Part shown: one piece after another, positions 1-48,240 of the stretch
Position numbering within the stretch: the stretch's first letter is position 1
How the letters are laid out: each line of letters begins with the position of its first letter
NCBI GenBank assembly: GCA_050173015.1
Contig: JBFXLE010000028.1
Span: 1 to 48,240 of the forward strand
DNA: 48,240 bases
Direction of reading: 5' to 3'
From: Calditrichaceae bacterium
Lineage (GTDB): Bacteria; Calditrichota; Calditrichia; Calditrichales; JBFXGD01
The notes under the pieces: generated by a model
The model's database searches: none
Seen by the model: only the letters and a program-made list of their open reading frames with translations
What the model was told of the DNA's origin: nothing
Program-made: the position numbers and the translations under genes

Positions 1-19
1 AATAGAGAATCGTATAGTA

Positions 20-52
20 TAAAATTGTTACTACAATTTTAGAGAATTGTAG
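20..52. promoter_or_regulatory. Overlapping inverted repeats, candidate operator upstream of first CDS
   Basis: TAAAATTGT-tact-ACAATTTTA (20-41, perfect 9-bp arms) overlaps CTACAATT-n6-AATTGTAG (31-52, perfect 8-bp arms). Confidence 0.35.
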
Positions 53-171
53 ACCTTACAATGCAATTAAGCAACAACTTGAAAATCACCGGCCGCTTAT
101 TTTTGTGGCTTATCGCCCCGTTAAATTAATATGTAACAATTAATGAAAGAATTCACCAAAAAAAGAGGTGT

Positions 172-1425
172 ATGATGATAAGAATTATTTCGATTCTGAT
201 ATGCGCTGTCCTATCAAGTCAATTTTGTCTTGCTGATCCTGGTGGTCAAAAGATTATGCGAATTGGAGGTATGGAGCTTTCACCCTATGGCTATGGCTAT
301 ATGGAAACGCATCCTCATCAGGCGATTGATTCAACGAACACAGAGTTTGCCAACTATTACACCAAAATATCACTAATTTTGGGAGGCGTTACGACAGATG
401 GAGATACCCTTATCACTTATTCCCGACTTGCTCCAATTGGTGAAACGACCGACTTTAGACCAAAAGGACTATTTCAGGACACAACAAATGTGCTTGGACT
501 GCCGAATGTGGAGTTTACTACTATCTCTAAATATGATGACGTTATTAATGGTTGGAATGTAGGACAATTTAACATTGCTCTCCAGGATCATTCCGCGGGT
601 GTGCTTGTTTTTTCCATTCGTTATAATGGCGGTAAGGGTAACTTACATAATGTTTTTGCCGGTGTTCATTTTGATTTTGATGTTCCCAATCCGGACAATC
701 ATCCTTCATCAGATGATGATCTGTTAACGCGCACCCCCTCGGGTTACCAGATGACCGACTTCTATTCACACCACGGAATGGAGGTTGTTGTCCCGTTTTC
801 TCCCGTGATTCAGAATTATATGACTCGTACCCGGTTACCCAATACAGCCGAAGAAGCGTATAATCTGATAAGTAATTCCAATACCATTACTCTTCAGGAT
901 ACAGCTGATTATAACTTTTATGTTGGAAGCGGACCTTTTTCCATTCGCAGAGGAGAAAAAATAATATTGATTTACACTCTATTGTCACTTTCCGATAGGT
1001 TCTCTAAAACTTCATCAGATTTTTTTGAAAGCCTTGAAAATGGGATGATCAATTTTTACAAAAAAGAACCAATGGCAATTATAGATGAATCATATTTGAA
1101 TAATCCGGAGTCTAACTTGTTTTTGCCAGAGAATTACCGGCTATTTCAAAATTTTCCCAATCCATTTAACCCCACAACAAAAATTAGATTTCAAATACCG
1201 GCATCCACCCAAACCAAATTAGATATAAAAGTGCATCTGGATGTATTCAATATCATGGGGCAAAAGGTCAGAACATTACTTTACAAATCATTGAAAGCAG
1301 GAACTTATACAGTTGATTGGAATGGTACAAATCAGGAAGGCATACCGGTTACTTCCGGTGTTTACATTTACAGGTTAAGCAGTCCGGATTTTCAGACACA
1401 GAAAAAAATGCTTCTGATTCGCTGA
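172..1425 (+). CDS. Secreted protein with C-terminal FlgD-Ig/T9SS-type sorting domain
   Basis: N-terminal signal peptide; C-terminus LFQNFPNPFNPTTKIRFQIP...VFNIMGQKVRTL...AGTYTVDWNG...SGVYIYRL...KKMLLIR matches the typical CTD pattern; RBS GAGGTG upstream. Confidence 0.85.
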   Translation: MMIRIISILICAVLSSQFCLADPGGQKIMRIGGMELSPYGYGYMETHPHQAIDSTNTEFANYYTKISLILGGVTTDGDTLITYSRLAPIGETTDFRPKGLFQDTTNVLGLPNVEFTTISKYDDVINGWNVGQFNIALQDHSAGVLVFSIRYNGGKGNLHNVFAGVHFDFDVPNPDNHPSSDDDLLTRTPSGYQMTDFYSHHGMEVVVPFSPVIQNYMTRTRLPNTAEEAYNLISNSNTITLQDTADYNFYVGSGPFSIRRGEKIILIYTLLSLSDRFSKTSSDFFESLENGMINFYKKEPMAIIDESYLNNPESNLFLPENYRLFQNFPNPFNPTTKIRFQIPASTQTKLDIKVHLDVFNIMGQKVRTLLYKSLKAGTYTVDWNGTNQEGIPVTSGVYIYRLSSPDFQTQKKMLLIR

Positions 1426-1498
1426 TGATAGAACAATCAGGTTTTTATAAATTATTCAATTGCAACCAGGATGCATAATTCTTGAAAATAGGAGATGA

Positions 1499-3010
1499 AT
1501 GGATATGAAAAAATTTACCGGTTACCTGTTTATCGTACTGATGTTGACAATTGTTAACCAAGTCCTTGCCAGAGAATATCCACCTGGGGGTGGAGGGGAA
1601 GGCACTTGGGTTGTGTATCGATATTATGTGGACGTGAAAGATACTAAAAATAGCCCCGTAGGTAATGTAAATGTGCAAATGACCGCATTTTATGGATTTT
1701 ATTTGGGAGGCGGAGAATACTACAAAGGATATAAGGTTGTAAATGGAGTAACGAATAGTGACGGGTTCGTATTGCTTGAAGCATGGGTTGATGCCACAGA
1801 TTATTGGCCTGAATATTATTACTTTGAACGTATGTATGTAATCGTTACAAATTCTGATTATACAGTTTTATCTTCAACGAATACGGCAAGTTATTTTCCG
1901 ACTGCATCTGGTAGTTTTACTGTAGAGCCAGATTTTAATGGGAATAAAATTTTCGATTACAATGAATCTTCATTAGCAGGCAAATTTGCTCCTATCTATA
2001 GGTTCCATCAAAACAATCCTCTCCTTCCTATGCCAATAGAAGTTGTCTATGAAAATGATCATCCAACTATTTTAAATAATAAAGATCCTAATAGCTATCT
2101 TCCATTGCCTATTACAACCCACAATTCACAAGGTTGGCAAAGTTATTTTTATAATATACTTAAGCCTCGATTTGATTATGAATTATATAACCCAACTGTC
2201 TATTATCAAGTTTTTAAAATGAACATTCAGGAATTTGGAGGCGATTTACTTCCTTATTATGTAATTCAATATTGGGTTTACTATCCTTATAACGATGCGG
2301 CAAATGTTCATGAAGGTGATTTTGAACATATTGATGTTATAGTGAATGATCAAAATCCAACTATCGCGGAAGCAGTTGGCGCCATTTATTATCGACACAA
2401 TACTTCGAAGTCACTTTCATGGAACCAACTCGAAACAATTGGTAATCATCCTATTGTATATGTTGGAGGACTTGCGTCAGTGAGATTAATTGCCAAACCG
2501 ACAAAATCGAGACCTGGCCATGAGATTACTGGTGCAAGCTTTGTTGCAGACGGAATGCATTATAGTGTGGATTATCCAAAAAAGCTCTCAGAAGGTCTTA
2601 TTGCAGGAATTGTCACCTGGCGTGCTGATGAAAATGTGGTTTGGAATCGTGAATTACACTACAACAGTTATAATTCAGTAAATATGACTCTACCTGAACC
2701 TTTGTGGTGGATGGGCTACCCGGGTAATTGGGGAGCCAGCCCTGCTACGGTTAGAGATAAAACAAATTATGAGACAATCAAGTATAATCTACCATTTGGG
2801 ATCATTACTCTCGTAGGAGAATTTGATTTTCCACTTTTTTCAGACCCCCCCAAAAGTCCGTCTCACAAACCAGATCGATGGCAAAAAATTGATAAATATG
2901 GCGACCATGTGGAGACGCGTGTTCTAGGACCTATTACAATTGACGGTATAACTCCTTCATTGGCTGTTAAATATACTTTATTAGGGCGAACTAAAATCAG
3001 AATTCAGTAA
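1499..3010 (+). CDS. Secreted Vps62-like domain protein; CTD apparently interrupted by in-frame TAA (frame stays open to 3199)
   Basis: Signal peptide; Ig-like segment; LAGKFAPIYRFH, IQYWVYYPYND..HEGDFEH, HPIVYV and WMGYPGNWG motifs resemble Vps62-type domains; RBS AGGAG. Confidence 0.7.
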   Translation: MDMKKFTGYLFIVLMLTIVNQVLAREYPPGGGGEGTWVVYRYYVDVKDTKNSPVGNVNVQMTAFYGFYLGGGEYYKGYKVVNGVTNSDGFVLLEAWVDATDYWPEYYYFERMYVIVTNSDYTVLSSTNTASYFPTASGSFTVEPDFNGNKIFDYNESSLAGKFAPIYRFHQNNPLLPMPIEVVYENDHPTILNNKDPNSYLPLPITTHNSQGWQSYFYNILKPRFDYELYNPTVYYQVFKMNIQEFGGDLLPYYVIQYWVYYPYNDAANVHEGDFEHIDVIVNDQNPTIAEAVGAIYYRHNTSKSLSWNQLETIGNHPIVYVGGLASVRLIAKPTKSRPGHEITGASFVADGMHYSVDYPKKLSEGLIAGIVTWRADENVVWNRELHYNSYNSVNMTLPEPLWWMGYPGNWGASPATVRDKTNYETIKYNLPFGIITLVGEFDFPLFSDPPKSPSHKPDRWQKIDKYGDHVETRVLGPITIDGITPSLAVKYTLLGRTKIRIQ

Positions 3011-3199
3011 TACGACACTATTGGGAGTAAAGTAAAGGATTTTGGATGGGTAGTTAAAGAAAAAGGAACCTATACTCATCTCTGGAATTGGAAAGCTGAT
3101 AGAGATTATACCGTGTCCACAGCTTATTATGTACTTCGCATAGAAATAGAACCAGAAAACTTGCTGAACTATTTCTGGTATTATAATACTACAGATTGA
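3011..3199 (+). pseudogene. In-frame continuation of the 1499 CDS encoding the rest of an FlgD-like CTD
   Basis: Manual translation after TAA(3008-3010): YDTIGSKVKDFGWVVKEKGTYTHLWNWKADRDYTVSTAYYVLRIEIEPENLLNYFWYYNTTD-stop (TGA 3197-3199). Confidence 0.65.
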
Positions 3200-3342
3200 T
3201 GGTGCTGCAGAACACATTGAATAAAAATGCTTAGATGAATTCAGTGCATTATAAGGCCATTTGGAATTAAGTCTGCAGGGAGATTGTCATTATTTTCCCA
3301 GGCAATATTAGAAAACTTATATTTTTTTTTGGGTTTGATGTT

Positions 3343-4014
3343 ATGCTCGTTAAACAAAAAGCATTTATTTTTATAGGCTCTATATTTTGCCTGTTAAATT
3401 TTGCTAAAATTAATATTTATGCAATGTCGCCATTTTCAGGGGAATTTAGTTTGGGTTTGTATCATTCATTAGCCAAACCACATCATGATTTAAAAATTCA
3501 GGATAAATTCGATTTAGGAGATGGTCTTTCTATTTCTTTAAGCTTCTTCAGGAAAAACATATGGGATATTACGCAACTGCATCATCGAACCGGTTTAAGA
3601 TTAGGCTATCAGGTCTTACGTGGCAAGCCGGTCAGCGAACAGTATCGGCAACAGATGAATAAATACGTAATTTCTGATCGAATTTATCGTAAGTTTTCTG
3701 TTTGGTATTTGGTTCAAATAAAAATATTACGAAAGAAAGGATCAGGAGTTTTTGTAGATTTTGCCGGCGGTATATCTCTTATGACATACGATGATGAAGG
3801 GGGAGGGGCTAAACCATGTAATAATTCATTCATCTGTATTGATCCGGTTCCAAATTTAGGTGTTCTGGCCGGTATTACTTATTATGTCAAAATAAGCGAT
3901 ACTTTGGGAGCAAAAATAGGTATAAGTACCCAATTACATACCGGTAATGACGAAATGGAATATCCCTTTTCAAAAGGAATTATTTTTGAAATGGGGTTTA
4001 GTTTTGCAAAATAA
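3343..4014 (+). CDS. Putative outer-membrane beta-barrel protein
   Basis: Signal-like N-terminus, alternating hydrophobic beta-strands, C-terminal strand IIFEMGFSF. Confidence 0.6.
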   Translation: MLVKQKAFIFIGSIFCLLNFAKINIYAMSPFSGEFSLGLYHSLAKPHHDLKIQDKFDLGDGLSISLSFFRKNIWDITQLHHRTGLRLGYQVLRGKPVSEQYRQQMNKYVISDRIYRKFSVWYLVQIKILRKKGSGVFVDFAGGISLMTYDDEGGGAKPCNNSFICIDPVPNLGVLAGITYYVKISDTLGAKIGISTQLHTGNDEMEYPFSKGIIFEMGFSFAK

Positions 4015-4028
4015 ATGAGGAGATATAT

Positions 4029-4679
4029 ATGTCTAAAATTGGAAGACCAATTATTTTTATCGCTATAATTTTATTGCTTGCGGGTATTTCAAATGCACAA
4101 AGCTATAAAAAAGGACTTTCTTTTGGGTTAAACTCCACCTACTACGAATACGATAGAACACCTGAATATTGGAATAAATCCAATAGAAATTTATTTAATG
4201 CTTCAATATTCCTGGAATTTCTGATAAATTCCAAACTTTCTGTCCGACCATCTCTGCGATTTGCGCAACTTGGAAACCATGTTGATTTTGATGACGAGAT
4301 TTCGCCCATTTTAACCGTTAAGAGCTTTGAAATTACTCAAACTTACCTAACAATCCCACTCGATTTTAAATATTTAATTTTACAACAACCTGGCATCTAT
4401 TTGCTATCGGGTATAGAAGTTGGCTACCTGATTAAAACGGATGCAAAGACCTTCTTTATCGATAATTCGGAAAAAGATGAAGATATCACGAGTAACATCA
4501 ACCGGGTCAACTTTAATGTTAGCATCGGTGCAGGTTTTGAATTAAAACAAATAAATGAGAAAATCGTTTTTTTTGAACTAAAATATTCTTATGGTATCAC
4601 AGAGGTTTCCAAAGAGTCTGAATGGTTATATAATTGGAAAACACGTGAGCTCTGCTTTAATGTAGGCTTAAAATTCTAA
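4029..4679 (+). CDS. PorT-family / OMP beta-barrel domain protein
   Basis: Signal peptide ending SNAQ; YLTIPLDFKY, GIEVGYLI, FNVSIGAGF, FELKYSYG motifs; terminal Phe (VGLKF); RBS GAGGAG. Confidence 0.75.
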   Translation: MSKIGRPIIFIAIILLLAGISNAQSYKKGLSFGLNSTYYEYDRTPEYWNKSNRNLFNASIFLEFLINSKLSVRPSLRFAQLGNHVDFDDEISPILTVKSFEITQTYLTIPLDFKYLILQQPGIYLLSGIEVGYLIKTDAKTFFIDNSEKDEDITSNINRVNFNVSIGAGFELKQINEKIVFFELKYSYGITEVSKESEWLYNWKTRELCFNVGLKF

Positions 4680-4794
4680 TTCTATCAACACAAGAAATTT
4701 CTAATTCAACTCTGAGACATTCCAGGGGCTATCCGGAATTCCATAGGATCGGCGAGGTAGAAAAAAAGCATTTCATATTCTAAGGAGCGCCGGG

Positions 4795-5153
4795 ATGCTG
4801 CGGAATTTAAAAACTCATATCAACTCTTTTGGTTGTTTCATTAATTATTCAGGCCTGTATTTCGACATACAAAATTCCGCTTGATAAAGAAACCGAATCT
4901 ATCGTTTCAAAACCAGTAAAGGTCACTACCAAAGATGGTAAAACTTATGATTTGGTTAACTATATTATCAAAGAAAATGTTCTGACAGGTAAAGATCAAA
5001 AAGGGGAATCAGGTTGTAATCCCAGAGGAGAATATAAAAACCATTGATGGGAAAAAGCCAAACAAAATTATCATTATCACCTTCATTACAGTATTCACAG
5101 CCTTTTTTTTGTTTTTATATTATCTTGGTGAAAACTTGCCGTATCCTACTTAG
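4795..5153 (+). pseudogene. Small lipoprotein with C-terminal TM helix, split by two frameshifts
   Basis: RBS TAAGGAG then ATG 4795. Removing one base in the A-run near 4809-4813 gives MLRNLKLISTLLVVSLIIQAC (lipobox-like). Removing one base in AAAAAGGGG near 4998-5006 continues GNQVVIPEENIKTIDGKKPNKIIIITFITVFTAFFLFLYYLGENLPYPT-stop (TAG 5151-5153). Confidence 0.6.
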
Positions 5154-5162
5154 GTATAACCA

Positions 5163-5208
5163 AAAACCGGTAGAATCTGTCAAACGGATTTTAGTTGCCT
5201 CCGGTTTT
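5163..5208 (+). terminator. Possible hairpin/terminator after the pseudogene
   Basis: AAAACCGG(5163-5170)...CCGGTTTT(5201-5208) enclosing an inner AATCTGT/ACGGATT stem. Confidence 0.3.
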
Positions 5209-5421
5209 CAACGACGAAGGTAATATAGAGCAAATGGTGACAGACAAATCAAACTAATCATTACTTATTTAAAAATCGATTATATTGGAGTGATGGTAAA
5301 AATTTATTGATTTGCTCTTCAATGTTTAGCTAAATTGCAGTGTATGTGTATCATACATCTATATACATAACAAGTGATCATTCAGCCATATCAATAGGGA
5401 AGTTGCGGAAGGAGACTGATT

Positions 5422-6153
5422 GTGAGAAGGTTTGCTATATCTGCGCTTTTGGTTTTGATCATCTGCATTTTCCCGCAAATAACAAATGCCCAGGTGAAAG
5501 TTTCCGCCAATCCTACCCGACCGTCGGCAGCTGATAATGCCTATCTGACCGCTTATGGATACTCGGAAATCGAATTTGGCTGGGCTTCCACGGAGGATGT
5601 CTGGACCCTTCCGATGCTGTTAAAGTTTTCGATCCATCCGGCCGCGGAGCTGGGTTTTTTGATGTCCGGTGTATTGAATTATACAAATTTCAATAATAAA
5701 AGCGAAACGGAGGCCGGTACTCCGGGATTCCAAATGAAGACGAGAGTGTTGAGCAGTCCTTCCGTTTCAACCGCTTTGGTAGGGCGCGTGGAAATTCCTT
5801 CCGGAGATGTAAACCAATATACAGCCTATGTGGCGATAAGCGGGCAATCGAAAAGGTTTGCGCTGGATATAACGCTGGGAAGTATATTTTCAGACCAGGA
5901 GGATGGCAGGTTTATTTACGCGGCCGCTTTGGCTCCGAAGTTAAACGGTTCACTTGGGGGATTTCTGGAAATATTCGGAGAAAACAGTAACGCATATAAA
6001 CCGGTATCGGCGGATTTTGGTGTTTCATATTCTTTCTCGCCCGGCCTGGTCGCCGATATTTCAGCGGCGTTTGGGTTGAATGACGATGCTCAGGACTGGC
6101 AGTTTCAGATCGGATTTACGAGTGTGCTGATCAGAATGTTTAACACCGAGTAG
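5422..6153 (+). CDS. Outer-membrane transporter, SphA/MetA-pathway-of-phenol-degradation-like beta-barrel
   Basis: GTG start after GGAG; signal peptide; N-terminal NPTRPS..A plug-like motif; C-terminal ADISAAFGLNDDAQDWQFQIGFT strands. Confidence 0.6.
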   Translation: MRRFAISALLVLIICIFPQITNAQVKVSANPTRPSAADNAYLTAYGYSEIEFGWASTEDVWTLPMLLKFSIHPAAELGFLMSGVLNYTNFNNKSETEAGTPGFQMKTRVLSSPSVSTALVGRVEIPSGDVNQYTAYVAISGQSKRFALDITLGSIFSDQEDGRFIYAAALAPKLNGSLGGFLEIFGENSNAYKPVSADFGVSYSFSPGLVADISAAFGLNDDAQDWQFQIGFTSVLIRMFNTE

Positions 6154-6195
6154 ATTTTTAAACAGGTATCATTAAAAGAATAAGGAAAATCAGAA

Positions 6196-7023
6196 ATGTC
6201 AGAGACTTCTTTGAATGTAAAGGAAGTGAAGAAAAATGAGTGGCAATTTGTTCAATCAGCATATTTTGAGAACGCCGAGGATGATCTGGCGGAAGCAAAA
6301 GAATTGCTTGAGGACGGTGAGACCGAAGCAGCGGAAGAGCTACTAAGAACGATCATCTCTGAGTATCCGGAATTTCTGGAGGCCTATCATCATCTGGCGC
6401 TCATCTTGAGCGATAATGATGAAGATGATTTAGCCTTTGATCTATGGAAAAAGGCGGCAGATATAGCTTTAAGGTGTTTTACCGAAGAATTTGATTTTAC
6501 AAAAAACAGGATTGAATGGAAATACGCCGGAAACCGTCCGTTTTTAAAAGTATATAAAGGTTTGGGAATGGAGTATTTTTTGAGGGGAAATCTCGAAAAA
6601 GCGGTGGTCATCTTTAGAAATCTGCTGTATTTAAATCCTTCCGATGATCAGGACGTTCGATCACCGGCAATTCAGGTAAATTTTGCGCTCAAACAACCGG
6701 ATGAAGTAATTAATATTACTGAAGACTACCCGAATGATATGATGATAGATACCTGTTACGGACGCGTACTGGCCTTATATATGACAGGTGAAAAAAGGAA
6801 AGCCTCCGCCGCGTTGAAGGAAGCGATTGAACTATTTCCGGCAGTGGCGGCCGAGCTGGTTAAAGAGGATCATCGTCAATCGGTGAGGAGAGTCGATCAA
6901 ATATTTTTTTCAGACAGCGATGAAGAAGCGTTCGATTACTGGGAACGCGCCGGTCATTATTGGGCTGAGACAGAAAGCGCGCTAAAATTTCTTTCCGCCG
7001 GAATAGAGAAGTACTCTGATTGA
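6196..7023 (+). CDS. Tetratricopeptide repeat protein
   Basis: Helical TPR patterns (YPEFLEAYHHLA; GNLEKAVVIFRNLLYLNPSDDQDVR; ALKEAIELFP); acidic. Confidence 0.7.
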   Translation: MSETSLNVKEVKKNEWQFVQSAYFENAEDDLAEAKELLEDGETEAAEELLRTIISEYPEFLEAYHHLALILSDNDEDDLAFDLWKKAADIALRCFTEEFDFTKNRIEWKYAGNRPFLKVYKGLGMEYFLRGNLEKAVVIFRNLLYLNPSDDQDVRSPAIQVNFALKQPDEVINITEDYPNDMMIDTCYGRVLALYMTGEKRKASAALKEAIELFPAVAAELVKEDHRQSVRRVDQIFFSDSDEEAFDYWERAGHYWAETESALKFLSAGIEKYSD

Positions 7024-7187
7024 CCCAATTTAAGTTTTCTGATTCATGCTGTCTCGGAAGAAATTTTTTAAGCTGCAATATCGGGAGATTAATCATTTTC
7101 ATTGTTTATAAATAATTGTTAAATTTCTGATAGTCCAAAATAAAACATCAATATTTGTTATATTAATGAAGCGCTCAGGGGCAAGTC

Positions 7188-7943
7188 ATGATTATCGCGC
7201 ACAGAGGAGCATCGTATTTAGCGCCTGAAAATACCATGGCGGCTATAAATCTGGCCTGGGAAGGCGACGCGGACGCTATTGAAGTGGATGTGCATTTGTC
7301 AAAAGATAATGTGATCGTTGTTATTCATGATGAAAACACGCTTCGTACAGGGGGTAGAGATTCTCTTGTGGCTGATCAGACCCTGAAAGAGCTGAAACAA
7401 CTGGATTTTGGCGTTTATAAAGATAAGAAGTGGGCCGGAGAACGGATTCCGACACTCGACGAAGTCGTGAGAACAGTTCCTAAAAATAAAACAGTTTTTA
7501 TAGAAATCAAATGCGGAAAAGAGATTATTCCCGTGCTTGAAAACGAGATCTATAATTCTGGTTTATTGGCGGAACAGGTAGTGATCATTGGTTTTGATCG
7601 TGATGTCATGCGGGAATTAAAAAAAGCGCTGCCGGAGTTTATCGTTCTCCTACTGTTTGAGATGGAAAAAGAATCAATTTCAGGCCGCTGGGTTCCCGAT
7701 ATCGATGAAATGCTGCTGCAGGCAAAAAATGCGGGGATGGACGGTCTTGATGTCCTGGGGTGTGAATATGTGGATGATGATTTCGCACGGAAAGTTAAGT
7801 CCCATGATATGAAACTGTATGTGTGGACCGTAGACCATCCACAGGAAGCGAGGAGATTAATCGATGCGGGTGTCGATGGTATTACAACCAACCGGCCCAA
7901 ATGGTTAAAAGCAAAATTATTTGAATCAGCCGCGACTGATTAA
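7188..7943 (+). CDS. Glycerophosphodiester phosphodiesterase (GDPD, UgpQ/GlpQ family)
   Basis: IIAHRGAS..APENT, IEVDVHLSKD..IVVIHD, IPTLDE, IEIK, WTVD, GVDGITTNRP motifs. Confidence 0.95.
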   Translation: MIIAHRGASYLAPENTMAAINLAWEGDADAIEVDVHLSKDNVIVVIHDENTLRTGGRDSLVADQTLKELKQLDFGVYKDKKWAGERIPTLDEVVRTVPKNKTVFIEIKCGKEIIPVLENEIYNSGLLAEQVVIIGFDRDVMRELKKALPEFIVLLLFEMEKESISGRWVPDIDEMLLQAKNAGMDGLDVLGCEYVDDDFARKVKSHDMKLYVWTVDHPQEARRLIDAGVDGITTNRPKWLKAKLFESAATD

Positions 7944-7979
7944 TAGAAATTCATATGCGCTAAAGAGTGTGATTCAGCC

Positions 7980-9020
7980 ATGTTAAATCTGCGTTCGCAA
8001 CTGCGGTTATTATCAGAAAAAATTACCGGAAAAGAAAGAATTGTCATCGGTATTCATGGGTTGAACAACAAACCCCCCAGAGAATTACTCCATTTATGGT
8101 GGAAACAGGCCATTCAGGAGGGGCTGGCCAGGATCGGTCACCATGAAGAATTATTCACTCTGGAAATCGCGTACTGGGCAAATCTTCTCCATCCCGAACC
8201 GCTAAATCCCAATATAAAAGACGCGAAGAATCTTCTCTATATCGAAGCGCCGTATGTGCGTGGAAATCCGGATAGCGTAAAAGTCAAGCCAAATCTTAAA
8301 AAGAAGAGAATGCTGGATAAAATAGAGCGAAGACTCGATGAAATGTTCTTTGATGAAGACAGTTTTCTGAATTATGATTTTATTTCTGATCTGATTATTC
8401 GGAATATGTTTAAGGATCTTGATATTTATTACAACAGAGACTGTCCCGTCAAAACAAATTTTGGTTTATGCGCCCGTGAAGCAATAAGAATAGAGCTGGC
8501 TGATTTGCTTATCAGGCATCGGAATAAAAAAATTCTTTTGATCGCTCATTCTATGGGCTCCATAATCGCGTATGATGTTTTGACCCAGGTTGTTCCGGAT
8601 ATCCAAATCGATACTATGATCACCATTGGCTCGCCGCTGGGATTGCCTTCTATACAAAAAAAGATATTCGAAGAGCAAGGTAAAGAATACAGAGTGGAAA
8701 AACAGGTGTCTACACCGGAAAATATTCAAAAAAACTGGTATAATTTTTCTGATTTGGATGACAAGGTAGCCATTAATTATAATCTCGCCGATGATTTCAA
8801 AAAGAACAGCAGGGATGTCGGTCCGCAGGATTTTATCGTCGTCAATGACTATATATATAATGACGAGAAAAATAATCATAAATCATACGGTTATCTGCGA
8901 ACGCCTGAAGTCGCGAACGAGATTTATAGATTCCTACGGCCTGAAAAAACTACCTTCGCGGAGACGGTCAGAACAAATTTTAAAGAAATACTTAAGACAT
9001 TCAGCGAAACAAAAAAATAA
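7980..9020 (+). CDS. Alpha/beta-hydrolase fold protein (lipase-like)
   Basis: GIHG oxyanion loop, nucleophile elbow IAHSMGS, ITIGSPL, candidate Asp in DDKVA and His in NHKSYGYL. Confidence 0.8.
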   Translation: MLNLRSQLRLLSEKITGKERIVIGIHGLNNKPPRELLHLWWKQAIQEGLARIGHHEELFTLEIAYWANLLHPEPLNPNIKDAKNLLYIEAPYVRGNPDSVKVKPNLKKKRMLDKIERRLDEMFFDEDSFLNYDFISDLIIRNMFKDLDIYYNRDCPVKTNFGLCAREAIRIELADLLIRHRNKKILLIAHSMGSIIAYDVLTQVVPDIQIDTMITIGSPLGLPSIQKKIFEEQGKEYRVEKQVSTPENIQKNWYNFSDLDDKVAINYNLADDFKKNSRDVGPQDFIVVNDYIYNDEKNNHKSYGYLRTPEVANEIYRFLRPEKTTFAETVRTNFKEILKTFSETKK

Positions 9021-9057
9021 TCCGTGTATGCAGTTAAATTTGTCAGATAAGGGCCGA

Positions 9058-10119
9058 ATGGGAAAAAAAATTGCCGTATTAATCATTGTAACGCTTCAAG
9101 TTTTTGCGGCCGGCTGTGGACGGGACACGGGTCTCAGCAGAAAGGATTCAGTTGTCCAGGTTAGAGGGGTCCCTGTATTTAACCTGCCGCTGTCCGCAGA
9201 ATTGGCCGGTGATGATACTGAGATTTCAGGTCTTGCTTGGTACAATAATTACCTCATTATTCTTCCACAGTATCCAAAACGGTTTCCAAGTGAAGGTGAC
9301 GGAGCGATTTTCGCTATTCCGAAGGCCGAAATATTGGAACGGTTGGAATCAGGTGACAACAAACCGCTGGAGGCGATAAAAATTCCGGTTTTTGGGCAGG
9401 GGCTTAATAAAAAAATTATTGGCTTTGAAGGATTTGAAGCAATAGCATTCAGGGATAGTACGGCATATTTGACGATAGAGAGCAGAGAAAACAGGAAAAT
9501 GAAAGGACAAATTGTCGCGGGGGTCATGAAATCCGATCTCAGCGGGCTTTATATCGAATCAAACAGCCTTAAAGAGATACCGTCCGATGTGAATCTTCGC
9601 AATATGGCGTTTGAATCACTGGTTATCACGAATGACGGGGTACTGGCGATATATGAGGCGAACGGCATCAATGTGAATCATTTGCCGCGGGCGGTTTTGT
9701 TTGATTTTTCACTAAATCTAAAATCCCGAATTACTTTCCCCGCGGTTGAATACAGAATCACGGACGCCACGCCTACCGATTCAGACAATTGTTTCTGGGT
9801 TATAAATTATTTTTTCCCCGGTGATAAGAATCTGTTAAGGCCGCCGAGAAACAGTTTTCCCCAAAGACATGGTGAAAACAGATCTGATTTCGCGAATTTA
9901 GCGGTAGAAAGGATCATTGAACTGCAATACAGTGATTCTAAAGTTTCAGCGACCAATCGAGAGGCGATAAGTCTAATGCCGGCGTCCGGCGGCGATTCGC
10001 GGAACTGGGAGGGTATTGTTATATTAGAAAACAAGGGCTTTATCATGGCTACAGATAAATTCCCGAAAACTATTCTGGCGTTTATTCCCTTCGATAACAG
10101 CCAAAACCACGGGAATTAA
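9058..10119 (+). CDS. Lipoprotein, probable beta-propeller (phytase-like/SdiA-regulated-like)
   Basis: ATG 9058 gives MGKKIAVLIIVTLQVFAAGC (lipobox); repeated EISGLAW / FEAIAF / FESLVI / WEGIVI blade motifs. The ORF-track start at 8791 overlaps the upstream gene. Confidence 0.65.
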   Translation: MGKKIAVLIIVTLQVFAAGCGRDTGLSRKDSVVQVRGVPVFNLPLSAELAGDDTEISGLAWYNNYLIILPQYPKRFPSEGDGAIFAIPKAEILERLESGDNKPLEAIKIPVFGQGLNKKIIGFEGFEAIAFRDSTAYLTIESRENRKMKGQIVAGVMKSDLSGLYIESNSLKEIPSDVNLRNMAFESLVITNDGVLAIYEANGINVNHLPRAVLFDFSLNLKSRITFPAVEYRITDATPTDSDNCFWVINYFFPGDKNLLRPPRNSFPQRHGENRSDFANLAVERIIELQYSDSKVSATNREAISLMPASGGDSRNWEGIVILENKGFIMATDKFPKTILAFIPFDNSQNHGN

Positions 10120-10421
10120 GAGGACAGATAGCCCCATCTAAAATGCCGTTCTAATTCTTCCACATAAATAGATGTCCTCCGTTAAATTAAATATAACATA
10201 AATTATATTATCATTTTTTCCGCAAGTCCATTTAGTTATATTTTCAGGTAAACTAATAAGAAAAGTGAAGCGACAAACTAAAAATCGCTTTAAATTGCTG
10301 ATTGTCAAATACATAAAAAATTAAATAGTTTTCAAATTGTAGATAATTTTTGCTGTTTCAAAGTAATTGTTATGATTCTCGGGTAGATTAATTTTTTACA
10401 AATCAATTTAGGGAGATTCAA

Positions 10422-11015
10422 ATGAATATCATTGAGAGAGTAAAAAGAATATTGATGACACCTGCAACGGAGTGGGAAATTATCAAGGCGGAGCAGGCCT
10501 CTGTATCGGGTTTGTTCTCAAATTATGCTGTTATCTTAGCGGCCATACCGGCGGCGGCGGGTTTTATCGGTTTTAGTTTTTTTGGTATTTCATCCGGTTA
10601 TGGTTCATTTAAATTTTCTATTGGAACAACCTTAACCTGGGCGGTTGTTTCATATATCATGTCATTGATTGGCGTGTTTGTAGTGGGCTATGTGATAGAT
10701 TTTTTAGCTCCAAATTTCGGCTCAACAAAAGATCTTGTATCATCCATGAAAGTGGCGGTTTACGCGTACACCGCGGCATGGGTCGGCGGAATCTTCAATC
10801 TGATTCCTTCACTCGCGATTGTATCTGCCCTCGCCGGAATATATTCACTCGTTCTTTTATACAAGGGAATCGAAAGTATTAAAATGCCGCCTGCAAATAA
10901 ACTTGTCAGTTATTTCGTGGTGACTCTCCTGATTGCCATTGTTATTTTCTTTATTACAGGCGCTCTGTTGTCCCCGATCCTGATGAAGGGGAATGTAATG
11001 TACGGAACACTTTAA
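10422..11015 (+). CDS. Yip1-family membrane protein
   Basis: IIERVKRILMTPATEWEIIKAE, five TM helices, LAPNFG, YAYTAAWVGGIF, YSLVLLYKG; RBS GGGAG. Confidence 0.85.
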   Translation: MNIIERVKRILMTPATEWEIIKAEQASVSGLFSNYAVILAAIPAAAGFIGFSFFGISSGYGSFKFSIGTTLTWAVVSYIMSLIGVFVVGYVIDFLAPNFGSTKDLVSSMKVAVYAYTAAWVGGIFNLIPSLAIVSALAGIYSLVLLYKGIESIKMPPANKLVSYFVVTLLIAIVIFFITGALLSPILMKGNVMYGTL

Positions 11016-11029
11016 GTTCTGAATATGCC

Positions 11030-11064
11030 TAACTTCTGAAAGGCCAGGGATGGCTCAGAAGTTA
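11030..11064. terminator. Hairpin between convergent genes (probable bidirectional terminator)
   Basis: TAACTTCTGA(11030-39)/TCAGAAGTTA(11055-64) 10-bp stem, 3-nt bulge, GCCA/TGGC stem, GGGA tetraloop; overlaps the stop codon of the minus-strand gene. Confidence 0.5.
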
Positions 11065-11957
11065 TAAACAAAATCCACCCAGGGAATTCCCGGGAATAAC
11101 GCGTCTTCTCCAAGCACATTAAAAAAACCAAGATCGAAACTCATTGATTCACCGAAAAATCGTAATCCATACGAAATCAGAGGATTATCAACACCGGGAA
11201 ATATCCAGTTTTCACTTACAAAGGCAACCCGTCGAGCAAAACGGTTTTCCACGCCGATCATAAAAACCGGTTCGTTGGCAACATCACCTGAAGCAAATCC
11301 GTATCCAAGCCCGATAGAAATACTGCGGTCCGCGCTGCCATAAGTGCCGACACCATAGAGAATTCCGAATGTACCAAAATCATCTTCGTCCGGAATTTTT
11401 ATGATCAACGCGCCCGCCGCCAGATTAATATCATCAGACTGAATAAGACCGATTTTTGGTGTAATGAAGAATAACTGGTCATTCATATTCACGCCGGGAA
11501 AAATAGAAAAACCGCCGCCGATTGTCAGCCGGTCGGTCAAGCCATAGGCAATCCCGGGGAAAAAGATATAATAATCGGAAAAATATCCTTTACCCTTTTC
11601 CAGCATCCTTCCTGTCGGCGCGAAATAAAGTCTGGTATAATTCGGATTTGGAAACCAATAATTGCCTCCCCTGATAGATTTTGCGGGAACCTCATCTATT
11701 TTTTTAATACGGGAAATTTTGAGCGAGATATTTCCCATTTCTGTTTGAAACAGAATCATATCATCCATAATGTCTATGATTCTGCCGATGAGAGTGGACC
11801 CGTCCATAGTAGTGATCATCTGAACGGTTGAAGAATCCGGAATCTGTAATTGGTAAATGACTTTCTTCTCCTGCCCGTAGCCTGTTAATGTAAAAAACAT
11901 CACAAATAACAGTGAAATCGCGGGCGCGATTCCCTTGAGTAAAGAGATAGTTCTCAT
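11055..11957 (-). CDS. Putative outer-membrane protein (small N-terminal domain plus beta-barrel)
   Basis: Start ATG 11957 after GAGGT; signal peptide; TRLYFAPTGRML.KG.GY motif; beta-strands; C-terminal WVDFVYNF. Confidence 0.6.
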   Translation of the reverse strand: MRTISLLKGIAPAISLLFVMFFTLTGYGQEKKVIYQLQIPDSSTVQMITTMDGSTLIGRIIDIMDDMILFQTEMGNISLKISRIKKIDEVPAKSIRGGNYWFPNPNYTRLYFAPTGRMLEKGKGYFSDYYIFFPGIAYGLTDRLTIGGGFSIFPGVNMNDQLFFITPKIGLIQSDDINLAAGALIIKIPDEDDFGTFGILYGVGTYGSADRSISIGLGYGFASGDVANEPVFMIGVENRFARRVAFVSENWIFPGVDNPLISYGLRFFGESMSFDLGFFNVLGEDALFPGIPWVDFVYNF

Positions 11958-11995
11958 TTTGACCTCACAAATAAAATGCAATATAATATTTTACA

Positions 11996-12955
11996 CTATG
12001 CGCGGCTGATTAAATAGACCGTATATACTACATAAATGACCAGAAAAAGAACCGCTTCCCAGCGGTCAAGAGTACGTTTTTTTCCGGTAAACATCGTAAA
12101 GAAGAGTAAGAAGGATGCCGATACTAAGACCATCAAATCCAGATTCATCGCTGAATTGAAGGGTAACGGACGAATGAGAGCGGATACGGCAAGAATGAAA
12201 AAGATATTGAAGATATTTGAGCCAAGAATATTTCCCATCGCAATATCAGACTGTCCTTTGTGAGCAGCGACAGCGGAAGTAAACAGTTCCGGCAGCGAAG
12301 TTCCTATGGCGACGATTGTCAAGCCGATAATGCGGTCACTAACATCAAAATACCGGGCAATGTCAACAGAATTATTCACAACAAATTGTCCGCCAAAAAA
12401 CAAACCTCCCAGGCCCAGTAAAATATACAGAACCATTTTGACCGTATTCATTTCAGTGAATTTTTCCGCGTCATCAGTTTCGACTTTTGAGATCGCAAAA
12501 TTGTAAATTAAAAAAATGATAAAAAAGAATAGAAGTACAATCCCCTCACTCCTCGACATTAAGTTTTCCGATTGATCAAAAATAAAATCATTGCACATAA
12601 ATATTAAGACAAGAGAACCGAGGAGGGCAAAGGGGATTTCACGCCAGACCGTATTCCGGTGGGTTGAAATCGGATTGATCAAGCCTGCAATTCCCAAAAT
12701 CAACAAAATGTTTACAATATTGCTGCCGATTATGTTTCCAAAGCTCAGGTCCGTGTTTCCCCGAAGGGAAGCAATAATATTAACCACTAATTCGGGAGAA
12801 GATGTGCCAAAAGCAACGATGGTCAGACCGATAACCATAGGTGAAATAGAAAAACGAACCGCCAGGGAGGCAGAACCTTCGACAAGGAGATCAGCGCCTT
12901 TGATTAAAAGTAGGAAACCGAGCAGTAATAACGCAGAATTCAAAAATAACGACAT
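11996..12955 (-). CDS. yrbG: Ca2+/cation antiporter (CaCA superfamily, YrbG-like)
   Basis: Two alpha-repeats: GLTIVAFGTSSPEL...GNIIGSNIVN and GLTIVAIGTSLPEL...GNILGSNIFN. Confidence 0.92.
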   Translation of the reverse strand: MSLFLNSALLLLGFLLLIKGADLLVEGSASLAVRFSISPMVIGLTIVAFGTSSPELVVNIIASLRGNTDLSFGNIIGSNIVNILLILGIAGLINPISTHRNTVWREIPFALLGSLVLIFMCNDFIFDQSENLMSRSEGIVLLFFFIIFLIYNFAISKVETDDAEKFTEMNTVKMVLYILLGLGGLFFGGQFVVNNSVDIARYFDVSDRIIGLTIVAIGTSLPELFTSAVAAHKGQSDIAMGNILGSNIFNIFFILAVSALIRPLPFNSAMNLDLMVLVSASFLLFFTMFTGKKRTLDRWEAVLFLVIYVVYTVYLISRA

Positions 12956-13044
12956 TTTATGGTTTCCTTGTTCTAATATTACCGTTTATCTTCATAGCAA
13001 TGTTTCATGTGTCACAACAAAGATCGCGAATATTCCTGACAGAA

Positions 13045-13932
13045 TTATTTTGTTTTTTTGCCGTTTTGGTGAGGGTCGACATCCTCATTGTTAATGATCG
13101 CTACGGGAAAAGGTTTTGTTTCTGATCCGGTGTATAAAGAAATGTGAGGGAACGGAATTTCAATGCCTTCGTCATCAAAACGATTCTTAATTTCTTCAAG
13201 AATGCTGTTTTTTAATTTGAGAAAATCCGCTTTCACTGCCCACACGGCAAAGAGAAAATCAATGGATGAATCTCCGAAACCGGAAAAGATAATCAAAGGT
13301 TCAGGTTCCTGAAGGCAAAGCGGATTCTTAGCGGCTATATCCATTAAGACCGATTTAACCTTACCGACATCCTCTTTATAAGCAACCCCGATATTTACAT
13401 CCAGCCGGCGAATAGGAAAGCGGGTAACGTTGGTTACCTCACTTTTTATAATAGTTTCATTCGGAATTCGAATAAATTTGTTGTCAAAGGTTCTGAGTTT
13501 GATGGATAATACATCAATGGAGAGTACCTGTCCGGTGGTGCCGCCGACAGTGATGACATCATCAACCATAAATGGTTTTTCGGCGATCAGAAAAAGACCG
13601 CTGATGATATTTGAAACAGAAGTCTGAGAGGCGAATCCAAGCGCGATTCCAACAATTCCGGCGGCGCCAAGGAGATGAGATAACTTAAATCCAAAATCAT
13701 TTAAAATGGAAAAAATAATAATGATGACGCCTGAATACATAACCAGCTTACCGAAAATCATCCCCTGCTGGGCGCTAAGTTTTTTAGTGAAATATTTTTT
13801 GATGCTTTTGCTTAACATAAAAGTCAGCGGCAGGCCTATAAAAATAAGCGCAAGAAACCGAATGATGGCGGAAGTTTTTTCTTCCGTAAAAAAATGGCTA
13901 AAGTCAAGCCCGAGTGAATGTAAAAATTCCAT
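13045..13932 (-). CDS. Small-conductance mechanosensitive channel (MscS family), third copy
   Basis: AAGIVGIALGFASQTSVSNIISGL, EKPF..DDVI, IRIPNE, FSGFGDSSIDF, GIEIPFP. Confidence 0.92.
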   Translation of the reverse strand: MEFLHSLGLDFSHFFTEEKTSAIIRFLALIFIGLPLTFMLSKSIKKYFTKKLSAQQGMIFGKLVMYSGVIIIIFSILNDFGFKLSHLLGAAGIVGIALGFASQTSVSNIISGLFLIAEKPFMVDDVITVGGTTGQVLSIDVLSIKLRTFDNKFIRIPNETIIKSEVTNVTRFPIRRLDVNIGVAYKEDVGKVKSVLMDIAAKNPLCLQEPEPLIIFSGFGDSSIDFLFAVWAVKADFLKLKNSILEEIKNRFDDEGIEIPFPHISLYTGSETKPFPVAIINNEDVDPHQNGKKTK

Positions 13933-13943
13933 ATCAGTCTCTC

Positions 13944-14744
13944 TTAATTTGTGAAAATTCCCAGTCCGGGAAGATCCTTCAACGTTGAAAATGTTTTGAT
14001 CGAAAGACCTTTTTTAGATGTAATCCGGGCTGTATTAATGAGTTTTGCTGATTTTGAGTCAACCGGCGGTCCCTGCGGAAAATCAATCTGGCTAATTTCC
14101 TGTTCACCCTTATAAATGATGTTTGTATCACCGGCCCAGAGCTGGTTGTTTTCCATATACAAAGATAAATTGGTAACCCGAAGAGCTAATTTTTCTACCA
14201 GCAAATCCTCATGAGATTTATTAGATAAAAATATGGGGCAAATGGCCATATAGGGGCGATCGGGATCAATTTCAATCTGACGCCGCACCCCTGAAGAAAC
14301 CCAATAGCATAGTTCGCCTTCAAGAAAAGTTCCGAACCATGTATTTGACAATATGATCGTAGGTATGTCTAAAAGCGGGTAGGAATGTCTCCCGGAAATA
14401 CCAAGCTGAATCCAGACTGGAATGCGGACATAAATCTGAGCATGACTGTTTTTAACTATCCGGAACGGAGATTCAGGTTTTATGATGACTGGCCGGTCAG
14501 GCATTTGAGGTTTTAACTGCAGCCTGGTTATTTCTTTTTTGACCGCCCAGCGAGACCAGTTTGTTTTTTCGCTGCTGATTTTCTTGCTGATATTATTATC
14601 TTTCCGGCTATGAAAATATTCATATCTGGCCATGAGTTCGTTTCTGGAACACATAAACGAAATTTTAAGATTTCCAATGGAGTAATCTTGTGGATCTGTG
14701 GAAATAGTTTCGTAATCCTTCCAAGTGAATATCGCTTTACGCAT
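13944..14744 (-). CDS. DUF432 domain protein
   Basis: PDRPVIIKPESPF.I, IYVRIPVWI, LSNTWFG...EGELCYW pattern; family assigned from recollection. Confidence 0.7.
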   Translation of the reverse strand: MRKAIFTWKDYETISTDPQDYSIGNLKISFMCSRNELMARYEYFHSRKDNNISKKISSEKTNWSRWAVKKEITRLQLKPQMPDRPVIIKPESPFRIVKNSHAQIYVRIPVWIQLGISGRHSYPLLDIPTIILSNTWFGTFLEGELCYWVSSGVRRQIEIDPDRPYMAICPIFLSNKSHEDLLVEKLALRVTNLSLYMENNQLWAGDTNIIYKGEQEISQIDFPQGPPVDSKSAKLINTARITSKKGLSIKTFSTLKDLPGLGIFTN

Positions 14745-14850
14745 CCGCTATCCTAACATCTTATTCCAAAAACAATATTGTCTGTAATTTAGTAATAAAG
14801 TGATTATAGTACTAAGAATAATCTGTAAAAAGATAAAGAACAATTAAATA

Positions 14851-15744
14851 TTAATTTCCTGAATCTCTTCGAAGCTCCTTGATTGGAAGCGGTTCAGCGC
14901 TGCGAAGATGTAAATCTCTTTGTGGAAAAGGTATTTCTATTGAATTTTCCCTGAACTTACGGACGATCGCGCAATTAATGTCAGAGCGGATTATATGGTG
15001 TCTTTTGGTGTCAAGAATCCAGACTCGTAGAAGCATGTTCCAAGATGAGTCGCCAAAACTTGAAAGCAGAACATCCGGTTTGGGGTTTTTTAAAACATCC
15101 GGGTGGCCGCCGGCGACTTCTTCCAGGCTATTCAGCACGGCATCCAGATCAGATCCGTAGGACACCCCGACTTCAATTACCAGTCTGATTTTTGGGTCTC
15201 CGTGTGTCCAGTTTATGACATTCGAAGATACAAATTCAGAATTCGGTACTATAATAGTGATATTGTTAAGCGAACGAATTGTCGTTGACCGGAAATTAAT
15301 GGCTATCACATCACCCTCTGTATCACCAACCGTCACACGGTCACCGATTTTAATCGGTTGCTCAAAGAGCAGAATGAGCCCGGCCACAAAATTGGATGTC
15401 ACATTCTGCAGACCGAATCCGATACCGACGGAAAGCAATCCAAAAATGACAGCTAACCCGCCGAGATTGATTCCGACAAACTGAAACGCGACAATTGTAC
15501 CGACCACCATAACGGAGTAATGAGTAATCCTGAGCATCATGAATCTGGTATTTGTTTCAAGTTGAAGTCTGGCAAAAACTCTTTCCAGCAACATCCGGTT
15601 AATGATACGGGACAAAATAAAAAACATGATCATCATTATAATGAACATCAGTATTGAAAACATGGTGACCGGAGTCTGATTCAGCTCAAAGAGCGTAACA
15701 TTAAGAATTTTGGAAATAACATGCGAAATTGCCTGAAGATCCAT
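14851..15744 (-). CDS. MscS-family mechanosensitive channel, second copy
   Basis: GLLSVGIGFGLQNVTSNFVAGLILLFEQPIKIGDRV, IIVPNSEF, VGVSYGSD, FGDSS, IEIPFPQRDLHL. Confidence 0.93.
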   Translation of the reverse strand: MDLQAISHVISKILNVTLFELNQTPVTMFSILMFIIMMIMFFILSRIINRMLLERVFARLQLETNTRFMMLRITHYSVMVVGTIVAFQFVGINLGGLAVIFGLLSVGIGFGLQNVTSNFVAGLILLFEQPIKIGDRVTVGDTEGDVIAINFRSTTIRSLNNITIIVPNSEFVSSNVINWTHGDPKIRLVIEVGVSYGSDLDAVLNSLEEVAGGHPDVLKNPKPDVLLSSFGDSSWNMLLRVWILDTKRHHIIRSDINCAIVRKFRENSIEIPFPQRDLHLRSAEPLPIKELRRDSGN

Positions 15745-15814
15745 TGTTTATCCTGTTCGAAAGTTGTTAGAAACGTTATAAATTATAATCACAGATCAAC
15801 ATTTAAAATTCCTA

Positions 15815-16774
15815 TTAGTTTTTGCTGTTGATAAACGACATTTCTTCCGCAGTGATCAGTTTATGATTCAGAAACTCAGAAATGACAATTTCAGTCATCT
15901 CGCTGGCAAATGAAAATTCATAGCGAATGTCATTTACATAAGCCTTGAGACGCATTTTTAACAATGACCGTCCTTCATGTATTTCATTCTTGATAATAAT
16001 CGCGATCGGTTTGTTCAGATAAATAAATTTGGATACCGCGGCAGCGCGATAAGCGATTTTTTTAGCCCGGATAAGATCGATATCAGGCGGCAGAAAAAAC
16101 TCAGCGACGACCTGACAGTTGGATTCCCCCGAGTTCGAATTTGAAACGGACTGATTCACGATTTCACTGTTTGGGATGGATACAAGCGAATCGTCCGCCG
16201 TAACAATCCGCACGGTTCGCAGACCGATTTGAACCACTTCACCATAGTGTGATCCGACCTCTATCTTGTCACCGGCCTGAAAGGGACGATCAAACAAAAT
16301 CATAATACCCCCAAAGATATTTTTAAGGATATCCTGCGAAGCGAAGCCGACCGCTATGCCGGCCGAAGCGGTGACGGCGATCAGGGTTTCGATGGGAGGC
16401 GCGATAATTCCCGCGATGATGATATAGAGTACAAATGTCCACCCGACAATTCGTAATATGGGGACAAGTCCTTTGATAGTAAGTCTCAGATTGCTGAAAC
16501 GTTCCGCAAGAGCTTCAAGAACACGGGTCAGATATTTAATGGAAATAAACGCGATAAGAAAAATCAGAAAGGACCAGATTATTTTCCCGAAAGATATGGA
16601 CCAGGGAAGTTTTGGGCCGGAATCACCAATCTTTTCCCGGATATTGCTTATGGCCGAGACAGAATCCTCCTGAGCTATGGTATCATTCACCGCTTGTCCG
16701 TAAGAAGGCTGGTAATCAATAATCCCAAAGATGACAACCAAAATGAAAAGTGCAGATAAAAATGATCTGTTCAT
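15815..16774 (-). CDS. MscS-family mechanosensitive channel, first copy (N-terminal signal/extension)
   Basis: AGIAVGFASQDILKNIFGGI..FDRPFQAGDKI, GEVVQIGLRTVRI, SIPNS; RBS AAGGA overlaps the upstream stop codon. Confidence 0.9.
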   Translation of the reverse strand: MNRSFLSALFILVVIFGIIDYQPSYGQAVNDTIAQEDSVSAISNIREKIGDSGPKLPWSISFGKIIWSFLIFLIAFISIKYLTRVLEALAERFSNLRLTIKGLVPILRIVGWTFVLYIIIAGIIAPPIETLIAVTASAGIAVGFASQDILKNIFGGIMILFDRPFQAGDKIEVGSHYGEVVQIGLRTVRIVTADDSLVSIPNSEIVNQSVSNSNSGESNCQVVAEFFLPPDIDLIRAKKIAYRAAAVSKFIYLNKPIAIIIKNEIHEGRSLLKMRLKAYVNDIRYEFSFASEMTEIVISEFLNHKLITAEEMSFINSKN

Positions 16775-16783
16775 ATTAAATCC

Positions 16784-19700
16784 TTATTGGATAATATTCT
16801 TTGCTTTTAAAATTCTCATCAACGGGCGATATAAAAATGGATGTATCTGGTATCCGCGTTCTTTCTTTATAATGAGACCAAGGTTTGCCATTCGTGTAAG
16901 CTGCAATAAACTATGCTGACTATTTTGATGAAAAATAAGCGCGTGGATTTTTGGAGAGAGCGTTTCATGCTGGAAGATGGCTCCCAGAGTAAAAAGGTCT
17001 TCTGCCGGGAAACCATACAGAAATGAATAATCGACATCAATATCAGCGGTCAGTATAATTTTATCTGATAATATTTCTTTGATGGAACGCAGCCAGTACA
17101 ACATAGCAACCGTAACATTTCCGGACGAAAGATCATTTAATTGATTAAAAAACAGTGTCTTGAGAAAGTTCTGCCGGTCTTTATCCGTCGAAAGTTTTTT
17201 AAATTTCCGGTTGGTTCTTATACTTTCGTTATCTTCGAATTCAAGATTATATCCACTCACGCGGTGACGTTTTAAGATAATTAACTGCATTTCAGACATT
17301 GGTAGAGCGCCCAGGAAGATCTCCTTATTGAAGAATCTTGAAATGCTGATGACCTTGTCCAGATAGTTCCAGCTGTAAAGTGTGCAGGAGACAAGCCAGA
17401 AAATTTTACCGTGTGTCCGTGAAACGAGAAGAAGAAACCGTTCGATGCTTTCAAAACCATCCACGACACGGATAAATAAGTTCTGTATGTTCTCAACTAT
17501 GCAGATATGCTTTTCTTTGCTGGCGAGAATCCATTCTTCAAACTCATCCAGATCCTCAATGTGCCCGGCATTAAACGCGTTTTTAAGAAGAACAAGTAAA
17601 TCCTGATTTGTGTATGATTTATCGAGGATGTCGAGTAAAATCATGCCATGATTCTGGAAATATTTTTTCTCCGCGAACTTCATCAGGGTCGTTCTGCCGC
17701 TGCCTCTCTCACCGATCAGAACCGTAGAAGCATACTGACCGTTTTGCCAGTCATTAAATTCACTTTCAATCATCGCCATTTCACTATTTCGGCCGGCGTA
17801 AAATCGTTCATCCTCGAGTGGTTCGAACCGAAAAAGTCTCTGATAGACATAAGGTAGTTTTGAAACCTGGGATTGGGTGTCTGAAAGAAACACACTTAAT
17901 TGGTCTTCGATGACTGTTTCCGGCTTAACGAGTCCGGTCATTTTTCTGAACTTTGAATACTCCCCCCAGATCTTCTTAAAATTGGTGGTCACAAAAACAA
18001 AAATGACCGGTAGGATCGACTTTACAAAAGTGATTGCTTTGTGCCGGTATTCCCTGATCCTTTCTTCCGTTTTGGCTCTTGCTAACCGGATTTTCAATTC
18101 AATTATTTTTTCGTTGTCGGCAAGATTTTGTATTTCATGTTCAAATTCTAGAGAACGCTCAAAAAGCTGCAGGTTGCATTCTTCCGCGATATTGACGCTT
18201 TGAGAAAGCAAATCGTTAAATAGTTTCTCAGCTCTTTCAAATCCGCCGAGCACTACTTTTCGCGCCTCGTTGAAATTTGACTCTGAGTCTTCCTGATTAA
18301 TGAGATTTAATCCGGCCTCAAGATTAAATTCAACTACCTGGTCGATTTCAGAGATGGTACGTGAAATACTCTCCAGATTTTCTCTTATCGTATCAATAAA
18401 TTTATTATATTTGCCCGAAAACCGAGACAGGATTTCGGTATCAACGAGCTCTTTGAGAGGTATATCGTCAATTTTTGATTTTGGCGGTGTATTTTCATCA
18501 TCACGATATACAAAAATAACATGTTCTTCAGAAAGAATTCCGCGAGCCTTATCGAATTCGGACGAATAGTTCTCCAGTATTTGTATAATCTGCGTCTGAA
18601 CTATCATATCCAGTACATGCGGTAGTTTTACATATCTTAACTCTTTGATGAGATCGCGGTTTTCAGTGGTTATTGCCTGTTTAAGCGCTTTGGCTGATTT
18701 CGGGGCGCGTAATTTTTCAGCGGATTTTGAAAGCAGATCAATCACTTCTTTAATGGATGGCTGCATCTTTTTTTCAATCTGGTCATAGAGCCGGCGAATT
18801 GTACTCTTGTAGATCTGACTGAGTTTTAGCTGCAGAATAGAAAGTTCCAGACTGTTTTGCCAGTCTTCCCGAATTCCCATAAAATGTAAATCCCATGCTT
18901 CCCGAATTTTCTTAAAGCTTTTTTCTAGTGAAGCCCACTGTTTGTTGAAACCGTTTTTTTCAAATGTTTTGACAGGGTGAAGAAAAGTGCCTGCCAGCTC
19001 CCAGTTGCTGTGAAACCGAATTAACACATTTTCAAAATTTTGACTAAACCGGCTTTGTGTTTCTGATTTCAGTACAGTTGAATCAATCTCAGAAATCCGT
19101 AATTCTTCCAGGATCTCATCAAAAATCGTTACAGGAATTCTAAGTTCTTTCTTTTCCTCTTCGGTGTATGATTTCAATTTTTCGAGCGTGATTCCTTTTT
19201 CCTTAAGTCTTTCAACACCGGATTGAAGTCCGACAAACTGCGAAGACGCGGATACCAGAAAAATCTGCCATTCCTTTAAAATATATTCCACCACCGGACG
19301 CTCAACATGATCGGTGAGAAAATAATAAAGATCGAATTTTCTGGTGTGAACCGGCAGTTCTTTAGGGAGTTTTCTGACTAATTTCCTGAAGAAGTTTTTG
19401 ATTTTCAGATTGAACTTTAATGACCTGCGCTTTAATCTTTTATTGAATTTCCAGATACGGTCAGGCAAGGAATCGGTGCTAACCGGTTTCCAGAATTCTT
19501 CAGTCACCGGAATTTCAATTTCCTGGGGAAATTCAGTAAGCAGAAGCTGAAATTTTTCAAGCCAGGGCAATACAAACTCACGTTGCGACTGGTCTTTGCC
19601 GCTGTAGGAAAGGCTTTCAACCCAGGTAATAAGTTCGATAAAATTTAATTCCAGAATTTTCCATGCATCCTCAATGGAAAGTTCAAAATTTTTATCAGCC

Positions 19701-19849
19701 TTGATTTGTTCTGATATCGAATTGACGATGCGATTAAATTCCTTCAAGCGTCCGTTATGGTATTTATTCCAGTCTAAGGATGCTTCAAGGATGGAACTGA
19801 GTGCGGCTTCTTCGAATCGTTTCACTATCAATTTAGGATCTTGATTCAT
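16784..19849 (-). CDS. Large helical protein with C-terminal STAND-like/AAA P-loop domain and winged helix
   Basis: About 600 aa helical N-terminus; FYAGRNSE upstream of Walker A-like GERGSGRTT; Walker B-like ICIVENIQ; C-terminal wH-like LTRMANLGLI...YQIHPFL. Confidence 0.75.
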   Translation of the reverse strand: MNQDPKLIVKRFEEAALSSILEASLDWNKYHNGRLKEFNRIVNSISEQIKADKNFELSIEDAWKILELNFIELITWVESLSYSGKDQSQREFVLPWLEKFQLLLTEFPQEIEIPVTEEFWKPVSTDSLPDRIWKFNKRLKRRSLKFNLKIKNFFRKLVRKLPKELPVHTRKFDLYYFLTDHVERPVVEYILKEWQIFLVSASSQFVGLQSGVERLKEKGITLEKLKSYTEEEKKELRIPVTIFDEILEELRISEIDSTVLKSETQSRFSQNFENVLIRFHSNWELAGTFLHPVKTFEKNGFNKQWASLEKSFKKIREAWDLHFMGIREDWQNSLELSILQLKLSQIYKSTIRRLYDQIEKKMQPSIKEVIDLLSKSAEKLRAPKSAKALKQAITTENRDLIKELRYVKLPHVLDMIVQTQIIQILENYSSEFDKARGILSEEHVIFVYRDDENTPPKSKIDDIPLKELVDTEILSRFSGKYNKFIDTIRENLESISRTISEIDQVVEFNLEAGLNLINQEDSESNFNEARKVVLGGFERAEKLFNDLLSQSVNIAEECNLQLFERSLEFEHEIQNLADNEKIIELKIRLARAKTEERIREYRHKAITFVKSILPVIFVFVTTNFKKIWGEYSKFRKMTGLVKPETVIEDQLSVFLSDTQSQVSKLPYVYQRLFRFEPLEDERFYAGRNSEMAMIESEFNDWQNGQYASTVLIGERGSGRTTLMKFAEKKYFQNHGMILLDILDKSYTNQDLLVLLKNAFNAGHIEDLDEFEEWILASKEKHICIVENIQNLFIRVVDGFESIERFLLLVSRTHGKIFWLVSCTLYSWNYLDKVISISRFFNKEIFLGALPMSEMQLIILKRHRVSGYNLEFEDNESIRTNRKFKKLSTDKDRQNFLKTLFFNQLNDLSSGNVTVAMLYWLRSIKEILSDKIILTADIDVDYSFLYGFPAEDLFTLGAIFQHETLSPKIHALIFHQNSQHSLLQLTRMANLGLIIKKERGYQIHPFLYRPLMRILKAKNIIQ

Positions 19850-19929
19850 AAATAATCCTGTAATTAAACATTTTTTCGGTTTTTAGTATAGAAGAAAGAA
19901 CAGATATTACCATCCATGGCGGCGGGGTG

Positions 19930-19957
19930 ATTATACAATAAATTACCTATTACGCAA
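19930..19957 (-). promoter_or_regulatory. Sigma70-type promoter for the NTPase-MscS cluster
   Basis: Minus strand TTGCGT-16nt-TATAAT followed by GC-rich CACCCCGCC, about 80 nt upstream of ATG 19849. Confidence 0.55.
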
Positions 19958-20088
19958 TATATCCGCAAGCGAATTAAATATTATAGTAAATAAGACCGTA
20001 ATATGAACGAACAGATGATGATGGTCAAATCCAAAAATTTTTTGATAGAAGAAGACCATTCAAAAAAAATACACCGGCTAATATTATT

Positions 20089-20400
20089 TCAGGAAGCGAT
20101 GCTTACAGCTCTGTTTAAAAAAGCTTCAAGATCCTGCATTGAAAAGTGGCGGCTGAATCGTCTGATTTCCCGACCTTCAGAGAACAGAACAATAGTCGGA
20201 ACGGCGAATACCATGTGCTGACCGCTCACCAGAGGGTGTTCATGAGTGTTTATGTAAAGAAAATCCACACCTTCATATTTATTGGCGAGATTTTCCACTT
20301 TTGGGCGTAATACCTGACAGACATTGCATTCCGGATAGGAAAAATACGCCACCAGGAAAGGACTTTCCTGAATTGTTTCATTGATTCTTTCAAGACCCAA
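20089..20400 (-). CDS. Thioredoxin-family protein
   Basis: CNVC active-site motif, VFAVPT cis-Pro loop; TTG start with AAGGAG RBS. Confidence 0.88.
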   Translation of the reverse strand: MGLERINETIQESPFLVAYFSYPECNVCQVLRPKVENLANKYEGVDFLYINTHEHPLVSGQHMVFAVPTIVLFSEGREIRRFSRHFSMQDLEAFLNRAVSIAS

Positions 20401-20503
20401 TGTAAACTCCTTGTCATTCTATTAAACCGTCTGTTGGACGTATAATGATAAATTTTTACTTTCTAATGCATAGATGACCCTAATAACTGAAAGTTACGAA
20501 TAA

Positions 20504-22336
20504 TTATTTGAATAAATTTTTTAATTTATCTTTTACCTGATCACCAAGCTTACTTTTTTCTTTCTCGATCTCTTCCTTTTTGTCATCGATGAGATTTAAC
20601 TTGTCTGAAAGCAGGTCCTCATATTTTGTCAATTGCGCCTTTAATTGTTCTTCCTTGCCGGAAATCAGATTATTCAGTTCTTCGCGACGTTTTCCAACCT
20701 CCTGGTCAACTTTTGCCTTAATTTTGGCGCGGGCTTCTTCTGCATCCTTACTGATTACGGATTTCAAACCGGACACAAATTGATCATCAAGATTTGAATT
20801 GAGAGAAAATTTCAGGTTGTCCTTTTCGCCGCTGATCCTGGCGATGAAATCCACAGTAGATGTTCCTTTAATAATGTCCCGGACGATTGACTCAAGTTTG
20901 TTTTTTGAGTCTTGCGTATCCTTTTGTTCAAATTGCAGCTCTGATCCGACAAATTTAATATTCCCGGTTATCTTATCCCCGGAAATATCAAAATTTGATT
21001 CGACACTGCCTCTGCCCTTTTTAACTTTGTTGGGCAAAAATTGTGAATCGGACAACTTCATATTATTGAGTGAAAATCCTTTATATAGCAGATTAATATG
21101 CTCAGATGGTTTTTCACCGAGATAGTCCAGTTCACCGGTGATTGACAACCCGCGTCCTTTGTTATCAAATCCTTTGATATCCATATCCGTTGTTTTGCCG
21201 ATGATCCGCTGATTGGAAACGATATTACGAATTTCACCTTTTATCTGAATACCGTCATTTGTTTCACCGCTTAGATTAATCATCCTGATCCAAAAATCCG
21301 GCCGGGCGTTTTTATTGTAAAAATAAATATCCTGGCCTTTTAACCGGGGAGGTTTTGCTTTTTCCGGTTTATCGGACTGTAGTTTGGCCGCATAGGTCCG
21401 GGCTTTTGAGACATAACCCAAATATTGATTCACCTGATTGACAACCGTTTTGCCAAATAGAAATTTTCCGATGTTCTGAGAATTGATCTCAGGAAGTTTA
21501 GCCATAGAAACGGCTTTTTTGTAGTCATCCTGAATCCAGTCATCCACCATCGCCGTACTGTTTCTCGCGGATTTCAAATCATCGGATAATTGTTGTTTAC
21601 TGTTCTTTAATATATTGGAAAGGGAATCGGCTGATTTTTTTATCTGATTGATATCGTTTAAAGATGACTGAAAAGACTGAACAGAATTTATTTTTTTTAT
21701 ATCGAGACCTTTGACCTGCCTTTCGATTCTCTTGGTGTCAGCCTCAATATCCATCCCGGACAATTGAGCTTGCCAGCCGTCATATTTTTGAGTCAGGCTT
21801 TTTTGCAGAGAATCGATTTTGGAAGGAGAATCAATTTTGAGCAAAGCCATCACGCTGTCAACGTTTATTTTTTGTTTATAGGCCGACATGTTGAACGCCG
21901 GCGCCTCGCCGATTTGTTTCCCCAGATTGTCAATCGTTTTACCTAAAAATCCTTTCTCGGCGGAAGTGGTTTTCTTTTTTATGATTTTCCCGTCGGTTTC
22001 ACGGTCGGTATTCATCCGAAAGCCGGTTAGCTGAATGTTTTCGATGATAATCTTTTTGCTGAACAATGGCCAAAATTCCATTTTAAACTCGGTATGACCG
22101 GTCTCGATAATATTTTTCATGGTGTTTTTTGTATCCGATATCTGCAATCTGTCCCAACTCAACCGGGGACCAAACAGAGAAAAATCGATTCCGTCAAATT
22201 CCACTTTGGCGCCATTTAACGAACTGCCCGTTTCCTCAAGCCGTGATTCCAGCCAGGCATCGGTTAAAAGCAGAGAGATACCAAAAATTACCGCCGCGAT
22301 GACAAGAAGTACAATGATTCCTTTTTTCCGAAACAT
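20504..22336 (-). CDS. TIGR03545-family protein (AsmA-like N-terminus)
   Basis: N-terminal TM anchor, GAKVEF...PLFSKKIIIENIQLTG, helical insert, PPRLKGQDIYF..PDFWIR, SNLDDQF, coiled-coil C-terminus; paired with TIGR03546. Confidence 0.8.
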   Translation of the reverse strand: MFRKKGIIVLLVIAAVIFGISLLLTDAWLESRLEETGSSLNGAKVEFDGIDFSLFGPRLSWDRLQISDTKNTMKNIIETGHTEFKMEFWPLFSKKIIIENIQLTGFRMNTDRETDGKIIKKKTTSAEKGFLGKTIDNLGKQIGEAPAFNMSAYKQKINVDSVMALLKIDSPSKIDSLQKSLTQKYDGWQAQLSGMDIEADTKRIERQVKGLDIKKINSVQSFQSSLNDINQIKKSADSLSNILKNSKQQLSDDLKSARNSTAMVDDWIQDDYKKAVSMAKLPEINSQNIGKFLFGKTVVNQVNQYLGYVSKARTYAAKLQSDKPEKAKPPRLKGQDIYFYNKNARPDFWIRMINLSGETNDGIQIKGEIRNIVSNQRIIGKTTDMDIKGFDNKGRGLSITGELDYLGEKPSEHINLLYKGFSLNNMKLSDSQFLPNKVKKGRGSVESNFDISGDKITGNIKFVGSELQFEQKDTQDSKNKLESIVRDIIKGTSTVDFIARISGEKDNLKFSLNSNLDDQFVSGLKSVISKDAEEARAKIKAKVDQEVGKRREELNNLISGKEEQLKAQLTKYEDLLSDKLNLIDDKKEEIEKEKSKLGDQVKDKLKNLFK

Positions 22337-22860
22337 TATTCACCCCAAATTTTTACTTTTTCATAGATTGAATAGAATTTGGAACCCTTCACAACCTTCA
22401 CAATTTTCCATTTCTGAAATTTTGGATCGATATTTTCCCGGTAATAATTAACCCCTTTTATCGTAAGAAAGTAAACCGGAAGTAGAAGAATAATCGAAGT
22501 GACAAGGCTCCCCATCACCACCGTGTTGTTGAAGCGGCTCAGCGCGATCACCGGGATATTGTAAAGAGATGTGTAAAATGCATTTAATGATGTGAGATCA
22601 GCCAGCAGGAAGTAACCAAAACTGTGAAAAAGAGGATCAATCAGGTAGGCCACAGCGCTGAAAATTCCAAAACTGAAGATTGCCATAGCCATATTGACAT
22701 TCAGGATGAGGATCAGGAACAGAACAATCAAATTGTGCAGACTCATCATGGGAGTAAGTCCGATAATCATCCCGAGGATAAATCCCCCGGCAATCTGTCC
22801 GGGAGAAGCAGCGGACCTGAGAATTTTTAGCAGTTTCGCGAAAAATTGAAGTATGAACAT
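22336..22860 (-). CDS. TIGR03546/DUF2062-family membrane protein
   Basis: SPGQIAGGFILGMIIGLTP, DPLFHSFGY.LL, LYNIP...RFNNTVVMGS; stop and next start overlap as TAATG. Confidence 0.85.
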   Translation of the reverse strand: MFILQFFAKLLKILRSAASPGQIAGGFILGMIIGLTPMMSLHNLIVLFLILILNVNMAMAIFSFGIFSAVAYLIDPLFHSFGYFLLADLTSLNAFYTSLYNIPVIALSRFNNTVVMGSLVTSIILLLPVYFLTIKGVNYYRENIDPKFQKWKIVKVVKGSKFYSIYEKVKIWGE

Positions 22861-23040
22861 AACGCGCTCCGAAATAAGGAAGATGGTTTAAGTTAAAAAG
22901 CGTTTGCTCTGATAAAAAGGAATATATTAAAAATTTACATCGCGTTTAAATTATTGATATCCTTGATAGGCGCCATCATAATTCAGAATGCCAAATATGG
23001 ATTATAAGTTCCTTCTTCATCAAAATTATCTAAAAATGGT

Positions 23041-23625
23041 TCAGCGTATCTCTAACTGAATTAATATTTGTTTTAATTCCGGGATTACTTCATTCTCAAA
23101 CCATGAGTTGGATTTGAACCAGCCGCGATTGCGGGGCGAAGGGTGGGGAAGAGGGAAGTACTCAGGAAGATATTCTCTGTAATTCTTAACGGTTTCAGAG
23201 AGATTTTTCTTTCTACGTTTTCCAAGAAAATATTCCTGAGAATATCTACCGATCAATATGGTAAGTTTAATATTTTTAAGGTGTTCCGCGAGTCGTTCAA
23301 AATAAAGCTCCGAACATTCTTTGCGAGGCGGCAGATCACCGTTTTTACCGGTGCCCGGATAACAGAATCCCATTGGAATAATGGCGATAAGTTCTTCATT
23401 ATAGAATGTTTTGTTGTCCATTCCAAGCCATTCACGAAGTCTGTCGCCGCTCGGATCATTAAACGGAATCCCGGTATTGTGAACCCTTACGCCCGGAGCC
23501 TGCCCGACAATCCGCAAACGGGCTGATTCTGACGCGCGGATGACGGGATTCGGGCCAAGTGGGAGGAAATCTTCGCATACACTGCAATTGCGGATTTCCG
23601 ATAACAGTTTGTTAAATTCCCGCAT
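23041..23625 (-). CDS. Uracil-DNA glycosylase superfamily protein (family 4/5-like, probable Fe-S)
   Basis: CSVC, IVGQAPG, PSGDRLREWLG, FCYPG..DLPPRKEC, LPHPSPRN. Confidence 0.9.
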   Translation of the reverse strand: MREFNKLLSEIRNCSVCEDFLPLGPNPVIRASESARLRIVGQAPGVRVHNTGIPFNDPSGDRLREWLGMDNKTFYNEELIAIIPMGFCYPGTGKNGDLPPRKECSELYFERLAEHLKNIKLTILIGRYSQEYFLGKRRKKNLSETVKNYREYLPEYFPLPHPSPRNRGWFKSNSWFENEVIPELKQILIQLEIR

Positions 23626-23665
23626 GATATTGAAATGAATATATTAATGAAGTAATGATCTGCAT

Positions 23666-23971
23666 TTATTTATCATCTGCAGGTGAATTTGCCATCCAGG
23701 ATTCCAGAATTTCAATGATCTTCTGTGCCTGAGCCGGGGATGAGATGTTGAATTTTGAATGAGGATAATAAATTCCGTTGCGCTTCTGGTACCGTCCGAT
23801 TCTGAATTTAGCGGGTCCGTACTCACTGGTGGCTTTGTTGAGCTCCTGATACATAAACATAACCGTTGCCCATGCCCCTTTAGTTAGGATTTCTTTCTTT
23901 AATTCTTTGACCGTTGCCCTGCCTTCGTCATCTGTCCATTCTATGGTGATATCATCAATTGGATCTGACAT
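23666..23971 (-). CDS. Small hypothetical protein downstream of parC
   Basis: AGGAG RBS; 101 aa; ILTKGAWATVMF.YQE...RYQKRNG...SKFNISS; beta-strands followed by a C-terminal helix. Confidence 0.75.
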   Translation of the reverse strand: MSDPIDDITIEWTDDEGRATVKELKKEILTKGAWATVMFMYQELNKATSEYGPAKFRIGRYQKRNGIYYPHSKFNISSPAQAQKIIEILESWMANSPADDK

Positions 23972-24012
23972 ATTAACTCCTGATTATTTGAGTTTTCAGC
24001 CCGGATGCTGAT

Positions 24013-26664
24013 TTATTTAGTATTAAAAAGATCTCCCTGGGTCGTATCTTCATCATTTTCATTTCGACCGGAAGAGATTTCATCTTCACCGGTTTTTATA
24101 ATAATCTCGGGTTCGGATTCTTCGGCGATTATAATTTCCGGTTCGTCTTTCTCAATCAAATCTACTCCAATCACTCTGTAATTGCTGATCCGGTTACCCC
24201 TGGCTTTCCAGCCCTTAACATCCACGATCTCGTTAAGCGATATGTTTTCGGCCATTTCTTCCTTAGCCCGGCCCTTCAGATAACGCATTTCCGCGGAGGG
24301 ATTTGAATGCGTTGTGACGATAACGAGCTTTGAATCCTTATGATCAGTAATATATTTAAAAAGCTTGTCCTGTGTCAGCGTTTCAATCTTAAATCTTTTT
24401 ACATAAAAATTCTCCGTATCGCCGTCATAATGGACGGCTGTGATCACTTTTTCCGGATCGAACCGCTCGATTAAAATCGTTTTTTCGAGGTCATAGTGGT
24501 TGCTTAGCTCATAGGATGTCAGTTCATAAGTACCGTCTTTGTAAATGGCGAGAATAAGATCATCACCTTCAAAATTACCGAGATACAATCCTCGTTCATC
24601 TGTGTTAAGCCTGCCGATTGTTTCATCGTACCAGACATCGAGTCCGCCGAGAGTGGAGGCGCCAATCGATTTTTGAACGATCTTTTTTACGGGATACTTT
24701 GAAAATATATTGCCCTGTGCGCCTCTTCCTTTTATGGCCAGTTCAGCAAAATCGAAATCAAATACTTTGATCCGCGCGCGGCAGCTCTGACTCAAATAAA
24801 CGGTTACGGTTTCTGATTCGCTATTGGGATTGGCAGTGAAATACAGCGTTTTGGAACCCTTGTTGCCTTTGGTCAGGTCGTATTGTTTATCTCTTGTGAT
24901 GGCGGTGACCGTAAAACGTTTGGCGTATGAAATTCCCGATTTACCGTCCCGATAGATCATATTATAGGTCATGCGCTCGTCATTTTTATTCCAGACATCG
25001 GCGTGAAGAATATTTTTTCCTATAAATGCTTTATCGGAAACCCTGGTTACCATAAAAGAGCCATCTTCCAGGAAGACGATGATATCATCAAGGTCGGAAC
25101 AATCACAAACGTATTCGTCTTTCCTGAGAGAAGTTCCGATGAATCCTTCCTTCCGGTTGATATACAACTTTTGGTTCGCCACAGCGACCTGCGCTATTTC
25201 AATATTTTCAAATGAACGGATATCTGTTTTTCGTTCACGGCCCTTCCCGTATTTTTTTTTCAGGTTTTCAAAATAATTGATGGCAAACTGAGTCAGATGC
25301 GCGAGATTATATTCCACCTGGGCGATTTCATTTTCAAGAGCCTTAATTGCTTCGTCGGCTTTAAAGGAATCATATTTTGAAATACGTTTGATCTTGATCT
25401 CGGTAAGCTTTACAATATCGTCAGTGGTTATTTCACGTTTGAATAATTTTTTGTAAGGCTCCAGTCCTTTGTCGATGGCTTCTATCACCGCATCCCAGGT
25501 CTCACATTCTTCGATATCCCGATAAATCCGTTTTTCGATGAATATTTTTTCGAGCGATGAAAAATGCCATTTTTCAGCAAGTTCCTGTTGCTTGATCAGA
25601 AGCTCTTTTTTTAGCAGTCTTACCGTGTTTTTAGTGGATAACAACAAAATTTCATTTACGCTGATAAAATGGGGTTTATCATCAATGATCACGCATAGAT
25701 TCGGTGAGATTGACACCTCGCAATCGGTAAAGGCATAAAGCGCGTCAATCGTTAAATCGGGAGAGACGGCCGGCGGCAACTCAACTATGATTTCGATATC
25801 TTTTGCGGTATTGTCGATCACGCGTTTTATTTTTATCTTATTGTTTTCGCTTGCTTTAACAATGGATTCCATGATGGACGTGGTAGTAGTGCCAAACGGA
25901 ATTTCACGAATAAGCAATGTTTTTTTGTCGATGGTATCAATTTTTGCCCGCACGCGAATTCGACCACCACGCATACCCTCATTATAATTGCTGAAATCTG
26001 CCATGCCTCCGGTAGGAAAATCCGGCAGCAGATTTATAGGTTTTCCGTTAAGAATATCGATGGACGCGTCAATCAGTTCGATAAAATTATGCGGCATAAT
26101 TTTGGTTGCGAGTCCAACCGCAATCCCTTCCGCGCCCTGCGCCAGAACCAGAGGGAATTTCATTGGCAGATGAACCGGTTCATTTTTACGACCGTCATAC
26201 GAAAGCTGCCACTCGGTTGTCTGAGGATTAAAAGCGACTTCAAGAGCAAATTTGGACAGGCGGGCCTCAATATACCGGGGAGCCGCGGCCCGGTCACCGG
26301 TGCGGATATCACCCCAGTTGCCCTGAGTTTCGATAAGCAGATCTTTCTGGCCGAGATTTACCAGAGCGTCGCCTATCGCCTGATCACCGTGTGGATGAAA
26401 CTGCATGGTGTGGCCGATGATATTGGCGGCTTTATTAAAACGGCCGTCATCCATCACTTTCATGGAATGCAGTATCCTGCGCTGTACCGGTTTTAGACCG
26501 TCTTCCACAGCCGGTACAGCTCTTTCAAGTATTACATATGAGGCATATTCAAGAAACCAGTTACTGTATAGATCCGCAACGTGTTTTGTTTCTTTGATTT
26601 CACCGTTGGTGTGTTCCTGATTTTCCTGTTCAGCGCTATTTTTATCGTTAGTTTTCTTGTCCAT
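24013..26664 (-). CDS. parC: DNA topoisomerase IV subunit A (Bacteroidota-type)
   Basis: [16 protein letters not shown], catalytic AAPRY, GIAVG.AT, PDFPTGG; no canonical GyrA-box; overlaps parE by 17 nt. Confidence 0.88.
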
Positions 26665-28513
26665 TTCCCTCTTCTATCAGATCTTTCTCTATTCTCAGAT
26701 TTTCAATAATAAATTCCTGTCTGTCCGACGTGTTTTTTCCCATATAATAGTTCAGCATTTTGTTTACAACAGTCTTCTCCCTGAGAACCAGGGGTTCAAG
26801 CCGGATATTTTCGCCGATAAATTGACCAAACTCATCAGGAGAAATTTCGCCCAGTCCTTTGAATCGTGTTATTTCAGCGTTTTTCCCCAGCTTTTCCTTG
26901 GCGGACTTTTTTTCGTCTTCGTTGTAACAATAAATCGTTTCCTGTTTGTTGCGCACACGAAACAGAGGAGTTTCAAGGATATAAACATGGCCGTTTTTAA
27001 CCAGATCCGGGAAAAATTGCAGAAAAAAAGTCATCAGCAATAAACGGATGTGCATCCCGTCAACATCAGCGTCGGTGGCGATGACAATATTGTTGTAGCG
27101 AAGATTTTCTATATCTTCTTCAATGTTTAGCGCGTGTTGCAGAAGGTTGAATTCTTCGTTCTCATAAACCACTTTTTTTGTAAGTCCGAAAGAGTTCAAC
27201 GGCTTGCCGCGCAGACTGAATACAGCTTGCGTCTCGACATCTCTGGACTTCGTGATGGAACCGCTCGCGGAGTCACCTTCAGTGATAAACAAAGTGGAGT
27301 TGTAACGGCGTTCTGATTTACCTTCGTTATAATGGATGCGGCAGTCGCGTAATTTCTTATTATGAAGATTGGCTTTTTTTGCTCTCTGATTTGCCAATTT
27401 TTTGATGCCGGCCATTTCCTTGCGTTCGCGTTCAGACTGCGAAATTCGTTTTAATAAGGCATCGGCTGTTTCGTGATGTTTATGCAGATAATTGTCTAAT
27501 TCAGTCTTGATAAAATCATGGACAAATGTCCTGACCGTGATTCCGTCCGGAGCGATATTAAGAGATCCAAGTTTGGTTTTTGTCTGCGACTCGAAGACCG
27601 GTTCCTGGATACGGATGCTGATTGCCGCAACGATCGAACTGCGGATATCGGATGCGTCAAAATCTTTTTTATAAAAATCGCGAACGGTTTTAACGATTGC
27701 TTCACGAAAGGCGGCCAGATGTGTTCCGCCCTGTGTCGTGTATTGGCCGTTTACAAAAGAATAATATTCTTCACCATACTGATTTGTATGAGTCAGTGCG
27801 ATTTCAATATCCTGAGATTTAAAATGAATGATCGGATAACGCTGATTTTCAGCTTCTGATTTACGGCTCAGCAAATCCAGAAGTCCGTTTTCGGAATAAA
27901 ATTTTTTGCTGTTTAAACTAATTGTCAGCCCGGCATTGAGATAAACATAGTTCCACATCAGATTTTCCAGGTAATCCGGGATAAAACGATAGTTCTTGAA
28001 AATGCTGTCATCGGGTTCAAAAATGATGGATGTGCCGTTTCGCTGGCTTGTGGATTCAATGGGGTAGTCATTCTTGAGTTCGCCGCGTTCAAATTCCTGG
28101 ATCTTTGTTTGACCGTCTCTGGCGGACTGAACACGAAAATACCTGGAAAGAGCGTTAACCGCTTTGGTTCCGACCCCGTTTAAGCCAACGGATTTTTGGA
28201 ATGCTTTTGTATCGTATTTTCCGCCGGTGTTGATTTTGGCGACACAATCATAAACTTTCCCAAGAGGAATTCCCCGGCCATAATCGCGCACCTGAACACG
28301 GTGTTCGCTGATTTTGACTTCGATGGTTTTGCCAAAACCCATCATATGTTCATCTATGGAGTTGTCTATGGTTTCTTTTACCAGAATATAGATGCCGTCA
28401 TCAAGAGATGAACCATCTCCGAGCTTGCCGATATACATACCGGGCCGCATGCGGATATGTTCACGCCAGTCTAAGGAGCGGATACTTTCTTCAGTGTAGA
28501 TTAATTCTGACAT
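26648..28513 (-). CDS. parE: DNA topoisomerase IV subunit B
   Basis: [61 protein letters not shown]; 621 aa. Confidence 0.9.
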
Positions 28514-28652
28514 TTTGCTTTGCCTGTTCCGTATTTAATTATAAACAAGTAATAATATAAAGAATATTTTCCGAATATCTCCATAAGGATCAGAGAAAAA
28601 TATAATAATTCTTATGTTAAGTCCAATAAATTTTAAGCGATTAATTTGAAGA

Positions 28653-29738
28653 TCAAGGGTTTTCTGATGGTGTTGGTGATTTATTCTCAAATGAAAAGCG
28701 GTTAATATCGGCTTCCGGATGAATGGGAGTTCCGTGTATAAGATTGTTTGTAAAATTAGCCGCGAAATAAGGGGTGAGGGAGACCCCTTTTGTCCCCAGA
28801 CCGTTAAAAATGCCCAAAGACGGAAATAGGGGATGAAGACCGATAACCGGTCTGCGGTCGATCACAACAGGGCGAAATCCCGCCTGCTGATCGATGATTG
28901 AAAACGGTGTTTTTAATATCAGTTTTAATTTACGGATAAGCTCTTCACGGGCCTGGAGAGTCACTGATTCGCACTTATCTTCATGATTGTAGGTAGCGCC
29001 GACCCTGAATAATTGATTCCCGAGCGGGATGATAAAAATGCCGTGTTTAATAATACGACCAGATTTAAGAGCCGGTATTTTTACGGTGAGCAATTCACCC
29101 TTTGTTCCCGATAGCGGGAGCCGGTTAAAATAGGGATTATTTGAAATTCCCGTGCCTTCGCAGAAAATCAATTTTGAAGCTGAAAATTTTTTCCAGAATA
29201 TCATTTCCGGAGTGACTTTTATATCTTGGTAATCAAATTTTTCAGAAAGAAGCTGTTCTTTTTCAATGAAGTCATTTGTAAATAAGAATAACAGCATTTT
29301 TACGTCGACTCGCGCGGAGCCCCGGATTTCAGAGAAGCCAAGCGGGGCGCGAATATGTTTATAATTTAGCGGATCCGGTCCAGAACACACATAGTTTTTG
29401 TACTCCGCGGAAGTTTGTTTTATTTCCCAGTCGTTTTTCTGTTCTGCATGAGTGAAAAGACGCGCGATATTCATTTTAAAAAAGAAGGGTTTTTTGAAAT
29501 ATCCTTCAAGTTCCAGATAAGTTTTTTCCGCAAAAGGAAGCAGAGTATCAGACTGCCAAGTTTTAACCATCCTGCGGCCTGTAACCGGATTTATCAATCC
29601 CGCCGCCACTCTGGATGAAGAGTTTGGTTTAAAAGAATCAACTATTAAAACGCTTTTTCCTGCTTGCCGCAATGAATATGCCAATAATGATCCGGCAAGC
29701 CCTTGACCGACAATTATATAATTATGTTTATTCACCAT
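28653..29738 (-). CDS. FAD-dependent oxidoreductase (DAO/DadA/MnmC-C-terminal-like)
   Basis: IIVGQGLAG dinucleotide-binding motif, SSRVAAGLINP, VGATY, AGFRP, GLGTKG. Confidence 0.85.
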   Translation of the reverse strand: MVNKHNYIIVGQGLAGSLLAYSLRQAGKSVLIVDSFKPNSSSRVAAGLINPVTGRRMVKTWQSDTLLPFAEKTYLELEGYFKKPFFFKMNIARLFTHAEQKNDWEIKQTSAEYKNYVCSGPDPLNYKHIRAPLGFSEIRGSARVDVKMLLFLFTNDFIEKEQLLSEKFDYQDIKVTPEMIFWKKFSASKLIFCEGTGISNNPYFNRLPLSGTKGELLTVKIPALKSGRIIKHGIFIIPLGNQLFRVGATYNHEDKCESVTLQAREELIRKLKLILKTPFSIIDQQAGFRPVVIDRRPVIGLHPLFPSLGIFNGLGTKGVSLTPYFAANFTNNLIHGTPIHPEADINRFSFENKSPTPSENP

Positions 29739-29854
29739 TCGATCTTTTGTTTAAGATGAGCGATAGTATTAAACAATAATTCCAGTGGAACAAAAAGGGG
29801 AGTGTCTTAATTCCGGGAAATTACCGTAAATTAAATCCAACAACCTGCCGTAGG

Positions 29855-30208
29855 TTAAAGAGAAGAAAGATGATCCCGGTCCGATTTTTTCAGACCGGCG
29901 ACGATCAGGTCGTAAGAATCATCTATCCACTCAAAAATCTGTGGATGTCCGATGCTTTGGTCAAGCTGGACCGTGTTCCAGTGTTTTTTATTCATGTGGT
30001 ATCCGGGGGTGACAGCCGGATGTTTCTGCCGGATGGCGACGGCATAGACTGGATCACATTTCAGGTTAATGCTGTAAGGAACAGTAAGATTAATCAGGCA
30101 GAACATTTTATTCATTACTTTAAAAACAAGGGTCGTGTCGTCAAATGGAAATTCGCGCGTCGCCCCCTTTTTTTGGGAACAATAATCAATTACTTTTTGC
30201 AGCGACAT
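29855..30208 (-). CDS. MmcQ/YjbR-family DNA-binding protein
   Basis: FPFD...VFKVMNKMF, NLKCDP, PGYHMNKKHWNTV, IDDSYDL; ATG 30208 follows AAGGA. Confidence 0.9.
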   Translation of the reverse strand: MSLQKVIDYCSQKKGATREFPFDDTTLVFKVMNKMFCLINLTVPYSINLKCDPVYAVAIRQKHPAVTPGYHMNKKHWNTVQLDQSIGHPQIFEWIDDSYDLIVAGLKKSDRDHLSSL

Positions 30209-30294
30209 GGTTGGTTTCCTTATCAAAATTCTCGGTAAAAATTATCATTTTCTAAGCGGATTTATTCTTTTTTGCCCGGGCGTTTTCGGCACCC

Positions 30295-31020
30295 TCATTT
30301 CCCGCTTTCATTCCAGTAGTAAGTGTCGGGATATACCCGGTCACCGAAAATAGCGGTGCCCACCCGTAGCATGGTTGACCCTTCTTCTATGGCAATCTCA
30401 AGGTCACCTGACATACCCATGGATAAGATCTCCATTTCCACGTTTGGTATATTTTCCTCCCGGATACGGATTTGCAATTGTCTGAGAATTCTAAAACATT
30501 TACGGATTTCCTCTTCATCACCGGAAAATATACCGATAGTCATCAATCCTTTTATATGGATGGAATCGTAAGCGGAAGTTTTTTTCACAAGTTCCATGGC
30601 GTGTTCGGGCGCTACGCCAAATTTGCTGTCCTCCTCAGAAGTGTTTACCTGAATCAGGATATTCATGCTTTTGTCTTCAAACCGGAGACGCTGATCCAGT
30701 TTTTCAACCAGATCTAACCGGTCAACGGACTGAATCATGTCAGCGAATTTCAGGGCATCCTTAATTTTGTTCTTTTGAAGATGACCGATAAAATGTTGTT
30801 CGATTTTTTCATTTTTTAAGGCCTCAAATTTTTTTAAGGCCTCCTGAATTTTATTTTCCCCGATAAGCGTTTCACCTTCGTTCAGGGCCATTTTAATGTT
30901 TTCGGGAGATACGGTTTTTGTAGCCAGAAGGAGTTTGACATCGGATGGATTGCGGCCGCAGCGGGCGCAGGCGGTTTCAATCCTTCGGTGGATGATTTTC
31001 AGGTTGCGGATGATATCCAT
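30295..31020 (-). CDS. yggS: PLP homeostasis protein (YggS/PROSC)
   Basis: LLATKT (PLP Lys), GENKIQE, HFIGHLQKNK, QVNTSEEDSKFG, GLMTIG, LSMGMSGD, RVGTAIFG. Confidence 0.95.
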   Translation of the reverse strand: MDIIRNLKIIHRRIETACARCGRNPSDVKLLLATKTVSPENIKMALNEGETLIGENKIQEALKKFEALKNEKIEQHFIGHLQKNKIKDALKFADMIQSVDRLDLVEKLDQRLRFEDKSMNILIQVNTSEEDSKFGVAPEHAMELVKKTSAYDSIHIKGLMTIGIFSGDEEEIRKCFRILRQLQIRIREENIPNVEMEILSMGMSGDLEIAIEEGSTMLRVGTAIFGDRVYPDTYYWNESGK

Positions 31021-31230
31021 TTTAGTCCTTTAGCGATTTTTTCGGCGAACAGTTGTTGCGTTATCAAACAACTTAAATTTCTTTTAAACATCAATCAAGG
31101 GCAGACCCGGTATTTAGGCAGTCCCCTAAAAAATAATTCGGGGTTATAATAATCATAAAAAGGATAAAAATTTTATATTTTAAAGGAAATGTTTTATTTT
31201 TATAAATCGAATCAAAACGGAGATGAGAAG

Positions 31231-33285
31231 ATGAATAGATTCAGCATTCTGATTTTTCTTGTATTTTTTGCTATCGGCGGTTTATTCGCCCAAAAAGCGG
31301 CATTCCAGCTGGATGATCTTTATAAGATAACCGGAGTGGGTGATCCGCGTATCTCACCCGACGGAGAACGAATTGCTTTTGTCGCCGGCAGGAGCAGTCT
31401 TTATGACGGCACGAGTAATTCAGAAGTTTACATCATGGACAATGACGGAAAAAATCTGAGACAGCTCACTGATCATCCTAAATCCGACAGCCATCCGCGC
31501 TGGTCTGCCGATGGTAAACATCTGTTGTTTGTCTCCACTCGTGAAAACGGATCGCAGGCCTGGCTGCTGAATGTGAAAACCGGGGAATCTAATCAGTTAA
31601 CTGATTTGGCGATTGGCGTGAGCAACCCTGAATGGTTAAGCCCGGATAAAATAATCTTTGCCGCGGATGTTTACCTTGAATGCGGCGCCGATGATGAATG
31701 CAATAAAGCAAACGACTCAACATTGGCTAACGGCCCGCTGCAGGCGCATATGGCGGATCAGCTTCTGTACCGTCACTGGACAACCTATAAAGACGGAAAA
31801 CGAACCCATTTGTTTAGTTTTGATTTGAACTCCTCTGAATTAATTGATTTGACTCCGGGTGATTTTGATTCACCCGCTTTTGGCGGAGGTTTTAGTGTTT
31901 CTCCGGACGGAAAAGAGATTTGTGTGGAATCAAACCGGGAAAGTAACGAAGCTGAAACCACGAATAAAGATTTATGGCTTATCGATATTCAGACCGGTGA
32001 ATCAAAAAACATTACCGCATCAAACAAGGCGTATGACGGACAGCCGGCCTATTCTCCGGATGGCCGCTATATTGCCTTTGAAACGCAAAAAGTACCCGGA
32101 TTTGAATCTGATCTCCGGCGTCTCGCGGTGTATGACAGACACAAAAATACAACCAGTGTCTTGTCCGAGATAACCGATAACTGGGTTGGATCCTTTGATT
32201 GGGCGCCGGATTCGAAAAGTATCTATTTCACGATCCATGAAAAAGGCCATTTTCCTCTGTATAATGTGATGGTAAAATCGGGAAAAATCAGAAAAGTTGT
32301 CGATTTAAAAACGATTGACGCGATCACGGTTTCAAAAAACAATAAATGGCTGGCTGTGATCCGCAGGAGCATAGCGGAACCGGCCGAATTGTATAAAGTA
32401 TCGGTAGATGGAAAATCGGAACGGCTTTCTTTTTTCAATAAGGAAATTGAAGAAACCGTTGATCTTCGTCCGGGCGAGGAGATGTGGATCGAGAGTCCCA
32501 CAGGGAAAAAAATTCATACTTTTATCATCAAACCGCATAATTTTGATCCGGCAAAAAAATATCCCCTGATACTGAATGTACACGGCGGACCGCAGTATCA
32601 GTGGTATGACGGATTCCGGGGGGACTGGCAAATGTATCCCGGTTCGGGTTATATCGTGGCGTTTCCGAATCCGCACGGTTCAAGCGGCTACGGGCAGGAA
32701 TTTACAACTGCCATATCCAAAGACTGGGGAGGCAAAGTTTATCAGGATATTATGGCCGTTACTGATTCCCTGGCCAATCTGCCATATGTGGATGAAAATC
32801 GAATGGGCGCCATGGGCTGGTCATACGGCGGTTATATGATGATGTGGCTGGAAGGACATACGACACGCTTTAAAGCGTTGGCTTCAATGATGGGGCTCTA
32901 TAATCTGCCCGCTTTTTACGGCGCCACCGAGGAACTCTGGTTTCCCGAATGGGATTTGGGTGGGACACCATGGGAATCGGAGAGCTATGACCGCTGGTCA
33001 CCACATAAATTTGTCAAAAATTTTAAAACCCCGTGTCTGGTCATCACGGGAGAGCGGGATTACCGCGTGCCCTACACACAGAGTCTGGAGTTTTTTACAG
33101 CGCTGCAAAAGATGGGAGTGGAGTCCCGGTTAATCGTGTTTAAAAACGACGGACATTGGCCAAGTCATGTGAAATCGATGCCGTTTTATTATAACGCGCA
33201 TCTGGACTGGTTCCACAAATATCTGGGTGGAGAACCCGCGCCGTACGATATGAACAAAATGTGGCGCAATCAAGCATTTGAGTAG
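31231..33285 (+). CDS. S9-family (prolyl oligopeptidase/acylaminoacyl) peptidase, exported
   Basis: Signal peptide from ATG 31231; PD40-like propeller repeats (SPDG); HGGP, GWSYGG, DYRV, GHW catalytic triad. Confidence 0.93.
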   Translation: MNRFSILIFLVFFAIGGLFAQKAAFQLDDLYKITGVGDPRISPDGERIAFVAGRSSLYDGTSNSEVYIMDNDGKNLRQLTDHPKSDSHPRWSADGKHLLFVSTRENGSQAWLLNVKTGESNQLTDLAIGVSNPEWLSPDKIIFAADVYLECGADDECNKANDSTLANGPLQAHMADQLLYRHWTTYKDGKRTHLFSFDLNSSELIDLTPGDFDSPAFGGGFSVSPDGKEICVESNRESNEAETTNKDLWLIDIQTGESKNITASNKAYDGQPAYSPDGRYIAFETQKVPGFESDLRRLAVYDRHKNTTSVLSEITDNWVGSFDWAPDSKSIYFTIHEKGHFPLYNVMVKSGKIRKVVDLKTIDAITVSKNNKWLAVIRRSIAEPAELYKVSVDGKSERLSFFNKEIEETVDLRPGEEMWIESPTGKKIHTFIIKPHNFDPAKKYPLILNVHGGPQYQWYDGFRGDWQMYPGSGYIVAFPNPHGSSGYGQEFTTAISKDWGGKVYQDIMAVTDSLANLPYVDENRMGAMGWSYGGYMMMWLEGHTTRFKALASMMGLYNLPAFYGATEELWFPEWDLGGTPWESESYDRWSPHKFVKNFKTPCLVITGERDYRVPYTQSLEFFTALQKMGVESRLIVFKNDGHWPSHVKSMPFYYNAHLDWFHKYLGGEPAPYDMNKMWRNQAFE

Positions 33286-33369
33286 TCTGATTTTGGATCC
33301 CAATTAATTGAAATTTAGGGCGGGCTTTGCTAAATTGACCACAATTCCTGTTTGTTTTGTATAAGAAAG

Positions 33370-33939
33370 ATGATTGTCATGGAAACCGAATTTAATAAAG
33401 AAGTACTTAGCCTGTCCTTTCGTTTTTATTCAAAGGCTTTATCATTTCCTTATGATGAACTGACTCATGAGTTTCAGTATCTCTTTAGGGAAATGGAAAA
33501 AATGGTAGAATCTGATCTGGATAATCTAATCGCGGCAAAAGTGCTTGATGTGATTAATTCCTATCAGGGTGAAGAAATGAGCGCGCTGCAGACAGAATAT
33601 TCTCGTTTATTTTCACATAACGAGACAGAAGCTCCCTTAATCTCCATTCAGTTGACTGATTTTCTGAGTAATTCAAAACATGACGAACTGATGGATTTTC
33701 TCTTAGAAAGTGTGATCCCAATAGATCTTGATGAATATCCGGACACGGTGATGAATGTGCTGGATTACTTTTCGTCAATCATCGGTGAGGAGTCAGAAGA
33801 GATACTCAATGAATTTCTTGAAAAGTTTATCGCGGCGGGGATACCGGCGTTCAGCGAACAGGTTTACAAAGGCAGTAATCTGAATTTTTATAAGGAAATA
33901 GCCAGGGGTCTGAACGAAATGATATATCTGATAACTTGA
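33370..33939 (+). CDS. TorD/DmsD/NarJ-like chaperone (divergent)
   Basis: All-helical and acidic; ALSFP, LQTEYSRLF, EYPDTV..VLDYF (cf. EPxDHxxxEL), FLEKFI, NFYKEIA. Start could be 33370 or 33379. Confidence 0.55.
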   Translation: MIVMETEFNKEVLSLSFRFYSKALSFPYDELTHEFQYLFREMEKMVESDLDNLIAAKVLDVINSYQGEEMSALQTEYSRLFSHNETEAPLISIQLTDFLSNSKHDELMDFLLESVIPIDLDEYPDTVMNVLDYFSSIIGEESEEILNEFLEKFIAAGIPAFSEQVYKGSNLNFYKEIARGLNEMIYLIT

Positions 33940-34029
33940 TTGCCACATGTTTCGGTATTGAGATTTTAAAAATGACTTCAAAGACAATTGTAGTATTTAT
34001 CCTCAAATTGATAAGCCTCACAGGTCAAA

Positions 34030-36435
34030 ATGGCCATCAGGATTGAGAATGACCACATCTTTTTAGGCGTTCGTGATTTAATCAGATCTTCACGCCAACC
34101 CCAGTTGTTATCATCGTTTCCCTTGCCTCAGAGAGGTATGCTTGGCCGAAAAGCACACGATAAAGTTCGTTTGCAAAAAAATAACACGTACGGCCTATTC
34201 CACTCAGAATATTCATTGCGACGCGAATACAATTACCGCGATTTTACTTTTGTGCTGCAGGGGCGAATCGATGGTGTATACCAGTTAAAAAACAAGGTAG
34301 AAGTAGAAGAAATAAAATCAGTTATCCTCACCGGAGCAGAATTTAAAAGGCTCGATATCAGGCATTATCCTGAATTTATTGAACAGGTTAGCACCTATGG
34401 TTACATGCTTCAGGATGAACTTGAAGGTGTTGAGGTCAGCACACATTTAATTCTCGTGAATCTGATCAATGACGCCAGGCGAAAATTTGATATCCCATTT
34501 ATTCGTCAGAATGCGGAAAAACTCTTGTTTCATCGTTTTGATGACATTATCGAAGAGATGGAACATGAAAAGGTCGAAACGGCACTCAGGATGGACGCGC
34601 TTAACAGGATCAGTTTTGATTTGCCGGAAAAGCGTCCTCAGCAGCGTCAGATGATTGAAAGGATTGAAGCAGACCTTAATTCAGGAGCGCACAGTATGGT
34701 ATCGGCGCCAACGGGAACCGGAAAGACCGCAGCGTCTATATTCCCGGCCATCCGGTATGCGATCGCCCATAATAAAAAAATATTCTTTGTTACCTCAAAA
34801 ACGACACAGCAAAATATCGTCAGAGAAACCGTTGAGCCCCTTATCGGGCAGGGATTGGATTTCAAAGTATTATATTTAAGGGCATCAGAGAAAATGTGCG
34901 CGAATGACATATATTTTTGTCATGAAGCTCATTGTAAATTCGCCAAAGATTACAGGGACCGGATGGATGAAACGGATATCCTTCAAAATCTCCTGGAGGA
35001 AAATATACTTACTCCTGAAATTATTTATCAGACTGCTGTTGAAAAGACATTATGCCCGTTTGAAGTTTCAATGGATATAAGCGCGCACTGCGATATGATT
35101 GTCGGGGATTATAATTATGTTTTTGATCCGGCGGTTTTTATTCGCCGGTTGTTCGCGAAAAAAGATTATTCAGACTGGATACTAATCATCGATGAAGCCC
35201 ATAATTTATATGAGCGAGGCATGGATTATCTGTCTCCGGAAATCGGTCGTGAAAATATTGGTAATCTTATAAAATGGCACCATAAGAAAAAAGAGAAAAT
35301 ATTTAGGGATCTTATAAAAGCGCTGCGGGAAATTGATGATCTCATGGGGAAATTAAATCTCGAAGGGGAAATTCACTTTTCGGGGCAGCAATATTTTAAA
35401 GCCGAGCTAAATATTCCTGAGTGGGATAATGTTTTTACACTTTTTGAATCCGTTTTTTTAAAATATCTGATCCATAAAATTAAAAACAAAATTCTGATAA
35501 TGGATGACCCCATTGAACAATTTTATTATAAAATTAGAAGATTCGTAAAGATTGCTCATTTCACGGACAGAGCTTTTGTTCCTTTTTATGACGCTTCCGC
35601 AGGGGGCATTCTTAAAATCCGCTGTTGTGATCCCTCCGATTATCTTGGCCAGCGGATGGATGGATTCCATTCCGTAATTGCCATGTCGGCCACGCTGGAT
35701 CCTATGGATTTTTATCAGGAGGTGCTGGGACTGGGAACCGAAAGGACGAGTGGACTGCGATTAGATTCGCCGTTCTCCGCCAAAAACAGGAAAGTGGTAA
35801 TCGTACCGGGTATATCCACACGATACAAAGACCGCATGAATAGTTACGCCAGGATTGCGGAAGTCATAGAAAATACTATAAATATTAAGTCCGGGAATTA
35901 TCTCGTGTTTTTTCCGGGATACGATTATTTACAAAACGTGAATATTTTTCTCGGGAAGGTAAAATCAGAAAAAATTATTCAGAAAGCGGGATTAAATGAA
36001 ACGGAGCGTGATGAAATTCTCCGGTCTCTGAATGATCATTCCAACCCTCATCTTTTGCTGGGTGTCATGGGTGGTGTATTTTCGGAGGGTGTTGATTATC
36101 GCGGCGATATGGCGATTGGGGTCATAATAGTCAGCCCGGGACTGCCAAAAGTAAGCTATGAGAGGGAACTGCTTAGAGAGTACTATGAAGAAAAGCAAAA
36201 TCAGGGGATGGAATATGCTTTTATATATCCGGGGATGAACAAGGTGATACAGTCTGTCGGAAGGTTGATCCGATCCGCGACTGACAAAGGGATCATCGTC
36301 TTGGTCGGTGAAAGATTTACAGACGATTTGTATAATGCGATATTACCGGATTATTGGTTCGAAAAACACGGTGATATTGAAATTACAGAAAATTATGAGC
36401 AATCAATCCGCCTTTTCTGGAAGCGTTTTGAATGA
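34030..36435 (+). CDS. XPD/Rad3/DinG-family Fe-S helicase with N-terminal PD-(D/E)XK nuclease
   Basis: GRIDG...EEIKS...QVSTYG nuclease motifs; RPQQ Q-motif, APTGTGKT, four Cys (KMC, FC, HC, LCP), DEAH, SATL, FSEGVD, QSVGRLIRS. Confidence 0.9.
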   Translation: MAIRIENDHIFLGVRDLIRSSRQPQLLSSFPLPQRGMLGRKAHDKVRLQKNNTYGLFHSEYSLRREYNYRDFTFVLQGRIDGVYQLKNKVEVEEIKSVILTGAEFKRLDIRHYPEFIEQVSTYGYMLQDELEGVEVSTHLILVNLINDARRKFDIPFIRQNAEKLLFHRFDDIIEEMEHEKVETALRMDALNRISFDLPEKRPQQRQMIERIEADLNSGAHSMVSAPTGTGKTAASIFPAIRYAIAHNKKIFFVTSKTTQQNIVRETVEPLIGQGLDFKVLYLRASEKMCANDIYFCHEAHCKFAKDYRDRMDETDILQNLLEENILTPEIIYQTAVEKTLCPFEVSMDISAHCDMIVGDYNYVFDPAVFIRRLFAKKDYSDWILIIDEAHNLYERGMDYLSPEIGRENIGNLIKWHHKKKEKIFRDLIKALREIDDLMGKLNLEGEIHFSGQQYFKAELNIPEWDNVFTLFESVFLKYLIHKIKNKILIMDDPIEQFYYKIRRFVKIAHFTDRAFVPFYDASAGGILKIRCCDPSDYLGQRMDGFHSVIAMSATLDPMDFYQEVLGLGTERTSGLRLDSPFSAKNRKVVIVPGISTRYKDRMNSYARIAEVIENTINIKSGNYLVFFPGYDYLQNVNIFLGKVKSEKIIQKAGLNETERDEILRSLNDHSNPHLLLGVMGGVFSEGVDYRGDMAIGVIIVSPGLPKVSYERELLREYYEEKQNQGMEYAFIYPGMNKVIQSVGRLIRSATDKGIIVLVGERFTDDLYNAILPDYWFEKHGDIEITENYEQSIRLFWKRFE

Positions 36436-36702
36436 GGCAAAAATAGTTTTGGTCTGTTTCCCACTGTTATTGTGTTCGACCGTCCTGTTTATTAACAAAT
36501 TTTAATCAAAATATTTTAATTCTTTAAAAAGAACTGCCGATAACCTTTGAAGTATATCCAAATTTTTAATTATACTGTTTTGTGCGTGTCTTAAATAGCG
36601 CGGATGATATTTTGTATAATGTTTTTCAAAACATGGTTTTTAAATAATTATCTATCCCGATCAGTCGCTAATGCGGGTATCCGGGAATCTCAGGAATTTA
36701 GG

Positions 36703-39700
36703 ATGAATGATTTCAAAAAATCGAAAAAAGAGCTGATTGCAGAACTTGTGGAATTACGGAAACGGGTCGCCGGAGTGACTGTCAGCGGACCCGGAATCAA
36801 AAAAAACGGGGAAGATGAGAAGTTTCATGTCCTTTTTGAAACCGCGCAGGACGCCATTTTTATAATGGAAGACGGGCTGTATGTGGATTGTAATCAAAAA
36901 GCGCTTGAGATATTTAAATGTACAAAAGAGCAGATCATCGCTTCATCCCCGGAAAAATTTTCACCCGCTATACAGCCTGACGGGCGGGAATCACGGACTA
37001 GTATAAAGAAGATCATTAAGGCCGCCTTAAGCGGTGAACCGCAATTTTTTAAATGGCAACACAAAAAATTTGATCAGACGTTGTTTTCCGCGGAAGTCAG
37101 CATTAAACAGTTTGAATTTTCAAACGAAATTTATATTCTCGCCATTGTAAGAGATATCACAGAATTCAAAAAAACTCAGGATGCGTTGGTCGAAAGTCAG
37201 CAAAGATACGAACTGGCGACGACGGCAGCAAAAGTCGGTGTTTGGGATTTTAATCCGGAAACGAGAAATCTCTATATTGACACTCATATGAAACATATGA
37301 TGGGCTATGATGATCAAGAAATCTCAGAACATATGGACGGGTGGTTCAACCTGGTGCATCCGGATGATAAAGAAATGGTCTATAAGGCTGTCGGCGCCCA
37401 TTTAAATGGTGAAACCGATGCCGTGGAAATAACCCACAGGATGATGCATAAAGACGGAAGCACACGATGGTTATTAGTGAGAGGCAGTCTTGTTCATAAT
37501 TTAAACGGCGATATTACCAGGATGGTGGGAACAAGCACGGATATCACTGATAATAAACTGGCGGAGAAAATTTTTCAGGAGCGTGAACAATTATTCCATT
37601 CGTTGATGGAAACCATGCTCGATGCGGCAATTATATTGGACTGGAACGGTATCATACTTTTTGCCAACAATTCCGCCGCGGAATTAATCGGGGTAAAGTC
37701 TCCGGAAGTAGCATATGGGAAAAATGCGCTTGAATTTGTGTTTGAAGAATATCATGAGGATTTAAAAAATCATTTGATGATGGTTATGAACAATGACGGC
37801 GGATTCCTTGCTGAATATATGATTAAAGCGGTGGACGGTTCTACAAAATGGGTAGAGGGTCTCGGAACAAAAGTTCAGTTCGAAGGCATGGATGCCGATT
37901 TTGTCACGATCAGGGATATTACGGACCGCAGGTCCGCGGAAGAAAAATTGCGGAAAAGTGAGGAACGCTATCGCGCTCTTTTCGAACTTTCGCCCAGCGG
38001 AATCATGTTGGAGGACAGTAATGGGATCATTATTGATGCAAATCCGGCGGTATGTAAATCGTTTGGAAGTTCCAGAAAAGAACTTATCGGATTAAATGTA
38101 CGTGATATTGCCAGTGAAGGCAGAGATATTGTAGAGAGTAATATCAAAAACATCCTGGCCGGTCAATATTTAACTCATGAAGTTAAGAATGATTTGAAAG
38201 ACGGTACAAAATGTATTCTTGAATTAAAAGAAATCAAAATCCAGCTTCCTGAAGGTAAAGACGGAATCCTTGTGATTTCTGATGATATCACGGAACGGAA
38301 ACGTGTGGTAGATGATTTACAGGAGAGCGAGGAAAAATACCGGATTTTGGTTGAGCAGGCGAATGACGGGATTGCCATCATACAAAATACCATTGCCGTA
38401 TATGTTAATCCAAGGCTGGCGGTTATGCGCGGATGCAGGGTTGAAGAGTTGGTCGGAACCTCATTCAAAAACTATGTACATCCGGATGAACTTCCTAAAA
38501 TTATGGAAAGATATCAAAAACGTCTGGATGGAGAAAATGTACCGGCCATTTATGAAACCATTTTGCAAAACGCGAAAGGGGACAACATTTTTGTTGAGAT
38601 AAATGTGGGTCTGATGACCTATCAGCGGAAGCCGGCTGAACTCGTAATTGTCCGTGATATATCACAACGAAAAGCCGTCGAAAACGCTCTGCGTGATTCG
38701 GAAGAAAAAATCAGAGCCATGTTTAATTCGGTTGCTGACGCGATTGTTGTCACCGACTTTGACGGAAAAATTCTTCAACTAAATGATACGACGCTGAAAA
38801 TTTATGGAGGAAATTCACGAGATGCGGTAATCGGTAATAATCTGCTTGATTATGTACTTGATACTGAGAGGGAAGATGCATTGAAAAACATGCAAATGAC
38901 CCGCCATTCAGGTGTCCGCAAAGCGATACAGCATCACAGCATTAGAAAAAACGGGGAAATTTTCCCGGTGGAATTGAGCGCGGCGGTTCTCAGAGACAGT
39001 TCAGGCGAACCAACCGGCTTTATCGCTTCCATAAAAGACATTAGCGAACGAAAGCAGCTGGAAGAACAGCTGTTTCAGGCGTTGAAGATGGAGGCGGTCG
39101 GCAGACTCGCGGGTGGCGTCGCACATGATTTTAATAACCTTTTAACTATTATCCAGGGGTATGTTGATCTGGGTTTCTCCAAAATTACAGAGGCTGAACC
39201 GCTTTTTAAATATCTTGTTCAAATTCGTAACGCGACGGAAAGAGCGGAATCGCTTACCCGTCAGCTTCTGGCATTCGGCAGAAAACAGGTTTTGCAGCTC
39301 CGGGTTATTAATCTGAATTCACTTATTGCTGAAATGGAAAAGATGCTGAGACGCGTAATTCCGGAAAATATTGAATTAAAAACAAAATTGGACAGTGATT
39401 CAGGGAATATTAAAGCCGATCCGGCTCAAATTGAGCGGGTGATCATAAATCTTGCTGTTAATGCCAGAGATGCGATGCTGAATGGCGGGAGACTTGTCAT
39501 TGAAACCAGACAGGTGGAAATAGAACACAGTGAAGAAGACGGATTATGGGATATCCCTGGCGGGAAATACATTTTGCTATCGGTAAGCGATAATGGAATC
39601 GGGATGTCAAAAACTGAAATGGATCATGTTTTCGAGCCTTTTTATACCACAAAAGACAGCGGACAGGGGACCGGGCTTGGTTTGTCAACAGTACATGGAA

Positions 39701-40197
39701 TTGTAACACAATCCGGAGGATACGTAAAGGTCGAAAGCCGGCCTAATGTCGGCTCAACGTTTAATGTTTATCTGCCGTGGATAGGGGAATCGGCGGAAGC
39801 GATTAAGAAGAAATCTGTCATTGATCAGGGCAAACGCGGCGACGAGACTATAATGGTTGTCGAGGATGAAGACGAAGTCAGGAATCTTGTGTGTGAAACG
39901 TTGAGTCTCCACGGATACAAAATTCTTGAAGCATCAAACGGAGGACTCGCGCTGCTGATTTGCGAAAAATATAAGGATCCAATCGATCTTATCCTTACCG
40001 ATGTCGTTATGCCAAAAATGAACGGTTATGAACTTTTGGACAGGCTTCTTCCTATTCATCCAGAAATGAAGAGTATTTTTATGTCCGGATATACGGAAAA
40101 TGAGCATGTACAGAAAAGAAAAAAAGGGAGTGGATTTATTCAAAAACCATTCACCCCGAAAAAACTTCTGCAAATAATCCGCGAGGCGCTGGACTAA
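36703..40197 (+). CDS. Cytoplasmic hybrid sensor histidine kinase (6 PAS + HisKA + HATPase + REC)
   Basis: Six PAS starts (FHVLFE, YELAT, FHSLME, YRALFE, YRILVE, IRAMFN); AGGVAHDFNNLL; NLAVNARDAM, DNGIGM, GTGLGL; REC with LILTDVVMP and KPF; ATG 36703 preferred. Confidence 0.93.
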   Translation: MNDFKKSKKELIAELVELRKRVAGVTVSGPGIKKNGEDEKFHVLFETAQDAIFIMEDGLYVDCNQKALEIFKCTKEQIIASSPEKFSPAIQPDGRESRTSIKKIIKAALSGEPQFFKWQHKKFDQTLFSAEVSIKQFEFSNEIYILAIVRDITEFKKTQDALVESQQRYELATTAAKVGVWDFNPETRNLYIDTHMKHMMGYDDQEISEHMDGWFNLVHPDDKEMVYKAVGAHLNGETDAVEITHRMMHKDGSTRWLLVRGSLVHNLNGDITRMVGTSTDITDNKLAEKIFQEREQLFHSLMETMLDAAIILDWNGIILFANNSAAELIGVKSPEVAYGKNALEFVFEEYHEDLKNHLMMVMNNDGGFLAEYMIKAVDGSTKWVEGLGTKVQFEGMDADFVTIRDITDRRSAEEKLRKSEERYRALFELSPSGIMLEDSNGIIIDANPAVCKSFGSSRKELIGLNVRDIASEGRDIVESNIKNILAGQYLTHEVKNDLKDGTKCILELKEIKIQLPEGKDGILVISDDITERKRVVDDLQESEEKYRILVEQANDGIAIIQNTIAVYVNPRLAVMRGCRVEELVGTSFKNYVHPDELPKIMERYQKRLDGENVPAIYETILQNAKGDNIFVEINVGLMTYQRKPAELVIVRDISQRKAVENALRDSEEKIRAMFNSVADAIVVTDFDGKILQLNDTTLKIYGGNSRDAVIGNNLLDYVLDTEREDALKNMQMTRHSGVRKAIQHHSIRKNGEIFPVELSAAVLRDSSGEPTGFIASIKDISERKQLEEQLFQALKMEAVGRLAGGVAHDFNNLLTIIQGYVDLGFSKITEAEPLFKYLVQIRNATERAESLTRQLLAFGRKQVLQLRVINLNSLIAEMEKMLRRVIPENIELKTKLDSDSGNIKADPAQIERVIINLAVNARDAMLNGGRLVIETRQVEIEHSEEDGLWDIPGGKYILLSVSDNGIGMSKTEMDHVFEPFYTTKDSGQGTGLGLSTVHGIVTQSGGYVKVESRPNVGSTFNVYLPWIGESAEAIKKKSVIDQGKRGDETIMVVEDEDEVRNLVCETLSLHGYKILEASNGGLALLICEKYKDPIDLILTDVVMPKMNGYELLDRLLPIHPEMKSIFMSGYTENEHVQKRKKGSGFIQKPFTPKKLLQIIREALD

Positions 40198-40242
40198 AGG
40201 CGGATTAATGATGGACTAAAGGATTTTATCTAAATAGTATGG

Positions 40243-40271
40243 TTGATTTCATATTTCTTATTTTGTAAATT
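40243..40271 (+). promoter_or_regulatory. Sigma70-type promoter of the tRNA
   Basis: TTGATT-17nt-TAAATT, ending 14 nt upstream of the tRNA. Confidence 0.5.
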
Positions 40272-40285
40272 CGGAAACTTTTGAT

Positions 40286-40369
40286 GCGAAAGTGGTGGAA
40301 TTGGTAGACGCGCTAGGTTCAGGGTCTAGTGTCCGCAAGGACGTGGGGGTTCAAATCCCCCCTTTCGCA
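40286..40369 (+). tRNA. tRNA-Leu(CAG)
   Basis: Acceptor GCGAAAG/CTTTCGC+A; D-loop TTGGTAGAC; anticodon arm CTAGG-TTCAGGG-TCTAG; long variable arm GTCC-GCAA-GGAC; T arm GGGGG-TTCAAAT-CCCCC; CCA not encoded. Confidence 0.97.
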
Positions 40370-40593
40370 CTCTTTTTTACTTTCCCGACAATCTGGACAA
40401 TCCGGCCGGTTTGCTCTCACAAAAAATTCCAAAATTTAAATTAAGTTATCCTTAAAATTCATAAGTTTTTTTTGTATCTTATGTCACCATGAAAATGTTC
40501 ATATAGAAAAATGCCTGATGTGTATGTGGTGATAATTGTTTATCAAAAACGATACATTTAAAATTTTTAACTTCAAGAATTAAGGAGATCATA

Positions 40594-41979
40594 ATGAGAA
40601 AAGAGAAGGACGCGCTTGGTGAAGTTATGGTGCCGGAAGACAAGTATTTCGGCGCGCAAACTCAACGCGCATCAGAAAATTTTAAGATTGGTCAGGAATT
40701 TTTTCCTAAAGAATTTATTCGCGCGCACGCGATTGTTAAAAAAGCGGCGGCCCGCGTGAACGCATCGCTTGGACAGCTTGATAAAAAAATTGCGGATACC
40801 ATCGAAAAAGCGGCGGATGAAGTTATCAAAGGTAAGCTGGACGCCCATTTTCCTCTGGTTATCTGGCAGAGCGGAAGCGCCACGCAGTTCAATATGAATG
40901 TCAATGAAGTGATCGCAAACCGCGCGATCGAAATGCTTGGCGGGAAAATGGGCACAAAAGCTCCTGTACATCCGAATGATCATGTGAATATGGCTCAGTC
41001 AACGAATGATACAATCCCCGTTTCCATGCATGTTTCAACGGTGATCGCAATTAAGGAAAAACTGCTTCCGGAATTAAAATCATTACAGAAGGCGCTGGAA
41101 GCGAAAGCAAAAGCATTTAAAGATATAGTAAAAATCGGCCGGACCCATTTGCAGGACGCGACGCCATTAACTCTTGGCCAGGAATTTTCCGGATATGCCG
41201 CTCAGCTGGAAATGGCCGGCGAGGCAATCGAACACACCCTGCCTCATTTATATGAAATCGCCATTGGCGGAACAGCTGTGGGAACAGGTTTGAATACAAA
41301 AGTTGGATATGACACTAAAATGGCCCAGGAGATCTCAAAAATAACCGGGCATTCGTTTGTGGTCACACGAAATAAATTTGCAGGGCTTGCCGCTCATGAC
41401 GCTATTGTTGAAACCTCCGGAGCTCTGAAAACGCTGGCGGCAGCGATGATGAAAATCGCGAATGATCTTCGCTGGCTTGGAAGCGGTCCGAGAAGCGGAT
41501 TGGGAGAGTTAAATCTGCCTGCAAATGAACCGGGAAGCTCGATTATGCCCGGGAAAGTTAACCCCACACAAAGCGAAATGGTTACCATGGTCGCCTGCCA
41601 GGTAATGGGAAATGACAGTACAATTTCGTTCGCCGGATCTATGGGTAATTTTGAACTAAACGTATTTAAACCTTTAATGGCCTATAATATTATTCAGTCC
41701 GTAAATATTCTTGCCGATGCCTGCGCGTCATTCCGTGAAAACGCCGTAGTTGGTATCGAGCCGAATATGAAAAATATTCAGGCGCATCTTAAAAATTCTT
41801 TAATGCTTGTGACTTCATTGAATCGCCATATTGGTTATGACAAAGCGGCTCAGCTTGCCCTCAAAGCCTGGCGTGAAGATAAGACTCTGAAAGAAGCGGC
41901 TCTGGAACTGGGCTTCCTTACCGAAAAAGAATTTGATGAATGGGTCCGTCCCGAAACAATGATCGGCCCGACTAAATAA
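40594..41979 (+). CDS. fumC: Fumarate hydratase class II
   Basis: [67 protein letters not shown]. Confidence 0.95.
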
Positions 41980-41982
41980 CTT

Positions 41983-42024
41983 AAAAGAGGCTGTCACAAT
42001 TGTTTTTGTGACAGCCTCTTTTTT
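41983..42024 (+). terminator. Rho-independent terminator of fumC
   Basis: AAAAGAGGCTGTCACAA / TTGTGACAGCCTCTTTT 17-bp inverted repeat ending in a T-tract. Confidence 0.9.
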
Positions 42025-42110
42025 ATGACCTCGACTTTCAGACAAAAACCGGTTTAAAGTCTCTACGACTGTAGCTATGAGTTGTCAAACTAATCCAGTC
42101 AACTTAATAA

Positions 42111-42130
42111 CCCACGATTTTAATCGTGGG
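42111..42130. repeat. Solitary palindrome resembling REP / IS200-IS605 terminal hairpins
   Basis: CCCACGATT-TT-AATCGTGGG, perfect 9-bp arms, intergenic, no T-tract. Confidence 0.5.
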
Positions 42131-42294
42131 ATTTGCATGACACCAATTTTTTTTGCCTCTTGTATATTTTATCTGCCAAATTAAATCAATATTAGACCGA
42201 AACCGCAGGCGCCTCTACCAAACGGTCGAATTTACTATAGTATATGTAAATCCAGAATTTAAATAATTTCAATAAAAACAACAGGATATAGATT

Positions 42295-42312
42295 TTGGCA
42301 CGTCAATTGAAT
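42295..42312 (+). promoter_or_regulatory. Sigma54 (-24/-12)-like promoter
   Basis: TTGGCACG-tcaa-TTGAAT against consensus TGGCACG-N4-TTGC (GA instead of GC at -12); 50 nt upstream of ATG 42362. Confidence 0.6.
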
Positions 42313-42361
42313 TATTGTTAATCAAATACTGAGACACAAATAATTCAAAAGGAGTTGTCAA

Positions 42362-42862
42362 ATGAAGTACTTATTCACTCTATTCACAGCGTTGGTTTTG
42401 TTTGTTGCTTTTGGAAGCGCGAACGCCCAGGATTCATTGCAGGTAAAAAGTCAATATAAGAATCAGGTTAAAACAAAATCAATGAATCAGGTTAAGACAA
42501 ATACATCGTTACGTTTTGTTGATGAAAACGGAGACGGTTATAATGATAACGCGCCGGATCAGGATGGTGACGGAATTCCTAACGGACAGGATGAAGATTA
42601 TACCGGCTCAAAGATGCGTAACGGAAATTCCTCAAAAGGATTTGTCGATGAAGACGGTGATGGAATAAACGACAACGCATTGGATTCAGACGGTGACGGA
42701 ATACCGAATGGTCAGGATGAAGATTTTGTTCGCCCGCAGGATGGCACGGGTAGCAAATTTCAAAATGGAAGAGGTCAGGGAAGCAAAGGAGCAGGCGTCG
42801 GAACAGGAACTGGAGAATGTGACGGGACCGGTCCAAAAGGATATAAGGGATCACGAAAGTAG
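42362..42862 (+). CDS. Secreted acidic/Gly-rich protein with duplicated DxDGDG Ca-binding-type repeats
   Basis: Signal peptide ending ANAQ; FVDENGDGYNDNAPDQDGDGIPNGQDEDY and FVDEDGDGINDNALDSDGDGIPNGQDEDF; RBS AAGGAG. Confidence 0.8.
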   Translation: MKYLFTLFTALVLFVAFGSANAQDSLQVKSQYKNQVKTKSMNQVKTNTSLRFVDENGDGYNDNAPDQDGDGIPNGQDEDYTGSKMRNGNSSKGFVDEDGDGINDNALDSDGDGIPNGQDEDFVRPQDGTGSKFQNGRGQGSKGAGVGTGTGECDGTGPKGYKGSRK

Positions 42863-42884
42863 TTAAGCCTGCTGACAAAATGAT

Positions 42885-42922
42885 GGCTGCCCTCCCCCCC
42901 TCCGGGCAGCCTTCTTTTTTTT
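42885..42922 (+). terminator. Rho-independent terminator with C-rich loop
   Basis: GGCTGCCC-TCCCCCCCTCC-GGGCAGCC followed by TTCTTTTTTTT. Confidence 0.85.
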
Positions 42923-42943
42923 GAACACTGCCGGAACAAACAC

Positions 42944-43609
42944 CTATTTATACTTTGGATAATATTCAAACAGCTTTATAAGAACAAATCCCGCGACAAA
43001 GCCCCCTATGTGCGCAAACCAGGCGACCCCGCCCGTGTCACCTTCGGACATTTGCATTGTATATCCGTTATACAACTGAATCAAAAACCAGAAGGAAAGC
43101 ACGATGACAGCGGGAATTTTTATAATCCGAATGATTATGATGAAAAAAAACAAGACGGAAATTCGGTTTCTGGGATACTTGATCAGGTAAGCGCCCAAAA
43201 CACCGGAAATCGCGCCGCTGGCGCCAACCATGGGGATCAGAGAGTCAGGATTGAAAATGATCTGCAGCAAAGCCGCGCCTATCCCCGCGATCAGATAGAA
43301 AATAAAATAACGCTTATGTCCGATAGTATATTCAATATTATCGCCAAAGATCCACAAATACAGCATATTGCCCGCAAGATGCATGATTCCGCCATGTACA
43401 AACATGGAAGTAAAAATTTTTAGAAATTCAGAGGGATCAAAGCCATGTTGAGTCAGGTTTGCCGGGATAAGGCCAAAATGAGCATAAAATTGATCCGGAT
43501 CCTGCCCGGTGTAAATCTGAAACGCAAATACAAAGATATTGATGGCAATTATCAGATAGTTAACAAAAGGTATAAATCCTTTAGGATTTTCATCGGAGAT
43601 GGGAATCAA
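42944..43609 (-). CDS. Rhomboid intramembrane serine protease
   Basis: FTSMFVHGG.MHLAGNMLYLWIFGDNIE, GASGAISG (catalytic Ser), AWFAHIGGF (catalytic His); TTG start. Confidence 0.93.
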   Translation of the reverse strand: MIPISDENPKGFIPFVNYLIIAINIFVFAFQIYTGQDPDQFYAHFGLIPANLTQHGFDPSEFLKIFTSMFVHGGIMHLAGNMLYLWIFGDNIEYTIGHKRYFIFYLIAGIGAALLQIIFNPDSLIPMVGASGAISGVLGAYLIKYPRNRISVLFFFIIIIRIIKIPAVIVLSFWFLIQLYNGYTMQMSEGDTGGVAWFAHIGGFVAGFVLIKLFEYYPKYK

Positions 43610-43619
43610 GGATTGCCTT

Positions 43620-45830
43620 TCATAAAATAGTGATGGATACCGTTTTCTCGTTTACATTTCCGGCGAGGTCCTTAACGGTGATCGTGATCAGGTGGCTCCC
43701 TTTGTCGGGATTCCAGTGCGGCACACCGGTGATTATGTCTTTTTCGGGGTCCCATTCAGGGATTATAAAACGTCCGTCCAGAAGAATCCGTATATTTGAT
43801 TCTTTCTTGATGCCGGAAAGATCGTCTTTCGCGTAAAACTGAATTTTATCAAGGCGATTCAGACGGTTCTTGTCTCCGGGATAAATAATCCTCAGCTCGG
43901 GAGCTGTGGTATCGGCCGCCACCAGAAATGTCCCGAGCGCGGATATATCCGCGGAGATTGTATTATTAAGCGTGTCAAAGTATGATCCGGCGAAAGTGAG
44001 CTTGTTTGATTTGTCAATTTCGTAAATCCCCATCCTGGAAATATCCCGGTAAAATGTATCAGGAGCAATCTCCAAAATGACGTTGTCTTTCAGTTTCAAG
44101 TCAAAGGGATCAATTTGATAGACGGAACTGAATACGGGGGCATTTAATAATGAAACGTCTGTCGCTTTTTTCTCCGCTGTTATTAGCAGGGTATCATAAA
44201 GGCTTGATACCCTTGCCCGCAGATTTATACGTTCATCTTTAAACCCGATTTTCTGATCATTGCCGGGTAGCAGCCTTTTTATAATCAATGTGGTGTCGAG
44301 AATTGTCTGTTCATTGTCAAGGAGTCGCACCCGCAAATTTTCTCCGCTAATATCCGCGGCGGGAACAATTTTTTCAAAGTAGCTGCCCCGGATGACAGGT
44401 TGCAGCGTTTCAGAGAATGATTCATTATTAAGGCGCAGCAATAGACCGGGAGAATCCTTTATCTGGTTAAAACGCAACGCAAGATTTTTGCCCATGTTCA
44501 AAACATCAAATAAAATCGCGGAACGGTCCGGGCCATTCATCAGAGTCGTATTTGTAAATTGTTGGTTGTCACGTGTTTTAACAATTGTTTTTAAATAATT
44601 ATCCTGGCCGGAGGGGAGCATGATTTTCAGCAGGGCATCCTGATGAGGATTCGAGTAGGAGCGTTCAAGCATCTCGAAAAATTCGATGTCTTTCCATATC
44701 CGGCCGTCTGAGCTGGCGGTAAATCTCAGTTCTGACAAATTTGATGGAAGCTCTATCCGGAGATAGGCCAGATTGTTTGTTCTGTTTATTAATTTAATCT
44801 TCTGGGGGGCGGCCCCGTCGGGCAGTAATGTTCCTTTGATATAACGGGAATTTCCAAAAAAATCACTGACATCGATCTGAAATTCCACCGGTTCCGTATT
44901 AACTTCAATTGATCCTTCTCCGAGAGACCGGTCGTAAAAATCCAGATCATTAAATGGTTCTATGTACAATTTATGATAGACTTTACCGGTCCTCGCTCTG
45001 AACGGATAATAGATTTCGACATCAATTTGCCCAGTAAGGTCAAAATCCATGCGGTCATAGATCATGCGGAAATAATCGAGGTCATTCACTTTTAATTCAG
45101 TTTTATAAAAAGCAAAGGAATTATGCACTCCGTTCGCCATATCGTATCCTTTGAGAGCGAATCCTACTTTGCCTTTAATGAACATCGGCTCACTAATCTG
45201 ATATTCTCCGTCCCGAATGTAATTAAGATTAAATTCGGCGGGAATAAATGATCCGTTCACGGTGCTTTGCGGGGTCAACGGAATAATAAGTAGTGATTGC
45301 AGCGTCGGGGGGATGTCATCCTGAATGTTATTATAAAATTTCAGCGGATTCAGAGGTCGTTCTCTGCTGTCGCGAATTTCAAAATGCAAATGAGGAACGC
45401 CGATTCCGGTCTGCCCGGTATAACCGAGAATGTCGCCTTTTTTGACAACCCATTTTGACGGCTCCCAGTTGATGGAGTATTTTTCTTTCTCTATTTGGCG
45501 TAATCGAACAGCCTGATCCATCTCAGTAGTAAATTTTTGCAGATGCGCGTACACAGCCACATTTCCGTCTTTGAGCCGCAAATAAACAACCTTACCGTAT
45601 CCGAACGGCGAAACTCTTACACGGACAATTTCGCCGTCTTCGACCGCGTAAATCGCGTATCCTTCACGGTTCCATGTTTTAATGTCAATGGCGGAGTGAT
45701 AATGGCCCGGACGATACTCGCAAAAACTTGATGTGAGATAGTTGCTTGCATTGGTCGGCCAGAGATAATTCTGACTCTGGAGTAAGCCGGGAAAACAGAA
45801 TACTGTCAGGAGGATAATGATTCTAAGCAA
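43620..45830 (-). CDS. M23-family metallopeptidase, exported, with long C-terminal extension
   Basis: Signal peptide; HYHSAID (HxxxD), GYGK, YAHL, PHLHFEIRD (HxH); C-terminal Ig-like DTTAP...VKDLAGN. Confidence 0.88.
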   Translation of the reverse strand: MLRIIILLTVFCFPGLLQSQNYLWPTNASNYLTSSFCEYRPGHYHSAIDIKTWNREGYAIYAVEDGEIVRVRVSPFGYGKVVYLRLKDGNVAVYAHLQKFTTEMDQAVRLRQIEKEKYSINWEPSKWVVKKGDILGYTGQTGIGVPHLHFEIRDSRERPLNPLKFYNNIQDDIPPTLQSLLIIPLTPQSTVNGSFIPAEFNLNYIRDGEYQISEPMFIKGKVGFALKGYDMANGVHNSFAFYKTELKVNDLDYFRMIYDRMDFDLTGQIDVEIYYPFRARTGKVYHKLYIEPFNDLDFYDRSLGEGSIEVNTEPVEFQIDVSDFFGNSRYIKGTLLPDGAAPQKIKLINRTNNLAYLRIELPSNLSELRFTASSDGRIWKDIEFFEMLERSYSNPHQDALLKIMLPSGQDNYLKTIVKTRDNQQFTNTTLMNGPDRSAILFDVLNMGKNLALRFNQIKDSPGLLLRLNNESFSETLQPVIRGSYFEKIVPAADISGENLRVRLLDNEQTILDTTLIIKRLLPGNDQKIGFKDERINLRARVSSLYDTLLITAEKKATDVSLLNAPVFSSVYQIDPFDLKLKDNVILEIAPDTFYRDISRMGIYEIDKSNKLTFAGSYFDTLNNTISADISALGTFLVAADTTAPELRIIYPGDKNRLNRLDKIQFYAKDDLSGIKKESNIRILLDGRFIIPEWDPEKDIITGVPHWNPDKGSHLITITVKDLAGNVNEKTVSITIL

Positions 45831-46020
45831 GATGATTTCCTATGGCGTTTTTCTATCGGTAAACAATTGCGCATTTAATTGACCAGGCTCAATTTACGTT
45901 TAAAAATGAGCGGGAGCAATCAAAGACCGGGAAGGGACGAAGCCTTCTGAGTAAAAATAGAAATTCTCACACAAGGATTTTCGCTAATGCTTCTTCCCTT
46001 AGATATGATGATCTGGTTAC

Positions 46021-48111
46021 TCAGGCCAGAGTAGCTCTCACATCAACAACGACCGGATGTCCGCTTTCACTGTCCCAGATCAGCGGATTGAGATCCATTT
46101 CCGTAATTTCAGGATGTTCTGAAAGCAGCAGTCCAAATCGTTGGATTGCATACGCAAAGGAGTTCAGATCGACAGCGGGATTACCCCGGAATCCATTCAA
46201 CAGCGCCTGGGAACGCAGTTCGGTAATCATTTCTCTGGCTTCAAAGGCGTTGACCGGAGCGATTCTGAAAGATACATCCTTTAATACTTCTACAAAAATA
46301 CCTCCAAAGCCCACCATAAGAACCGGACCGAATACGGGATCTTTTTTACCGCCGATGACCAGTTCAATCCCGCCGGAGAGTTGTTTTTGCGCGAGAAATA
46401 GTGGTTGGGTCCCTGAAGGCAGCAACCGGGATGCTTTTTCCGAGAGCTCTTTATGGGCCTGCTTTAAAAGAGATTCAGAGTCAATATTCAATGCCACGAG
46501 GCCCGCGTCACTTTTATGAATAATTTGCTCATTGGCAATTTTGAGTACTATTTTGCCGGACTGCTGTTCTGAAAATGTAATTAAGTCCTCTATATTTTCA
46601 GTGACCAGATAGGGTGCAACGGCAAGATCGTAATGCGTTAACAGTTCGAATAATTCACCGGTTGACGCCTGTTCTCCGGTATTTGCCAGCAGTGTTTCCT
46701 CCATTTCTGGATGGGCCACTACGGCTTCTGATTTTCGAAACCGCTGTTGAATTTTCGCGTACTGCCGCATGACACCCAGAGATTTAACCGCTGCTTCGGG
46801 GTATGAGAAAACAGGCAGCTGCAATTCTTCAAAAACATCCAAACCGGCGGTTTCATCTTTTGTCGCCATTAAAACCGGGATAATAGTTTTACCGGAATTG
46901 TGTACAAGTGATTTAATATGATCAACGATCATCGCGGGAGTTGCATTTACGGGAGGTTTTACCATGATCAGCACAATACTGTCCACCCCTTCGTCATTAA
47001 GAACAACCTCAAGAACATCATGATATGTCTGATGATTGGCGCTGGCGATCATGTCAATCGGATTCCCTGTTGCAGCTTCCCGCGGAAGAAAAGATTTTAA
47101 TTTGTTAACCGTTTTTTCGCTCAGTACCGCCAGTTTCAAATCTGATTTTTCCAGAGCGTCGCTGGCAAGAATCCCGGGTCCTCCCGCGTTTGTGATGACC
47201 GCAGTACGTGGTCCGGCAGGTAAGGGCTGAAGTGAAAGCGCTCTGGCTGAATCAAAAACATCTTCCAGGGTGTCACACCGGATGACTCCGCACTGTTTCA
47301 GAAAACCATCCACAATATGATCGGGATTGGCAAGCGCGCCTGTATGGGAAGATGCCGCCTTGAGTCCGCTTGCCGTTCTGCCGGATTTTACCGCGAGAAG
47401 GGGCTTAACCGCTGAAATTTTGCTGCAGATTTTCCGAAACGCGGAGGGGTTATCGATACTTTCCAGATAAAATGTGATTACTTTTGTGTTGTTATCATGG
47501 TATAGAAATTCCAGCACATCAGCGTCGGTGATATCTGCTTTGTTCCCGGTACTGACGAATACGGAGAAGCCCAGGTCGGTTCCCGCGGCCAGTTCCAAAA
47601 TTCCGACTCCCAGGGCGCCGCTCTGAGATATAAAAGCCACATGTCCGGGACTCGGGAGAGTGGGAGAAAAAGTTCCGTTAAATGAGATAGCCGGATCGGT
47701 ATTAAACAACCCCATACAGTTGGGTCCTAAAATATTTAAATTGTATTTTTCGGCAATCTCCAGCAGATGTTTTTCACGATCAATCCCTTCACCACCGATT
47801 TCCTTAAATCCGGCGCTTATAACGATTATATTCCGGACACCGGCTTCTCCCAGTTCGGTCATGCTCTCAGGAACAAGCTGATAGGGAAGCAGAATTACAG
47901 CGACATCCGGCTTTTCGGGCAAAGCAGTGATATTGGGAAAGCAGGCTATTCCGCTTATCTGATCGGCTTTCGGGTTGATGAGATATATTTTACCTTTATA
48001 ATGCATTCTTAAAACGGCATCTAAAAACATTTTCCCGAGAGATCCCTCTTTTCGGGAAGCTCCGATAACCACAACAGATTGTGGCCGCAAATATTTTTCC
48101 AATCGAATCAT
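46021..48111 (-). CDS. ADP-forming acetate/acyl-CoA synthetase, fused alpha-beta
   Basis: VIGAS CoA-binding fold, ISAGFKE, LGPNCMG, SQSGALG, SHTGALA (phospho-His), TNAGGPG, NPIDM, HKSDAG, DPVFGP, DLNPL; no GNAT domain. Confidence 0.9.
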   Translation of the reverse strand: MIRLEKYLRPQSVVVIGASRKEGSLGKMFLDAVLRMHYKGKIYLINPKADQISGIACFPNITALPEKPDVAVILLPYQLVPESMTELGEAGVRNIIVISAGFKEIGGEGIDREKHLLEIAEKYNLNILGPNCMGLFNTDPAISFNGTFSPTLPSPGHVAFISQSGALGVGILELAAGTDLGFSVFVSTGNKADITDADVLEFLYHDNNTKVITFYLESIDNPSAFRKICSKISAVKPLLAVKSGRTASGLKAASSHTGALANPDHIVDGFLKQCGVIRCDTLEDVFDSARALSLQPLPAGPRTAVITNAGGPGILASDALEKSDLKLAVLSEKTVNKLKSFLPREAATGNPIDMIASANHQTYHDVLEVVLNDEGVDSIVLIMVKPPVNATPAMIVDHIKSLVHNSGKTIIPVLMATKDETAGLDVFEELQLPVFSYPEAAVKSLGVMRQYAKIQQRFRKSEAVVAHPEMEETLLANTGEQASTGELFELLTHYDLAVAPYLVTENIEDLITFSEQQSGKIVLKIANEQIIHKSDAGLVALNIDSESLLKQAHKELSEKASRLLPSGTQPLFLAQKQLSGGIELVIGGKKDPVFGPVLMVGFGGIFVEVLKDVSFRIAPVNAFEAREMITELRSQALLNGFRGNPAVDLNSFAYAIQRFGLLLSEHPEITEMDLNPLIWDSESGHPVVVDVRATLA

Positions 48112-48240
48112 AATTTCTCCTATGATAAAATCTTTAGTGTTAAGAAGATTTCACTACAAAATTTGGGAAATCTTCAAAGATTAATTTTTCCTTTAACGTC
48201 ATATATATGATATCCAAAAGTTTGCGGGAAGTGGCAATAA

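Follow-up and report, generated by a model that had tools for sequence, protein, structure and literature searches.

The window analysed here, a stretch of 48,240 nucleotides from a Calditrichaceae bacterium, contains a block of seven co-oriented genes in which two of the three genes coding for channels of the MscS family directly follow genes for proteins of other families. This arrangement raises the questions of whether the block encodes a single system and of what a protein encoded next to such a channel might do. To our knowledge, soluble partners of this kind are not known for MscS channels, and we found no paper describing the pairing of either partner, here termed 'NTPase' and DUF432 protein, with its respective channel MscS1 or MscS3. 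We find that the block is composed of two separately conserved gene pairs and three local additions, and does not constitute one conserved seven-gene system. On balance, we favor its assignment as a lineage-specific ion-handling cluster built around two independent partner-channel modules, whose partners would gate the channels for turgor and ion homeostasis and not for phage defence.

Organization of the seven-gene block

The seven co-oriented genes described in an earlier note on this DNA were all recovered as minus-strand open reading frames. Gene 1 (16784..19849, (-)) codes for the 1021-residue NTPase and is followed by gene 2 (15815..16774, (-)), encoding the NTPase-partnered MscS subtype MscS1 (319 residues; PF00924 at 80.3 bits, cut-off 20.2), and gene 3 (14851..15744, (-)), encoding the canonical stand-alone MscS-family channel MscS2 (297 residues; PF00924 at 87 bits, with PF21082 and PF21088 also above their cut-offs). 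Gene 4 (13944..14744, (-)) encodes the all-β DUF432 protein (266 residues; PF04254 at 31.5 bits, cut-off 21) and gene 5 (13045..13932, (-)) its partnered channel MscS3 (295 residues; PF00924 at 74.7 bits, cut-off 20.2, and PF21082 at 61.4 bits). The mutual identity of the three channels amounts to only 20-23%. Gene 6 (11996..12955, (-)) specifies a YrbG-type Ca2+/Na+ antiporter of the CaCA family (319 residues; TIGR00367 at 251.4 bits, cut-off 179.65; PF01699 in two matched stretches, E 2.2e-72). Sequence profiles thus bear out the previous labels of the channels, the DUF432 protein and the antiporter. For gene 7 (11055..11981, (-)), which had been labelled an outer-membrane barrel, we found neither a Pfam family nor a solved relative; its hydrophobic N-terminal segment (residues 3-28) and its C-terminus ending on Phe (...VYNF) mark an exported protein that is possibly such a barrel.

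The gaps between consecutive genes measure 9, 70, 106, 11, 89 and 14 nt. The first five agree with the earlier description, whereas the last is 14 nt from an upstream TTG start and reaches the reported 38 nt only from the ATG at 11957, which is the probable start of gene 7. The tight coupling within both pairs is evident from the sequence: the stop codon TAA of the NTPase gene abuts a GGA, with the ATG of MscS1 located 9 nt on, and the TAA of the DUF432 gene abuts GAGAG, with the ATG of MscS3 located 11 nt on. A scan of the region detected no terminator-like sites in the three longer gaps of the block. The motif TTGCGT-16-TATAAT (19930..19957, (-)), in the 239-nt gap 5' of gene 1, is present as described, but its role as the one promoter of the block is unproven because its -35 element matches TTGACA in only three of six positions and promoter-like sites in the region are found at chance level (28 compared to 27.1 ± 4.8 in shuffled sequences). 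The same scan yielded a second candidate, TTCATA-16-TATAAT, at 20007-19980.

Two conserved partner-channel pairs

The earlier note had postulated two pairs of a channel and a soluble partner and proposed a survey of gene neighbourhoods, in which both adjacencies turned out to be conserved. Matches to the NTPase were found in 12 of 41 related genomes. At ten loci from such genomes, blastp identified an MscS gene directly after the NTPase homologue in nine, and the open reading frame downstream of the tenth was assigned to MscS by Pfam (PF00924, 32 bits); in this set, MscS1 is conserved at 63-71% identity compared to 30-35% for the NTPase. A wider survey covered 80 loci of a species-level collection of genomes. 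In 78 of them, the NTPase gene is immediately followed by an MscS1-type gene of the same orientation, and the two remaining loci both stop at a contig end; the median gap is 5 nt, and 72 of the 78 gaps do not exceed 20 nt. The pair is distributed over Calditrichota, KSB1, Gemmatimonadota, Aminicenantes, Nitrospirota, Ignavibacteria, Marinimicrobia and many Bacteroidota, including cultured Fulvivirga, Aquimarina and Polaribacter, and is also found in a spirochaete and a gammaproteobacterial metagenome-assembled genome. Across phyla, MscS1 retains 47-65% identity. Its best solved relative is the MscS structure 7dlu_A (E 1.4e-16), which aligns over the transmembrane helices and the cage, and its N-terminus is signal-like. 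A C-terminal strand segment present in MscS2 and MscS3 is missing in all nine NTPase-partnered channels that were aligned.

The second pair is similarly well conserved. In a search of 86 genomes, MscS3 directly follows DUF432 in all 13 DUF432-carrying genomes of the phylum, and among the 67 metagenome loci with at least 250 nt of sequence downstream of DUF432, counted as informative, 65 show the same order. MscS3 shares 48-68% identity with its counterparts adjoining DUF432 in 40 other loci. The AF2 model of the DUF432 protein (pLDDT 87.7, pTM 0.85) contains 21 strands and the sequence has no transmembrane-like window; no solved fold in the PDB was matched by Foldseek at E≤0.001, and the best VIA-align hit is found at Z 5.7. 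A complex of MscS3 with the DUF432 protein was predicted, with scores of 0.56, 0.57 and 0.55 compared to 0.11 for the best of three controls, a partner pLDDT of 74 and at least 67% of contacts shared between runs. Of 80 solved complexes and 110 mismatched pairs, 58 and two, respectively, reach the applied mark; at scores of 0.60 or under, only seven of the 80 solved complexes do so, together with both mismatches. The prediction is a weak pass that lends weak support to a complex of the two proteins.

An AAA+-like partner and its possible role

Gene 1 belongs to a large family without a name, which counts 4269 representative clusters at a threshold of E≤1e-3 and 2086 at one of E≤1e-30, and in which the Atlas cluster names are limited to 'hypothetical' or 'ATP-binding protein'. 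Its P-loop matches in Pfam are all below threshold (AAA_22 25.4 bits, cut-off 27; AAA_16 19.8 bits, cut-off 32.6) and its sequence match to ORC4, with an E-value of 0.17, is likewise sub-threshold. In the AF2 model (mean pLDDT 86.5, pTM 0.65), the secondary structure defines a long-helix arm comprising residues 1-637 (17939..19849, (-)), which terminates in a basic amphipathic helix (approximately residues 600-637) and whose structural matches are confined to designed helical bundles. A hydrophobic window within this helix (604-624) obtains a transmembrane-like score in only two of 47 relatives, and the protein is probably either soluble or associated peripherally with the membrane. Based on fold comparison, residues 648-1021 (16787..17908, (-)) comprise an AAA+ core, a lid and a winged helix resembling ORC/Cdc6 proteins, with archaeal ORC2/Cdc6 (1w5t_A, E 6.6e-8) as best match in Foldseek and Cdc6 (7jgr_G, Z 16.5, rmsd 3.2, 247 residues aligned) in VIA-align, where TnsC, BrxC, RFC and NLR/Apaf-1 score at Z 12-15. 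The P-loop GERGSGRTT (residues 713-721; 17687..17713, (-)) carries an arginine at the position of the Walker A lysine. Among the 47 relatives, this position 719 is occupied by Lys in 25, Arg in eight and other residues in 14, whereas Gly 716 and Gly 718 are kept throughout; the Walker B motif contains a glutamate in 46 and an asparagine as next residue in 38. Judged from these alignments, the catalytic motifs of the protein are eroded, and genuine ATPase activity might be possible in part of the family because the P-loop glycines and the threonine are kept and 25 of the 47 relatives retain the Walker A lysine. We have abandoned the previous classification as STAND-like NTPase, since the fold is closest to Cdc6/ORC, the catalytic residues are eroded and a repeat-type sensor domain was found neither in a Pfam search nor in the AF2 model.

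A hint towards function is provided by a 1713-residue protein encoded in the window's own genome, whose N-terminal part is an AA_permease/SLC12 transporter (E 7.5e-47) and whose residues 758-1710 match the profile of the whole NTPase (hhalign probability 99.9, E 2e-35, 920 columns). In all five loci encoding such a fusion, the gene is followed, with an overlap of 4-16 nt, by a gene for an MscS-like protein of 239-252 residues, which was confirmed by Pfam in the three cases examined. The fusion is in line with the ion or osmotic role suggested in the earlier note. In the mechanism that we propose, each partner would bind to the cytoplasmic face of its own channel and set the time of its opening. 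The AAA+-like partner might act as nucleotide-binding switch or scaffold instead of a motor, and could couple the release of solutes via MscS1 to the ionic or energetic state of the cell. Turgor and ion homeostasis would be the expected outcome. MscS1 itself is a highly conserved subtype without the C-terminal strand that seals the canonical cytoplasmic cage at its base, and MscS3 is a canonical-looking channel beside a cytoplasmic all-β DUF432 protein.

The strict adjacency would also be compatible with a factor for channel assembly or, given the winged helix at the C-terminus of the NTPase, with a regulator of transcription. In the former case, the partner would be an AAA+-type chaperone devoted to the assembly, insertion or quality control of its channel instead of a gating regulator. 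The short median gap would suit stoichiometric co-production, the fold is that of an AAA+ protein, and without their C-terminal strand the partnered channels might depend on assistance to assemble into stable heptamers. Nevertheless, we consider this explanation unlikely: the incomplete conservation of the Walker A lysine and the asparagine in place of the second acidic Walker B residue speak against a functional motor for unfolding or remodelling, the nearest folds are of the initiator or switch type and not classic-clade unfoldases, and the permanent fusion to a transporter is easier to reconcile with a regulator that stays in place than with a chaperone that acts transiently.

It is also quite improbable that the block forms one co-regulated seven-gene machine consisting of three, possibly heteromeric, channels, two partners, an antiporter and an outer-membrane protein, as implied when it was introduced as a single system. 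Besides the common orientation, the short gaps and the lack of terminator-like sites, such a machine would account for the preservation of the full block in a same-genus genome (86-94% protein identity) and a near-identical metagenome contig (L116; DUF432 match 96% identical), the only two places where it was found. It would also agree with a tendency of the modules to cluster in Calditrichota, as in the arrangements NTPase-MscS1-DUF432-MscS3 in genome G002, NTPase-MscS1-MscS2-CaCA in G028 and MscS2-DUF432-MscS3-CaCA in G008. Beyond close relatives, however, the block breaks up. DUF432 was not found in any of five other genomes containing the first pair, G008 contains the second pair and no NTPase match, G015 carries both on separate contigs, and DUF432-MscS3 is found near the NTPase pair in only three of 80 loci. 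The low identity between the three channels equally argues against a common machine. The remaining genes are lineage-specific neighbours of the two modules: outside Calditrichota-type loci no MscS2-type gene adjoins the NTPase pair, a CaCA gene is located near DUF432 in four of 80 metagenome loci and counterparts of gene 7 are confined to near-identical copies in the same-genus contig and L116. An NTPase-like open reading frame is convergent to DUF432-MscS3 in three metagenome loci, and the modules are thus perhaps less independent than concluded.

A DNA-binding regulator, namely an ORC/Cdc6-like ATPase with winged helix acting on the transcription of the neighbouring channel genes, appears very unlikely. 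The best structural matches are indeed DNA-binding proteins with a C-terminal winged helix and gene 1 heads the cluster, but such regulators are rarely encoded 9 nt upstream of their target with a ribosome-binding site overlapping their own stop codon, a helical arm of about 640 residues is unparalleled among them, the homologue carrying a 12-TM-type transporter would be anchored in the membrane, and the same winged helix is shared by STAND and other AAA+ proteins that do not bind DNA.

The surroundings of the genes bear on the membrane-depolarising defence that the earlier note had considered. The window flanks encode housekeeping proteins (thioredoxin, UDG, a topoisomerase IV/gyrase A-type protein, GDPD and Yip1), and 136 scanned neighbours (68 upstream and 68 downstream) are of housekeeping character as well: the recurrent families are further MscS genes (10 and 5, respectively), AstE/AspA (8), histidine kinases (7) and SNF transporters (3), with no recurrent defence or mobile-element family. 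An anti-phage or abortive-infection module, in which infection is sensed by a STAND-like ATPase that then depolarises the cell by opening its MscS channel, is in our view the least probable explanation, for despite the compact and patchily distributed two-gene module, the resemblance of the C-terminal part of gene 1 to ZAR1 (Z 13.6), BrxC (Z 14.3), Avs3 (Z 12.7) and Avs5 (Z 12.2) in VIA-align and a Pycsar effector domain in two of the 68 downstream neighbours, none of the seven proteins matched a PADLOC model, sensor repeats are absent, this genome also encodes the entire module as a fusion with a cation-chloride cotransporter and the conservation of the channel across phyla would be unusual for fast-evolving defence effectors.

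Comparison with known channels and switch proteins

MscS channels such as E. coli MscS (YggB) and YnaI are described as self-sufficient tension-gated homoheptamers. All three channels of the block carry the MscS β-domain above the Pfam cut-off, MscS1 aligns with the homoheptameric structure 7dlu_A, and MscS2 and MscS3 contain PF21082, but two of the subtypes have an obligate genomic partner and the NTPase-partnered one lacks the C-terminal strand segment. MscK (KefA) and MscM (YjeP) also combine an MscS core with a large helical accessory region, which modulates gating and is fused, N-terminal and periplasmic or membrane-embedded. MscS2 and MscS1 match the respective models partially, at 61-230 bits compared to an equivalog cut-off of 991, and MscK (7uw5_A) matches MscS1 with an E-value of 6.9e-15, whereas the accessory part here carries an AAA+ module and is encoded as a cytoplasmic protein of its own. 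With Orc1/Cdc6, TnsC, BrxC and STAND NTPases this protein shares the P-loop core, lid and winged helix, but it differs in its sub-threshold sequence matches, the replaced Walker A lysine, the predominant asparagine at the catalytic Walker B position, the N-terminal helical arm, the lack of a STAND-type repeat sensor and its constant association with a channel gene. A precedent for cytoplasmic nucleotide-binding control is provided by bCNG channels, in which an MscS homologue carries a fused cyclic-nucleotide-binding domain; a Pfam search found this domain in none of the seven proteins, and the nucleotide-binding module of the block is a P-loop of the AAA+ type located on a polypeptide distinct from the channel. 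In the Kef K+ efflux systems (KefC/KefF, KefB/KefG), ion release depends on a soluble cytoplasmic partner from the same operon, which might serve as functional analogy only, as the protein families are unrelated and the same search found no Kef, KTN/RCK or flavodoxin-like families in the block. Finally, the SLC12 proteins of animals are transporters that act in volume regulation and carry large cytoplasmic tails with regulatory function. The fused homologue in this genome resembles the SLC12/CCC family (NKCC, KCC and prokaryotic CCC) in its N-terminal transporter, while its tail consists of a helical arm and an AAA+ module and its gene is accompanied by one for a mini-MscS; gene 1 of the window is without the transporter part.

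Gene content of the channel block

All seven co-oriented genes proposed in the earlier note were found on the minus strand at the claimed coordinates. The block opens with a gene encoding a putative NTPase of 1021 aa (gene 1, 16784-19849), which is followed by MscS1 (15815-16774, 319 aa), MscS2 (14851-15744, 297 aa), DUF432 (13944-14744, 266 aa), MscS3 (13045-13932, 295 aa), an antiporter (gene 6, 11996-12955, 319 aa) and an exported protein (gene 7, 11055-11981), which comprises 308 aa if translated from a TTG and 300 aa from an ATG. The intergenic gaps amount, in order, to 9, 70, 106, 11, 89 and 14 nt, where the last value holds for a start at the TTG and becomes the previously given 38 nt for a start at the ATG at 11957. 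The tight coupling of the NTPase to MscS1 and of DUF432 to MscS3 is evident at both junctions, where a purine-rich stretch overlaps the stop codon. The motif TTGCGT-16-TATAAT is located at 19957-19930. Since promoter-like sites occur in the region at the frequency of shuffled sequences (28 compared to 27.1 ± 4.8, and thus without excess), it stays an assumption that the block has only one promoter and is transcribed as one unit. The longer gaps of the block contain no terminator-like sites, and the locus or part of it was detected in 12 DNA sequencing runs from six studies (17 runs were listed, none of them RNA).

The family labels assigned to the three channels, DUF432 and the antiporter are borne out by Pfam and NCBIfam scores. 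The MscS beta-domain PF00924 (cut-off 20.2 bits) is matched by MscS1, MscS2 and MscS3 with 80.3, 86.6 and 74.7 bits, and TM-like windows are found in all three proteins. The pore helices described by PF21088 (cut-off 23.1 bits) are recognized in MscS2 with 34.8 bits, the score of MscS3 (22.2 bits) being just under the threshold. In gene 6, PF01699 matches two stretches (E 2.2e-72) and the calcium/sodium antiporter model TIGR00367 is exceeded with 251.4 bits (cut-off 179.65), with the YrbG equivalog scoring 229.5 bits, under its cut-off of 432. Gene 4 contains DUF432 (PF04254, 31.5 bits, cut-off 21), to which 28 of its best 30 clusters in the protein cluster collection Atlas belong. Gene 7 carries a hydrophobic N-terminus and a terminal Phe, and has neither a Pfam family nor a solved relative; it may encode a beta-barrel of the outer membrane. 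The window's own genome contains seven MscS-family genes.

Two features outside the block were noted in passing. Just upstream resides a DUF748 (AsmA-like) protein of 610 aa (20504-22336, minus strand), and DUF748 or AsmA genes are found downstream of the NTPase-MscS1 pair in two of 68 other loci. On the other side, an ORF of 442 aa without Pfam family (8791-10119, plus strand) overlaps an alpha/beta-hydrolase-like ORF (7980-9020, plus strand) by 230 nt, and its true start is probably later than the first start codon as called.

An ORC/Cdc6-like protein paired with an MscS channel

The survey of gene neighbourhoods suggested in the earlier note reveals a close linkage between the NTPase and MscS channels. 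Homologues of about 1000 aa are found in 12 of 41 related genomes. In nine of ten fetched loci an MscS gene was identified directly downstream by blastp, and in the tenth (L021) the downstream ORF of 292 aa was recognized as MscS by Pfam (32 bits). A one-genome-per-species scan with a profile of five NTPase sequences yielded 98 relatives, for which 80 loci were kept. Among these, 78 contain an MscS1-type gene as next gene on the same strand, and in the remaining two (L032 and L064) the contig ends just past the NTPase gene. The gap between both genes has a median of 5 nt and does not exceed 20 nt in 72 of the 78 loci, although these values are approximate, since ORFs were called from their first start codon. 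One member of the pair is split into two pieces in L030 and L070. Going by the record titles, the pair is distributed over Calditrichota, KSB1, Gemmatimonadota, Aminicenantes, Nitrospirota, Ignavibacteria, Marinimicrobia and many Bacteroidota, the latter including the cultured Fulvivirga, Aquimarina, Polaribacter, Catalinimonas and Cesiribacter, and it was also encountered in one spirochaete, one gammaproteobacterial MAG and one MAG labelled as archaeon. The NTPase family itself is large: searching 1.84 billion proteins with a 47-sequence profile identified 4269 representative clusters at E≤1e-3, a number that falls to 2086 at E≤1e-30. The names of its clusters in Atlas are confined to "hypothetical protein" or "ATP-binding protein".

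In eight loci of Fulvivirga type (L062, L068, L073, L074, L076, L078, L079 and L081), a gene of about 315 aa is located upstream of the NTPase at a distance of -8 to 22 nt. AstE/AspA-type deacylases account for eight of 68 upstream neighbours, and the upstream gene may constitute a third, lineage-specific member linked to osmolyte metabolism.

An AF2 model of gene 1 based on an alignment of 47 sequences (mean pLDDT 86.5, pTM 0.65) divides the protein into a region of long helices with few short strands (residues 1-637), a linker of low confidence (638-646) and a C-terminal part (648-1021). The latter displays the AAA+ architecture of ORC/Cdc6-like proteins, with a P-loop alpha/beta core and a helical lid ahead of the C-terminal winged helix. 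In structure comparisons, the C-terminal part matches 1w5t_A in Foldseek (E 6.6e-8) and finds its best VIA-align partner in the Cdc6/ORC protein 7jgr_G (Z 16.5, rmsd 3.2, 247 residues aligned), with residues 665-1018 matching 2qby_A at a Z of 15.4. Values of 12-15 were obtained for TnsC, BrxC, MuB, RFC and the STAND proteins ZAR1, Apaf-1 and Avs, and the core scores at 12-13.6 with NLR, Apaf-1 and Avs, below Cdc6/ORC, although the fold alone does not separate the clades. The Pfam families AAA_22 (25.4 bits, cut-off 27) and AAA_16 (19.8 bits, cut-off 32.6) are both sub-threshold; at E≤0.01 there is no Pfam match to NACHT or NB-ARC, and no Pfam repeat family indicative of a TPR, WD40 or LRR sensor was found in a protein that ends at its winged helix. 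The previous designation as STAND-like is therefore only loosely right, as the core fold is held in common yet neither a STAND domain match nor a repeat sensor is found. The helical arm matched only designed helical bundles at a Z of about 14, which is the noise level for helical proteins in VIA-align, and a profile search of solved sequences with gene 1 returned only apolipoprotein A-I (E 0.02) and ORC4 (E 0.17).

The nucleotide binding site shows a mixed pattern of conservation. The position of the Walker A lysine (719) is occupied by Lys in 25, by Arg in eight and by other residues in 14 of the 47 relatives, and the window protein, which carries an Arg, lacks the combination of an intact Walker A lysine and a Walker B catalytic acid. 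At the Walker B position (E786 in the window protein), Glu is found in 46 of 47 relatives and is followed by Asn in 38. The P-loop glycines are kept in all 47 relatives, the next Thr in 45, and the residues of an Arg-His pair in 47 and 45. Given these worn catalytic motifs combined with the retention of the P-loop glycines and the Thr, gene 1 would act as nucleotide-binding switch or scaffold and not as motor. The 14 relatives with neither Lys nor Arg at the Walker A position indicate that catalytic erosion varies by lineage; a Leu is found at this position in the homologues of loci L016 (genome G040) and L021 (genome G024). As a candidate for a membrane anchor we considered the sole hydrophobic window of the protein (604-624), which was rejected, since it is TM-like in only two of 47 relatives, the segment otherwise being a basic amphipathic helix.

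In the partner channel, residues 62-285 align with residues 23-240 of the solved MscS structure 7dlu_A (E 1.4e-16), covering TM helices and cage. MscS1 is a true MscS relative, yet of a distinct subtype. Its identity across phyla is 47-65%, compared to 30-35% for the NTPase in the same loci, and its N-terminus consists of a signal-like segment followed by a variable linker. The C-terminal domain PF21082 is recognized in MscS2 (58.6 bits) and MscS3 (61.4 bits), with no match in MscS1, which is the only one of the three to lack a full cage, being devoid of the last C-terminal strand segment. The same segment is absent in all nine aligned NTPase-partnered channels, which include two of MscS1 type, two partners of paralogous NTPases and five short MscS-like proteins described below. 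In canonical MscS channels, the last strand forms a small barrel that seals the bottom of the cytoplasmic cage. The presumably open cage base of MscS1 would offer a partner an evident place to dock.

On another contig of the same genome (C3, about 109332-115228; L196:3333-9229), an ORF of 1713 aa joins a transporter to a homologue spanning the full length of gene 1. An AA_permease/SLC12 transporter (E 7.5e-47) occupies its N-terminal part, residues 583-663 match SLC12, and the stretch from residue 758 to 1710 covers the NTPase profile in full (920 aligned columns, hhalign probability 99.9, E 2e-35). The end of this ORF is overlapped by a gene encoding a mini-MscS protein of 252 aa, beyond which follow an ORF of 312 aa without family and a PAS histidine kinase. 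In all five fusion loci examined, which stem from five genomes, an MscS-like gene of 239-252 aa is next with an overlap of 4-16 nt, and the MscS identity was confirmed by Pfam in the three loci tested. The complete module of arm and AAA+ domain thus occurs also as cytoplasmic tail of a protein of the cation-chloride-cotransporter type. Together with the adjoining MscS gene, this fusion places the module at the membrane among ion transporters, which argues for a role in ion and volume homeostasis.

DUF432 and its association with MscS3

A comparable linkage, again in line with what the earlier note had proposed, is found for DUF432. Of 86 genomes searched in the phylum, 13 contain PF04254, and in all 13 an MscS3-type gene is located directly downstream. 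A metagenome scan with a profile of 12 DUF432 sequences identified 80 loci, 13 of which were left out because a downstream gene would not fit on them. The other 67 offer at least 250 nt beyond the DUF432 ORF, which is adjoined by an MscS3-type ORF in 65 of them; the two exceptions, L191 and L192, are short contigs of low coverage where the matches are fragmentary. Eight of the 65 pairs overlap by at least 100 nt as called, which we have taken to result from over-extended starts; two of these (L172 and L189) show weak MscS scores of 16-17 bits. The DUF432 clusters in Atlas include Bdellovibrionota, Pseudomonadota and Methanobacteriota, and among archaea the family is also matched in Methanosarcina acetivorans.

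The DUF432 protein contains no TM-like window. Its AF2 model (pLDDT 87.7, pTM 0.85) is all-beta with 21 strands and finds no match in the PDB by Foldseek at E≤0.001 (the best being 0.07), the best VIA-align Z being 5.7 to beta-sandwich proteins. Within Atlas, a TM score of 0.85 was obtained for DUF432 itself only and all others are at or below 0.36. The predicted complex of MscS3 and DUF432 scores at 0.56, 0.57 and 0.55, compared to 0.11 for the best of three controls, with a partner pLDDT of 74 and an agreement between runs in at least 67% of contacts, amounting to a verdict of weak support. Of 80 solved complexes, 58 attained the mark applied, as did two of 110 mismatched pairs; at scores of 0.60 or lower, it was passed by only seven of the 80 solved complexes and by both mismatches. 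Combined with the strong prior from gene order, this weak prediction provides mild support for a binding of DUF432 to MscS3.

A channel island with a proposed role in ion homeostasis

The core proposal of two channel-partner pairs is upheld by comparative genomics (78/80 for the NTPase; 13/13 and 65/67 for DUF432). The proposal that all seven genes constitute one system was not sustained, as the full block is found only in a genome of the same genus, at 86-94% protein identity, and on the metagenome contig L116, its parts being separate elsewhere. DUF432 was not found in any of five diverse genomes containing the NTPase-MscS1 pair, genome G008 contains MscS2-DUF432-MscS3-CaCA with no match to the NTPase, both pairs reside on different contigs in G015, and DUF432-MscS3 is near NTPase-MscS1 in only three of 80 loci. 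Within Calditrichota, the pieces of the block tend to gather, as in the arrangements NTPase-MscS1-DUF432-MscS3 in G002, NTPase-MscS1-MscS2-CaCA in G028 and NTPase-MscS1-MscS2 in several genomes. With parts that are separate elsewhere and gather within this phylum, the block is a local "channel island" of genes with related physiology and not a fixed machine. Across phyla, the commonest neighbours of the NTPase-MscS1 pair are further MscS genes, which account for ten of 68 upstream neighbours (70 ORFs minus two NTPase fragments) and five of 68 downstream neighbours (72 ORFs minus the same-genus copy, an MscS1 fragment and two running off the locus).

In three metagenome loci (L167:3637-5559, L173:2848-3774 and L189:3608-6520), an NTPase-like ORF (phmmer 65-126 bits) is found on the opposite strand, convergent on DUF432-MscS3, which hints at a possible linkage of both pairs in further lineages. 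In the locus L024 of a Calditrichia MAG, a gene of the phosphate-selective-porin type (Porin_O_P, E 2.8e-10; 10186-11235) is located between MscS1 and DUF432-MscS3, the position that MscS2 holds in the window, and adds another outer-membrane protein to such a cluster.

A defence role, which had also been raised and to which a Pycsar effector domain in two of 68 downstream neighbours of NTPase-MscS1 would relate, was rejected as main reading and is very unlikely: none of the seven proteins matches the PADLOC-DB 2.0 library of anti-phage defence models from 2023 at E≤0.01, the flanks of the block encode housekeeping functions (thioredoxin, DUF748, DUF2062, uracil-DNA glycosylase, topoisomerase IV/gyrase A-type, Yip1-domain and glycerophosphodiester phosphodiesterase proteins), and neither these flanks nor 136 scanned neighbours contain recurrent defence or mobile-element families.

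For both pairs, our best inference is a mechanism in which each partner would dock on the cytoplasmic face of its channel and, once docked, would determine how it is gated, as a contribution to the control of ions and turgor. Extending this to the family, we tentatively propose a joint reading, in which as a whole we place limited confidence, where the channels of large bacterial MscS subfamilies would form devices of two components, together with a cytoplasmic subunit dedicated to them, instead of being autonomous tension valves. One partner would be a worn-down ORC/Cdc6-like AAA+ switch with a long helical arm placed on an open-bottomed cage, a module that is also hard-wired to cation-chloride cotransporters, and the other would be the all-beta DUF432, possibly of new fold. 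Such devices could act as valves gated by nucleotides or other ligands, which keep the uptake of salt and the release of solutes in balance, and the Calditrichaceae locus, combining both devices with a Ca2+/Na+ exchanger, might serve as an ion-homeostasis island.

In the literature searched, comprising titles and abstract openings without subscription journals and supplements, we found no description of either pairing of a partner with MscS, and "DUF432" is absent as whole word, matches at word starts being other DUFs with the same beginning. Within this scope, nothing was found on subfamilies of the MscS superfamily in relation to operons, and the matches listed contained nothing relevant on MscS in connection with an ATPase gene neighbourhood, an anti-phage role or an auxiliary subunit, nor on prokaryotic cation-chloride cotransporters in connection with mechanosensitive channels or AAA+ proteins. 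The pairing with MscS3 would provide DUF432 with a first functional context, and the existence of cultured carriers of the NTPase-MscS1 pair (Fulvivirga, Aquimarina and Polaribacter, among them Fulvivirga kasyanovii JCM 16186 and Aquimarina muelleri DSM 19832) makes the idea testable.

MscS is the textbook example of a channel for which membrane tension is the sole gating stimulus. The finding that two unrelated partner families are tied to particular MscS subtypes across phyla suggests an extra regulatory layer, not known to have been studied by the field, in which nucleotide state, ionic state or another ligand would act on the channel. Transporters of the SLC12 type control cell volume in animals, and the fusion of the AAA+ module to a transporter of this type ties channel control to these volume-regulating proteins, thus offering a concrete hypothesis of how bacteria could coordinate salt uptake with emergency release.
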